Part shown: positions 1-40,429 of the stretch, one piece after another | How positions within the stretch are numbered: the stretch's first letter is position 1 | Layout of the letters: the number at the start of each line of letters is the position of its first letter | From: Candidatus Woesearchaeota archaeon | GTDB lineage: Archaea; Nanobdellota; Nanobdellia; SCGC-AAA011-G17; CAYFGV01 | DNA length: 40,429 nucleotides | NCBI GenBank assembly: GCA_964342845.1 | Contig: CAYFGV010000005.1 | Location: forward strand, 1-40,429 | Direction of reading: 5' to 3' | Position numbers and translations under genes: made by a program | The notes under the pieces: generated by a model | Database searches by the model: none | Seen by the model: the letters and a program-made list of their open reading frames with translations, nothing else | What the model was told of the DNA's origin: nothing

Positions 1-665
1 TTGAATTTTTCTTCTATTTCTGTGTATATCTCTTTTATTTTTTTCCTTTCAAAGTCTTTTTGTAGTAAAGAAGATGGTTTTAAAATTAGATAATCTGCTT
101 GTCTTATTGCGTTTATTTCTAGGTTTGCTGAAGATTGTGATATAAAGAGAATTTGTAAGTCTTTGTGTCTTGCAATCAGAAGTAGTTCTGTAAGAAGTTT
201 GTTTGCATTTTTCATTGAATCTCTAGAACTGAATAAAATTCCTCCTTCATCTATTAAAACTAGTGAGTTATTTTTTATTTCTTCTATGTTTTCTACTACT
301 TTTATCCATTTTGGAAGGTCTTTGAAACCCATAGCATAACATTTTCTATTTTTTTGAGAGTGGATATTTTCTAATAATCTCATTCCAATTGCGCTTTTTC
401 CTGTACCTCTTGCTCCTAATATAATTCCTATTGTGCTTGGTTTGTTGATTAAGAAGTTTTCAAAATCTTGGAGATTTCCTGATTCTGTATGAATTTGTTT
501 AAAGGGATCTATGGTAGGAAGAGATTTTATTCTTTTAGTTTTTTTTGGTTTTGTTTCAGTTGTTTTCTTGAGAAGGCGATAAGTTCCTAAGCTAATGATC
601 TTTGCTGTTAAATAAACTCCTTTAAATATGGCAAAAATTATGTTTGTTCTCTTCTTCTTCGGCAT
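1..665 (-). CDS. P-loop ATPase, runs off the window edge (partial)
   Basis: Not in the ORF track. Manual translation from ATG 665: MPKKKRTNIIFAIFKG...IILGARGTGKS (Walker A)...LVLIDEGG (Walker B)...ARHKDLQILFISQ; frame stays open to position 1. Confidence 0.8.
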   Translation of the reverse strand, partial: MPKKKRTNIIFAIFKGVYLTAKIISLGTYRLLKKTTETKPKKTKRIKSLPTIDPFKQIHTESGNLQDFENFLINKPSTIGIILGARGTGKSAIGMRLLENIHSQKNRKCYAMGFKDLPKWIKVVENIEEIKNNSLVLIDEGGILFSSRDSMKNANKLLTELLLIARHKDLQILFISQSSANLEINAIRQADYLILKPSSLLQKDFERKKIKEIYTEIEEKF

Positions 666-719
666 TGGGTTATTATATAAGTGCAAGTTATATTTAAATC
701 TAGTGTTGTTTTTAAAATA

Positions 720-815
720 CGCCACGACCCGGATTTGAACCGGGATGCCCCGAAGGGCCAAGCTTGCTGTACTTAAATTCCAGGCTTGTGCCATACCAGA
801 TTAGGCGATCGTGGC
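720..815 (-). tRNA. tRNA-Ser(GGA) with 13-nt intron at 37/38 (765-777)
   Basis: Reverse complement folds as GCCACGA/TCGTGGC acceptor, CAAGC/GCTTG anticodon stem, long variable arm and GGTTCAAATCC T arm. The 20-nt anticodon loop reduces to CTGGAAA after removing TTTAAGTACAGCA (relaxed BHB, 3 of 4 helix pairs). Confidence 0.93.
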
Positions 816-907
816 ATATGGTTTTGTTGATTTTGTTTGTTTATAAATGTTTTTGAGATTGAATAGAAAGGTTTATAAATAGATGTTCTCTCTGGAAAGT
901 AAGAAAA

Positions 908-1291
908 ATGACAAATTATAATCAAGAAGAATGTAATATTTTTGGGCCCTATGGAAATACTGGGTCTGCTCCTTGTAACGGTGGGTTTGATTGGAGAAAA
1001 GGGAAATTAGCTAAAGAGCTTAATGGCAATGTTGTTAACTTTGCGGTAAATAATGATGCTGAATTGAAGAATGGTGTAGAAATCTTAGAGAAAGATGAGT
1101 CTTTTGTTTCTGCTGAAAACCGTTCTGGAGAGGTTTATTCTAAAGATAGTATTGAAGTACGTACTAGTGTTAAAAATAATGGTCATTTATCTGAAAACGG
1201 TGCTAATCTTAAAGGTGGTGTTGATTTGGATTCTGTGATATTTGGTTATGTTCTCGGATTGGGGGTCAAAGAACACGTAATAATGATTTAA
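908..1291 (+). CDS. hypothetical protein
   Basis: 127-aa ORF with TTTATAAA at 872-879; no motif recognised. Confidence 0.55.
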   Translation: MTNYNQEECNIFGPYGNTGSAPCNGGFDWRKGKLAKELNGNVVNFAVNNDAELKNGVEILEKDESFVSAENRSGEVYSKDSIEVRTSVKNNGHLSENGANLKGGVDLDSVIFGYVLGLGVKEHVIMI

Positions 1292-1429
1292 GGAATGATT
1301 TGGGAGTTAAAGGTTATAGAAGATTTGAAGAATTGGTGATATCAAGGGTTATAAAACAATATAAACCAGATCATTACGGTGTTTCTTCAGACATAGTTGA
1401 AAAAATGAATTCGTAAGACTTATAAATAA

Positions 1430-1627
1430 GTGTTATTTGAAATTGATAAAATGATAAAACAATATAAATTAGATTTTGACAGAATGAATTTAAGTACTAA
1501 GGATGTATTAGATGCTCATAAAGAAGAACAAGGTGGTTATAAATCTTTATATGATTCTGATTCTAGACAAGAAGGAGAATCTATTTTTCGAATGTTAGAT
1601 CGTGTTCTTGGTCCTGATTATAAATAA
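1430..1627 (+). CDS. small hypothetical protein
   Basis: 65-aa ORF; start uncertain. Confidence 0.4.
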   Translation: MLFEIDKMIKQYKLDFDRMNLSTKDVLDAHKEEQGGYKSLYDSDSRQEGESIFRMLDRVLGPDYK

Positions 1628-1632
1628 TTTTT

Positions 1633-1950
1633 GTGAAAATGAATACAATAGATAAGAAAGATCTTGAAATTTTGCTTTTTTCTAAGTTTGATCCTGGACA
1701 TAGGTTTGATGGTACCCGGGAAGAATTAAATAGAGAAGTAGGTAAGTATGTGGCTATTTTGGATATATGTGGTGCTGGTGGTAAAGGCCTTGAATTGCCT
1801 CTTGCTTATATTGCATATGGTTATGGTGAAAGATGTTTTGAGGAAAATTATGAAGTTAAATTACTTAGAAAAGACCTTGATGGTCGTTTATCTAATCTTG
1901 TTGAATCTGGTCTTTTAAAAAAGACAGAAGACAAATATTCTTTAATTTAA
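1633..1950 (+). CDS. hypothetical protein, possible winged-helix-like C-terminus
   Basis: 105-aa ORF ending RLSNLVESGLLKKTEDKYSL, which resembles a wHTH wing. Confidence 0.5.
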   Translation: MKMNTIDKKDLEILLFSKFDPGHRFDGTREELNREVGKYVAILDICGAGGKGLELPLAYIAYGYGERCFEENYEVKLLRKDLDGRLSNLVESGLLKKTEDKYSLI

Positions 1951-2826
1951 TTTTTTAAAATAATCTAAAACTTCATCAATGTTATCTAATTGATTAATGT
2001 TTTTTCTTATTTTTGTAGAGTTATAGAAATCTTTAGTTAATATGTTTAATTCTACTAAATAATGAGCTTTTGTTAAGTTATATTTTTTTACTAATTTTAG
2101 GTATTTTAAAATTAATTTTATTTTATCCGAGTTTGTTTTTTTATTTTGAATTTCTTTAAAGATTAAAGGATTTCTAGATGCATATCTGCCTATCATAATG
2201 TAGTTTGTGTAATCTTTATATTTTTTATAAGATTCTAGAGAATTTATGTCACCATTTCCTATTACAATAGGTATTGAAGTTTTTATTTTTTTGAATATTT
2301 CCCAGTCTGGTTTTTGTTTATAATTTTGAGAAGGGGTTCTTGCGTGGATTGTTAAGGCTGAGATGTTTGATTTTTCACAAGCTAAAATAACTTGTTTTAG
2401 ATTTTTAGTTATTCTTATTTTTGCTGTTATTGGTTTTTTTATGTTTGATGTCAATAGAGTTAAAATTTCTTTTATTTTTTTGGGATTTTTTAATAATGCT
2501 GAGCCTGCGTCTAATTTTACTACTTTTCTTGATGGACAGCCTAAGTTAAAATCTATTATATCAAATTCTTTTTCTATTTTTAGGGCTGCTTTTAGGATTA
2601 GGTTTGGATCTGAGCCGAAAAGTTGAACACAGGAAGGTTTTTCATTTGTTGCTTTTTTTAGCATTGTTTCTATTCTTTTATCTTTGTTTAGGATTGCATG
2701 ACAATTAACGAATTCTGTTGTAGTTAATCCTGCACCTAGTTCTCTGCATAAGTGTCTGAAAGCTACATTAGTTACTCCTTCCATTGGAGCTAGGATTGCT
2801 TTTGAAGAGAGTTTAGGGAATTTCAT
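1942..2826 (-). CDS. dus: tRNA-dihydrouridine synthase (Dus family)
   Basis: Motifs ILAPMEGVT, VQLFGSDP, DFNLGCPS, GSALL, TIHART, IGNGDI, MIGR. Confidence 0.93.
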   Translation of the reverse strand: MKFPKLSSKAILAPMEGVTNVAFRHLCRELGAGLTTTEFVNCHAILNKDKRIETMLKKATNEKPSCVQLFGSDPNLILKAALKIEKEFDIIDFNLGCPSRKVVKLDAGSALLKNPKKIKEILTLLTSNIKKPITAKIRITKNLKQVILACEKSNISALTIHARTPSQNYKQKPDWEIFKKIKTSIPIVIGNGDINSLESYKKYKDYTNYIMIGRYASRNPLIFKEIQNKKTNSDKIKLILKYLKLVKKYNLTKAHYLVELNILTKDFYNSTKIRKNINQLDNIDEVLDYFKKLN

Positions 2827-2880
2827 TAAGTGTAATTTAATTTTAAGTTATTTTAAAAGTTATGTTTTTGTTAAAAAATA

Positions 2881-3075
2881 TAGCGGGAGAAGGAATTTCC
2901 GAAAGAAACAATAAGTTTCATTCATTTGAACCTCCGACCTATACCCAAGCAAATATCTTATGATATTACACTCTCCGGGTGTCCCGAAGACAATTAGGAT
3001 CTTCTATGAGCCTTTCGCAATTATCAGATATTTTCTAATAATATCGACGAGCACTCCTAACTGCTCCATCCCGCT
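2881..3075 (-). tRNA. initiator tRNA-Met(CAT) with four introns: 29/30 (3013-3044), 37/38 (2981-3004), 43/44 (2941-2974), 59/60 (2895-2924)
   Basis: Removing 32+24+34+30 nt gives a 75-nt cloverleaf AGCGGGA-TG-GAGC-AGTTAGGAGT-GCTC-G-TCGGG-CTCATAA-CCCGG-AGGTC-GGAGG-TTCAAAT-CCTTC-TCCCGCT-A. It has the A1-U72 pair and three G-C anticodon-stem pairs of initiators, and each intron forms a BHB-like motif. Confidence 0.92.
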
Positions 3076-3115
3076 ATGTGTTTAAAGAAAAAGTAGGAGT
3101 TTTTAAAGATTTTGT

Positions 3116-4915
3116 TTATTCGACTGTAACAGCTTTTGCTAAATTTTTTGGAAGATCAGGGTTATGTCCTTTTAAAACAGTTGTATAGTAAGCTAATAAT
3201 TGTAAAGGAATAACATTTACTATTGGATTTAAAATGTCTGGAGATTCTGGAACTCTTAGAACATAATCAGAAATTTTTTCTATTTCTTTGTCATTATGGT
3301 TGGCTACTGTTATTATTAATCCTTTTCTAGCTTTAACTTCTTGCATGTTGCTTATTATTTTTTCATAGATTGGGTCGTTTTTGTTTGCTATAAAGACTAC
3401 CGGCATATTTTCATCTATTAATGCTATTGGTCCGTGTTTCATTTCTGCTGCTGGATAACCTTCTGCGTGAATATATGAGATTTCTTTTAATTTTAATGCG
3501 CCTTCTAAAGCAACGGGAAAATTTACTCCTCTTCCTAAGAATAAGGCATTCTTTTTATTATAAATTTTTTCTGCTATTTTCTTAACTTGTTTTTTTTGTT
3601 TTAAAGTTTCTTTAACATATTCTGGGATTTTTTTGGTTTCTTCCGTTAAATATTCATAAGTTTTAAGATCAATTTTATTTAGTTTTCTTGCTAAATATAA
3701 GGTTAGTAGAATTAAACAAGCTACTTGACCTGTGAATGCTTTTGTTGAGGCAACACCTATTTCTGGGCCTGCATGGATAAAAATACCTGAGTCAACTTTT
3801 CTTGAGATTGTTGAACCAACTACATTAACTATTCCTAAAGTTGTGCAAAATTTTTTAGCATATTCTAGTGAGGCCAATGTGTCTGCTGTTTCTCCTGATT
3901 GGCTTATTACTATGATTAAATCATTTTCTGTTAGAACTGGGTTTCTGTATCTGAATTCCGAGGCATAATCAACTTCTACTGGGATTTTGCAATACTTTTC
4001 TATTATGTATTTTCCTATAAGGGCGGCATGCCAAGCAGTTCCACAGGCTGTGATTATTATTCTGTTTATTTTCTCTGGGAGTTTTATAGAAAGTCTGATG
4101 TCTTTGTCTATTCTTCCTGCTATTCTGTTGTTTAGGGTTTCTGCTTGTTCAAATATTTCTTTTTCCATGAAATAATCGAAATCGTTTTTTTCTATGGAAT
4201 CTAATTCCCAGTGAATATGCTTTATTTCTCTTTTGACTGTATCTCCGTTTAGTTTTGTTATTTTGTAACTGTCTTTTGTTAATGTTGCTATTTCATTATC
4301 TTCGAGATAGACTGCTTTTTTTGTGTGTTTTAGAAAAGCTGATGTATCTGAAGCTATAAATTTTTCATTTTCTCCTATACCTATAATCAAGGGACTTCCT
4401 TTTTTTGCTCCTATAATTTTGTTTTCTTTTTTGGAGATGATTACTAAACCATAAGTTCCTATTACTCTTTTTAGTGTATTTTTAACTGCTTGTTCTATGT
4501 TGTTTGTATAGTTTTCTTCTATTAGATGTGCTATTACCTCTGAATCTGTTTCTGATTTGAATATGTGTCCTTTTTCTATTAATTGTTTTTTTAAAGTGGA
4601 GAAGTTTTCTATTATTCCGTTGTGGACAATAGTTATTTCTTGTTTACAATCTGTGTGTGGATGGGCGTTTATTTTGTTTGGTTCTCCATGTGTTGCCCAA
4701 CGAGTGTGAGCTATTCCTAAATTTCCTTGTTTAATTTCTTTAAATGAATTTTGTAGTTGTGATATCTTTCCTGCACTTTTTATTATTTCTAATTTATTTT
4801 CTGAAGAAATACAAATTCCTGCTGAGTCATAACCTCTGTATTCTAATCTTTTGAGGCCTTCAATTAGAATGTTAGTTGTGTCTCTGTTTCCGATATAACC
4901 TATAATGCCACACAT
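3116..4915 (-). CDS. glmS: glutamine--fructose-6-phosphate aminotransferase
   Basis: MCGIIG N-terminus, RGYDSAG, HTRWATHG, SQSGETAD, EMKHGP, C-terminal PKNLAKAVTVE. Confidence 0.98.
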   Translation of the reverse strand: MCGIIGYIGNRDTTNILIEGLKRLEYRGYDSAGICISSENKLEIIKSAGKISQLQNSFKEIKQGNLGIAHTRWATHGEPNKINAHPHTDCKQEITIVHNGIIENFSTLKKQLIEKGHIFKSETDSEVIAHLIEENYTNNIEQAVKNTLKRVIGTYGLVIISKKENKIIGAKKGSPLIIGIGENEKFIASDTSAFLKHTKKAVYLEDNEIATLTKDSYKITKLNGDTVKREIKHIHWELDSIEKNDFDYFMEKEIFEQAETLNNRIAGRIDKDIRLSIKLPEKINRIIITACGTAWHAALIGKYIIEKYCKIPVEVDYASEFRYRNPVLTENDLIIVISQSGETADTLASLEYAKKFCTTLGIVNVVGSTISRKVDSGIFIHAGPEIGVASTKAFTGQVACLILLTLYLARKLNKIDLKTYEYLTEETKKIPEYVKETLKQKKQVKKIAEKIYNKKNALFLGRGVNFPVALEGALKLKEISYIHAEGYPAAEMKHGPIALIDENMPVVFIANKNDPIYEKIISNMQEVKARKGLIITVANHNDKEIEKISDYVLRVPESPDILNPIVNVIPLQLLAYYTTVLKGHNPDLPKNLAKAVTVE

Positions 4916-4921
4916 TTTGAT

Positions 4922-4982
4922 AAGGAGGTGCCTAAAGACTGTTTTTAGGCAGTCTTTGGCTGGTTTTTAAAAAAGGGTTGAT
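4922..4982 (-). promoter_or_regulatory. structured glmS 5' region with two alternative hairpins
   Basis: Minus strand GCC-AAAGACTG-CCTAAAAA-CAGTCTTT-A-GGC can alternatively pair as GCCTAAA/TTTAGGC. It is followed by CACCTCCTTA just before the ATG. Confidence 0.4.
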
Positions 4983-4984
4983 TA

Positions 4985-5137
4985 TTAAAATGTTAAAAAC
5001 TTTATAACATCAATTTTTGATTTCTGATTATTCCATCTTTGTTTTCCTAGGTATTTTCTACCTAAATATTCTAGTTCTTCATTGCTTAAGCCCATTTTCT
5101 TGTAAGGTCTTAATTTTTTTCTTATTTTTTCCACCAT
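4985..5137 (-). CDS. small basic protein, 50 aa
   Basis: Not in the ORF track. MVEKIRKKLRPYKKMGLSNEELEYLGRKYLGKQRWNNQKSKIDVIKFLTF, with SD-like GGAGGTGG upstream and a TATA-like box near 5177-5184. Confidence 0.6.
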   Translation of the reverse strand: MVEKIRKKLRPYKKMGLSNEELEYLGRKYLGKQRWNNQKSKIDVIKFLTF

Positions 5138-5256
5138 TCTTAACTCCACCTCCATATTAGGATTTATAGGGAGGGCTTTATAAATAGGTTATGAAGGGAA
5201 AATCTATATTGCAAATCCGTAAACTTTATATAGTAAAATTACACCACTTTAAGATA

Positions 5257-5952
5257 ATGGCATACTATGGTTTGATACCTAATTGGTTTTATGGTGTTGA
5301 TTCTCTGTTTGAAGTGTTTTCTTTAGTTGTTGCTTTGCTAATTGCTTTATTTAGTTATAGGGTTTATCAGCATACAAAGCAAAGAAACCAGTTTTATTTT
5401 TCTGTAGCTTTCTTAACTTTAGGTTTTTCTTATTTGTTTAAGGTTGTTTCTAATATTATGGTTTATCGTGAAGTTCCTGAGACTGTTGAATTAGGAATAG
5501 TTAGTGTACAGTCTTTTTTATTAGAGCAAGTTGCTTGGAGTGTTACTCTTAAAACTATTATGTACCCTTTGTATAAGTTGTTGTTTTTGATGGCTCTTAC
5601 TTTGTTATTGTTAAGTGTTGCTGGTGCTATGAAGAGAAGATATTATCCAATGTATTTTTATTTTATTTTTGTTTCTGCTGTTTCAAGTATTCATGAAGAT
5701 ATAGTTTTTTATATTATATCTACTGTATTGTTGGGTTTGATAGCATTTTATTATTATTTGAATTTTCTTAAGAATAAAACTAGAAATAAGAGATGGGTTA
5801 TGTATTCATTTTTTATTTTGGCATTTTCTGGATTGATGATTGCACTTATTGAGTTTAGTGGTTGGTTGTATGTTTTGGGTGAATTTTTACAGTTGGTTGC
5901 TTATTTAATATTGTTAATGGTGTTTATAGGGATTATTAAGAAAAATGGCTAA
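5257..5952 (+). CDS. multi-pass membrane protein (~7 TM)
   Basis: Repeated hydrophobic segments. Start moved to ATG 5257 because TTTATATA lies at 5225-5232. Overlaps the downstream wHTH gene. Confidence 0.75.
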   Translation: MAYYGLIPNWFYGVDSLFEVFSLVVALLIALFSYRVYQHTKQRNQFYFSVAFLTLGFSYLFKVVSNIMVYREVPETVELGIVSVQSFLLEQVAWSVTLKTIMYPLYKLLFLMALTLLLLSVAGAMKRRYYPMYFYFIFVSAVSSIHEDIVFYIISTVLLGLIAFYYYLNFLKNKTRNKRWVMYSFFILAFSGLMIALIEFSGWLYVLGEFLQLVAYLILLMVFIGIIKKNG

Positions 5953-6202
5953 GAAAAGGACTAAATTGGAGATTTTGGAGGCTGTTTTAAATGTTGTTTA
6001 TCAAAATAGGAAAATAAAACCCACACATTTGTTGTATAAGGCTAATCTATCTTATGTTAAGATGAATGAATATTTGGAATTTTTGATTTCTAATGGTTTT
6101 ATTTTAGAGAGTGGGAAGGAGTATGAGATTACTGAAAAAGGGATTAAAAAATTAACTGAGTTGAAGAAATTTAAAGAGTTTTCTGAGAGTTTTGGGATAT
6201 AG
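5945..6202 (+). CDS. archaeal winged-helix transcription regulator
   Basis: KRTKLEI...KPTHLLYKANLSY...YLEFLISNGFI...YEITEKG pattern. Confidence 0.88.
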   Translation: MAKKRTKLEILEAVLNVVYQNRKIKPTHLLYKANLSYVKMNEYLEFLISNGFILESGKEYEITEKGIKKLTELKKFKEFSESFGI

Positions 6203-6237
6203 TTAGGTTTATAAATTCTTGATTTTTCTTAATAAAT

Positions 6238-6483
6238 ATGTTAGAGGGAAGGGTTTTATACTTTAGGGTGGAATCTTCTGATGAGAAAGAATATTTTGCT
6301 GCACGATCAAGAGATCTTGTTGTTCGTTTTATTGAGAAAACCGAGGATCCTGGTTATAATTTGGATACTTTAGTGAGAGTTCAAATTGGAGAAGCTAGGA
6401 AAGCACCTTATTTTGAGGAATTTGCAAAAGATTATACTTTTTGTTCTGATGGCACTTTTTTACTGGGAAAGATAGATTTATAA
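6238..6483 (+). CDS. hypothetical protein
   Basis: 81-aa ORF with its own TTTATAAA at 6208-6215. Confidence 0.6.
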   Translation: MLEGRVLYFRVESSDEKEYFAARSRDLVVRFIEKTEDPGYNLDTLVRVQIGEARKAPYFEEFAKDYTFCSDGTFLLGKIDL

Positions 6484-6508
6484 ATACTTATTTTTTCTGG
6501 AACTTACT

Positions 6509-7468
6509 ATGGATGAGCATGTTAAGTGTTTTAAAGGTTCAAGAAGCCCTGTTAGGATGAAGGTTGATTCTGGGATGAGTGTTAAAGGGATTTTAGAAGA
6601 ATTTGCTAAATCAGGGTATAATGGTAAGAGATTAGGAGAGGCTTTTGAGGTTTATAAGAAGATGATGGAAGATAAGAGCTGTTATAAGTTTGTTTCTGCT
6701 GCTGGTGCTTTGATCTCTGGTGGCATGAGAGAGGTTTTTGTTAAATTTATTAGATCTGGAGCTGTTGATTGTATGTTATTTACAGGAGCTATTTTGACTC
6801 ATGATTTAATGGAGGCTTTTGGTGCTAAACATTATCAAGGTGAACTTGGATGTGATGATAGAGAGCTGCATAGGAAGAATGTTATTAGGATTTATGATGT
6901 TTTTTTAGATAAAGATGCTTATTCTAATTTAGAAGATGAGTTAAGGAAGGTTTTTGATAAAATTAAGCAAGAAGAGATGTCTCCTAGAGAGTTCTTGAAA
7001 GAGTTGGGTGGGCTTATTAAAGATGAGAATTCTATTTTGAAAGCTTGTGCTGATATGGATGTTGATATTTACTGTCCTTCAATTACTGATTCTATGTTAG
7101 GTTTTCATGCTTGGGTTTATTCACAGAATCATGGGTTGAAGATAAATTGTCAGTGGGATATAAGAGATTTTATGGATGTTGTTTGGGGAGATGATAAAAG
7201 TTATGGTATGTTAATTTTAGGTGGTGGTGTTCCTAAGCATTTTGTTCCTGGGATGATGCAGGCTTCTGGAAATTCTTTGAAATATGTTATCCAAATTACA
7301 ATGGATAGACCTGAGCATGGAGGTGTGAGTGGTATGCAGATTATAGAAGCTAAGTCTTGGGGCAAGGTTGCTGAAGAAGGTTTAGTTTGTGATCTAAGGT
7401 GTGATGTTACTGTTGCTTTTCCTATTTTAGTTGCTGGGATTTTGGATTATTTGAAAGAGAAGAACTAG
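6509..7468 (+). CDS. dys: deoxyhypusine synthase family protein
   Basis: GALISGGMR, RIYDVF, CPSITDS, ILGGGVPKH, QITMDRPEHGGVSG, EAKSWGKV. Confidence 0.93.
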   Translation: MDEHVKCFKGSRSPVRMKVDSGMSVKGILEEFAKSGYNGKRLGEAFEVYKKMMEDKSCYKFVSAAGALISGGMREVFVKFIRSGAVDCMLFTGAILTHDLMEAFGAKHYQGELGCDDRELHRKNVIRIYDVFLDKDAYSNLEDELRKVFDKIKQEEMSPREFLKELGGLIKDENSILKACADMDVDIYCPSITDSMLGFHAWVYSQNHGLKINCQWDIRDFMDVVWGDDKSYGMLILGGGVPKHFVPGMMQASGNSLKYVIQITMDRPEHGGVSGMQIIEAKSWGKVAEEGLVCDLRCDVTVAFPILVAGILDYLKEKN

Positions 7469-7668
7469 CTTTTATACGTATACATGCATTATGTAGCCAC
7501 TTGGAGTTTCTCTTTTTTCTTTTTCTTCTTCTAGTTTTATATTATATTCTGTCTTTCCAGAGCCGTTTCTTTTTTCTTCTCTTTCAAGAAAGTCTTTAAT
7601 TATGAAGTCCAGACCTGTGGAAAAATACATAAAATAAAGAGGTAGAAAGTGTTTATAACTTTTTTGAT

Positions 7669-8499
7669 TTATTTGACTAATAAGCTTTCTTTTTTTATAA
7701 ATAAACTTCTAACAAACCAATACATTGCGTATAATTCAAAAGCAAAAGGGAAATATCCTAGATAACCTAAAATAGGCATTTCAAATATTTTAAAGAAACC
7801 AACATAAGGGACTGTGTATGTCCATTTTACTGTTGCCCAATAATTCCAGAATTCCCAAAAGAATCCTAAGATTATTCCTGCTAATAAAAGAGATAGAGGT
7901 ATTGCTAGTTTTTTGTCTTTTAAATGTTGTATTATGCTTGGTTGTTTGTGTAAGTAATTTATTGGATCTAAGATTAGGAAGAAACTTAGCCAGATTAACG
8001 GGAATGTGAATGCTGGTAGGAAGAATGGTAGGAAAAATGAAATTATGCCTGCAGTCATCATTATGTATAGGAATGTTTTTGTTATTTTATGAGATTTTTT
8101 TAATTTTTTATTGTCAAATAAGTGTAAAGCTCTTATTAATTCTGATGTTTCAAATAAAGCAGGTAGAACTGTTGCAAATGAAATGTATTCAAATAATGTT
8201 CTTGATTGTCCTAATGCTTCTGTTCCTATATAAGTCCAGTTATTAACTGCGAAAGTGTTTAGGAATTCAAATATATACCAGAAGAAAGCTGATAAGATGA
8301 ATAAACCAATGAAAGTGTAGAATCTATTGCTTATTAGAGAGCTTTTCTTTAATTTGTAAATTAATGCGTCTATTACTAAGATGTAACCTAACCAAATTAT
8401 TGGGAAATACCATGATGCAAAAGGTTCTATTTTAAAGATGAAGTTTAGTTGTGTTAAAACTATTAATATTATTCCTAGTATGCCGTATTTTTTGAACAT
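7669..8499 (-). CDS. Trp/Phe-rich integral membrane protein of unknown function
   Basis: 276 aa, multiple TM helices, internally repeated WxxFE/WEFWN...WTY motifs. Confidence 0.75.
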   Translation of the reverse strand: MFKKYGILGIILIVLTQLNFIFKIEPFASWYFPIIWLGYILVIDALIYKLKKSSLISNRFYTFIGLFILSAFFWYIFEFLNTFAVNNWTYIGTEALGQSRTLFEYISFATVLPALFETSELIRALHLFDNKKLKKSHKITKTFLYIMMTAGIISFFLPFFLPAFTFPLIWLSFFLILDPINYLHKQPSIIQHLKDKKLAIPLSLLLAGIILGFFWEFWNYWATVKWTYTVPYVGFFKIFEMPILGYLGYFPFAFELYAMYWFVRSLFIKKESLLVK

Positions 8500-8533
8500 G
8501 TTGTTATTTTTGTTTATTTGTTTTTAAATGTTT

Positions 8534-9559
8534 CTACATATCTTTGTAGGTTTCTGTTTCTTCATTTAAAGCTATTAGTGTGATTCCTGCCTTTTTGAAG
8601 AATTCTCTTGTTAATTTAGCTGCATGATATCTTTTTTCACAGATTACTCTTTTTATTCCTGCGTTGATAATCATTTTGCAACAGACGAAACATGGTTCCA
8701 TCTTACAGTATAGTGTTGATCCTTCTATTGGGATGCCGTGCCTTGCTGCTTGAATAATTGCGTTTTGTTCTGCATGCGTTGTTCTGATACAGTGTTTTGA
8801 GACTTGACCGTCTGGGTTTATTACTTCGTGCATTAAATGGCCTACTTCGTCACAATGTTTTAATCCTGCTGGTGAACCTACATATCCTGTTGAAAGAATT
8901 CTTTTGTTTTTTACAATTATAGCGCCTGACCTTCCTCTGTCACATGTACCTCTTTCTCCAATTGTTTTTATTATATTCATAAAATAAGTGTCCCAGCCTG
9001 GTCTTTCTGGTTCTATTTTCTCTATTAAGTCTTTGGTTATTTTTTCTATTTTTTGAATTAAATTTTCTAAGGAACTGTCATTAATTAAGATTATATTTGC
9101 TTGTTGTTTTACTCTTAGTAAATGTTGTTGGTGAGAACTTCCTTTTAGTTCTTTATTTTCTAAGATTTTAAATTGTTCGAATGTTAGGTTATCTCTTTCT
9201 GTTTTTCTTATTTTTATTCTTTTATATCTCATAGTTAATGGTGCGTCTACGTAGATTAAGTGGAAGTTTTTTAGGTTATTTTTTAAGAATTTTGCTTCTT
9301 CTGTGTTTCTTATGGAAGTTATAATATTGTTTTCTTTTAAGTTGTTTAATACTCTTCTTGCTAGAATGTTTGAACCAAATTTTTCTCTTAATTGGTTTCC
9401 TAGTTTTATTTGATTTTCTCTTGTTAGTTTTTTATTTATTTTTTTGAGGTCTTGTCTTAGAATATCTGATAAGGAGTGGTGTGAAAAACCTTTTTTTATT
9501 AGAATTTCAGCTACTGTATCTTTTCCTGATGCGTATGTGCCTGTTATTCCTATGTTCAT
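8534..9559 (-). CDS. P-loop nucleotide kinase-like domain fused to dCMP deaminase
   Basis: N-terminal GITGTYASGKDT; C-terminal WDTYFM, HAEQNA and PCFVC Zn-deaminase motifs. Confidence 0.9.
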   Translation of the reverse strand: MNIGITGTYASGKDTVAEILIKKGFSHHSLSDILRQDLKKINKKLTRENQIKLGNQLREKFGSNILARRVLNNLKENNIITSIRNTEEAKFLKNNLKNFHLIYVDAPLTMRYKRIKIRKTERDNLTFEQFKILENKELKGSSHQQHLLRVKQQANIILINDSSLENLIQKIEKITKDLIEKIEPERPGWDTYFMNIIKTIGERGTCDRGRSGAIIVKNKRILSTGYVGSPAGLKHCDEVGHLMHEVINPDGQVSKHCIRTTHAEQNAIIQAARHGIPIEGSTLYCKMEPCFVCCKMIINAGIKRVICEKRYHAAKLTREFFKKAGITLIALNEETETYKDM

Positions 9560-9667
9560 GAAAAAAAGAAGAAAGAAATAGTTTTAAATATTGTTGAGGT
9601 TTAAAGTATATTTTAATGTCTGGATTGTCTTATGCATGCGATTTCCTTTATTAATCTCCTTAATAAT

Positions 9668-10921
9668 TTAATCCTTAATTATCATTTGATCTCTTTCTGG
9701 GCCGATACCGATGTATTTTACTGGTGTAGCTAATGAATCTTTTATTAATCTTTCATAGTTTTTTGCTTCTTTAGGAAGGTCTTCTAATTTTCTTGCGTTT
9801 CTAATATTTTGATCCCACCCTTTCAATTCCATATATGTTGGTTTGCATTGTTCTAATCTTTCTACAGGGAAGTAATTTTGAGGCTTTCCGTCTACAGTAT
9901 ATGCTCCACAAATATTTAAATAATCTATTCCGCTTAAGACATCTAGTTTTGTTAGACACAAAGAAGTAATTCCGCTTAATCCTATTGCTTCTTTTGCTAT
10001 CATTAAGTCTAACCATCCACATCTTCTTGGTCTTCCGGTTGTTGTTCCAAATTCGTCCCCTTGCCTTCTTAATAATTCACCTGTCTCGTCTTCAAGTTCT
10101 GTTGGGAAAGGTCCATTACCTACTCTTGTTGTGTATGCTTTTAGCACACCTATTATTTCATCGAACTTTATTTTTCCACAACCAGTACCTGTATAGAATC
10201 CGCCTATTGTCGGGTTTGAACTCGTTACAAAAGGATATGTTCCATGATCTATATCTAACATTGCTCCTTGTGCTCCTTCTGCTAAAATAGACCCGTTATG
10301 TGCATATATAATGCCTTTAATATCTTCACATACAAATGGAAATAGTTCTTCTCTGGTTTTTAGAAGAGGATTTAGGATTGAATCTAGAGAGATAGGTTGA
10401 GCATTATAGAATGCTAAGATATGATTCTTGAGTTCAAGATTTTCTTGGAGTTTGTCTTTTAGGTTTTTATCTCCGTTAAATAAATCACAGACCCTTATTC
10501 CAATTCTGTCCATTTTGTCTGCATAAGTTGGACCTATTGCTCTTCCTGTTGTCCCTATCTTTCCACCTTTTGCAGCATCAAGTTTTCTGTTATATTCTAA
10601 GATTACGTGGGCTCTATTACTTATTCTTAGTCTTTCTGGTGTTACGGTGATTCCTCTTTTTTTTAATCCTCCTAATTCATCTAAAATTTTAATAGGATCT
10701 ACTAGAACATTGTTACCTATGATGTTTATTTTATCTTCTCTTAAAACACCAGAAGGTAAGATATGGAGTGCGTATTTTTCACCTTTAATAATTACTGTAT
10801 GACCTGCATTTGCTCCTCCTTGATATCTGACAATAACATCGTGTTCTTCTGCTAGCCTGTCAATAAGAGCTCCTTTTCCTTCATCACCCCATTGGGTTCC
10901 CATGACAATTGTATTTGGCAT
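9668..10921 (-). CDS. purA: adenylosuccinate synthetase
   Basis: QWGDEGKG, GGANAGHT, EGAQG, GTYPFVTSS, TTGRPRRCGWLD, TKLDVL. Confidence 0.98.
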   Translation of the reverse strand: MPNTIVMGTQWGDEGKGALIDRLAEEHDVIVRYQGGANAGHTVIIKGEKYALHILPSGVLREDKINIIGNNVLVDPIKILDELGGLKKRGITVTPERLRISNRAHVILEYNRKLDAAKGGKIGTTGRAIGPTYADKMDRIGIRVCDLFNGDKNLKDKLQENLELKNHILAFYNAQPISLDSILNPLLKTREELFPFVCEDIKGIIYAHNGSILAEGAQGAMLDIDHGTYPFVTSSNPTIGGFYTGTGCGKIKFDEIIGVLKAYTTRVGNGPFPTELEDETGELLRRQGDEFGTTTGRPRRCGWLDLMIAKEAIGLSGITSLCLTKLDVLSGIDYLNICGAYTVDGKPQNYFPVERLEQCKPTYMELKGWDQNIRNARKLEDLPKEAKNYERLIKDSLATPVKYIGIGPERDQMIIKD

Positions 10922-10927
10922 TTTAAT

Positions 10928-12382
10928 TTATCCTCCTTTTGTTATGTTGTGTGTTTCACTTATGATCTTGCTTGAGTGTGGTGAAATTAATTCTATTACA
11001 GCTCTTTCTCTAAGTTTTTCTAAGTTTTGACATCCTGTGTTAGATAATGCAGCTTTTATTCTCATTATGTCTGCTTTAAGTGTTGGTTTTAACCGACCCT
11101 TATATGGAACTGTTCCTTCTACTCCTTCTGCAAAAAATGTTTTTTTGGTTTGGTTGTACCTGTCTAAGTTTTGAGCTTTTTCTGATCCTTCTCCCCATGT
11201 TGCAACTGTTTTCATTTCTGATTCTATCCTTGTTTCTTTTCCTGCTTCATTAAATTTCTCCCCAGCTGCTTCGTAGAATTTGTTGAAGTAAGAACCGGTC
11301 ATAACAGCATCTGCAATTGTTAATGCTATTATAATATCTGCTGCTGAGGTGATTCCACCGTCTATTATTAGAGAGATATATTTTCCTGTTTTTTTGTAAA
11401 ATTCTTTTCTTGCTTTATCTGCTTCTATTAAAGCTGTCATAGGGGATCTTCCTACTGCTTTTTCTCTTTGTGTTGTACATATTGATCCGGAGGACATACC
11501 AACCTTTACAATATCTGCTCCATTTTCCATTAAGAAGAGAGCTCCTTCTTTAGTTACTATATTTCCTGCGCATATTGGTGTTTTGTGTTTTGTTTTATAT
11601 TCTTTTAAAACGTTTTCTGTGAATTCATTATATGCATCAGAAGTATCTATGACTATTAAATCTACTCCTGCATTAATATTATCTTCAACTCTTTTTTGCC
11701 ATCCGGGATAAGTTGATATTGCTGAGCCAATTTTTATTTCTTTTATATCTTTTTTGAATGCTAATTTTACTAATCTATCTTGTTTATCTAGGATTATTAA
11801 ATATTTTTCTTTAGTTGTTTCAAAGAGTTTTTTTGCTTCTTCTATTGTAATATCTGGATTTTTTGTATAAGGTAATTTTTCTGGTGTTAACATTATGCTT
11901 GTTGCTTTGTCTTCTGGAATACTAGAAGACTCCCAGTAGTTTTGTAGCGTAAACATGCCTAGGAATGTGTTGTTTTTGTCAACTATTGGAATTTTTGAGT
12001 GGCCATGTCTTTCGATTTTTTTTAAAACATATTCTACTGTCGTGGTTTCTCTCACTCTAACAGGATCTTCGACAAAATGCATTTCATAGTTTTTGATTTT
12101 TTTAACTATGTTTGTTTGTTCTTTTATGGATAGGCGTGCAGGTAATATCCCTATGCCTCCTTCTTTTCCTAAAGCTAGTGCCATTTCGTAATTTGTTACG
12201 GAAGTCATTGCAGCACTTAAGAACGGGATCTTCAGTTTTATTTCTGCTAATTTTGTTTTAAGAGTTATGTTTTGTATTGTGCAATTCTCTTTTGTATAAT
12301 CTGGCAGGAGACAGAATTCATTGAATGTTCTTCCTGATTCTGTTATTATTTTTTTAACCATTTTATAAGGCTTTTTTCCCAA
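10928..12382 (-). CDS. guaB: IMP dehydrogenase with CBS pair (true start probably 12361)
   Basis: PFLSAAM, CBS domains, AGNIVT, KVGMSSGSICTT catalytic loop, DGGI, EGVEG. GMP reductase activity cannot be excluded. Confidence 0.88.
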   Translation of the reverse strand: MGKKPYKMVKKIITESGRTFNEFCLLPDYTKENCTIQNITLKTKLAEIKLKIPFLSAAMTSVTNYEMALALGKEGGIGILPARLSIKEQTNIVKKIKNYEMHFVEDPVRVRETTTVEYVLKKIERHGHSKIPIVDKNNTFLGMFTLQNYWESSSIPEDKATSIMLTPEKLPYTKNPDITIEEAKKLFETTKEKYLIILDKQDRLVKLAFKKDIKEIKIGSAISTYPGWQKRVEDNINAGVDLIVIDTSDAYNEFTENVLKEYKTKHKTPICAGNIVTKEGALFLMENGADIVKVGMSSGSICTTQREKAVGRSPMTALIEADKARKEFYKKTGKYISLIIDGGITSAADIIIALTIADAVMTGSYFNKFYEAAGEKFNEAGKETRIESEMKTVATWGEGSEKAQNLDRYNQTKKTFFAEGVEGTVPYKGRLKPTLKADIMRIKAALSNTGCQNLEKLRERAVIELISPHSSKIISETHNITKGG

Positions 12383-15224
12383 TATCTTTTCTATAGTGTA
12401 AGTTTTCCCAAGAGATTTTATTAACAGCTTGGTATGTGTTATTGATTGCTTGTTGTATATTTTCTCCTAGACCTGTAACACCTAGTACTCTTCCTGAATT
12501 TGTTACAAATTGGTTATCTTTAATTTTTGTTCCTGCGTGAAATACTTGTATGTTTTTCATTGTTTTTATTTGGTCTAAACCAGATATTATTTTTCCTTTT
12601 TTATATTTTCCTGGATATCCTCCCGAGGCCATTACAACACAACAAGCTGCTCCTGGTTTGTTTTTGATTTGAGATTCATTTAAGTTACCTTTTATGCAGG
12701 CTTTTAATAATAAGAATAAATCAGATTCTAGTAAAGATAGAACAGGTTGTGCTTCTGGATCACCTAACCTTACATTATATTCAATTACTTTTGGCTCATT
12801 GTCTTTGATTATTAGGCCTGCGTATAAACATCCTTTGAACGGGATGTTTTCTTTTTGCATTCCTTGAATTGTTGGAGCTAAGATTTTTTCGTAAACTTTC
12901 TTTAATAGTTCTGGTGTTACTATTGGTGCTGGTGCGTATGCTCCCATACCCCCTGTATTTTCGCCTTTGTCATCATCAAAAACCCTTTTGTGGTCTTGAG
13001 AAGAAATCAATGTTCTTATTGTTTTTCCATCTGTTAAAGCCAAAATACTTGCTTCTTCTCCTTGTATAAATTCTTCTATAACCACTTGGTTTCCTGATTC
13101 TCCAAATTCTTTTTTTACCATTATTTTATCTATTGCATTTAAGCCTTGCTCTATTGTTTGACAAACAATAACTCCTTTTCCAGCTGCTAAGCCAGATGCT
13201 TTAACTACGATTGGTGCTTTTTTCTCCCATATGTAGAGTTTTGCTTTATCTGGATTTGTGAATGTTTTGAAGTCTGCTGTAGGGATATTATATTTTTTCA
13301 TAAACTCTTTTGCAAATGCTTTGTTTCCTTCTAATTGTGCTGCTTTTTCTGAAGGTCCGAAGATTAGGTAGCCTTGTTCAACTAATTTGTTTTTGTGGAA
13401 GTAGTCGACTATTCCCTTAACTAATGGAATTTCAGGACCTACAATTGTTAAGGCTATGTTATTGTCTTTAACGAAATTTGCTATATTTTCAAAATCATCT
13501 GGTTTTATGTAAGGGATTATTGTGGCTACATCTTTCATAGAATCATTTCCAGGGGCACAATATATTTTTTCAACAAATTCACTTTGTTTTAGTTTCCAGG
13601 CTAAAGCATGTTCTCTTCCTCCTGAACCAATAATTAGAACCCTATGCTGCATTTTCTTTATTTTTAAAGCTGATTTTATGAATTCAAGGAAGAAAGGATC
13701 TGGTGTTTCTAATTTTGAGGTTAGTTCTGGATGTGATTGAGTTGCCATAAAAAACGGGTGATCTTTTAGTTCAATGATTTGAGCTATGTCTTGGTTTTGA
13801 GCTTTTCCTGAGATTATCAGACTGTTTTTTTCTAGTGTTTCAAGGTATTTTGGATTTATTTCATATCTATGACGGAATCTTCTTCTTGTTGAATTTCCTA
13901 GTAGTTGATGTGCTTTTGTATTTTCTTTTATTTTTATATTATGACCTCCTAATCTCATGGTTCCTCCTTTTTTATATACTTGTTTTTGTTCTGGAAGGAG
14001 GTCTATGATTGGGTGGTCTGTGTTTGGATTAACTTCAGTTGTGTTTGCATTTTTTAAGTCTGAGACATTTCTTGCATGTTCAATTACAGCTAGTTGCATA
14101 CCAAGGCATAACCCTAAAAAAGGAATTTTATTTTTTCTTGCATATTCAATTATTTTTATTTTTCCTTCAAAACCTCTAGAGCCAAAGCCGCCTGGGACTA
14201 TAACTCCATGGATGTTTTCTGGAACTTTTTTTAGGTCGGTTGTTTCTATCCAGTCTAGATTTATTTTACAGGATAGGTTTGCTGTACAATGGTTCAAGGC
14301 TTCTTTTATTGAAGCATAAGAATCTGCTAGTTTTGTGTACTTTCCTGCTATTGCTATGTTTATCTCTTTTTTTGGACTTTTTAAGTTATGTGTTAATTCT
14401 TTCCATTTTAATGATGGTTTAGCATCTAAATTTAATCTTTTGTTTATTATGTCTAGAATTCCTTCTTTGTAAAATATCAAAGGTATTTCATAAATACAGT
14501 CTACGTCTAAGCCTGTGATTACTGCTTCTTTTTTAATTCCTCCAAAGATTGAGATTTTTTCTTTGATTTTATCTTCGATTATTTGAGAGCATCTTCCTAT
14601 GACTATATCTGGCTCTATGCCTTTGCTTCTTAGAAGGTTTATACTTTGCTGGGTTGGTTTTGATTTTTGTTCGTTAACACTTGTTGGGATAGGTATGTAA
14701 GTTAGGTGAACGTAGAGAATATTTTCTTGGCCTACTTCTTTTTTTAGTTGTTTAACTGCTTCAATGTATAGTTCGTTTTCTATGTCTCCTATTGTGCCTC
14801 CTACTTCGATTAACGTTATGTCTGCATCTTCTTCTTTAGATATTTCTAAGAATTTTGATTTTATTAGGTTTACAACATGAGGAATGAATTGGACTGTTTT
14901 TCCCAAGTAGTCTCCTGCTCTTTCTTTTTCTCTAACTTCTTGAAAAATTTTCCCCATGGTTAGGTTCCATTTTGATTTACAAGTGATGTTTAGGTATCTT
15001 TCATAATGTCCGAAGTCCATGTCAACTTCTCCGCCATCATCTAATACAAAGACTTCCCCATGTTCGATTGGATTCATGGTTCCAGGGTCTACATTTAGGT
15101 ATCCATCTAGTTTTATTGGGACAACTTTGTAGTTTTCTGAGAGTAAGTGACCTATGCTGGCTGCGGCTATTCCCTTGCCTAATCCAGAAAGAACACCTCC
15201 AGTAACTATTATGAATTTAGGCAT
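12363..15224 (-). CDS. pyrG-purD: CTP synthase fused in frame to phosphoribosylamine--glycine ligase (PurD part starts near 13652)
   Basis: PyrG: GGVLSGLGKG, VDPGTMNP, GLCLGMQ, RHRYE, HPE. PurD: IGSGGREHAL, KASGLAAGKGV, QDHKR, NTGGMGAY, RLGDPE, YRKDIG. Confidence 0.93.
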   Translation of the reverse strand: MPKFIIVTGGVLSGLGKGIAAASIGHLLSENYKVVPIKLDGYLNVDPGTMNPIEHGEVFVLDDGGEVDMDFGHYERYLNITCKSKWNLTMGKIFQEVREKERAGDYLGKTVQFIPHVVNLIKSKFLEISKEEDADITLIEVGGTIGDIENELYIEAVKQLKKEVGQENILYVHLTYIPIPTSVNEQKSKPTQQSINLLRSKGIEPDIVIGRCSQIIEDKIKEKISIFGGIKKEAVITGLDVDCIYEIPLIFYKEGILDIINKRLNLDAKPSLKWKELTHNLKSPKKEINIAIAGKYTKLADSYASIKEALNHCTANLSCKINLDWIETTDLKKVPENIHGVIVPGGFGSRGFEGKIKIIEYARKNKIPFLGLCLGMQLAVIEHARNVSDLKNANTTEVNPNTDHPIIDLLPEQKQVYKKGGTMRLGGHNIKIKENTKAHQLLGNSTRRRFRHRYEINPKYLETLEKNSLIISGKAQNQDIAQIIELKDHPFFMATQSHPELTSKLETPDPFFLEFIKSALKIKKMQHRVLIIGSGGREHALAWKLKQSEFVEKIYCAPGNDSMKDVATIIPYIKPDDFENIANFVKDNNIALTIVGPEIPLVKGIVDYFHKNKLVEQGYLIFGPSEKAAQLEGNKAFAKEFMKKYNIPTADFKTFTNPDKAKLYIWEKKAPIVVKASGLAAGKGVIVCQTIEQGLNAIDKIMVKKEFGESGNQVVIEEFIQGEEASILALTDGKTIRTLISSQDHKRVFDDDKGENTGGMGAYAPAPIVTPELLKKVYEKILAPTIQGMQKENIPFKGCLYAGLIIKDNEPKVIEYNVRLGDPEAQPVLSLLESDLFLLLKACIKGNLNESQIKNKPGAACCVVMASGGYPGKYKKGKIISGLDQIKTMKNIQVFHAGTKIKDNQFVTNSGRVLGVTGLGENIQQAINNTYQAVNKISWENLHYRKDIGKKAL

Positions 15225-15274
15225 TCAAATTTTAAAAGGAAAAAGTATTAAAAGATATTGGGTTTCTAATTATT

Positions 15275-15517
15275 ATGATGGATTATTCAGAAGATAAGTC
15301 TGGACTTGTATTTGAGGGGATGAAATGCTTGGCTTTTGTTTCTGGTGGGTTTTTGTTGAGGAGTATAGAAACTGAGATTGATCTGTTTGATAAGGGGTTG
15401 GATTTAGCAGGGATTTGTTGTATAGCTTATCCACTCAAGTATTTGCTGAGAGAACCTCTAATTTATAATAATTTAGTTAAGTTTTCTTATGGTATTGGGA
15501 AGTATTCAGGGGCTTAG
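15275..15517 (+). CDS. small hypothetical membrane protein
   Basis: 80-aa ORF with two hydrophobic stretches. Confidence 0.5.
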   Translation: MMDYSEDKSGLVFEGMKCLAFVSGGFLLRSIETEIDLFDKGLDLAGICCIAYPLKYLLREPLIYNNLVKFSYGIGKYSGA

Positions 15518-15552
15518 TAAAGTATATAAAGGGTTTTGTAGTATTAATTTTT

Positions 15553-16017
15553 ATGAAAAATGAATTAGTTAATGAATTTGAAGAGAAATTTTCTTTAATG
15601 AAAAAAGAGTTAGGTTTTAAGGCTAGCTTGGATGAGTTAGACGGAATATTCTTTATTAAGGATTTTGTTTTAGAGAAGAAGTTTGTTAGTGAAAAATTGT
15701 CTAGGATGGTTTGTGGTCGTATTTTAGATTTATATGGGAGTTGGATTAATTATTTACATGGGTTGATTATGCCTAATCCTAATTATTTGCCTGGTGTTAC
15801 TGAAAGTCAGATGTTTGATGATAAAGATGAGATAATGAAGATGTTGGAGAAGATTATGGCTTTGGTTAGTATGAATACTTTGGTTGGTTTGACTAAAGAT
15901 AGGAAGATGGAGAGTAAGTTTATAGATGATTCTGTTAAATTGTGGAAAGAGCTTAATCCTAAGTTGATTAAAATTTTAGAGAAAGTTAATAAAAATTGGG
16001 TTGAGAAGAGTAAATAG
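15553..16017 (+). CDS. hypothetical protein
   Basis: 154-aa helical ORF; TATATAAA at about 15523-15530. Confidence 0.75.
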   Translation: MKNELVNEFEEKFSLMKKELGFKASLDELDGIFFIKDFVLEKKFVSEKLSRMVCGRILDLYGSWINYLHGLIMPNPNYLPGVTESQMFDDKDEIMKMLEKIMALVSMNTLVGLTKDRKMESKFIDDSVKLWKELNPKLIKILEKVNKNWVEKSK

Positions 16018-16018
16018 A

Positions 16019-16726
16019 TTATCTTTTTTCTGTTCCATGAGGGTGATGGGTGTGTTTTTTGCTGGAATAATTTCCTTTCTTTTCTGTTTTTTCTACTTCT
16101 CTTTGGAATATATTGTATAGTTCTTTGGGTGTGTTTGCGTTTTTTACTTCGTCGTTTCTAGTTATCTCTGCTAGGTTTTCTAATACTAAGGCTTTATCTC
16201 CTGCAATAAGTGAGACATGATCTTTTTTATAAATACCATTTTTAAAAGTAAGGCCTTGAATATAATTAGCAGGAATTGCTATATTTTCACCTTCTTGGCG
16301 ATCAATTTGACTTCCTGGAATTCCTATTTTTCTTTTTATTCTTCTTTCTAAGTAAGATTCTTTAGTACTAATTATTAAATTTGGTTTTCCTACAGGGTAT
16401 CTTTTAATACTTAATTCTGGTTTTGATAATGTGCCAACTGTTGTTTCTGTAGATTCTGAGCTCATGTTGTAAGAAACTAAAAACCATTCTTTTCCTGAGA
16501 AATATGTCATTATGTTTGAAGCTAATTCTTCTAAAGGTTTTGGATCTTCTTGAGAGTGGAATATAGCCCAATCTTCTGGTGTTAGAAGTTCTTCTTGTTT
16601 TTCTAGGATGTGTTCTATTAGTCCTTGGCGTTTAATTTCTCTGTCGTCTTTTTTTCTTGCTAAAGATTCTTCTAATTCTTTTATACCTTCTAGTAAATCA
16701 TAATAAGCTTTTGATGGTGTATTCAT
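16019..16726 (-). CDS. hypothetical protein
   Basis: 235-aa ORF, no motif recognised. Confidence 0.65.
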   Translation of the reverse strand: MNTPSKAYYDLLEGIKELEESLARKKDDREIKRQGLIEHILEKQEELLTPEDWAIFHSQEDPKPLEELASNIMTYFSGKEWFLVSYNMSSESTETTVGTLSKPELSIKRYPVGKPNLIISTKESYLERRIKRKIGIPGSQIDRQEGENIAIPANYIQGLTFKNGIYKKDHVSLIAGDKALVLENLAEITRNDEVKNANTPKELYNIFQREVEKTEKKGNYSSKKHTHHPHGTEKR

Positions 16727-16752
16727 AGTTTTTGAGTAAGTTAAGGTTTTAT

Positions 16753-17073
16753 TTAAGAGTTTTTATTTATTTTGAGGATTTCTAGAGCGTTATTCATTGC
16801 TTGGAGGAGATAGTCTGATCTAATTTTAGGTCCTCTTTCTGTGTACATTATATTTTGTTTTGAGTTGTTGTGTGTTAATTTTGGAAGCTTCACATTATTT
16901 TTAGAGTATGTAACTCTTCCATCTTTGCTTAGAACTAATCTTTCTATGCCTCCTTCTCCATTTGTAGGTTCTACTTTAACCGAATTAGGTGTTATTGTTA
17001 CAGATACGCCATTGTATTTTATGGTTTTTTGATCTGATATTTCTGAGCAATAATCAGATAAAGGACATCTCAT
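16753..17073 (-). CDS. hypothetical protein
   Basis: 106-aa ORF, no motif recognised. Confidence 0.55.
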   Translation of the reverse strand: MRCPLSDYCSEISDQKTIKYNGVSVTITPNSVKVEPTNGEGGIERLVLSKDGRVTYSKNNVKLPKLTHNNSKQNIMYTERGPKIRSDYLLQAMNNALEILKINKNS

Positions 17074-17109
17074 AATGTGATTCTCTTTTAAATAAGTTAT
17101 TTAAATAGT

Positions 17110-17880
17110 TTATTGTGATGTATTTTTTATTATGTAAAATATTTCATTATCTGTTTTAAAAGTTTTATGAGTATATTTTAATCTTTTAAGCATTTGTTCT
17201 AACCAACCTCTTTTTTGGGTTGTCATTTTTTTATTTTTTAGAGTTTTTAATGGAAAAGAGATTACTAAAAATTTAACTTTTAGATTTTTTATTATAAATT
17301 CTGTGTATTTTTTTGGTTTTTCTAGAGAATCTAAGAATTTGAACATTAGGCAGAGGTCTGCTTTTGGTAGTTTTAGAATATTTTTTTCTATTTGTAAGTC
17401 TAGGTTTTTAGCTTTTACATTTTTTAGATGTTTTTTAATTAAAGAAGTATCTAAGTCATATGCGTAGTAGGTTATGTTCTTTAAGTTTGTATATTTTAAT
17501 GAGAATGGGTTTAATCCGCAACCTAGGTCTATGATTGAATTTGGTTTTTTGGTGGTTTTGAAGATTTGTTTGTAAATATAAGGATAATCTTTTAGTCTTT
17601 CTTTTGTAGAGGAATGTGTTTCTAAAATGTTTTTTCCTTTTTTTTGGAACATTCCGTGGGCTAAATTTGCTTGTCTTCTTATTTCTTTTATGAAATCTTT
17701 GTATGTTTTAGATCTTTTTGAGTGTTCTTTAGAGAGAAAGCCTAATGTTTTTTTGTCTTTGGTTAAATTTTCTTTTATTTTTCTTTTTAAGAAGGATTTT
17801 TCTATGTTTTTAAGAGAAGGTTTTTTAGTTATATCTTCTATTATTTCTTTTTCATTTATTTTTTTGTTGTAGATTAGCAT
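17110..17880 (-). CDS. ArmA/Rmt/FmrO-like rRNA methyltransferase (16S m7G1405 family)
   Basis: LETHSSTKERL, IIDLGCGLNPFS, AYDLD, LMFKFLDSLE, ISFPLKTL match the HxSTxER, DxGCGxNP and SFP motifs of the family. Confidence 0.8.
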   Translation of the reverse strand: MLIYNKKINEKEIIEDITKKPSLKNIEKSFLKRKIKENLTKDKKTLGFLSKEHSKRSKTYKDFIKEIRRQANLAHGMFQKKGKNILETHSSTKERLKDYPYIYKQIFKTTKKPNSIIDLGCGLNPFSLKYTNLKNITYYAYDLDTSLIKKHLKNVKAKNLDLQIEKNILKLPKADLCLMFKFLDSLEKPKKYTEFIIKNLKVKFLVISFPLKTLKNKKMTTQKRGWLEQMLKRLKYTHKTFKTDNEIFYIIKNTSQ

Positions 17881-18764
17881 TTTCTTATTTTAGCTACAAA
17901 AAAGCCATCTGTATCATAATCTTGTGGCCAGATTCTTAAACATTTGTTTTTAATTTCTTTGTTGTCTGTTATAGGTTCAGAACCTTTTATATCTATTTTT
18001 TCTAATTTTGCGTTTTTATAGGTTTCTAATAAATTTTCAATTACTTTTTCGTTTTCATCTGGTTCTAAAGAGCAAGTTGAATAAACTAAGATTCCATTTT
18101 TTTTAAGATTTTGAAAAGCAACTTTAATTAATTGTCTTTGGATTCCTGCTAATTGTTTAACTAGGTTAACACTCCACTCTGTTGGTGTTGAAGGAGATTT
18201 TCTTATTATTCCTGTTCCTGAACAAGGTGCGTCTAATAGTACTCTATCTGCTTCTAGGTTTTTAAAAAATCTTCCGTGTTGCTTGGATATTATTGTGTTT
18301 AAAACTCCATTTCTTTGTAAATTAGTTGCTAGAGGTATTAATCTTTTTGTTGAAATATCATTTGCTATTATTAAGCCTGTATTTTTTGCTAAAGCTGCTA
18401 TTTGTGTTGTTTTTGAGCCAGGAGATGCTGCCATGTCTAATATTAATTGATTTTCTTTTATTTCTAGAACTTCTGGAGGTAGCATAGATGTAGAAGATTG
18501 GATGTAAATATATCCTAGTTGATGTTCTATTAGATTGCCTAGGTCTGTTTTTCCTTCTAAATAGAATCCTTGTTTACACCAGGGTGTTTGAGTTAGTTTA
18601 TATTTTTTTAATCTGTTTTTTATTTTTTTAATATCTGTTTTTAATGTGTTTACTCTGAATGATTTTCTCGGCGGCTTTTCACAGTATTTTATGAATTCTT
18701 TTAGATTAGTTAATTCTTTATAATGATCTAGGAAAGATTGTTTGAATTTTGGTTTTTTTAGCAT
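17874..18764 (-). CDS. RsmB/NOP2 (RsmF-like) RNA m5C methyltransferase
   Basis: RVNTLK, YIQS, LDMAASPGSKT, LLDAPCSGTG, YSTCS, ENE, DGFFVA. ATG at 18764, separate from the radical SAM gene across the gap. Confidence 0.92.
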   Translation of the reverse strand: MLKKPKFKQSFLDHYKELTNLKEFIKYCEKPPRKSFRVNTLKTDIKKIKNRLKKYKLTQTPWCKQGFYLEGKTDLGNLIEHQLGYIYIQSSTSMLPPEVLEIKENQLILDMAASPGSKTTQIAALAKNTGLIIANDISTKRLIPLATNLQRNGVLNTIISKQHGRFFKNLEADRVLLDAPCSGTGIIRKSPSTPTEWSVNLVKQLAGIQRQLIKVAFQNLKKNGILVYSTCSLEPDENEKVIENLLETYKNAKLEKIDIKGSEPITDNKEIKNKCLRIWPQDYDTDGFFVAKIRKC

Positions 18765-18781
18765 AAAAGAGTTAGGTTTTA

Positions 18782-18881
18782 NNNNNNNNNNNNNNNNNNN
18801 NNNNNNNNNNNNNNNNNNNNNNNNNNNNNNNNNNNNNNNNNNNNNNNNNNNNNNNNNNNNNNNNNNNNNNNNNNNNNNNNN
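18782..18881. other. assembly gap (100 N)
   Basis: Run of exactly 100 N, likely a placeholder of unknown true size. Confidence 0.99.
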
Positions 18882-19775
18882 TTCTTTTTTAAATTCTTCT
18901 GAAAATAAATTAGAATCTAATTCGTTAATTTGTTTTTTCCAGTTTATTTTAGGTAATTTAGTTAAATTGCTTGTTAGTTGTTTTCCTAAACTTTTTTGAA
19001 TGTATTTTGCTTGTTCTGAACCGAATAGTTTGGTTGCTGGGAATTTAGTGAATGCGTTTGCACCTGCTTGTATTAGTTCTGGAACTTCTTTGTATCTTCT
19101 TGCTGTTGTGCCTGCGATTATTTCTAAATTAGGAAATTCTTTTCTTGTTTGTTTTATCCACCAGAAATATTCTTTTTTAGGAGGACCATCTTTATTTTCA
19201 TATATAGTTGTTTTTATTGGTTTTAATGGGTAGAAAGTTATTCTGTTTAATTTATATTTTTTTATGAATTCTTTTAAAGTTTTGAAGTCTTCTTTTGTTT
19301 CTCCTAAGCCTATGATTATTGTTATACTTCTTTTTAGGTTTTTAGAGTTTTTGAACATTTCTTCATAGTTTTTAATTGGTTTATCTGGACAGATTTCAGA
19401 ATGAAGTTTTGTGTTTGTTGTCTCTATAGAAGAGACTATGCCTTTTATGTATGGTTTGAAAAGTTCTAAATCTTGTTTTTCAATTACTCCTAGATTTATC
19501 CATATCTTTTCTTTGTAGACTGAGGTTATTAATTTTAAGATGTTTTCTAATTCTTTTGGAGTGTATATCTTGTACCCTCCGGTTAAGAATTCTATTCTCC
19601 AGTTTAGGTTTTTACATAGAAGGGTTTCTACGATTAAAGAAGCTAAAGATCTTTTTGCTTTTTTTGGATGTTTTATTTTATGTTTTATTGTTGATCTATA
19701 ACAGAATTTACAAGTTCCTTTGTCGCAGTACCAACTAAGGAAAAGACATCTTCCGTACCAACAGTTAGATTTCAT
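18882..19775 (-). CDS. BioB-like radical SAM protein, 3' end lost in the gap
   Basis: WYCDKGTCKFCY (CX4CX2C), EFLTGG, IETTN...ICPDKP, IIIGLGET, GANAFTKFP. Confidence 0.85.
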
Positions 19776-19812
19776 AAGATTTTTGGAGAATTAGACGTTT
19801 ATAAAGGATTTG

Positions 19813-19829
19813 AAATGTGTGAGCCGAGA
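19813..19829 (-). repeat. degenerate copy of the tRNA-Gly 3' end (att-like direct repeat)
   Basis: aaatgtgtgagccgaga (19813-19829) versus aaatgcgcgagccgaga (21845-21861): 15 of 17 identical. Confidence 0.7.
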
Positions 19830-19921
19830 GAATTTAATTCTGAAAGTAATTATTTAAGATAATCGATAAATTTATTAATAGGCTTTCATCTACAAAACTA
19901 ATGTAAATAAGGAGTGTAAGA

Positions 19922-20374
19922 ATGAATAAAACATTATTTGTTATTTGTTTATTGGTAGGGGTTCTGTTTTTAACTGGATGTGGTTTAACAGGAAGCGCAA
20001 TTGTTGACCCTATAGAATATCAATGTGAAATTTGTGAAGAATGCCCAGAGGAAAAAGCATTAGTAACGGCAGGTTTTAGGGATTATTACTATAATGAATA
20101 CGACGAAGATGAGATACTAATTTATTTCAATGTTTATAACTATGGCTATGTTGAAGCCAAGCACATTTATGTAACATGCAAAGTTACAGACGCCAACGAT
20201 AGAGTTGTAGTCGAAGAAGAGAGATATGTCGGAAATCTGGCTTCTAATTCTGTGGATGTTGTATATATGGAAATACCAGATCCTTACGAAGATGACGACG
20301 AAGTTCTATATTTTTATTGTGAGGCTAGTGATTGCGTCGATTGTGAATTAATAGCTCAAAGATTTTCAATGTAA
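19922..20374 (+). CDS. predicted lipoprotein, possibly Ig/CARDB-like
   Basis: Signal peptide ending LFLTGC, Cys clusters, beta-rich acidic domain (FNVYNYG...VGNL). Confidence 0.75.
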   Translation: MNKTLFVICLLVGVLFLTGCGLTGSAIVDPIEYQCEICEECPEEKALVTAGFRDYYYNEYDEDEILIYFNVYNYGYVEAKHIYVTCKVTDANDRVVVEEERYVGNLASNSVDVVYMEIPDPYEDDDEVLYFYCEASDCVDCELIAQRFSM

Positions 20375-20450
20375 AACCTTTATTTCTTCTTTTTTCTAAA
20401 TAAGGGCTGTATATTTAACATTAGATTTAAATAACTGTTTACTTTCCTTA

Positions 20451-21020
20451 TTGATTATGAAAAAACTTGCGAGATTTGATTTTACTTCAAATTCAATCAA
20501 TCAAGGAATGAGAGAAGGAGTTGAAGAAGCGGTTAGAAACCATCTTGTTTCACTAGTTCCTAGTATCGTAGATAGACAAGGAAAATTGCCTCCTTATATT
20601 ACTATGGAGGTTGGTTTTTATACAAATTTGATGGAAGAGGCTAGACGATGTTATGAATTTGGTTTATTTCATGCGACAGTTTCAATGATAGGGATAGCAG
20701 CAGAAAGATTTTGTATGGAACTGTCAGATTACTTAAAGTTTTTTGTAAATGAAAAACAAATCTCAGAAAAGGAGTTATATAATAAGGGATTTAACCACTA
20801 TAGGAGATTGTTATTTTTGCTGAAGGCGCAGTTAATTACAAAGGATACCTATAATCTTTTAGATGAAATTAGAACTATTAGGAATAAATACATTCACCCG
20901 TCTGAGATTGAAGATGTTGAAGAGGATGCGATAATTGTTATAAAAAAGTTTAATGAAATAATTAAATCAAGATTTTCTGAGAGGTATGAAATTAGAGAAG
21001 GCAAAATAGTGCCCAGGTAG
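20451..21020 (+). CDS. DUF4145/HEPN-like protein
   Basis: EARRCYEFGLFHATVSMIGIAAE helix and RNKYIH (Rx4H) motif. Confidence 0.7.
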   Translation: MIMKKLARFDFTSNSINQGMREGVEEAVRNHLVSLVPSIVDRQGKLPPYITMEVGFYTNLMEEARRCYEFGLFHATVSMIGIAAERFCMELSDYLKFFVNEKQISEKELYNKGFNHYRRLLFLLKAQLITKDTYNLLDEIRTIRNKYIHPSEIEDVEEDAIIVIKKFNEIIKSRFSERYEIREGKIVPR

Positions 21021-21113
21021 TGAATATTATGAATTTCTGCTTAAAACTTTCTAGCATTGCAAGGATTTCTACACGCGCGTGAAGTTTATAAAGGAGTTTA
21101 GCTTATTAGATGT

Positions 21114-21866
21114 ATGGTTCATAAAAAAAGAGGAGAAATAATAAGACTTATTGAAAACGATGTTTCTATACCAAAAATTTCAAAAAGACTAAATGTTGGA
21201 AAATCGACTATATATTATCATTATAAAAAAATAAAAGGTAGAAAATATCAGAAGGCGAGAATACCTGAAGATGATGAAGTTTTAGGAGAATTTTTGGGTA
21301 TATTTGCTGGAGACGGGAGTTTTATTTTTGAAAAAAAATATAGCCACTATAAAATATCAATCTCTCTTCATGCAGTTGATGATAAAGATTATGCAGAGTA
21401 TATAAGGGGTTTAATTAGGAAAAACTTTAATAAAATTGCAAGACAATATGTTAGAAGCAATATAAATTCTTTAACTATTGAATTTTATTCAAAAGATATA
21501 TATGGGATGATAAAAGAATATTTGAATATATATCCAAATAAAACCTATGACGTTCATATAAAAAGGCAGTTAGATTCGTTATCTGATAAATTTCTAATCT
21601 CTTTTACGAGAGGGATAGTTGATACGGATGGTTGTCATAAGAAGGACGGCCGTATAGTTTTGTGTCTTACGTCGAAAGAAATGATAAATCAAGTTTCTCT
21701 AATTCTTAAAAACTTTGAGATTGGTAATAAAGTATATATTAGGAGAAAGAAATTACCTTCTAGGACTCAATACGAATTAACCATACCTAAAAGATATGTA
21801 AATAGGTATATCTCTTATATTGGATTTTCTAATAAAAGAAAATTAAATGCGCGAGCCGAGATTTGA
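21114..21866 (+). CDS. free-standing HTH plus double-motif LAGLIDADG endonuclease
   Basis: N-terminal HTH (SIPKISKRLNVGKSTIYYH); motifs EFLGIFAGDGS and FTRGIVDTDGC. The stop codon lies in the antisense of the tRNA-Gly T loop. Confidence 0.9.
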   Translation: MVHKKRGEIIRLIENDVSIPKISKRLNVGKSTIYYHYKKIKGRKYQKARIPEDDEVLGEFLGIFAGDGSFIFEKKYSHYKISISLHAVDDKDYAEYIRGLIRKNFNKIARQYVRSNINSLTIEFYSKDIYGMIKEYLNIYPNKTYDVHIKRQLDSLSDKFLISFTRGIVDTDGCHKKDGRIVLCLTSKEMINQVSLILKNFEIGNKVYIRRKKLPSRTQYELTIPKRYVNRYISYIGFSNKRKLNARAEI

Positions 21867-21940
21867 ATTCCCGATCTTTTAAAAGATTCTCGGGTCACAA
21901 GATTGGCAACCTTGTATTCTAACCACTGAACTACTCACGC
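21848..21940 (-). tRNA. tRNA-Gly(GCC) with 21-nt intron at 53/54 (21868-21888)
   Basis: GCGTGAG...CAAGG-TTGCCAA-TCTTG-TGAC-CCGAG[AATCTTTTAAAAGATCGGGAA]TTCAAAT-CTCGG-CTCGCGC-A. BHB central helix CCCG/CGGG is perfect; inner helix ATCTTT/AAAGAT. Confidence 0.93.
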
Positions 21941-21987
21941 ATCTGCTTTTAGTAAAAAGTTAAGAATATTTAAGGTTTATGGTTGAT

Positions 21988-22635
21988 TTAATCTTCTTTA
22001 TTTTTCTTTTTAAATATTTGTTCTCCTTCTTTTATTAAACTCTTTAATCTTGAATCATTAAATCTTGTAAATAAATCAGTACCTTGAAGTATAGTTAAAT
22101 ATTTTCTTAATTCAGCCTCAAGCTTTGAGTATACTCCTTCTAGAGAGCTTGGTTCTTTTTCAAATCTTCTTTTTCTGAATTTTTGACTGTAAATATGGGT
22201 TATTTTAAGATATCTTTGTAGATATTCTTCTTCTCTTTCGTTGTGTTGTTTGAATGTGCCTAACCTCATGAGTAAGCATTCAACATTCCCTTTGTATGTA
22301 AGGAAAATTTCTCTTTCTTTTACTATTTGGGGTAGCTTACTCTCTTCGAATTCAGTAACTTTAGTTTTTAAATCAAAATGTGTTGTTTTAGTATATTCTT
22401 CTGGTTTAATAGCAAATTTGCTCATCATTTTTGCAAGATATACATTTACATCTTCATCAAAAACAGTTTCATTTGATTCCATTTTTAGTCTAATTCTTGT
22501 TCTTAGGATTTTGTTTAAGAAAAAGAAATCAATTGGTTCTGCGGCGAATTCACGTATATATCTGGTTTCCCCTTGACTTTCTGTATTCGGGACTAAAGTA
22601 CAATATGAGAGATCTAAATAAGATGGGTTTTCCAT
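21988..22635 (-). CDS. hypothetical protein
   Basis: 215-aa helical ORF with a TATA-like box upstream. Confidence 0.7.
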   Translation of the reverse strand: MENPSYLDLSYCTLVPNTESQGETRYIREFAAEPIDFFFLNKILRTRIRLKMESNETVFDEDVNVYLAKMMSKFAIKPEEYTKTTHFDLKTKVTEFEESKLPQIVKEREIFLTYKGNVECLLMRLGTFKQHNEREEEYLQRYLKITHIYSQKFRKRRFEKEPSSLEGVYSKLEAELRKYLTILQGTDLFTRFNDSRLKSLIKEGEQIFKKKNKED

Positions 22636-22667
22636 TTTTTATGTATCTTTTGAATCTTTATAAAGTT

Positions 22668-23363
22668 TTAGGCTATTATTTCTATATTTTCAAAATAGGG
22701 TTTAATTGTTTCTTTTAATTTATTCAAATATTCTTTTGAGGTGTCTTTTTTTGTTTTGAATTTAATATCTATAAATTTTCCTTGATTTTTAAATGGTTGT
22801 AAACAGTATTTCTTTGGTTTTTTTCTTGTTATAGAATTTAACCATTTTGCTATTTTTATCATTTCTTCTTGAGTGTGGATGTCTTGTATAATTGTTGTTC
22901 TGAATTCGTAGTATTCTAAATTAGAAATTAATTTTATGCTTTTTTCAATATTTTCTAGGTCAACTTTTGAGTTTGTTACTTTTTGATAATTTTCTTTACT
23001 TGATTTTATGTCCATTGCAATGTAGTCTACTAAATGTGTTACTTCTTTTATTTTTTCTGGAAAACTTCCATTTGTATCGATTTTTATTAGGTATCCTAGT
23101 TTTTTAATTTTTTTTAGGAAATTTAAGTTTAGAGATAATAATGGTTCTCCACCAGTTATACAAACTCCTTCTAATTGTTTTTTTCTTTTAATTAAGAAAT
23201 CTATAGTTTCTTTTTCTGAGATATTTGTTTTATTTTCTTTTAAGACAAGTTCCGGGTTATGACAAAAACCACAATTAAAGTTACATCCAAAAAGAAAAAT
23301 AGTGGATGCTATCTTTTCTGGGTAATCTATTAGTGTTATTTTTTGTAAACCTTTAATTTTCAT
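22668..23363 (-). CDS. nrdG: anaerobic ribonucleotide reductase activating enzyme
   Basis: GCNFNCGFCHNP, ITGGEP, KIDTNG, YEFRTT; in an operon with nrdD. Confidence 0.95.
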   Translation of the reverse strand: MKIKGLQKITLIDYPEKIASTIFLFGCNFNCGFCHNPELVLKENKTNISEKETIDFLIKRKKQLEGVCITGGEPLLSLNLNFLKKIKKLGYLIKIDTNGSFPEKIKEVTHLVDYIAMDIKSSKENYQKVTNSKVDLENIEKSIKLISNLEYYEFRTTIIQDIHTQEEMIKIAKWLNSITRKKPKKYCLQPFKNQGKFIDIKFKTKKDTSKEYLNKLKETIKPYFENIEIIA

Positions 23364-23485
23364 TCTTTACAAGGTTCAAACACCTTTCTGTCTTTCCATT
23401 CTGATTGTTTTCCTTCATTCCATTGTTCGACAGGACGTAAGTATCCTACTATTCTGGAATATCTTTCACATTTTGTTCTTTCCAT
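23360..23485 (-). CDS. stand-alone glycyl-radical peptide of the class III RNR (41 aa)
   Basis: Not in the ORF track. MERTKCERYSRIVGYLRPVEQWNEGKQSEWKDRKVFEPCKE, with SD AAGGAGGT at about 23493-23500 and ATGA overlap with nrdG. Confidence 0.92.
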   Translation of the reverse strand: MERTKCERYSRIVGYLRPVEQWNEGKQSEWKDRKVFEPCKE

Positions 23486-23499
23486 TTTTTTAACCTCCT

Positions 23500-25515
23500 T
23501 TATTTTTCTTTGTACCCATTTTCTTGGTCACATTTTGGACAATATTCGTGATCTCCATTTAAGTAGCCGTGTTTTGGACATATTGAAAATGTAGGTGTTA
23601 TTGTGAAGTATGGTAAGTTATAGTTTTCTGCGATTTTTTTGATTAACAGTTTTACTGATTCTGTTGGTATTCTTTCTCCTATAAATCCATGGAAAACTGT
23701 TCCTCCTGTGTATTGTGTCTGTAAATTATCTTGCAAATCTAATGCTTCGAATAAATCGTTTGTATAGTTTACAGGTAGTTGTGATGAATTTGTGTAGTAT
23801 GGCTTTGCGTCATCTGTTATTACTGCTTTTTCATTTGCAACTATTATTCTTCCAAATCTTTGTTTGTCTTTTCTTGCTAATCTGTATGATGTTCCTTCTG
23901 CTGGTGTTGCTTCTAAATTGTATATGTTTCCTGTTTCTTGTTGAAACTCTTCTAGTTTAGTTCGCATAAATTTAAGAACTTTTATTGCAAATTCTCTTCC
24001 TTTAGGTGTTCCTATATTCTCTCCAGGCATAAGGTTCATTACTGATTCATTCATACCAACTAATCCGATTGTAGAGAAGTGGTTTTTCCAATATTGATTA
24101 AATCTTTTTTTTATGTCTCTTAAGTAAAATTTAGAATATGGGTATAAACCTCTTTCGCTGAATCTTTCGATTGCTTTTCTTTTTATTTCTAAGGATTCTT
24201 TCCCTAGTTCCATTAAATGGGCTAATTTTTCTAAGAAATCTTCTTCTGATGTTGAATTGAATCCTAGACGGGGCATGTTTATTGTTACAACACCTATACT
24301 TCCTGTTTGTGGGTTTGCGCCGAATAAACCACCTCCTCTTTTTCTTAGTTCTGTGTTATCTATCCTAAGTCTACAACACATACTTCTTGCATCTTCTGGT
24401 TTCATGTCTGAGTTAATGAAATTAGAGAAATAAGGAATACCATATTTAGCTGTCATTTCCCAGATTGGTTGATATTCTTGGTTATTCCAGTCAAAGTCTT
24501 TTGTTATATTGTATGTAGGGATAGGGAATGTGAAAACACGACTGTTTGCGTCTCCTTCTAACATACACTCTGCAAATGCTTTGTTGATTATTTTTATTTC
24601 TTCTTCAAATTCTTTGTATGTTTCTTTTTGAGGTTTTCCACCTATGATGACTGGTTCATCTTTCATGTAGCTTGGCACTTTTAAATCCATTGTAATATTT
24701 GTGAATGGAGTTTGAAATCCAACTCTTGTTGGAACTGCTAAATTAAATAAGAATTCTTGCATGCTTTGTTTAACTTCTTTGTATGAAAGATTATCATATC
24801 TTATAAAAGGTGCGAGTAGTGTGTCAAAGTTTGAGAATGCTTGAGCTCCTGCTGTTTCTCCTTGTAGTGTGTAGAAGAAATTCACCATCTGTAGGAGTGC
24901 TGTTCTAAGGTGTTTTGGTGGTTTTGATTCTACTTTTCCTACAACTCCTTTAAAGCCTGTTATTAATAAGTCTTTTAAGTCCCAACCTACACAATATGCT
25001 CCAAGTGTACCTAGGTCGTGGATGTGTATATCTGTATTTTCATGTGCTTTTCTTATTGCTTCAGGATAAATTCTTCTTATCCAGTAATTTGAGATTATTT
25101 TGGTTGCTAGGTAGTTGTTTAATCCTTGTAATGAGAAACCCATATTTGAGTTTTCTTTGACCATCCAGTCGTCTAGGCTTATGTAATCGTCTACAGCTTC
25201 AATTGTATCGAAGAGTCCTTTTACATTTCTTAATTGTTCATGGCTTTTTCGATATAAGATATATGCTTTTGCTGTTTTTGCGTGTCCTTCTTCTATTAGT
25301 GTTTTTTCAACTGTGTCCTGTACTTCTTCAACTTCTGGTATATCATTTTCTTTATGTTTTTCTTCGATAATTTTTATTGTCATATTTGAGAGCTCTTCAA
25401 CTCTTTCTTTGTTTGTTCCTCCAACTGCTTTTACAGCTTTCCAAATAGCTTCTGTGATTTTTTCTTGTTGGAATGGAACGACACTTCCATCTCTTTTTCT
25501 TATTTTTTTTATCAT
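23500..25515 (-). CDS. nrdD: class III ribonucleoside-triphosphate reductase with ATP cone, lacking the glycyl-radical tail
   Basis: ATP cone (IRKRDG...AKAYILYR), HIHDL, AYC, SMCCRL, EATPAEG, YTGGT, CPKHG...CPKC, then a stop before any RxxGY. Confidence 0.95.
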   Translation of the reverse strand: MIKKIRKRDGSVVPFQQEKITEAIWKAVKAVGGTNKERVEELSNMTIKIIEEKHKENDIPEVEEVQDTVEKTLIEEGHAKTAKAYILYRKSHEQLRNVKGLFDTIEAVDDYISLDDWMVKENSNMGFSLQGLNNYLATKIISNYWIRRIYPEAIRKAHENTDIHIHDLGTLGAYCVGWDLKDLLITGFKGVVGKVESKPPKHLRTALLQMVNFFYTLQGETAGAQAFSNFDTLLAPFIRYDNLSYKEVKQSMQEFLFNLAVPTRVGFQTPFTNITMDLKVPSYMKDEPVIIGGKPQKETYKEFEEEIKIINKAFAECMLEGDANSRVFTFPIPTYNITKDFDWNNQEYQPIWEMTAKYGIPYFSNFINSDMKPEDARSMCCRLRIDNTELRKRGGGLFGANPQTGSIGVVTINMPRLGFNSTSEEDFLEKLAHLMELGKESLEIKRKAIERFSERGLYPYSKFYLRDIKKRFNQYWKNHFSTIGLVGMNESVMNLMPGENIGTPKGREFAIKVLKFMRTKLEEFQQETGNIYNLEATPAEGTSYRLARKDKQRFGRIIVANEKAVITDDAKPYYTNSSQLPVNYTNDLFEALDLQDNLQTQYTGGTVFHGFIGERIPTESVKLLIKKIAENYNLPYFTITPTFSICPKHGYLNGDHEYCPKCDQENGYKEK

Positions 25516-25952
25516 TTTAGGTTTTTTAGTTCTTTGTGAAACTCCTCTGGTTTTTTAAAATCTTTATAGACTGATGCAAATCTTAGGTATGCAACGTGGT
25601 CTAAATCTTTTAGTTTGCTTATTACGAGATTTCCTATAATTGAACTGGATATTTCTGTTGTATTATTCTTTTTCAAGTCTAATTCTATTTCTGAAATTAT
25701 TTGGTTTATTATATTGCTTGATATGTTTCTTTTTTCTGTTGCTTTATGTATTCCTTTTCTTATTTTTTCTTTGTTGAAGTATTCTTTTCCTCCTCCTTTT
25801 TTTACGACGATTAGATTAATTAGCTCTATTTTTTCGTAGGTTGTAAACCTGTTTTTACATTTCAGACATTCACGTCTTCTTCTGATTAGGCCTTTTGAAG
25901 GTCGTTTGTCTGTTACTTTTGTTGAATTATGGCTGCAGTATGGGCATTTCAT
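25512..25952 (-). CDS. nrdR: transcriptional repressor NrdR
   Basis: MKCPYC...IRRRRECLKCKNRFTTYE, ATP cone, VAYLRFASVYKDF. Confidence 0.96.
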   Translation of the reverse strand: MKCPYCSHNSTKVTDKRPSKGLIRRRRECLKCKNRFTTYEKIELINLIVVKKGGGKEYFNKEKIRKGIHKATEKRNISSNIINQIISEIELDLKKNNTTEISSSIIGNLVISKLKDLDHVAYLRFASVYKDFKKPEEFHKELKNLK

Positions 25953-25974
25953 AGAATGATATCACCCCTCCTTT

Positions 25975-26022
25975 ATACAATATATTGTATACTAATCTAA
26001 TTTAGCTTACAACATTTTGATT
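25975..26022. promoter_or_regulatory. tandem NrdR boxes
   Basis: Palindrome ATACAATATATTGTAT (25975-25990) and weaker TTACAACATTTTGATT (26007-26022), starts 32 bp apart, directly upstream of nrdR. Confidence 0.8.
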
Positions 26023-26156
26023 TTATAGGATATGCTGATATATAAAGATTTATAGGATTGAATTGTTATTTTTTAGTTGATGTTTATTATTTAGGATTTT
26101 TTTTGTATGTCTTTGAAATCAAAAGCTTTTTTAATTGATAAAATAAAAGTTAGAAT

Positions 26157-27353
26157 ATGGAAATTCTCAAAGAGATCAAACCAAGCAAAATAGAAGAAGC
26201 AAAAATAAAGAAGATTGTTAAAGATTTTTTAGATAGGTTAAATAGGCGTTTGGATAAAGCTAAAGCTATTGCAGGTGGTTCTTATGCTAAAGGGACTTGG
26301 TTAAAAGGAGAACATGACATTGATATTTTTGTTAGATTTAAAGAAGACGAGGATAGTTCTAAGAAATTAAAACTTGCTTTAAAAAAAGGTTTTAAACAAG
26401 TTAAAGAACTTTATGGTTCTAGACATTATTTTCAAGTTAGGTTTAAAGATATAGATTTTGAGGTGGTTCCTGTTTTAGAAATAAAGAAGGCTGAAGAAGC
26501 TATCAATGTTACTGATGTTAGTTTTTTACATGTCGAGTATGTTAAAAAAGCAAGTGCTAAATTGAAAGATGAAATAAGATTAGTTAAAAAGTTTTGTAAG
26601 GCTAATGAATTATATGGTGCTGAGACACATATTAAAGGTTTTTCAGGATATGTTTTAGAAATTCTAGTGATTTATTATGGTGGTTTTGAAAAGTTTATTA
26701 AATGGGTTTCTGATTGGGGAGATAAAGTTATAATAGATCCTGCTAAGTTTTATAAAGGTAAAAATGAGATTTTAAAAAGTTTGAATGTTTCTAAAAGAAA
26801 AGGGCCTTTGATTTTAATAGATCCTGTGCAGAAAGAAAGAAATGCATCTGCTGCAGTTAATAAAGAGAAGTTTTTGAAGTTGAAAGAATTATGTAAAATT
26901 TATGATGGTGATAAGAGTTTTTTTATTAAGAAAGAATTTAATTTAGAAATGTTGAGAGATTATTTTGTATTTGAAATTAATCCTTTAACTGGACGTAAGG
27001 ATGTTGTTGGTGGTAAATTGTTAAAGGCTTTTGAATATATGAAGAGAAGTTTGGATAAAAGAGGTTTTCATGTTTTGGATTCAGGATGGCATTGGAATAA
27101 AAGAGCTTATTTTTGGTTTAAATGTTTAGAAGTGTTGCCTGAGAAAGAAGTTCATTATGGTCCTTTTGTTAAAGATGGTGATAATGTTGAAAGGTTTAAA
27201 GAGAAGTGGAAAGGTTATAGATTATGTAAAGGAAAAGAAAGAGTTTATGTTGTTAAGGAGAGGGCTTTCTTTGATGTTGAAAAATATTTTGAGGCTTTGC
27301 TTAAGAGTGTGAATGTGAAACAAAAAGTAAGATTTATAAAGAAAGTTAGATAA
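26157..27353 (+). CDS. cca: archaeal class I CCA-adding enzyme
   Basis: GGSYAKGTWLKGEHDIDIF, YGAE, GFSGYVLE, LIDPVQKERNAS. Confidence 0.95.
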   Translation: MEILKEIKPSKIEEAKIKKIVKDFLDRLNRRLDKAKAIAGGSYAKGTWLKGEHDIDIFVRFKEDEDSSKKLKLALKKGFKQVKELYGSRHYFQVRFKDIDFEVVPVLEIKKAEEAINVTDVSFLHVEYVKKASAKLKDEIRLVKKFCKANELYGAETHIKGFSGYVLEILVIYYGGFEKFIKWVSDWGDKVIIDPAKFYKGKNEILKSLNVSKRKGPLILIDPVQKERNASAAVNKEKFLKLKELCKIYDGDKSFFIKKEFNLEMLRDYFVFEINPLTGRKDVVGGKLLKAFEYMKRSLDKRGFHVLDSGWHWNKRAYFWFKCLEVLPEKEVHYGPFVKDGDNVERFKEKWKGYRLCKGKERVYVVKERAFFDVEKYFEALLKSVNVKQKVRFIKKVR

Positions 27354-27362
27354 ATTTAATTT

Positions 27363-29288
27363 ATGGAAAGAGAGGTTTATAAAAAATATTGGTGGGCTTT
27401 TGCTTTTTTGGGTTTTGTTTCTATATTTTTAATTAGTTTTTTATTTAGTGTTGATGTGGTTAGACTTGCACCAGAAGGAGATGAATATATAGCAAATCAT
27501 GGTGGTCCTTATTATGGAAATGTTGATTGGGTGGTGGAATTAGATGCTTCTGGTTCTAGTCCTTTAGAGGATATTGTTAGTTTTACATGGCAATATACTG
27601 AAGATGGTGATATTTGGGTAGATATTACTGGTTGTGTTGAGATTGCTGATCCTATTTGTAGTTTTGATACAGCAGGGGTGAGTTATGATATTCAAATTAA
27701 GTTAACTCTTAAGTTTATTGGTGGGTCAGAGATGTATACTTATACAATACTTTATGATTATTGTGATGTAGGTTTAGATGAAAGTTTTACTTTACCAAAT
27801 AATTTAGATTGTACTGGTAAATCTTTTAGTTTAAGTGGTGATTCTCTTGTTTTTGATTGTGGAGATTATAGTGTTACTGGTGATGTTTCTGTTGAAGGTG
27901 ATTCTGATGAGGTTAGTGGTTGTGATGTTACTGGTGATGTTTTTGTTAGTGGTGGTTCTTGTTTGTTAGAGGATTCTTCTTTTAATTCTTTAACTTTTGA
28001 AGATGCAGATGAGTGTGTTGCTGAGGATGTGGATGTGACTGGTGATGTAACTTTGGATGGAACTTTAGAAGATTATTCTGTTGATTTAATTAGTAGTTCT
28101 TTCTTAGATGCTGTTGTTAATTTTGGTTTTTTGAATGTAAAGTATTATGTTGATGTTAGTGCTTTAGATCTTGAAGGTAATTATTTGGAAGGTGTGTCTG
28201 TTGAAATTGAAGATCAGGATGGAGTTTTAGTTGTTGATGCTGAGACTGATGAGAATGGAGAACTTTTAGATAGTTTGGTTAGTTATACTTTGTCTAAAGA
28301 TGAACAGGTTGATTATACTTATGTTATTACTGCTGTTTATGGGGATGAGAGTTATAGTGAGGAATTTAGTATTTCTGAGGATACTCCTATAGAATTAACT
28401 TTTGAGGTTGACGTTGAATGTTTATCTGATACTGATTGTGTTAGTGGTTCTTGTAGTGGGGGTGTTTGTGTTGAATGTTTAGAAGATGATGATTGTGCTT
28501 CTGGTTCTTGTAGTGGTGGAGTTTGTGTAGTAGAGGATGAGTGTGAATTAGACAGTGATTGTGTTAGTGGTTATTGTTATTCTGGTGAATGTGTTGAATG
28601 TGTGAATAGTTCTGGTTGTGCTGCAGGTTATAGTTGTAGTAATAATGCTTGTATTTATGGTTGTGTGAGTAATGAGGATTGTACTAGTGGTTATTGTGTT
28701 AATGAAGAGTGTGTAGAGTGTTTGTATGGTACTGATTGTTCTTCTGGAGTTTGTTCAGATGAGTTTGAGTGTGTTGAATGTGAGTTAGATGGTGATTGTG
28801 ATAGTGGTGTTTGTGTTGATAATTCTTGTGAAGATTGTAGAGTTGGGTTGGATTGCGGGACAGGTTATGATTGTACAAATGGAGAGTGTGTTGTTTCTTA
28901 TTCTAGTTGTGTTAGTGATGATGATTGTTCTTCTGGAGAGAGTTGTGTTAGTGGTGTTTGTGAAGAGACTTCTGAAGTAAGTGATGTTGGAGTTGATTTC
29001 AGTTTTGGTATTTGGTTTATTTTAATCCCTTTATTTATTGCTTTAATTATTTTAGCTGTTTTGTATTTTTTGAATATTAGAAAGAGACAAGTTATGGGTT
29101 TAGAAAAGGAAGAAGAATTTGAAACAAATGTAAAACCTGTTACTGAGTTTAAAGAGCCTTCTAATCCTGTTTTAGTTGATTTTGTTAAGAGGGCTAGGGA
29201 AAAAGGCTATGATGAGAAGAAGATAAAAAGTATGCTGATTGATAATGGGTGGGGGGATGAAGAGGTTAGTAGGGTTTTGACAAAATGA
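27363..29288 (+). CDS. acidic Cys-rich membrane-anchored surface protein
   Basis: N-terminal hydrophobic segment, PKD-like region (LDASGS...FTW), beta-rich region, tandem Cys repeats, C-terminal TM and small cytoplasmic domain. Confidence 0.85.
   Translation: MEREVYKKYWWAFAFLGFVSIFLISFLFSVDVVRLAPEGDEYIANHGGPYYGNVDWVVELDASGSSPLEDIVSFTWQYTEDGDIWVDITGCVEIADPICSFDTAGVSYDIQIKLTLKFIGGSEMYTYTILYDYCDVGLDESFTLPNNLDCTGKSFSLSGDSLVFDCGDYSVTGDVSVEGDSDEVSGCDVTGDVFVSGGSCLLEDSSFNSLTFEDADECVAEDVDVTGDVTLDGTLEDYSVDLISSSFLDAVVNFGFLNVKYYVDVSALDLEGNYLEGVSVEIEDQDGVLVVDAETDENGELLDSLVSYTLSKDEQVDYTYVITAVYGDESYSEEFSISEDTPIELTFEVDVECLSDTDCVSGSCSGGVCVECLEDDDCASGSCSGGVCVVEDECELDSDCVSGYCYSGECVECVNSSGCAAGYSCSNNACIYGCVSNEDCTSGYCVNEECVECLYGTDCSSGVCSDEFECVECELDGDCDSGVCVDNSCEDCRVGLDCGTGYDCTNGECVVSYSSCVSDDDCSSGESCVSGVCEETSEVSDVGVDFSFGIWFILIPLFIALIILAVLYFLNIRKRQVMGLEKEEEFETNVKPVTEFKEPSNPVLVDFVKRAREKGYDEKKIKSMLIDNGWGDEEVSRVLTK
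28410..28965 (+). repeat. tandem Cys-rich protein repeats (~19-21 aa)
   Basis: About nine units of EC-xx-D-x-DC-x-SG-x-C-xxx-x-CV. Confidence 0.85.
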
Positions 29289-29322
29289 TAATCTTTATAA
29301 ATGAACTAATTTCTTAGATTTT

Positions 29323-29634
29323 ATGCAAAAAGCAAGAATTAAAGTGGCGTGTGCGGACATAGATAGACTTAATCAGATATGTGAGTCTATTAAACAGATT
29401 TCTGAAAAGACAGGTGTTGCTATGAAAGGACCTGTACCCTTACCTACTAAGAAGATGAAGTTAACTACTAGAAAGAGTCCTTGTGGAGATGGGAAGGCTT
29501 CTTGGGAAAGATATGAAATGAGAATTCATAAAAGGTTGATTGATTTGGGTGTAGATGAGAGGGCTTTAAGATTGGTTATGAGAGTTCCTATTCCTGAAGG
29601 TGTGGATGTTCAGATTGCTTTACAAGAAGAATAA
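29323..29634 (+). CDS. rpsJ: 30S ribosomal protein uS10
   Basis: GPVPLPTK, RKSPCGDG, WERYEMRIHKRLID (archaeal type). Confidence 0.98.
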   Translation: MQKARIKVACADIDRLNQICESIKQISEKTGVAMKGPVPLPTKKMKLTTRKSPCGDGKASWERYEMRIHKRLIDLGVDERALRLVMRVPIPEGVDVQIALQEE

Positions 29635-29969
29635 TGAGAAAATTAATTATTCCTTTGTTTTTTTATGCTGCAAGTTGTAGTGCTTCTATAGAGAAAAGAA
29701 AAGTTCTTGAAGAACTTATTATGGGATATCCAGTTTCTGTGTTAGTTGGTTCTTTAGAAAATGTAGAAAATTCTGTAGAGCTTGAAGCTAGACCTATTTT
29801 AAAAGAAGTTATGGATGAAATGGGGATGACTGAGAAACTTAAACTCCCATATGCGCGTTTTTATTTTATGTTTTATGATGCTCTGGATACTTCTGATGAC
29901 GGAAAAATTAGTAAAAAAGAGGTAGAAGCGTTTATAGATACTTATGAGAAAGTAAAAGGAAAAGATTAA
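29634..29969 (+). CDS. secreted or lipoprotein-like protein with an EF-hand loop
   Basis: N-terminus ...YAASC; 12-residue loop DTSDDGKISKKE between helices. Confidence 0.6.
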   Translation: MRKLIIPLFFYAASCSASIEKRKVLEELIMGYPVSVLVGSLENVENSVELEARPILKEVMDEMGMTEKLKLPYARFYFMFYDALDTSDDGKISKKEVEAFIDTYEKVKGKD

Positions 29970-30009
29970 ATATGCTTTTGATTTATTGTACTTAAAGGGG
30001 GTGTTTAGA

Positions 30010-30366
30010 ATGGTTGATAGAGAATTTGAAAAACAAATTGAGAAGGAGGCTAAAATTGCAGGAGTCACTATTGAGGATACATTTTCTCATGAGAGATATT
30101 TAACGGAAGTATTGCCTAATGCGGAAAAAAGGTTGTCGGATAGATTAGAAAGTGTAAAGTCTGAAGCTGAAAGGAGAAAGGTAGGTAGCATTGCTTCAGG
30201 AAAAGTCTTTGGAATACATTTGAAACGTGCAGATTTGGAGATGGCTGCAGTAAAGAGTGCTTTAGGTAGATATAAAGATTCTTTAGATGTTCAAGGATAT
30301 TCTGATAGGATGAATCTTACTTATAGTGAGATTGAGGATCTTGCTAAACCTTTTTTAAAAGATTAA
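30010..30366 (+). CDS. hypothetical protein
   Basis: Helical ORF; ATG 30010 follows SD-like GGGGGTG. Confidence 0.6.
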   Translation: MVDREFEKQIEKEAKIAGVTIEDTFSHERYLTEVLPNAEKRLSDRLESVKSEAERRKVGSIASGKVFGIHLKRADLEMAAVKSALGRYKDSLDVQGYSDRMNLTYSEIEDLAKPFLKD

Positions 30367-30429
30367 TTTTTTCTTTTTTTCTTTAAAAGATTAAGTATTT
30401 AAATCTAGTTTTTTATTAAAATTCTAATA

Positions 30430-32514
30430 ATGTGTGGAATAATTGGTGTTTTAGGAAAAGAGAATTCGTGTGAGTTAGTTAAGACTGGATTAGGTGTTTT
30501 GAAGAATAGAGGTAAGGATGGTTTTGGGCTTTATTGTGATGGAAAGTTAATTTATTCTAAGAGTTTAGAAGGTTTGAAAGATTTAAAAGGTGAAAATTGC
30601 TTAGGACATTGTTTGCATGCTGTTGTTGGAGATGTTAAGCAACCTTTTGAAGGTTTTGTGGCAAATTGTGAGATTTATAATTGGAAAGAGTTAAATGAAA
30701 AGTTTGGGTTAAAAGCTAAGAATGACGCTGAAGTTTTGTTTAAATTATTAAATAAGTTTTCTATTAAAAAGGTTCTAGAATTACTAGATGGAGTTTATGC
30801 TTTTGGATATTTTAAAGGGTGTAGACTGTATTTAGCTAGGGATATTTTAGGGGTTAAACCTATTTGGTATTGTAAGGAAGGATTTGCTTCTGAGAAAAAG
30901 GCTTTAGAGAAGTTAGGTTTTAAAGATATTAAAGAGTTAAATCCAAGAGAGATATTAGTTTATGATAGGAAAATTAAATTTATTAAAAGAAAGTTTTTTG
31001 AGTTAAAGGATAGTGGTAAAAGTTTAGAAGTTTTAAAGAAAGGTGTTGAGGAGAGATTAGAAAAATCTATTGAGAAAAGAATTCCTAATCAGAAGTTTGG
31101 TTTATTATTTTCTGGGGGGATAGATTCTACTTTATTGGCTTATTATTTTAAAAAATTTAAGAAAGATTTTGTTTGTTATACTGCTGGGTTTGAAGATAAG
31201 GGTAAAGAAGCAGAGGATTTAGAATATGCTAAGAAGGTTGCAAAAGATTTAGGTTTGAAATTGAAGGTTAAAATCTTGAAGTTAGAAGATGTTGAGAAAT
31301 ATTTAGAGAAAGTTGTTCCTTTGATTGAAGATAATAATGTTGTAAAGGTCGGAGTTGGATTAACTTTTTTTGTTGCTTGTGAAATGGCTAAGAAGGATGG
31401 TGTTAAGGTGATATTTTCTGGGTTGGGTTCTGAGGAAGTATTTGCTGGGTATGAGAGGCATAAAAATTCTTATGATATTAATAAAGAGTGTTTGGCTGGT
31501 TTAAGGAAGATGTATGAGAGAGATTTGTATAGGGATGATGTGGTTACAATGTATAATGGATTGGAACTTAGGGTTCCTTTTTTGGATTTGGAGCTTGTTA
31601 AGTATTGTTTGAAGATTCCTGGCAAATTTAAGATTGGTGAGCATGATAAGGAGATTATACGTAAGGTTGGATTGGACATGGGTGTGAAGGAGGAGTTTGT
31701 TTTTCGTAAGAAGAAAGCTGCTCAATACGGAAGTAAGTTTCATAAGGCTTTAAGTAAGTTAGCTAAGAAGAATGGTTTTAAATTAATAAGTGAGTATTTG
31801 AAAGGATTTTATTTTAAGGAGAATCTGAAGTTAGGCGTGTTGTTTTCAAGTGGGAAGGATAGTGCTTATGCTGCTTATGTGATGAAGAAGCAGAATTATG
31901 AGATTAGTTGTTTGATGACTGTTAAGAGTAAAAATTTAGATTCTTTTATGTTTCATACACCTAATGTTTCTTTGGTTGGTTTGCAAAGTAAAGCTATGGG
32001 TGTTCCTTTGATTGATGTTTTTAGTAAGGGTAAGAAAGAAGAAGAGTTAAAAGATTTGGAGAGGTTAATTTTGAAAGGTGTTAAGGAGTTTAAGATTGAT
32101 GGTGTTGTTGTGGGGGCTTTATTTTCTTCTTATCAGAGAGACAGGGTTGAGAAGATATGTGATAAGTTAGGTTTGAAAATGTTTTGTCCTTTGTGGCATA
32201 AAGATCAAGAAGAGTTAATGAAGGAGTTGGTTAAGGAAGGTTTTGAAGTTGTGATTTCTTCAGTAGCTGGAGATGGTTTTGATGAAAGTTGGTTAGGGCG
32301 TAAGTTGGATGATGAGATGATTAAGGATTTAGTTGGGATGAATAAGAAGTTAGGGGTGAATATTGGTTTTGAAGGGGGGGAGGCGGAATCTCTTGTGCTA
32401 GATTGTCCTTTGTTTAAAAAAAAGATTAAGATTATTGAATTTGTAAAGAAGATGGATTCTAGGTTTTCTGGAAGGCTGATTGTTGATAAGGCTGAGTTAA
32501 TTAGTAAATCTTAA
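30430..32514 (+). CDS. asparagine synthetase B-like protein fused to diphthine--ammonia ligase (Dph6)
   Basis: MCGI, NRG, NCEIYN, ARD, LFSGGIDS, LRVPFLD, then LFSSGKDS, SFMFH, SSYQRDR, PLW, FEGGEAESLVLDCPLF. Confidence 0.93.
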   Translation: MCGIIGVLGKENSCELVKTGLGVLKNRGKDGFGLYCDGKLIYSKSLEGLKDLKGENCLGHCLHAVVGDVKQPFEGFVANCEIYNWKELNEKFGLKAKNDAEVLFKLLNKFSIKKVLELLDGVYAFGYFKGCRLYLARDILGVKPIWYCKEGFASEKKALEKLGFKDIKELNPREILVYDRKIKFIKRKFFELKDSGKSLEVLKKGVEERLEKSIEKRIPNQKFGLLFSGGIDSTLLAYYFKKFKKDFVCYTAGFEDKGKEAEDLEYAKKVAKDLGLKLKVKILKLEDVEKYLEKVVPLIEDNNVVKVGVGLTFFVACEMAKKDGVKVIFSGLGSEEVFAGYERHKNSYDINKECLAGLRKMYERDLYRDDVVTMYNGLELRVPFLDLELVKYCLKIPGKFKIGEHDKEIIRKVGLDMGVKEEFVFRKKKAAQYGSKFHKALSKLAKKNGFKLISEYLKGFYFKENLKLGVLFSSGKDSAYAAYVMKKQNYEISCLMTVKSKNLDSFMFHTPNVSLVGLQSKAMGVPLIDVFSKGKKEEELKDLERLILKGVKEFKIDGVVVGALFSSYQRDRVEKICDKLGLKMFCPLWHKDQEELMKELVKEGFEVVISSVAGDGFDESWLGRKLDDEMIKDLVGMNKKLGVNIGFEGGEAESLVLDCPLFKKKIKIIEFVKKMDSRFSGRLIVDKAELISKS

Positions 32515-32527
32515 AAAGGTTGAATAC

Positions 32528-32959
32528 TTGTCTTATTTTATGTTAGAAGACGAAAATATATCAGATTTGATGGTAGCTAATCATGTTAGGTTGGAAAAAC
32601 TTGTTGATGAGTTTGAAGAAGCTGGTTTTGAAGCTAAAAAAGAGTTATTTGAGAATTTAAAGTGGGAATTTGAAAAGCATTTTTTTATTGAAGAGAAAGC
32701 TGTATTTACTTTTTGTAAGGCAGAAGGCGATGAAGCTATTGTACATGATCTTATTAATGAGCATGGTCTTCTTTTGAATTTTTTAAGTGCGATAGAGGAT
32801 GATTTAGGGGATAGTAAGGATGTTGATATTTCTGAGTTTCGAGAATTGCATTCTAAACATATGGAGATAGAGGATCAGGTTTTGTATCCTAAGTTAGATG
32901 AAACTTTAACTTCTTCTGAGAAGGAATTGGTTAAAGAGAGAGTTGCTAGAAACATTTAA
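32528..32959 (+). CDS. hemerythrin/HHE domain protein
   Basis: H...HFFIEE...EH...HMEIED..LYP pattern; start may be ATG near 32540. Confidence 0.88.
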   Translation: MSYFMLEDENISDLMVANHVRLEKLVDEFEEAGFEAKKELFENLKWEFEKHFFIEEKAVFTFCKAEGDEAIVHDLINEHGLLLNFLSAIEDDLGDSKDVDISEFRELHSKHMEIEDQVLYPKLDETLTSSEKELVKERVARNI

Positions 32960-32984
32960 AAAGTTTAATGTTTGTCTTTTTTTT

Positions 32985-33644
32985 ATGGTAATTGTTTGTG
33001 GGATTGATGAGGCCGGGAGAGGGCCTGTACTTGGTTCGTTAGTTATAGCTGGAGTGACTTTAGATGAAAAGGATTTAGATAAATTGGAAACTTTAGGTGT
33101 TAAAGATTCTAAGTTGTTGACTAAAGAGAAAAGAGAGGAATTGTTTGAGAAGATTAAGGAGCTGGTGTTGGAGTATAAGATTATTAAAGTTAGTCCTTCT
33201 GAGATAGATCATGTTTTGGAGAAGACTAGTTCTAATTTAAATTGGTTAGAGGCTGATAAGTCTATCGAGATTATTGATTCTTTTAAAGAGGTTGATAAAG
33301 CTATCATAGATTGTCCTAGTTCAAATTGTGAGAAATATGAGAATTATGTTAAAAAGAGTTTGAATAATGATGTTGAGTTGGTTGTTGAGCACAAGGCAGA
33401 TTTTAATTATTTGATTGTCGCAGCTGCTTCTATTTTAGCTAAGGTTGTTAGAGATAGAGAGATGGAAGAGATTAAGAAGAAGTATGGAGATTGTGGTCCT
33501 GGTTATCCTAGTAATTCAATTACGATGAAATTTGTTAGAGAAAATATTGATAAGTATCCTGAGATTTTTAGGAGGAGTTGGGCTACTTTTAAAAGAGAGA
33601 AAGGTGTTAAGAAGCAGAAGAGTTTAGGGGATTATGGATCATGA
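32985..33644 (+). CDS. rnhB: ribonuclease HII
   Basis: GIDEAGRGPV, DSK, HKAD, AAASILAKV, and C-terminal PIP-like QKSLGDY. Confidence 0.97.
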   Translation: MVIVCGIDEAGRGPVLGSLVIAGVTLDEKDLDKLETLGVKDSKLLTKEKREELFEKIKELVLEYKIIKVSPSEIDHVLEKTSSNLNWLEADKSIEIIDSFKEVDKAIIDCPSSNCEKYENYVKKSLNNDVELVVEHKADFNYLIVAAASILAKVVRDREMEEIKKKYGDCGPGYPSNSITMKFVRENIDKYPEIFRRSWATFKREKGVKKQKSLGDYGS

Positions 33645-34006
33645 TGATTCATTTATTCTCTATGTCTTAAACGAATAGTCGGTGGAAATCAATAGCTTTA
33701 AATATATGTTCTGTTTCTCCTAATGAGTGAATATTATGGAAGGATTAGAAAGAATACTTAAAATATTAACGCCTATCGGTATACTTACGGAGACATTCCG
33801 CCTGGGCAAAATCGAATACGTAGAGAGTTCTGAATGGTTACAAGCTAATTCAGCAGAGACTATTGCTAAGTACGGAGAAGCCACAGGTGAATTTATTACT
33901 CAAACTGCAAGTTATGGTTTGTTTGCCGTACATGCTGTAATTGGAATATCTTCTGCGATATGGTTATATAAATACTTTGACAATAAGGATAAATCTTCAT
34001 GATGAT
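33639..34006. mobile_element. 358-bp one-gene cassette flanked by 10-bp direct repeat TCATGATGAT (33639-33648 and 33997-34006)
   Basis: Exact repeats, visibly different composition, and in-silico removal restores a nearby stop for the opposing methyltransferase. Confidence 0.6.
33727..34002 (+). CDS. small membrane protein
   Basis: 91 aa with hydrophobic helices; TTTAAATA near 33697-33704. Confidence 0.65.
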   Translation: MNIMEGLERILKILTPIGILTETFRLGKIEYVESSEWLQANSAETIAKYGEATGEFITQTASYGLFAVHAVIGISSAIWLYKYFDNKDKSS

Positions 34007-34547
34007 CTTTTATAGAAATCATTAATCCATTATCTATATCTAGTTGAAAGCTTTTGTAGTGTTTTTTTGTGTATGTTATGTAGTCTTTTAGTTTATCTTT
34101 ATGTGAGGTTGTGTTGTCTGCAACTATTATTGCTTCTTTATTTAAGAAAGGTTCTAATGTTTTTAAATAGTTTAAGTAGTTTCTTTTATCTGCGTCTATG
34201 AAGAGGAAGTCTATTTTTTTGTTCCAGGTTTTTAATATTTCTTTTATTTCTCCTTCTAGAAGAGTTATATTTTTGAATTTTTTTAAGAATTTTTTTGCTA
34301 TTTGTATTTTTCTTGGGTCTCTTTCTATTGTGTATATTTCTGAGTTTTTTGTGTGTAACCATAAGGTTGAATAACCTGAGCCTGTTCCTAGTTCTAGGAT
34401 TGTTTTTGGTTTTTTTAAATTTATTAGAAGGGAGAGTATTTTTCCTGAAGTTTCTGGGATTTGCCAGAGGAGTAGTTCATCTTTGTTTATTTTTTTACCT
34501 TTTTTGAATTGTTCTGTTTTGTCTAAGGATTTTAGGAGAGATTTCAT
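33912..34547 (-). CDS. O-methyltransferase (caffeoyl-CoA OMT/TrmR-like)
   Basis: ILELGTGSGYSTLW, DFLFIDADK, IVADN. The last ~28 aa are read through the antisense of the cassette. Confidence 0.88.
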   Translation of the reverse strand: MKSLLKSLDKTEQFKKGKKINKDELLLWQIPETSGKILSLLINLKKPKTILELGTGSGYSTLWLHTKNSEIYTIERDPRKIQIAKKFLKKFKNITLLEGEIKEILKTWNKKIDFLFIDADKRNYLNYLKTLEPFLNKEAIIVADNTTSHKDKLKDYITYTKKHYKSFQLDIDNGLMISIKDHHEDLSLLSKYLYNHIAEDIPITACTANKP

Positions 34548-34644
34548 GAGATTAGTTAAATATTTATGGTATTAAAGTTTTTGTATTATTAAGGAAATTT
34601 AGTTAAAAATAGTAATTTTAAAGAATATAGTTTTCACTAAGCTT

Positions 34645-34697
34645 GTAAAACCCCTGGAAAAGACCGAAGCCTTCTCCTGGGGAAAAAAGAGGTGATA
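34645..34697 (-). ncRNA. candidate small RNA with a cUUCGg hairpin
   Basis: Minus strand ATCACCTCTTTTTT-CCCCAGGAGAAGGC-TTCG-GTCTTTTCCAGGGG-TTTT, starting about 21 nt downstream of TTTATAAA (34718-34725). Confidence 0.5.
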
Positions 34698-34803
34698 TAG
34701 AGTGGAATGCAAGGTCATTTATAAAGGTTTCGATATCTAACTACTTTAGAATGGTTACTCTACTAAAGATAGGTTTATAAAGCTTTTAAATAGGAATAAG
34801 ATT

Positions 34804-35508
34804 ATGCAAGATCAAATCTTAGATATGCTTTTAAAAAAGGATGAAATAAGTTGGCAATCTATTTTATATGAGTTAATTAAGACTGAGCAGATGAATCCTT
34901 GGGATATAGATGTTTCTATTTTGTCTCAAAAGTATATGAATATTGTAAAACAGCTTCAAGAGACAAACTTTTCTGTTTCTGGGAAAGTTATATTGGCTGC
35001 TGCTATTTTGTTGAAAATTAAGTCTGATAAGTTGTTAACAGAGGATATTTCTAGGTTAGATTTACAATTATTTCCTCAAGAAGAAATGGAAGAATTAGGA
35101 GAATTTGAACCAATTAAACAAGTGCGAAAACCAAGATTAACAATTAAAACACCTCAAACAAGAAAAAAGAAGGTTTCTGTCCAGGATTTGGTTAATGCTT
35201 TAGAAAGGGCTTTAGAAGTTGAAAAGAGAAGAAAAATAAGAAGAGAGACTACATTAGTTCATCCTGAAGTTTTAATTCCTGAGAAAAAGGTAGATATATC
35301 TCAGAAAATTAAAGAAATTTATGTTAAAATAAGTGGTTTTTTTAAAGTTAAAAAAGAGAAATTAACTTTTACAACGTTGGTTAATAGTGATAAAAAGGAG
35401 GATAAGTTGATGATTTTTGTTCCTTTGTTACATTTAGAGAACCAACAGAAGATAAATATGTTTCAAGAGAGACCATTTGAAGAAATTGAGATAGAATTAG
35501 AGAAATAA
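34804..35508 (+). CDS. scpA: segregation and condensation protein A
   Basis: MNPWDIDV, SGKVILAAAILLKIKS, FVPLLHL, QERPFEEI. Confidence 0.92.
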   Translation: MQDQILDMLLKKDEISWQSILYELIKTEQMNPWDIDVSILSQKYMNIVKQLQETNFSVSGKVILAAAILLKIKSDKLLTEDISRLDLQLFPQEEMEELGEFEPIKQVRKPRLTIKTPQTRKKKVSVQDLVNALERALEVEKRRKIRRETTLVHPEVLIPEKKVDISQKIKEIYVKISGFFKVKKEKLTFTTLVNSDKKEDKLMIFVPLLHLENQQKINMFQERPFEEIEIELEK

Positions 35509-35542
35509 AGGCTTTTATAAGTGTTTGATATTTCTTATTTTT

Positions 35543-35815
35543 ATGGAAAAAACTGAAGAATATTTTGAAATAAAGGAGTATTTAGAAGATAGACTTAATG
35601 GATTGGGTTCTGAAGGGTATTATATAAGAGAGAGTAGTTTTTTTGTTGAAAGTACAGGGTATGAAGAGAGGAGAATAGAGGTTTTAAAAGAAAGTAAAAA
35701 ACCTAAATTTTCTATCTTATGTAGAAAGCCTTTGTTTATTGGTTACGTTTTATTTAAAAAAAATAAAAGTATTGAATTTTATTTTGAACAGGAATTTCAG
35801 AAGTTAGTTTTTTAA
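35543..35815 (+). CDS. hypothetical protein
   Basis: ATG 35543 lies 22 nt after TTTTATAA. Confidence 0.5.
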   Translation: MEKTEEYFEIKEYLEDRLNGLGSEGYYIRESSFFVESTGYEERRIEVLKESKKPKFSILCRKPLFIGYVLFKKNKSIEFYFEQEFQKLVF

Positions 35816-36537
35816 TCCTTAAAATTAGCTTTAATAAAGTTAACCATCATTTCATTGTTAGCTAGAGCATATGACCTTTCTGCAGCACTAAATAATCCGT
35901 CTTTTAATAATGCATCTCCTAATTTGTTTAACATATCTGGTTCTTTTAAAGTTTCAAAAGCTTGTGAAGCATAGGCATATTTTCTTTTTTCTAAACATAA
36001 TAATCCTAGTTCTTTTAATTTTTTTTTGTTATCTAAAGCTCTGTATACTTCAACTGCAAAATCGTATTTCTCTCTTTGTAAACAGAAATCTCCTACTTGG
36101 TTTAATTTATTTTTATTTTCTAATAATTTAAAGGCTTTTATGGCTTCTGGAAGTCTTCCTTCTGTTAAAGACTCTTCTCCTATTTGGTTTAGGTTTTTAG
36201 TGTCTTTTGCTAAGTTAAATGTGTTTATTGCTTCTTTGTATTTTCCTAATTTTTGATAATCTTTTCCTACTTCTGAAAGTTTTTGGTTGTTTCTAGCTAG
36301 CAAAAATGATTTGACTGCATTATCTAAATTGCCTTTTCTTAGATATTGTTCTCCTAATTCATTTAGTAAAGAGATTCTTAGATCTTCATTAAACATAGAG
36401 AAGTCAATATTATCTATTCCTTTTTCAACTAGAGTCGGAATTAGTTTTTTGAATCCTCCTTCAGAAATGTTTTCATTAAAACCATCTTTGATTAAATCTG
36501 GTACTAATCCTTTTAGTTTTTCAATTTGCTCATCCAT
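35812..36537 (-). CDS. TPR-like helical repeat protein
   Basis: ~29-aa repeats of LxxxGxxxLxxGxxxxAxxxF. Confidence 0.8.
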   Translation of the reverse strand: MDEQIEKLKGLVPDLIKDGFNENISEGGFKKLIPTLVEKGIDNIDFSMFNEDLRISLLNELGEQYLRKGNLDNAVKSFLLARNNQKLSEVGKDYQKLGKYKEAINTFNLAKDTKNLNQIGEESLTEGRLPEAIKAFKLLENKNKLNQVGDFCLQREKYDFAVEVYRALDNKKKLKELGLLCLEKRKYAYASQAFETLKEPDMLNKLGDALLKDGLFSAAERSYALANNEMMVNFIKANFKD

Positions 36538-36571
36538 CTATTTTGGTATCTGGGTTGGTTTAAATAGATTA

Positions 36572-37471
36572 TTAGTTAGGAGAATATAGGTTAGATTTGT
36601 TAAATTCAATTAAATCTTTATTAGAATCAATGTCTTCTTCTATGTCTGTTTGATTTACTTCAATTAATTTAAAACTTGTGCCTAATGAAGTGGAGACTAT
36701 GTGTTCTATGTCTTCAATGGATAATCTTTTTTGTGAATATTTTTGTTTGTATTTATTATACTCTTGGACGTGTTTTTTTAAAGCTGCTCTGTGTCTAGGG
36801 TTTACTAATTTTCTGTGTTTATAAGCGAAATTTATGACTTCTTTGTTAGTTACAGCTGATAGATTGCCATATACCATATTGCCTATTCTAAATCCTCGTC
36901 TATGGTAGTCATCAAATTGTAGATCATTATTTTCTTTGTTGTCGACTAGCATTATGAGTGGTCTCCAAATCCTTTTTTTAAGAACTTCCCAACCTATTAT
37001 TGGATAATATACATCGTGTTCTCCTGTGCATTTTTCTAGGAAATTGTCTATTGACTCTGCTTTTAGTTTTGGTAAGTCGCATGCAATGAAGAGTACATGT
37101 CCTTGTCCTGCTGCGTTGTAACCTGCTGAGGCATTTTCAAATAAAGAACCTGGTTGTTGAATGACTTGTTTAACTTTTGAGAAATCTTCTTTTTTGAGAA
37201 AAGTCTCTAATCTTGTTTTTTCTCCTACAATATAAATCTCTTCAATATTGTATGAAGATTCTAGAGCTTGTAATGGATAATAGATTAATGGTTTGTCTAG
37301 TTTTCTTAGACTAAATTTATTTGTTCTAAATAATTTTCTGACTCTTCTTAATGGTTTGTAACCTTTTCCTATTAAATAGTCGTCTTTGTAATGTTTATCT
37401 GCTTCTAGTTTTTCTTTGTCTTTTAGATTTTTTCTAACTTTTCCACCAGCCATTAATATAGCTTTTACCAT
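36572..37471 (-). CDS. nucleotidyltransferase family protein (MobA/NTP-transferase-like)
   Basis: AILMAGG, KPL, FIACDLP, C-terminal DID. Confidence 0.8.
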   Translation of the reverse strand: MVKAILMAGGKVRKNLKDKEKLEADKHYKDDYLIGKGYKPLRRVRKLFRTNKFSLRKLDKPLIYYPLQALESSYNIEEIYIVGEKTRLETFLKKEDFSKVKQVIQQPGSLFENASAGYNAAGQGHVLFIACDLPKLKAESIDNFLEKCTGEHDVYYPIIGWEVLKKRIWRPLIMLVDNKENNDLQFDDYHRRGFRIGNMVYGNLSAVTNKEVINFAYKHRKLVNPRHRAALKKHVQEYNKYKQKYSQKRLSIEDIEHIVSTSLGTSFKLIEVNQTDIEEDIDSNKDLIEFNKSNLYSPN

Positions 37472-37528
37472 AAGAAGTGGATATAGTGTTGTTTAATTAA
37501 GTTTACTAAAAAATAAAAAAGAAAGAAT

Positions 37529-37909
37529 TTAGACAAATAATGCGTATAAAACCCATAGCATTAAAACAACCCAGACTATCATAGCAAGCCATGATTTTTT
37601 TAGTAAGTTTTTGTCTTTTAGTAGTTTGTTAGCCCATGTTACTGTTTCTTTGCCGTAACTTGCAAAATTTATCATCATTAGTGCTCCTAAAAATGCCATT
37701 GCTGCAAATATTTGTACAATTGTTAGTTCTGCTAATAGATAATTAAGAATAACCACAGCTAAAACTAAACCAACAATCATTGTTACAGCTGAGTTTGAAT
37801 AGACTTTATCTACTACTTTCATCCAGTTTGCTGGATTTATGAATAGAACAATCATTTTTATAAGGCCAATAATTACGAAAATTAAAGCTATTATCTCTAT
37901 TGGTGTCAC
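37529..37909 (-). CDS. 4-TM membrane protein
   Basis: GTG start after SD GGAGGTGA; four hydrophobic helices. Confidence 0.8.
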   Translation of the reverse strand: MTPIEIIALIFVIIGLIKMIVLFINPANWMKVVDKVYSNSAVTMIVGLVLAVVILNYLLAELTIVQIFAAMAFLGALMMINFASYGKETVTWANKLLKDKNLLKKSWLAMIVWVVLMLWVLYALFV

Positions 37910-38028
37910 TTTTTATCACCTCCTTTTGATTTTTCCTAGATTATGGTGGGAGTGGAAACATCTTATATGTACTTTAGATTTAAGGATTTAAATAATTTGT
38001 GATTTATATTTGGGTAAGTTATAGAATA

Positions 38029-38111
38029 CGCCACGACCCGGATTTGAACCGGGATGACCCGAGGGTCCTAGCTTAGCAGGCTAGTGCCATACCAGATTAG
38101 GCGATCGTGGC
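38029..38111 (-). tRNA. tRNA-Ser(GCT), no intron
   Basis: CTAGC-CTGCTAA-GCTAG anticodon arm and long variable arm; acceptor, D and T arms identical to tRNA-Ser(GGA). Confidence 0.96.
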
Positions 38112-38205
38112 TTAAGATTTAAAAAGATTAGTTATTTAAAAAGGTTGTTGTATTAGGGAAATATATATTTTAGATATTGTAAAATTATTTAAAAGCTAAA
38201 ATTTT

Positions 38206-39350
38206 TTGAAGAGTATGAAAAATAATTATCTTGGTGTTGTTGTTCTTTCTGATATGGGTTCTATGGATTTAGCTAGAAAGGCTCATGCACATTTAGCAAC
38301 AAAGGATCTTCCATTAGAAGAATTTGATGATCAAGGGCTATATATTCACAGACATTGGAATAAAGAATATCAGATAAGAGTTAACCAAAATGTACGAAAT
38401 AGAAATGTGCTTTTATTTATTTCTCCTTTATGCTTACCTCCAGACTCAAGATATTTAGAAGAAGAAAAAGGAGAAATTATACCTGAAGATTTACAATATC
38501 TACCAGATAGTCATATTGTAAAATTACAACATTTGTATGAATTTTTAATAAATGATCCTTCTGGACCAAGTTCTGTTGAATTTATTACTTCTCATCTTCC
38601 ATATCTAAGGCAAGATGTTAAAACAAGAGATAAAAGTACAGGTGTTCCGTTGAGAGAACCTTTGTCTTGTAGAGCATATAGACATTTAGTTGACCATACT
38701 GATAAAACCCGTATTTTAACTATTAGTCCTCATTTTAAACAAATAGAGTCAGTATATAGGAAGCTCCAATCAATAACTTCAAGAGTTGTTTTTAATGAAT
38801 ATTTAGAAAAAAAGTTTGGAGATAGTTTGGAAATGCTTTTAGGGCTGGCTCCGGATTCTGGTGCAGTTCCACAAGCACGTAGATTTTGTAAGGATTTAGG
38901 CATTAGGTATATATTGGATATTGTGGGAAAACAAGGGATAAACCTGGAGAAATAGATAAAGATGAAACAAGATTATATTTAGATTGCCATCCTCATGAAA
39001 TTAGAGACAAGACTATAGTTATTTTTGATGATATGGTAGATACTGCAGGAACTTTAGGTTTAAATGCGAAAAAGATTTATGAATTTGATCCAAATGGAAT
39101 AATTGGGTTAATGGCGCATCCTTTGCTTATGCGGAAATCTTCAGAAATATTAAAAGAAAATCGTATAAAGCTTGTAACCACTGATTCAGTGGCTTGGTCT
39201 AATTTACCTTTTGAAGAAAATACAGAAGTTCTTTCTTTAGATTATGTTTTGGCAGAGGCAATTGATTCAATGATAACTGGAGAATCAATGAGACATTTAT
39301 TTGATTATCAAGAATATAAAAGAGTTAAAAAGGAACAAGATTTATGGTAA
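38206..39350 (+). pseudogene. prs: ribose-phosphate pyrophosphokinase, frameshifted near 38908-38931
   Basis: Frame 1: NVRNRNV, PYLRQD, APDSGAV. The -1 frame continues YIGYCGKTRDKPGE...IVIFDDMVDTAGT...AHPL...TTDSV. Confidence 0.8.
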
Positions 39351-39355
39351 TTTTT

Positions 39356-39637
39356 TTATTCTACAACTTCAAAACTACCAAATTTACCTGGAGAAATCTG
39401 CATAGCCCCATTATATGTTTGAGACCATCCATTTAATATTTTAATCTTATCTCCTTCCTTAACTTTATCAATATCATTGTTCCATAGAGTGATTGTGACT
39501 TCACCTGTGTCGTCTTTTCCTGTTAAATTACATACTTTTAATGAACCGCCTCTGACTTCTCTTGGTTCTTCTTTAGCTGTTATTTCTAAGGTTATTTCGT
39601 CAACTTTTCCTCTGTCCTGTAATTCTTTTACTTTCAT
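39356..39637 (-). CDS. ssb: single OB-fold ssDNA-binding protein
   Basis: DDTGEVTITLWN, EGDKIKILNGW, YNG motifs of the archaeal SSB/RPA OB fold. Confidence 0.88.
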   Translation of the reverse strand: MKVKELQDRGKVDEITLEITAKEEPREVRGGSLKVCNLTGKDDTGEVTITLWNNDIDKVKEGDKIKILNGWSQTYNGAMQISPGKFGSFEVVE

Positions 39638-39675
39638 TTTTATAAATCTTCTATAGGTTTTATTTAAAAGCTTTT

Positions 39676-40104
39676 CTATTCTATAGATATTAGTTCTACT
39701 TCAAAAATTAGAACTGCATTTGGTGGGATTGCATCTCCCGCTCCATTTTCACCATAACCTAATTCTGGAGGGATAGTAAGTCTTCTTTTTTCATTGATTT
39801 TCATTCCTAAAATTCCTTGTTCCCATCCTTGAATAACTTGTCCTATACCTATTGTAAATGTGAATGGATCTCCTCTATCTAAACTAGAATCAAATTTTGT
39901 TCCATCTTGTAGTGTTCCTGTGTAATGGACTGTTATTGTATCTCCGGATTTAACTTCTTGGTCTCCTTCTCCTTGTTCTAAAGTTTCTATTTCTAATTCC
40001 ATTGTTTGTTCCTCCTGTTCTTCTACTTGTTGTGGATTTATGAAAAGTAAAGCAACTATTATAATTATTAAAATTCCTATGATATAGCAGATTAAGTTTT
40101 TCAT
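39676..40104 (-). CDS. membrane-anchored FKBP-type peptidyl-prolyl isomerase
   Basis: N-terminal [42 protein letters not shown]. Confidence 0.96.
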
Positions 40105-40161
40105 CTTAGGAGAGTTGGGGAATGTTTGTTGTTTATATAGTTTTCTTTAGAAAAATAAGTA

Positions 40162-40233
40162 CGCTCCAGCCGAGAATTGAACTCGGGCCGCGGCCTCGAC
40201 AGGGCCACATCATAACCACTAGACTACTGGAGC
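40162..40233 (-). tRNA. tRNA-Asp(GTC)
   Basis: GCTCCAG/CTGGAGC acceptor, TGGCC-CTGTCGA-GGCCG anticodon arm, CCGAG-TTCAATT-CTCGG T arm. Confidence 0.96.
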
Positions 40234-40290
40234 TTAGCTAAAATGTCCATTCTTTATCTTTATAAACTTTTTTATATGAAAAAATAAATA

Positions 40291-40412
40291 TCCCTGTGGC
40301 CGGATTTGAACCAGCGACCTCTCGGGATCAGCTGACTATTTTTCATGTATAGCTAAGTAGCCTTATCAAATAGCATCTACAGCCGAATGCTCCACCGTTG
40401 AGCTACACAGGG
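40291..40412 (-). tRNA. tRNA-Tyr(GTA) with a 50-nt anticodon-loop intron (about 40327-40376)
   Basis: CCCTGTG/CACAGGG acceptor (C1-G72), TTCGG-CTGTAG...CCGAG anticodon arm, GCTGG-TTCAAAT-CCGGC T arm. Exact intron boundary (37/38 or 38/39) uncertain. Confidence 0.92.
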
Positions 40413-40429
40413 AATAGAAAATAAAGAAG

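What the first reader, a model, noticed from the sequence alone, without database searches (positions are those of the whole stretch)
2881..3075. Initiator tRNA-Met interrupted by four BHB introns
Seen: a 195-nt gene resolves into five exons (31, 8, 6, 16 and 14 nt) forming a clean 75-nt initiator tRNA. BHB central helices are TCGT/GCGA (29/30, 4 of 4 pairs), CTCA/CGGG (37/38, 3 of 4), ACCC/GGGT (43/44, 4 of 4) and TTCA/GGAA (59/60, 3 of 4), each with an inner hairpin. Known: multi-intron archaeal tRNAs occur in Thermoproteales and ARMAN lineages; the maximum I recall is three per tRNA. Inference: four may be undescribed, and standard tRNA scanners may miss the gene.
Basis: partly seen in the sequence, partly recalled or inferred. 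Interest (0 to 1): 0.9.

Follow-up and report, generated by a model that had tools for sequence, protein, structure and literature searches.

The report
Initiator tRNA gene with four introns
This is a real gene for the start-codon (initiator) methionine tRNA of a tiny marine archaeon, cut into five pieces by four short enzyme-spliced introns, one more than reviews give as the maximum, and standard tRNA finders miss it.

Summary
On the minus strand, 3075..2881, five exons (31, 8, 6, 16, 14 nt) join into a 75-nt cloverleaf tRNA-Met(CAU). It has the archaeal initiator marks A1:U72 and three G:C pairs at 29-31:39-41. The joined product is 75/75 identical to an intronless initiator gene in another family of the same order. 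An intron-aware profile scan of the whole 573-kb assembly finds no other copy (score 101 against 29.5 for the next best).

In 84 related genomes examined, a non-random sample, this gene carries 0 to 5 introns. Of their 127 introns, 88 have a fully paired 4-bp central helix, against 2.4% by chance, and the pairs change in compensating fashion.

The genome encodes one splicing endonuclease (176 aa, alpha type) and a CCA-adding enzyme. The ligase RtcB is not in the 85%-complete assembly. No RNA data exist.

The papers I read give three introns as the archaeal maximum. This scan has already noted four-intron initiator genes in other genomes. Verdict: real, a new extreme of a known kind, moderately interesting.

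The parts
2881..3075 (-). Whole initiator tRNA-Met(CAU) gene (precursor, 195 nt)
   Evidence: The intron-aware profile scores 101.1 here against 29.5 for the next best window in the genome.
3045..3075 (-). Exon 1 (31 nt): acceptor 5' strand, D-arm, tRNA positions 1-29
   Evidence: Conserved in relatives.
3013..3044 (-). Intron 1 (32 nt) at 29/30. BHB central helix TCGT/GCGA, 4/4; bulges CGA and AAG; inner hairpin.
   Evidence: The same site is occupied in 22 parsed relatives, with covarying helix pairs TA/TG/CG.
3005..3012 (-). Exon 2 (8 nt micro-exon): positions 30-37, holds the CAU anticodon
2981..3004 (-). Intron 2 (24 nt) at the canonical 37/38 site. Central helix CTCA/CGGG, 3/4 (relaxed); bulges TAG and ACA; 5-bp inner hairpin.
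   Evidence: The site is occupied in 27 parsed relatives. It has the highest modelled cost to form: 8.7-14.3 kcal/mol.
2975..2980 (-). Exon 3 (6 nt micro-exon): positions 38-43
2941..2974 (-). Intron 3 (34 nt) at 43/44. Central helix ACCC/GGGT, 4/4; bulges GGA and ATA; 5-bp inner helix.
   Evidence: The boundary was chosen among equivalent slides by the BHB rule. It has the lowest modelled cost: 0.7-1.7 kcal/mol. The site is occupied in 11 parsed relatives.
2925..2940 (-). Exon 4 (16 nt): variable loop, T-stem 5' strand, T-loop to position 59
2895..2924 (-). Intron 4 (30 nt) at 59/60 in the T-loop. Central helix TTCA/GGAA, 3/4; the outer helix is the 5-bp T-stem; inner hairpin.
   Evidence: The T-stem and the inner hairpin both appear in the unconstrained minimum-energy fold. 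The same site is used in 3 other genomes (L003, L016, L056).
2881..2894 (-). Exon 5 (14 nt): position 60, T-stem and acceptor 3' strands, discriminator A73. No encoded CCA.
2873..2878 (-). Run of six T, two bases after the discriminator: likely transcription stop (inference)
   Evidence: Read. That archaeal RNA polymerase terminates at oligo-T is general knowledge. Not tested.
3100..3107 (-). TTTAAAAA box 25-32 nt upstream of the mature 5' end: possible TATA box. Weak evidence, since the genome is 30% G+C.
   Evidence: Read; G+C. Not tested.
26568..26915 (+). Match to the archaeal CCA-adding enzyme domain (within a 399-aa frame). The enzyme is needed because the gene encodes no CCA.
   Evidence: PF09249, E 7.9e-33.

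Best explanation
The locus is the functional, and in this assembly the only, initiator tRNA-Met gene of a small (about 0.6 Mb, 30% G+C) marine archaeon.

Proposed pathway:
1. The gene is transcribed as a precursor of about 195 nt.
2. The tRNA splicing endonuclease (EndA) cuts in the two 3-nt bulges of a BHB motif at each of the four introns.
3. An RNA ligase joins the five exons (31, 8, 6, 16, 14 nt).
4. The CCA-adding enzyme completes the 3' end.

The BHB of intron 3 uses bases 38-41, and that of intron 1 uses bases 24-27. These compete with the anticodon stem and the D-stem of the final cloverleaf, so the four motifs cannot all coexist with it. Removal must therefore go through refolding steps. 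Modelling suggests introns 3 and 4 go first and intron 2 last.

Shown: the exon and intron anatomy, the BHB geometry, conservation and covariation across relatives, and the presence of EndA and the CCA enzyme. Inferred: transcription, actual cleavage and ligation, the order of removal, and the ligase.
For: (1) The joined exons fold as tRNA-Met(cat) over [1,75], with A1:U72 and three G:C pairs at 29-31:39-41.

(2) The joined exons are 75/75 identical to the intronless initiator gene in L024 (G204, another family). They are 72/75 identical to that of G001, the same family. All five exons are thus kept intact while the introns differ.

(3) Whole-assembly checks find no second copy. The intron-aware profile scores 101.1 here and 29.5 at the next best of 5,650 windows. 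Motif searches find no other initiator 5' end followed by a D-arm. ARAGORN with introns allowed finds 18 tRNAs, none of them Met.

(4) The BHB geometry is as stated.

(5) In 84 genomes of the order, 127 introns were parsed in this gene. Of these, 88 have 4/4 and 27 have 3/4 central pairs, against 2.4% and 14% by chance. All 87 joined products were called by ARAGORN, 86 as tRNA-Met.

(6) There are compensatory changes in the central helices. At 53/54, pair 3 is G:C 8, U:A 6, A:U 2, C:G 1. At 37/38, pair 2 is U:A 16 against C:G 8, following U33/C33. At 29/30, pair 1 is C:G 14, U:A 6, U:G 2.

(7) The precursor is strongly structured: MFE -68.5 kcal/mol, z = -5.2, and 0 of 200 shuffles fold as well. 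The acceptor stem, the T-stem and the intron hairpins are all formed.

(8) There is one EndA gene of 176 aa with both N- and C-terminal domains. It aligns over its catalytic region with the M. jannaschii and N. equitans enzymes, and Y112, H122 and K153 sit opposite their conserved Y, H and K.

(9) A contig from another sample and study covers 2757-3030 with 1 differing letter. That spans exons 5 to 2, introns 4 to 2 and part of intron 1.
Against: There is no RNA evidence: no listed run holding this DNA is RNA.

RtcB and its activator archease are not found in the assembly. The syntenic slot that holds them in the sister genome G001 is occupied by other genes here. The ligation step therefore rests on the missing 15% of the genome, although 38 of 40 relatives do have RtcB.

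Two central helices have a mismatch. Outer helices in the primary transcript are short: 2, 2, 1 and 5 bp. Forcing the intron 2 BHB costs 8.7-14.3 kcal/mol in the model. The unconstrained minimum-energy fold pairs intron 1 in a register other than the BHB.

The only EndA is of the single-gene alpha type, which earlier work regarded as strict for canonical BHBs (PMC5829648, passages).
Confidence: 0.93

Rival explanations
1. The locus is a decaying, non-functional copy. The working initiator tRNA gene lies in the roughly 15% of the genome that was not assembled.
For: The assembly is 84.8% complete in 28 contigs. RtcB and archease are also missing from it. No RNA data exist.
Against: All 75 exon bases equal those of an intronless ortholog in another family, while the introns have diverged. 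All four BHB motifs are intact. Nine other genomes in eight families in all (f1, f7, f16, f17, f20, f23, f26, f28) keep four- or five-intron versions whose joined products are perfect cloverleaves. A relic would not hold 6-nt and 8-nt exons unchanged.
Confidence: 0.04
2. The 195-nt arrangement is an assembly artefact: a chimera of reads from related strains with different intron sets.
For: The genome is a metagenome bin. Relatives differ in intron content. The independent contig does not bridge 3031-3044.
Against: A contig of another sample and study covers 2757-3030 continuously with one differing letter, including three introns and four exons. Intron 1 with both its flanking exons is matched at 85% over 72 nt in G060. 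Similar four-intron architectures occur in independently assembled genomes.
Confidence: 0.01
3. The gene is functional, but the processing differs from four independent standard EndA cuts. For example, intron 2, with its mismatched helix, may be recognised only after other introns are removed. It may need a helper. Or some boundaries may lie a base or two from where the BHB rule puts them.
For: Intron 2 has 3/4 central pairs, and its first base can instead extend the inner hairpin (read). Its BHB is the most costly to form in every intermediate. In 6 of 27 relatives the pair next to the 5' bulge at this site is also a mismatch. Nested, ordered removal is described for other archaea (tRNAscan-SE 2.0 paper, passage).
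Against: The joined product is fixed by the intronless orthologs, so any alternative must give the same 75 nt. Boundary slides that keep the product were tested, and the BHB register was the best for each intron.
Confidence: 0.1

Closest known systems
Multiple-intron tRNA genes of Thermoproteales, e.g. Pyrobaculum calidifontis tRNA-Glu(UUC) and P. islandicum tRNA-Pro(UGG), each with three introns (Kanai 2015, PMC4390854, passages; tRNAscan-SE 2.0, PMC8450103, passages)
   Same: Several short BHB introns at canonical and non-canonical positions of one tRNA gene. They are removed by EndA. Some motifs can form only after another intron is gone. The genes are missed by ordinary scanners.
   Different: Here there are four introns (five in relative G016), against a stated maximum of three. 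The exons are as short as 6 and 8 nt. The host is a tiny AT-rich archaeon with a single alpha-type EndA gene, not a crenarchaeon with an (alpha-beta)2 enzyme.
Disrupted tRNA genes of DPANN archaea with alpha4-type EndA (Kaneta et al. 2018, PMC5829648, passages)
   Same: That paper links alpha4-type EndAs of DPANN lineages to more disrupted tRNA genes. It says that incomplete tRNA sets there point to unidentified disrupted genes. This gene is one such case: an initiator tRNA invisible to scanners.
   Different: That paper reports no intron counts above the 'multiple introns' class in the passages I saw. Whether this EndA has its 'L3' loop could not be decided. The insertion that N. equitans shows before the catalytic His in the alignment is absent here.
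Intron-rich tRNA genes of Atabeyarchaeia and Freyarchaeia (Valentin-Alvarado et al. 2024, PMC11291895, passages)
   Same: 92-95% of tRNA genes carry introns, over half carry several, and many sit at non-canonical sites.
   Different: A different phylum (Asgard). The per-gene counts are in Supplementary Data 4, which I could not read, so a four-intron tRNA may already be listed there.
Nuclear tRNA genes of the red alga Cyanidioschyzon merolae (PMC3728597, passages)
   Same: BHB introns at ectopic positions, up to three per gene. Ordered removal was shown by RT-PCR, with the more stable BHB going first.
   Different: A eukaryote, with a maximum of three introns; some of its genes are also permuted. 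Here the exons are collinear.

Membership tests
Archaeal initiator tRNA-Met | Cloverleaf with a CAU anticodon | tested here: met
   ARAGORN on the joined exons gives tRNA-Met(cat) [1,75].
Archaeal initiator tRNA-Met | A1:U72 pair and three consecutive G:C pairs at 29-31:39-41 (features recalled from general knowledge of archaeal and eukaryotic initiators) | tested here: met
   Seen in the cloverleaf drawing.
Archaeal initiator tRNA-Met | Orthology to initiator tRNA genes of relatives | tested here: met
   75/75 identity to L024 and 72/75 to G001. 171 of 240 genomes of the order match the G001 gene at E <= 0.001.
Archaeal initiator tRNA-Met | Charged with methionine and used for initiation | not testable with these tools
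   Needs biochemistry.
BHB (enzyme-spliced) archaeal tRNA intron | 4-bp central helix flanked by two 3-nt bulges on opposite strands, with the cuts inside the bulges | tested here: met
   Introns 1 and 3 have 4/4 pairs; introns 2 and 4 have 3/4, a relaxed form.
BHB (enzyme-spliced) archaeal tRNA intron | Flanking helices on both sides (the strict hBHBh' form) | tested here: inconclusive
   Inner helices run up to 9, 5, 5 and 3 bp. Outer helices are only 2, 2, 1 and 5 bp in the primary transcript. The outer helices of introns 1 to 3 depend on which other introns are already gone.
BHB (enzyme-spliced) archaeal tRNA intron | Motif kept by compensatory change in relatives | tested here: met
   115 of 127 introns have at least 3/4 central pairs, against about 17% by chance. 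Several Watson-Crick pair types occur at the same helix positions.
BHB (enzyme-spliced) archaeal tRNA intron | Splicing endonuclease encoded by the genome | tested here: met
   One PF01974 match at 97.2 bits, in an ORF of 176 aa with PF02778 plus PF01974.
BHB (enzyme-spliced) archaeal tRNA intron | RtcB-type ligase encoded by the genome | tested here: not met
   No PF01139 match and no tblastn hit; archease is also absent. The assembly is 84.8% complete, and 38 of 40 relatives have RtcB, so this is most likely an assembly gap.
BHB (enzyme-spliced) archaeal tRNA intron | Introns actually removed in RNA | not testable with these tools
   No RNA run holds the stretch.
Split or permuted tRNA genes | Exons at separate loci or in permuted order | tested here: not met
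   All five exons are collinear within 195 nt.

The most novel reading that the evidence does not exclude
In this order of tiny archaea the initiator tRNA gene is a hot spot of ongoing intron gain and loss. I parsed 0 to 5 introns at about nine recurrent sites, and sister genomes in one family carry 0 and 4. All of these are served by a single alpha-type EndA gene per genome, a class once held to accept only strict, canonical BHB motifs.

If true, subunit architecture does not limit tRNA gene fragmentation. Fragmenting the one essential initiator gene may itself be selected, for example to destroy integration sites of mobile elements or to tie translation initiation to the splicing machinery.
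Probability: 0.3. Interest if true: 0.65.

Novelty: new variant of a known kind. Interest (0 to 1): 0.5.

Why it matters
Every cell needs an initiator tRNA, yet in this genome standard annotation finds none. The gene is hidden behind four introns, two of which leave exons of only 6 and 8 nt.

This matters in three ways.
1. tRNA sets reported as incomplete for small uncultured archaea are partly a detection artefact. The same spliced-alignment approach found a four-intron tRNA-Ile in this genome.
2. The practical ceiling of 'up to three introns', stated in reviews and in the tRNAscan-SE 2.0 paper (whose intron search is iterative), is too low for these lineages: four is common here and five occurs.
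3. It gives a compact natural substrate for testing how a single-gene EndA handles several closely spaced, partly relaxed and mutually exclusive BHB motifs, and in what order.

Tried and rejected
- **RNA evidence.** No RNA holder is listed. Two metatranscriptome runs from the sample of a DNA holder gave no contig on the stretch. This is not informative either way.
- **Naming the organism.** A scan of named genome records with the neighbouring GlmS protein returned only bacterial records at 29-51% identity. 'DPANN-like' is an inference from genome size and from earlier notes of the scan.
- **Full hidden tRNA set of the genome.**
  - A T-arm plus acceptor scan gave two further genes.
  - A BLAST panel of tRNAs from fetched loci, mostly initiator genes, gave only five short (15-21 nt) matches, none followed up.
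  - A looser motif scan gave one truncated tRNA at a contig end and one doubtful 5' half.
  - No elongator tRNA-Met was found, and the set remains incomplete.
- **Orthologs of the C11 gene.** The search returned mostly generic T-arm matches. The identity as Ile(GAU) came from aligning to a relative's tRNA-Ile. The boundaries of its fourth intron are unresolved (1/4 central pairs).
- **Supplementary Data 4 of PMC11291895.** It was not in the readable part of the archive.
- **C/D-box guide RNA in the introns.** Only a lone CTGA in intron 1 and a weak Rfam snoRNA match (E 5.5). Rejected.
- **The 'L3' loop in EndA.** The passages I saw do not say where it lies. Left open.
- **Uncertain parses.** Twelve of the 127 introns parsed in relatives have 2/4 or fewer central pairs, mostly near positions 4-8 and in L019 and L075. 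Their boundaries from my aligner are probably off.

Full report
**Observation**

ARAGORN calls the joined 75 nt tRNA-Met(cat) over its full length. The acceptor stem is a perfect 7 bp beginning A1:U72. The D-stem has 4 bp. The anticodon stem has three G:C pairs at 29-31:39-41. The T-stem has 5 bp. ARAGORN finds nothing in the 195-nt precursor.

The ordinary tools miss the gene:
- ARAGORN on the window finds 2 tRNAs, none at this locus.
- Rfam at gathering scores finds 5 tRNAs, none at this locus.
- Rfam at E up to 10 on 2700-3300 gives three weak non-tRNA matches.

**BHB motifs**

I used the standard register: a 3-nt bulge holding each cut, and a central helix between exon bases -5..-2 and intron bases n-5..n-2.

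| Intron | Site | Central helix | Paired | Inner helix | Outer helix in the primary transcript |
|---|---|---|---|---|---|
| 1 | 29/30 | TCGT/GCGA | 4/4 | up to 9 bp (small offset allowed) | 2 bp |
| 2 | 37/38 | CTCA/CGGG | 3/4 | 5 bp | 2 bp |
| 3 | 43/44 | ACCC/GGGT | 4/4 | 5 bp | 1 bp |
| 4 | 59/60 | TTCA/GGAA | 3/4 | 3 bp contiguous | 5 bp (the T-stem) |

The boundary of intron 3 is ambiguous by sequence. The 43/44 choice is the one that gives a BHB.

**Is it more than chance?**

I built a position matrix from the nine distinct sequences among ten intronless initiator loci of relatives. I then aligned it to DNA with free introns of at least 9 nt at a fixed penalty.
- This locus scores 101.1.
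- Over 5,650 windows covering both strands of all 28 contigs, the mean is -7.7 (sd 7.0).
- The next best score is 29.5, which is the tRNA-Ile gene on contig 11.
- Random genomic positions give a fully paired central helix in 2.4% of trials and 3/4 in 14%.

**Comparative evidence**

A DNA search of 61 genomes with the locus matched 20, G000 included. A search of all 240 genomes of the order with the intronless gene of G001 matched 171 at E <= 0.001.

I examined 90 loci:
- 20 (L001 is this locus itself),
- the 30 best, mostly intronless,
- 40 hand-picked partial matches.

This is not a random sample. Three loci were dropped: two were cut by contig ends and one had no seed. That left 87 loci from 84 genomes.

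| Introns in the initiator gene | 0 | 1 | 2 | 3 | 4 | 5 |
|---|---|---|---|---|---|---|
| Genomes (of 84) | 28 | 14 | 24 | 8 | 9 | 1 |

Every joined product was called by ARAGORN, 86 of 87 as tRNA-Met. The intronless gene of G204 is 75/75 identical to the joined exons of this locus. That of G001, the only other genome of the same family, is 72/75 identical.

The four- and five-intron genes lie in eight families: f1, f7, f16, f17, f20, f23, f26 and f28. The five-intron gene is in G016 (L003:1520-1715). Its exons are 31, 8, 6, 10, 6 and 14 nt. It shares this gene's four sites and adds one at 53/54.

Of the 127 parsed introns, 88 have 4/4 and 27 have 3/4 central pairs. The helices covary with the exon:
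- At 53/54, the third pair is G:C 8, U:A 6, A:U 2, C:G 1.
- At 37/38, the second pair is U:A 16 or C:G 8, following U33 or C33 of the tRNA.
- At 29/30, the first pair is C:G 14, U:A 6, U:G 2.

Alignments of the introns at each site show fixed bulge and helix bases around inner hairpins that differ in sequence.

**Machinery**

*Endonuclease.* The genome has one match to the EndA catalytic domain. It sits in an ORF of 176 aa that carries both the N- and C-terminal domains. Its closest solved relatives are the N. equitans catalytic subunit (E 1.1e-34) and the M. jannaschii homotetramer enzyme (E 2.3e-29). Y112, H122 and K153 sit opposite their conserved Y, H and K; that these three are the catalytic triad is recalled, and Kaneta et al. 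name the equivalent residues for M. kandleri. Among 40 relatives, 37 have EndA. Each has one full gene in a frame of 171-267 aa, and this includes genomes in one or two contigs. So the order appears to rely on a single alpha-type gene. A homotetramer is inferred from this.

*Ligase.* RtcB is not in the assembly, and neither is archease, while 38 of 40 relatives have RtcB. In G001 a thioredoxin-reductase-like gene, archease and RtcB sit between two conserved flanks. In G000 the same flanks enclose a cold-shock-domain protein, an XPD-like helicase and two small ORFs. The ligase is therefore either on unassembled DNA or replaced; I cannot tell which.

*CCA addition.* The CCA-adding enzyme is in the window.

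**Folding and order of removal**

The precursor is strongly structured: -68.5 kcal/mol and z = -5.2. The minimum-energy fold forms the acceptor stem, the T-stem and the intron hairpins. It does not form the BHB register of intron 1.

The modelled cost of forcing each BHB geometry, across all intermediates, is:
- intron 3: 0.7-1.7 kcal/mol
- intron 4: 3.8-3.9 kcal/mol
- intron 1: 4.9-9.5 kcal/mol
- intron 2: 8.7-14.3 kcal/mol

The BHB of intron 3 uses bases 38-41, which in the mature tRNA pair in the anticodon stem. The BHB of intron 1 uses the last D-stem bases. Refolding between cuts is therefore required. This order is an inference.

**Assembly**

A contig from a different sample and study covers 2757-3030 with one differing letter. 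The gap at 3031-3044 is not bridged there.

**Context**

The gene sits in a 289-nt spacer between a dihydrouridine synthase gene and a GlmS-like gene, all on the minus strand. A T6 run follows the gene, and a TTTAAAAA box lies 25-32 nt upstream. Both are weak evidence at 30% G+C.

**What is known**

- Kanai 2015 (passages) and the tRNAscan-SE 2.0 paper (passages) state a maximum of three introns per archaeal tRNA.
- The C. merolae paper also reports three at most (passages).
- Full-text searches found no report of an archaeal tRNA with more than three introns. These covered 'four introns', 'up to four introns' and 'five introns' together with tRNA and archaeal terms, and tRNA introns together with DPANN or Woesearchaeota.
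- The library lacks most subscription papers. Supplementary Data 4 of the Atabeyarchaeia paper (228 introns in three genomes) could not be read.
- Kaneta et al. 2018 had already noted that DPANN tRNA sets are incomplete, probably because of undetected disrupted genes.
- This scan's own earlier notes list at least eight four-intron initiator genes in other genomes. I checked their shared claim of a published maximum of three in the papers above.

**Verdict**

This is a real initiator tRNA gene with four BHB introns. The mechanism is of a known kind, but the degree of fragmentation is beyond what the papers I read describe, and it is common in this order.

Noticed in passing
G000 contig 11, 15345-15546 (+), locus L099:21-222: A second four-intron tRNA in the same genome. 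It is tRNA-Ile(GAU), 202 nt. The joined 76 nt is called tRNA-Ile(gat) by ARAGORN. Three introns have 3-4 of 4 central pairs. The boundaries of the fourth are unresolved.
   Followed up: partly
L003:1520-1715 (G016, same order): Initiator tRNA gene with five introns: the four sites of this gene plus 53/54. Exons are 31, 8, 6, 10, 6 and 14 nt. The joined product is a clean tRNA-Met.
   Followed up: partly
G000 contig 6, about 25.9-29.2 kb (L114:2028-5214), against G001:C4:14.3-17.4 kb (L113): RtcB and archease are absent from the assembly. The slot that holds TrxR-like, archease and RtcB genes in the sister genome holds a cold-shock-domain protein, an XPD-like helicase and two unknown small ORFs here.
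   Followed up: partly
G000 contig 7, 4748-4890 (-), locus L100: A 143-nt gene that reads by eye as tRNA-Leu(UAA) with two insertions, one in the D-loop and one at 37/38. Scanners miss it.
   Followed up: no
window 720-815, 21848-21940, 40291-40412 (all -): Three further tRNA matches longer than a mature tRNA (96, 93 and 122 nt), so each holds an intron. ARAGORN's default run finds none of them. With introns allowed it reads 720-815 as Ala(ggc) and 40291-40412 as Tyr(gta) with a 50-nt intron.
   Followed up: no
Loci L003, L005, L017, L035, L043, L056, L059, L068-L072: Initiator tRNAs of several relatives have C instead of the near-universal U at position 33. The intron base pairing with it changes from A to G.
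   Followed up: partly
L072 (G010): A 98-nt intron at 37/38 of the initiator gene, far longer than the median of 27 nt. It contains TGATGA and CTGA motifs that resemble C and D boxes.
   Followed up: no
L091:322-1206 (-), beside EndA at L091:1258-1788 (+), G000 contig 19: A 294-aa metallo-beta-lactamase-fold protein lies directly beside EndA. It is possibly RNase Z (the name is my guess; Pfam gives only Lactamase_B_2).
   Followed up: no
Relatives G004, G007, G015, G026, G036, G040: RtcB matches are split within open frames of 879-1010 aa, about twice the usual length. This is consistent with inserted elements such as inteins.
   Followed up: no
window 1942-2826 (-): A dihydrouridine synthase (tRNA-modifying enzyme) gene lies 54 nt downstream of the tRNA gene on the same strand.
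   Followed up: no

What the first reader, a model, noticed from the sequence alone, without database searches (positions are those of the whole stretch)
19813..21940. Integrase-less islet at tRNA-Gly whose LAGLIDADG ORF overlaps the tRNA's last exon
Seen: the last 19 nt of the HTH-LAGLIDADG ORF (...ARAEI*) are antisense to the tRNA-Gly 3' exon, and its TGA ends 1 nt before the 53/54 intron. A 15/17 copy of the tRNA 3' end lies 2 kb away. That distal copy (CTCACAC) has A69, which pairs with U4 where the present tRNA has a U4-G69 wobble, though it also has a C2-A71 mismatch. No integrase or transposase is present. Inference: a free-standing homing endonuclease may target tRNA 3' ends, replace them and carry cargo genes, with the intron destroying its cut site. 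That would link tRNA intron gain to endonuclease-driven mobility.
Basis: partly seen in the sequence, partly recalled or inferred. Interest (0 to 1): 0.78.

Follow-up and report, generated by a model that had tools for sequence, protein, structure and literature searches.

The report
Endonuclease cassette docked in tRNA-Gly
A selfish DNA-cutting gene in a tiny archaeon sits on the end of a glycine tRNA gene; its relatives appear to invade tRNA genes by bringing their own cut-proof copy, often protected by a small intron, but the two neighbouring 'cargo' genes are probably left over from an ordinary integrase island.

Summary
The anatomy is real. The ORF is an intact HTH plus double-motif LAGLIDADG protein. 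In its DPANN family, 151 of 171 distinct loci abut a tRNA, and each clade keeps to one isoacceptor. In 16 of 65 convergent loci a tRNA 3' fragment lies just beyond the gene start. Three of these fragments lack the T-arm intron of the resident tRNA. In the Gly-GCC clade, 0 of 19 resident tRNAs keep an uninterrupted consensus from anticodon to T arm, against 64 of 150 without the gene. So 3'-end replacement is supported. Intron protection is partly supported: T-arm introns are enriched but not required, and the order-only and tree-corrected tests are null. The cargo and A69 claims fail. Short 3'-end copies occur at 8 of 145 endonuclease-free Gly-GCC sites, and the only same-family genome has an integrase island there. 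No cleavage is shown. Eight paper searches found no description. This scan noted the same cassette on other genomes (e1-930230, e1-4893121).

The parts
21889..21940 (-). tRNA-Gly(GCC) exon 1 (to position 53)
21868..21888 (-). 21-nt bulge-helix-bulge intron at 53/54; nearly the same intron as at the sister endonuclease locus L084 and in G005/G033
21848..21867 (-). tRNA-Gly exon 2 (T loop to discriminator), overlapped antisense by the last 19 nt of the endonuclease ORF
21114..21866 (+). 250-aa HTH plus monomeric double-motif LAGLIDADG endonuclease; D67 and D172 invariant in 38 of 38 aligned sequences
21034..21096 (+). About 60-bp promoter-like element ending in a TATA box, repeated before 5 other genes of this genome (one LAGLIDADG_2 gene, two Bro-N genes, two genes without a Pfam match)
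20451..21020 (+). DUF4145 (HEPN-like) protein, rare in the order (3 other genomes of 240); cargo
19922..20374 (+). 150-aa lipoprotein-like protein, no Pfam match, only CARDB/DUF7490-like leads; cargo
19813..19829 (-). Decayed direct copy of the tRNA 3' end (12/14 inside the tRNA plus 3 Ts), followed by a TATA-like box before the radical SAM gene; most likely an attR-type remnant
17874..19775 (-). Flank: radical SAM gene and rsmF/RsmB methyltransferase, read as one ORF across a 100-N scaffold gap; rsmF is the usual downstream neighbour of tRNA-Gly(GCC) in the order
21988..22635 (-). Flank: 215-aa ORF of unknown family upstream of the tRNA

Best explanation
Two histories overlap at one tRNA hotspot. 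(1) The ORF is a free-standing homing endonuclease of a DPANN clade specific for tRNA-Gly(GCC) genes. The mobile unit is the gene plus its own copy of the tRNA (at least the 3' part). Shown by comparison: it sits in the tRNA gene, a working tRNA stands on one side, and the old 3' end is often left just beyond the gene start. Inferred: the enzyme cuts naive alleles near the variable loop or T stem, where the longest displaced fragments begin (about positions 45-49). Repair copies the cassette, using the tRNA 5' part and the displaced fragment as homology arms. The resident copy escapes cutting by an intron (53/54, 59/60 or in the anticodon loop) or by a changed variable loop/T stem. Here the 53/54 intron is the likely shield and probably travelled with the gene. 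(2) The two cargo genes and the 14-nt distal repeat are more likely (about 60%) the remains of a tyrosine-integrase islet at the same tRNA whose integrase is gone. About 30%: the repeat is the endonuclease-displaced end, pushed away by a later cargo insertion.
For: Fold and catalytic residues. tRNA next to 151 of 171 distinct loci, 0 of 66 control windows. Clades follow the isoacceptor while orientation flips within clades (21 anticodon and 17 orientation changes on 110 rows). Displaced 3' fragments in 16 of 65 convergent pairs; controls 1 of 65, 2 of 65, 1 of 51. Same-genus pair: G224 has tRNA, promoter, integrase; G223 has a different tRNA allele, the endonuclease, then the G224-type 3' end, the same promoter and the integrase. 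Intron-less displaced fragments beside intron-bearing residents at L031, L148, L155. Uninterrupted consensus in 0 of 19 clade tRNAs against 64 of 150, p=8e-5, or p=0.002 if all 59 genomes without a pattern match are counted as non-intact. Decay stage: G005 and G033 keep the intron-bearing tRNA of L084 with only about 8 codons of the gene. Integrase origin of short copies: 9 copies at 8 of 145 endonuclease-free sites, none on the other strand; integrase right after such copies in G079 and G084; G001 has integrase at +66 and a 13/14 copy at +4100 without endonuclease.
Against: No cleavage or homing is shown. 49 of 65 convergent pairs show no fragment, and for same-direction loci the signal is weak (6 of 90 against controls 4, 3 and 0 of 77). 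This locus has no fragment at the gene start. In the order, 18 of 19 tRNAs with the 53/54 intron have no intact gene next to them. The Fisher tests ignore kinship; independent pairs gave median p=1 with only 7 pairs. The background comes from one order, while family loci come from several DPANN groups. Intron positions were called by alignment and are approximate. Displaced fragments could also come from integrase action in trans. No close relative with an empty site was available (only one same-family genome).
Confidence: 0.7

Rival explanations
1. One reading: endonuclease and both cargo genes form one unit that the endonuclease inserted, the distal repeat being the original 3' end.
For: The repeat is beyond chance and marks the switch of strand. 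Displaced ends are common in this clade. No integrase remnant in the window or genome. A faint extension of the repeat towards the intron end scored p=0.07.
Against: Family fragments lie about 45-230 nt from the gene start, none beyond cargo in the other 28 of 29 Gly-convergent loci. Cargo homologues were not found beside endonucleases. The repeat has the length of the att-type copies. A71 is seen in 0 of 151 tRNAs.
Confidence: 0.2
2. The endonuclease genes are passengers on minimal islets moved by tRNA-targeting tyrosine integrases in trans; the fragments are att sites and the enzyme does not cut tDNA.
For: The integrase family is in 43 of 240 genomes and mostly sits directly 3' of tRNAs, five times at Gly-GCC among 30 loci. 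Integrase-less islets bounded by 3'-end copies are seen without endonuclease. PMC3293823 (passages read) describes tRNA intron gain through an integrating element.
Against: It does not explain the clade-to-isoacceptor fidelity of the endonuclease, invariant catalytic aspartates, both orientations, or the lack of intact consensus alleles next to the gene. Several fragments reach the variable loop, while att copies are 12-14 nt.
Confidence: 0.15
3. A domesticated DNA- or RNA-binding protein (WhiA-like regulator or tRNA-intron maturase) kept beside its tRNA.
For: N-terminal HTH; WhiA appears among lower fold matches; introns are enriched next to the gene.
Against: Patchy presence (10 of 160 Gly-GCC sites), decayed remnants, frameshifted copies, intact acidic motifs, many intron-less partners. 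BHB introns are spliced by the host enzyme (established knowledge).
Confidence: 0.07

Closest known systems
Mobile endonuclease ORFs (mORFs) of fungal mitochondria: Allomyces macrogynus atp6, Glomus atp6/atp9/cox2/nad3 (PMC3630166, passages read)
   Same: Endonuclease gene inserts into a host gene with a foreign copy of the gene's 3' part; the native 3' part is displaced beyond the element and resembles that of relatives (as G223 against G224).
   Different: Target is an archaeal tRNA gene, not a protein gene; the ORF is often antisense and not fused in frame; the replacing copy can carry a BHB intron.
Collaborative homing: F-CphI and the psbA group I intron of cyanophage S-PM2 (PMC6083498 and PMC2988022, passages read)
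   Same: Free-standing endonuclease beside an intron-bearing gene; the intron is inferred to block self-cleavage.
   Different: LAGLIDADG enzyme, cellular chromosome, 20-30-nt protein-spliced tRNA intron; the intron is one of several escapes; cleavage untested.
Phage T4 SegB (PMC2988022, passages read)
   Same: Free-standing homing endonuclease in a tRNA gene region.
   Different: GIY-YIG family; listed target is the tRNA intergenic region; no tRNA replacement is described in the passages read.
I-DmoI, I-Tsp061I, PI-PfuI endonuclease domain
   Same: Best sequence and fold matches; monomeric double-motif LAGLIDADG.
   Different: Those are encoded in rRNA introns or inteins and lack this N-terminal HTH; 16-20% identity.
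pNOB8-type integrase elements at archaeal tRNA genes, and the proposal that tRNA introns guard against them (PMC3293823, passages read, citing Randau and Soll)
   Same: Direct repeat of a tRNA end; integrase next to the tRNA in relatives; element-borne intron gain.
   Different: No integrase here; the proposed driver of intron spread is an endonuclease.

Membership tests
LAGLIDADG homing endonuclease (monomeric) | Two LAGLIDADG helices ending in acidic residues | tested here: met
   D67 and D172 invariant in 38 of 38
LAGLIDADG homing endonuclease (monomeric) | I-DmoI-like fold | tested here: met
   Model pLDDT 94; Foldseek E about 1e-9 to PI-PfuI, I-DmoI
LAGLIDADG homing endonuclease (monomeric) | Optional, site-specific presence with empty and decayed alleles | tested here: met
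   10 of 160 Gly-GCC sites; remnants in G005, G033
LAGLIDADG homing endonuclease (monomeric) | Cleaves the element-free allele and homes | not testable with these tools
   needs biochemistry
Intron- or intein-encoded homing endonuclease | ORF inside the intervening sequence | tested here: not met
   ORF is outside the 21-nt intron and is a separate 250-aa gene
mORF-type 3'-end-replacing element | Displaced native 3' end directly beyond the element (family) | tested here: met
   16 of 65 convergent pairs; G223 against G224
mORF-type 3'-end-replacing element | Displaced native 3' end at this locus | tested here: inconclusive
   only a 14-nt copy, two genes further on
mORF-type 3'-end-replacing element | Fusion with a mitochondrial protein gene | tested here: not met
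   target is a tRNA gene, ORF antisense
Collaborative homing pair | Free-standing endonuclease beside an endonuclease-less intron | tested here: met
Collaborative homing pair | Intron and endonuclease co-occur beyond chance | tested here: inconclusive
   family-wide enrichment, null in the order and on independent pairs
Collaborative homing pair | Intron blocks cleavage | not testable with these tools
   indirect only:
Integrase genomic island at a tRNA gene | Direct repeat of the tRNA 3' end | tested here: met
Integrase genomic island at a tRNA gene | Integrase gene in the element | tested here: not met
   none here; present at this tRNA in G001 and others
WhiA-type domesticated LAGLIDADG | Lost catalytic residues and fixed presence (features recalled) | tested here: not met

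The most novel reading that the evidence does not exclude
tRNA-targeting homing endonuclease cassettes are a main engine of tRNA gene turnover in DPANN archaea: each clade cuts one isoacceptor gene and swaps in a resistant allele, so that non-canonical BHB introns (53/54, 59/60) and odd T stems spread by homing and stay behind after the gene decays. This would be collaborative homing with protein-spliced tRNA introns on a cellular chromosome.
Probability: 0.45. Interest if true: 0.85.

Novelty: new variant of a known kind. Interest (0 to 1): 0.68.

Why it matters
Why archaeal tRNA genes gain introns at odd positions is a long-standing question; the proposal in the passages read is defence against integrating elements (PMC3293823). 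This family gives a concrete agent, a predicted cut region and natural substrate pairs (resident against displaced allele, with and without intron), so the question becomes a simple cleavage assay. It also offers many small isoacceptor-specific meganuclease candidates, and warns that tRNA alleles in DPANN genomes may be foreign. The cargo part of the finding is ordinary.

Tried and rejected
Cargo carriage and the A69 argument: rejected. The stop codon next to the intron as a designed feature: rejected. Integrase remnant in the islet: a profile of the tRNA-associated integrases over six frames of 17001-23000 and over the genome's ORFs found none; the single PF00589 gene is on another contig. 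A first search for distal copies by self-match missed the displaced fragments because they differ from the resident tRNA; a profile search found them. An early note that G005/G033 carry the gene was wrong: remnant only. Viral hits (41 loci) were long intein-like ORFs and the rows in view had no adjacent tRNA (output partly cut). Synteny with the two immediate flank genes could not be traced in 5 genomes. Sequencing runs: no RNA holder listed; contigs of 4 of 15 runs showed no joint that skips the islet or the gene, which proves nothing at this depth. Extension of the distal copy into the intron: p=0.07, not accepted. The tree is the quick one; the careful search did not finish, and four rows carried a neighbouring or misread tRNA label that I corrected afterwards. 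PADLOC gave only weak HTH and HEPN-like hits. Paper searches (listings and abstracts' starts) found no description of tRNA-abutting DPANN endonucleases; subscription papers and supplements were not seen and could hold one.

Full report
Observation. All coordinates hold. tRNA-Gly(GCC) is at 21940-21848 (-) with a 21-nt intron at 53/54. The 250-aa ORF 21114-21866 overlaps the 3' exon by 19 nt. A 15/17 copy of the 3' end at 19813-19829 is beyond chance (0 in 100 shuffles); only 14 of its bases are tRNA. Two further ORFs lie between: DUF4145 and a lipoprotein-like protein. There is no integrase. The host is a DPANN archaeon, probably Woesearchaeota, judged from the titles of the nearest homologous loci.

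The protein. It has an HTH followed by two LAGLIDADG motifs; D67 and D172 are invariant in 38 of 38 aligned sequences. The model is confident (pLDDT 94) and matches PI-PfuI, I-DmoI and I-Tsp061I by sequence and fold. It looks like an active monomeric endonuclease; activity is inferred.

The family lives at tRNA genes. I gathered loci from genomes, metagenomes and the 240 genomes of the order (of 444 matches in the order only the top-ranked were fetched). Of 223 scored, 184 were distinct and 171 had room; 151 of these have a tRNA within about 270 nt of the gene end, against 0 of 66 control windows. The ORF overlaps the tRNA in 50 of 64 convergent and 58 of 90 same-direction cases, so the overlap is routine, and the stop comes from the antisense T loop with or without an intron. 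On a quick tree of 110 proteins, clades follow the isoacceptor: Gly-GCC (21 rows, support 92, after four label corrections), Gly-TCC (12, 99), Gly-CCC with some Glu-CTC (22, 99), Pro-TGG (6, 99), Ala (24, 91); orientation flips inside clades. This fits target-specific insertion better than inherited gene order.

Replacement of the 3' end. A self-match search found little, but a profile of Gly 3' ends found orphan fragments in 11 of 29 Gly-convergent loci, about 750-960 nt out, right beyond the gene start and unlike the resident end. Over all tRNA types, 16 of 65 convergent pairs have one (15 if L048 and L115 count once); controls gave 1 of 65, 2 of 65 and 1 of 51. Same-direction loci gave a weak mirror signal, 6 of 90 with 5' fragments against 4, 3 and 0 of 77. 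The clearest pair is in one genus: G224 has tRNA, promoter, integrase; G223 has another tRNA allele, the endonuclease, then the G224-type 3' end, the same promoter and the integrase. The longest fragments start at about positions 45-49, which I take as the likely cut or crossover region (inference). This is the layout of fungal mORFs (PMC3630166, passages).

The intron. For: T-arm introns are in 23 of 70 convergent tRNAs, 8 of 99 same-direction and 26 of 299 gene-free tRNAs; for Gly-GCC 8 of 25 against 18 of 146. At L031, L148 and L155 the displaced fragment spans the junction and lacks the intron of the resident. In the Gly-GCC clade 9 of 19 residents have a T-arm intron, 5 an anticodon-loop intron, and 5 are intron-less with a changed variable loop or T stem; none has the uninterrupted consensus, against 64 of 150 gene-free sites. 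The sister protein (L084) has almost the same intron in a different tRNA body, and G005/G033 keep that tRNA with only about 8 codons of the gene. Against: in the order alone, 171 Gly-GCC genes were parsed, 160 had at least 400 nt of 3' flank, and the 53/54 intron went with an intact gene in 1 of 19 cases (p=1.0; any intron p=0.047). The pattern misses long, multiple and T-loop introns, and 59 of 240 genomes gave no match. Independent pairs on the tree gave no support (7 pairs). So the intron is best read as one of several shields, not the rule. The precedent is collaborative homing (PMC6083498, PMC2988022, passages).

The islet and the distal repeat. tRNA-Gly(GCC) is a hotspot: rsmF lies within the fetched flank in 70 of 171 loci, 55 of them downstream as here, with a gap from about zero to over 3 kb. 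Short same-strand 3'-end copies occur at 8 of 145 gene-free sites, enclosing toxin-antitoxin, Fic or other genes, or preceding a tyrosine integrase. That integrase family is in 43 of 240 genomes and sits directly 3' of Gly-GCC in 5 of the 30 loci fetched. The only same-family genome, G001, has an intron-less tRNA-Gly, the integrase at +66 and a 13/14 copy at +4100, with no endonuclease. The copy here has that length, lies two genes beyond the endonuclease, and carries two G-to-A changes, one (A71) never seen in 151 tRNAs; the U4-G69 wobble is common (16 of 151). The cargo genes were not found beside endonucleases elsewhere. I put the repeat at about 60% attR remnant, 30% displaced end pushed away later, 10% other.

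How it most likely works. Shown: anatomy, family-wide tRNA docking, displaced fragments, depletion of intact alleles, decay stages, integrase use of the same tRNA. Inferred: cleavage of naive tDNA-Gly(GCC) near the variable loop/T stem, repair from the cassette, immunity through intron or sequence change, and how donor DNA reaches a recipient cell (unknown).

Novelty. Eight searches of the held library showed no description of this arrangement in archaea; its parts have precedents, so I class it as a new variant of a known kind. Earlier notes of this scan report the docking habit (seen before my fragment tests; e1-826193 suggested a broken tRNA beside a replacement) and the same cassette with an intron-less displaced end (seen after them). 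They are unchecked notes and are not counted as evidence.

Noticed in passing
window 21034-21096; G000 C10:2737-2799, C14:1799-1853, C13:3760-3824, C16:8608-8666, C4:13157-13234: A roughly 60-bp element ending in a TATA box precedes six genes of this genome: this endonuclease, a LAGLIDADG_2 gene upstream of a radA-like gene, two Bro-N genes and two ORFs without Pfam match. A possible shared regulon of selfish genes. Related CGCGT-type motifs and short tandem repeats precede several family members.
   Followed up: partly
L374 (G189), L407 (G016), L280 (G097), L333 (G181): Integrase-less cassettes bounded by 12-14-nt copies of the tRNA-Gly 3' end; G189 has up to three copies in tandem around toxin-antitoxin pairs, like an accreting cassette array.
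   Followed up: partly
L415-L444: A roughly 415-aa tyrosine integrase family in 43 of 240 genomes, nearly always directly 3' of a tRNA gene (Gly, Leu, Ser, Glu, Ala, Cys and others), often several per genome.
   Followed up: partly
L041: Three tandem copies of a tRNA-Gly 3' end at about 83-nt spacing beyond the endonuclease start.
   Followed up: no
L093:4908-4935: Same-direction endonuclease locus with an opposite-strand tRNA-Gly 3' fragment upstream, suggesting an inversion after insertion.
   Followed up: no
window 18783-18882: 100-N scaffold gap inside the apparent 633-aa radical SAM/rsmF ORF; the fusion may be an assembly artefact.
   Followed up: no
window 720-815 and 40291-40412: Two more intron-bearing tRNAs missed by default ARAGORN; many of the genome's 21 Rfam tRNA matches carry anticodon-loop introns.
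   Followed up: partly
window 17110-17880: FmrO/ArmA-like rRNA methyltransferase (PF07091) next to rsmF in a DPANN archaeon.
   Followed up: no
L292 (G119): Possible second endonuclease remnant (FSNKRK-like tail) about 30 nt past an intron-less tRNA-Gly(GCC).
   Followed up: no
L088: An 89-nt intron at 59/60 of tRNA-Gly(GCC) next to a close family member.
   Followed up: no
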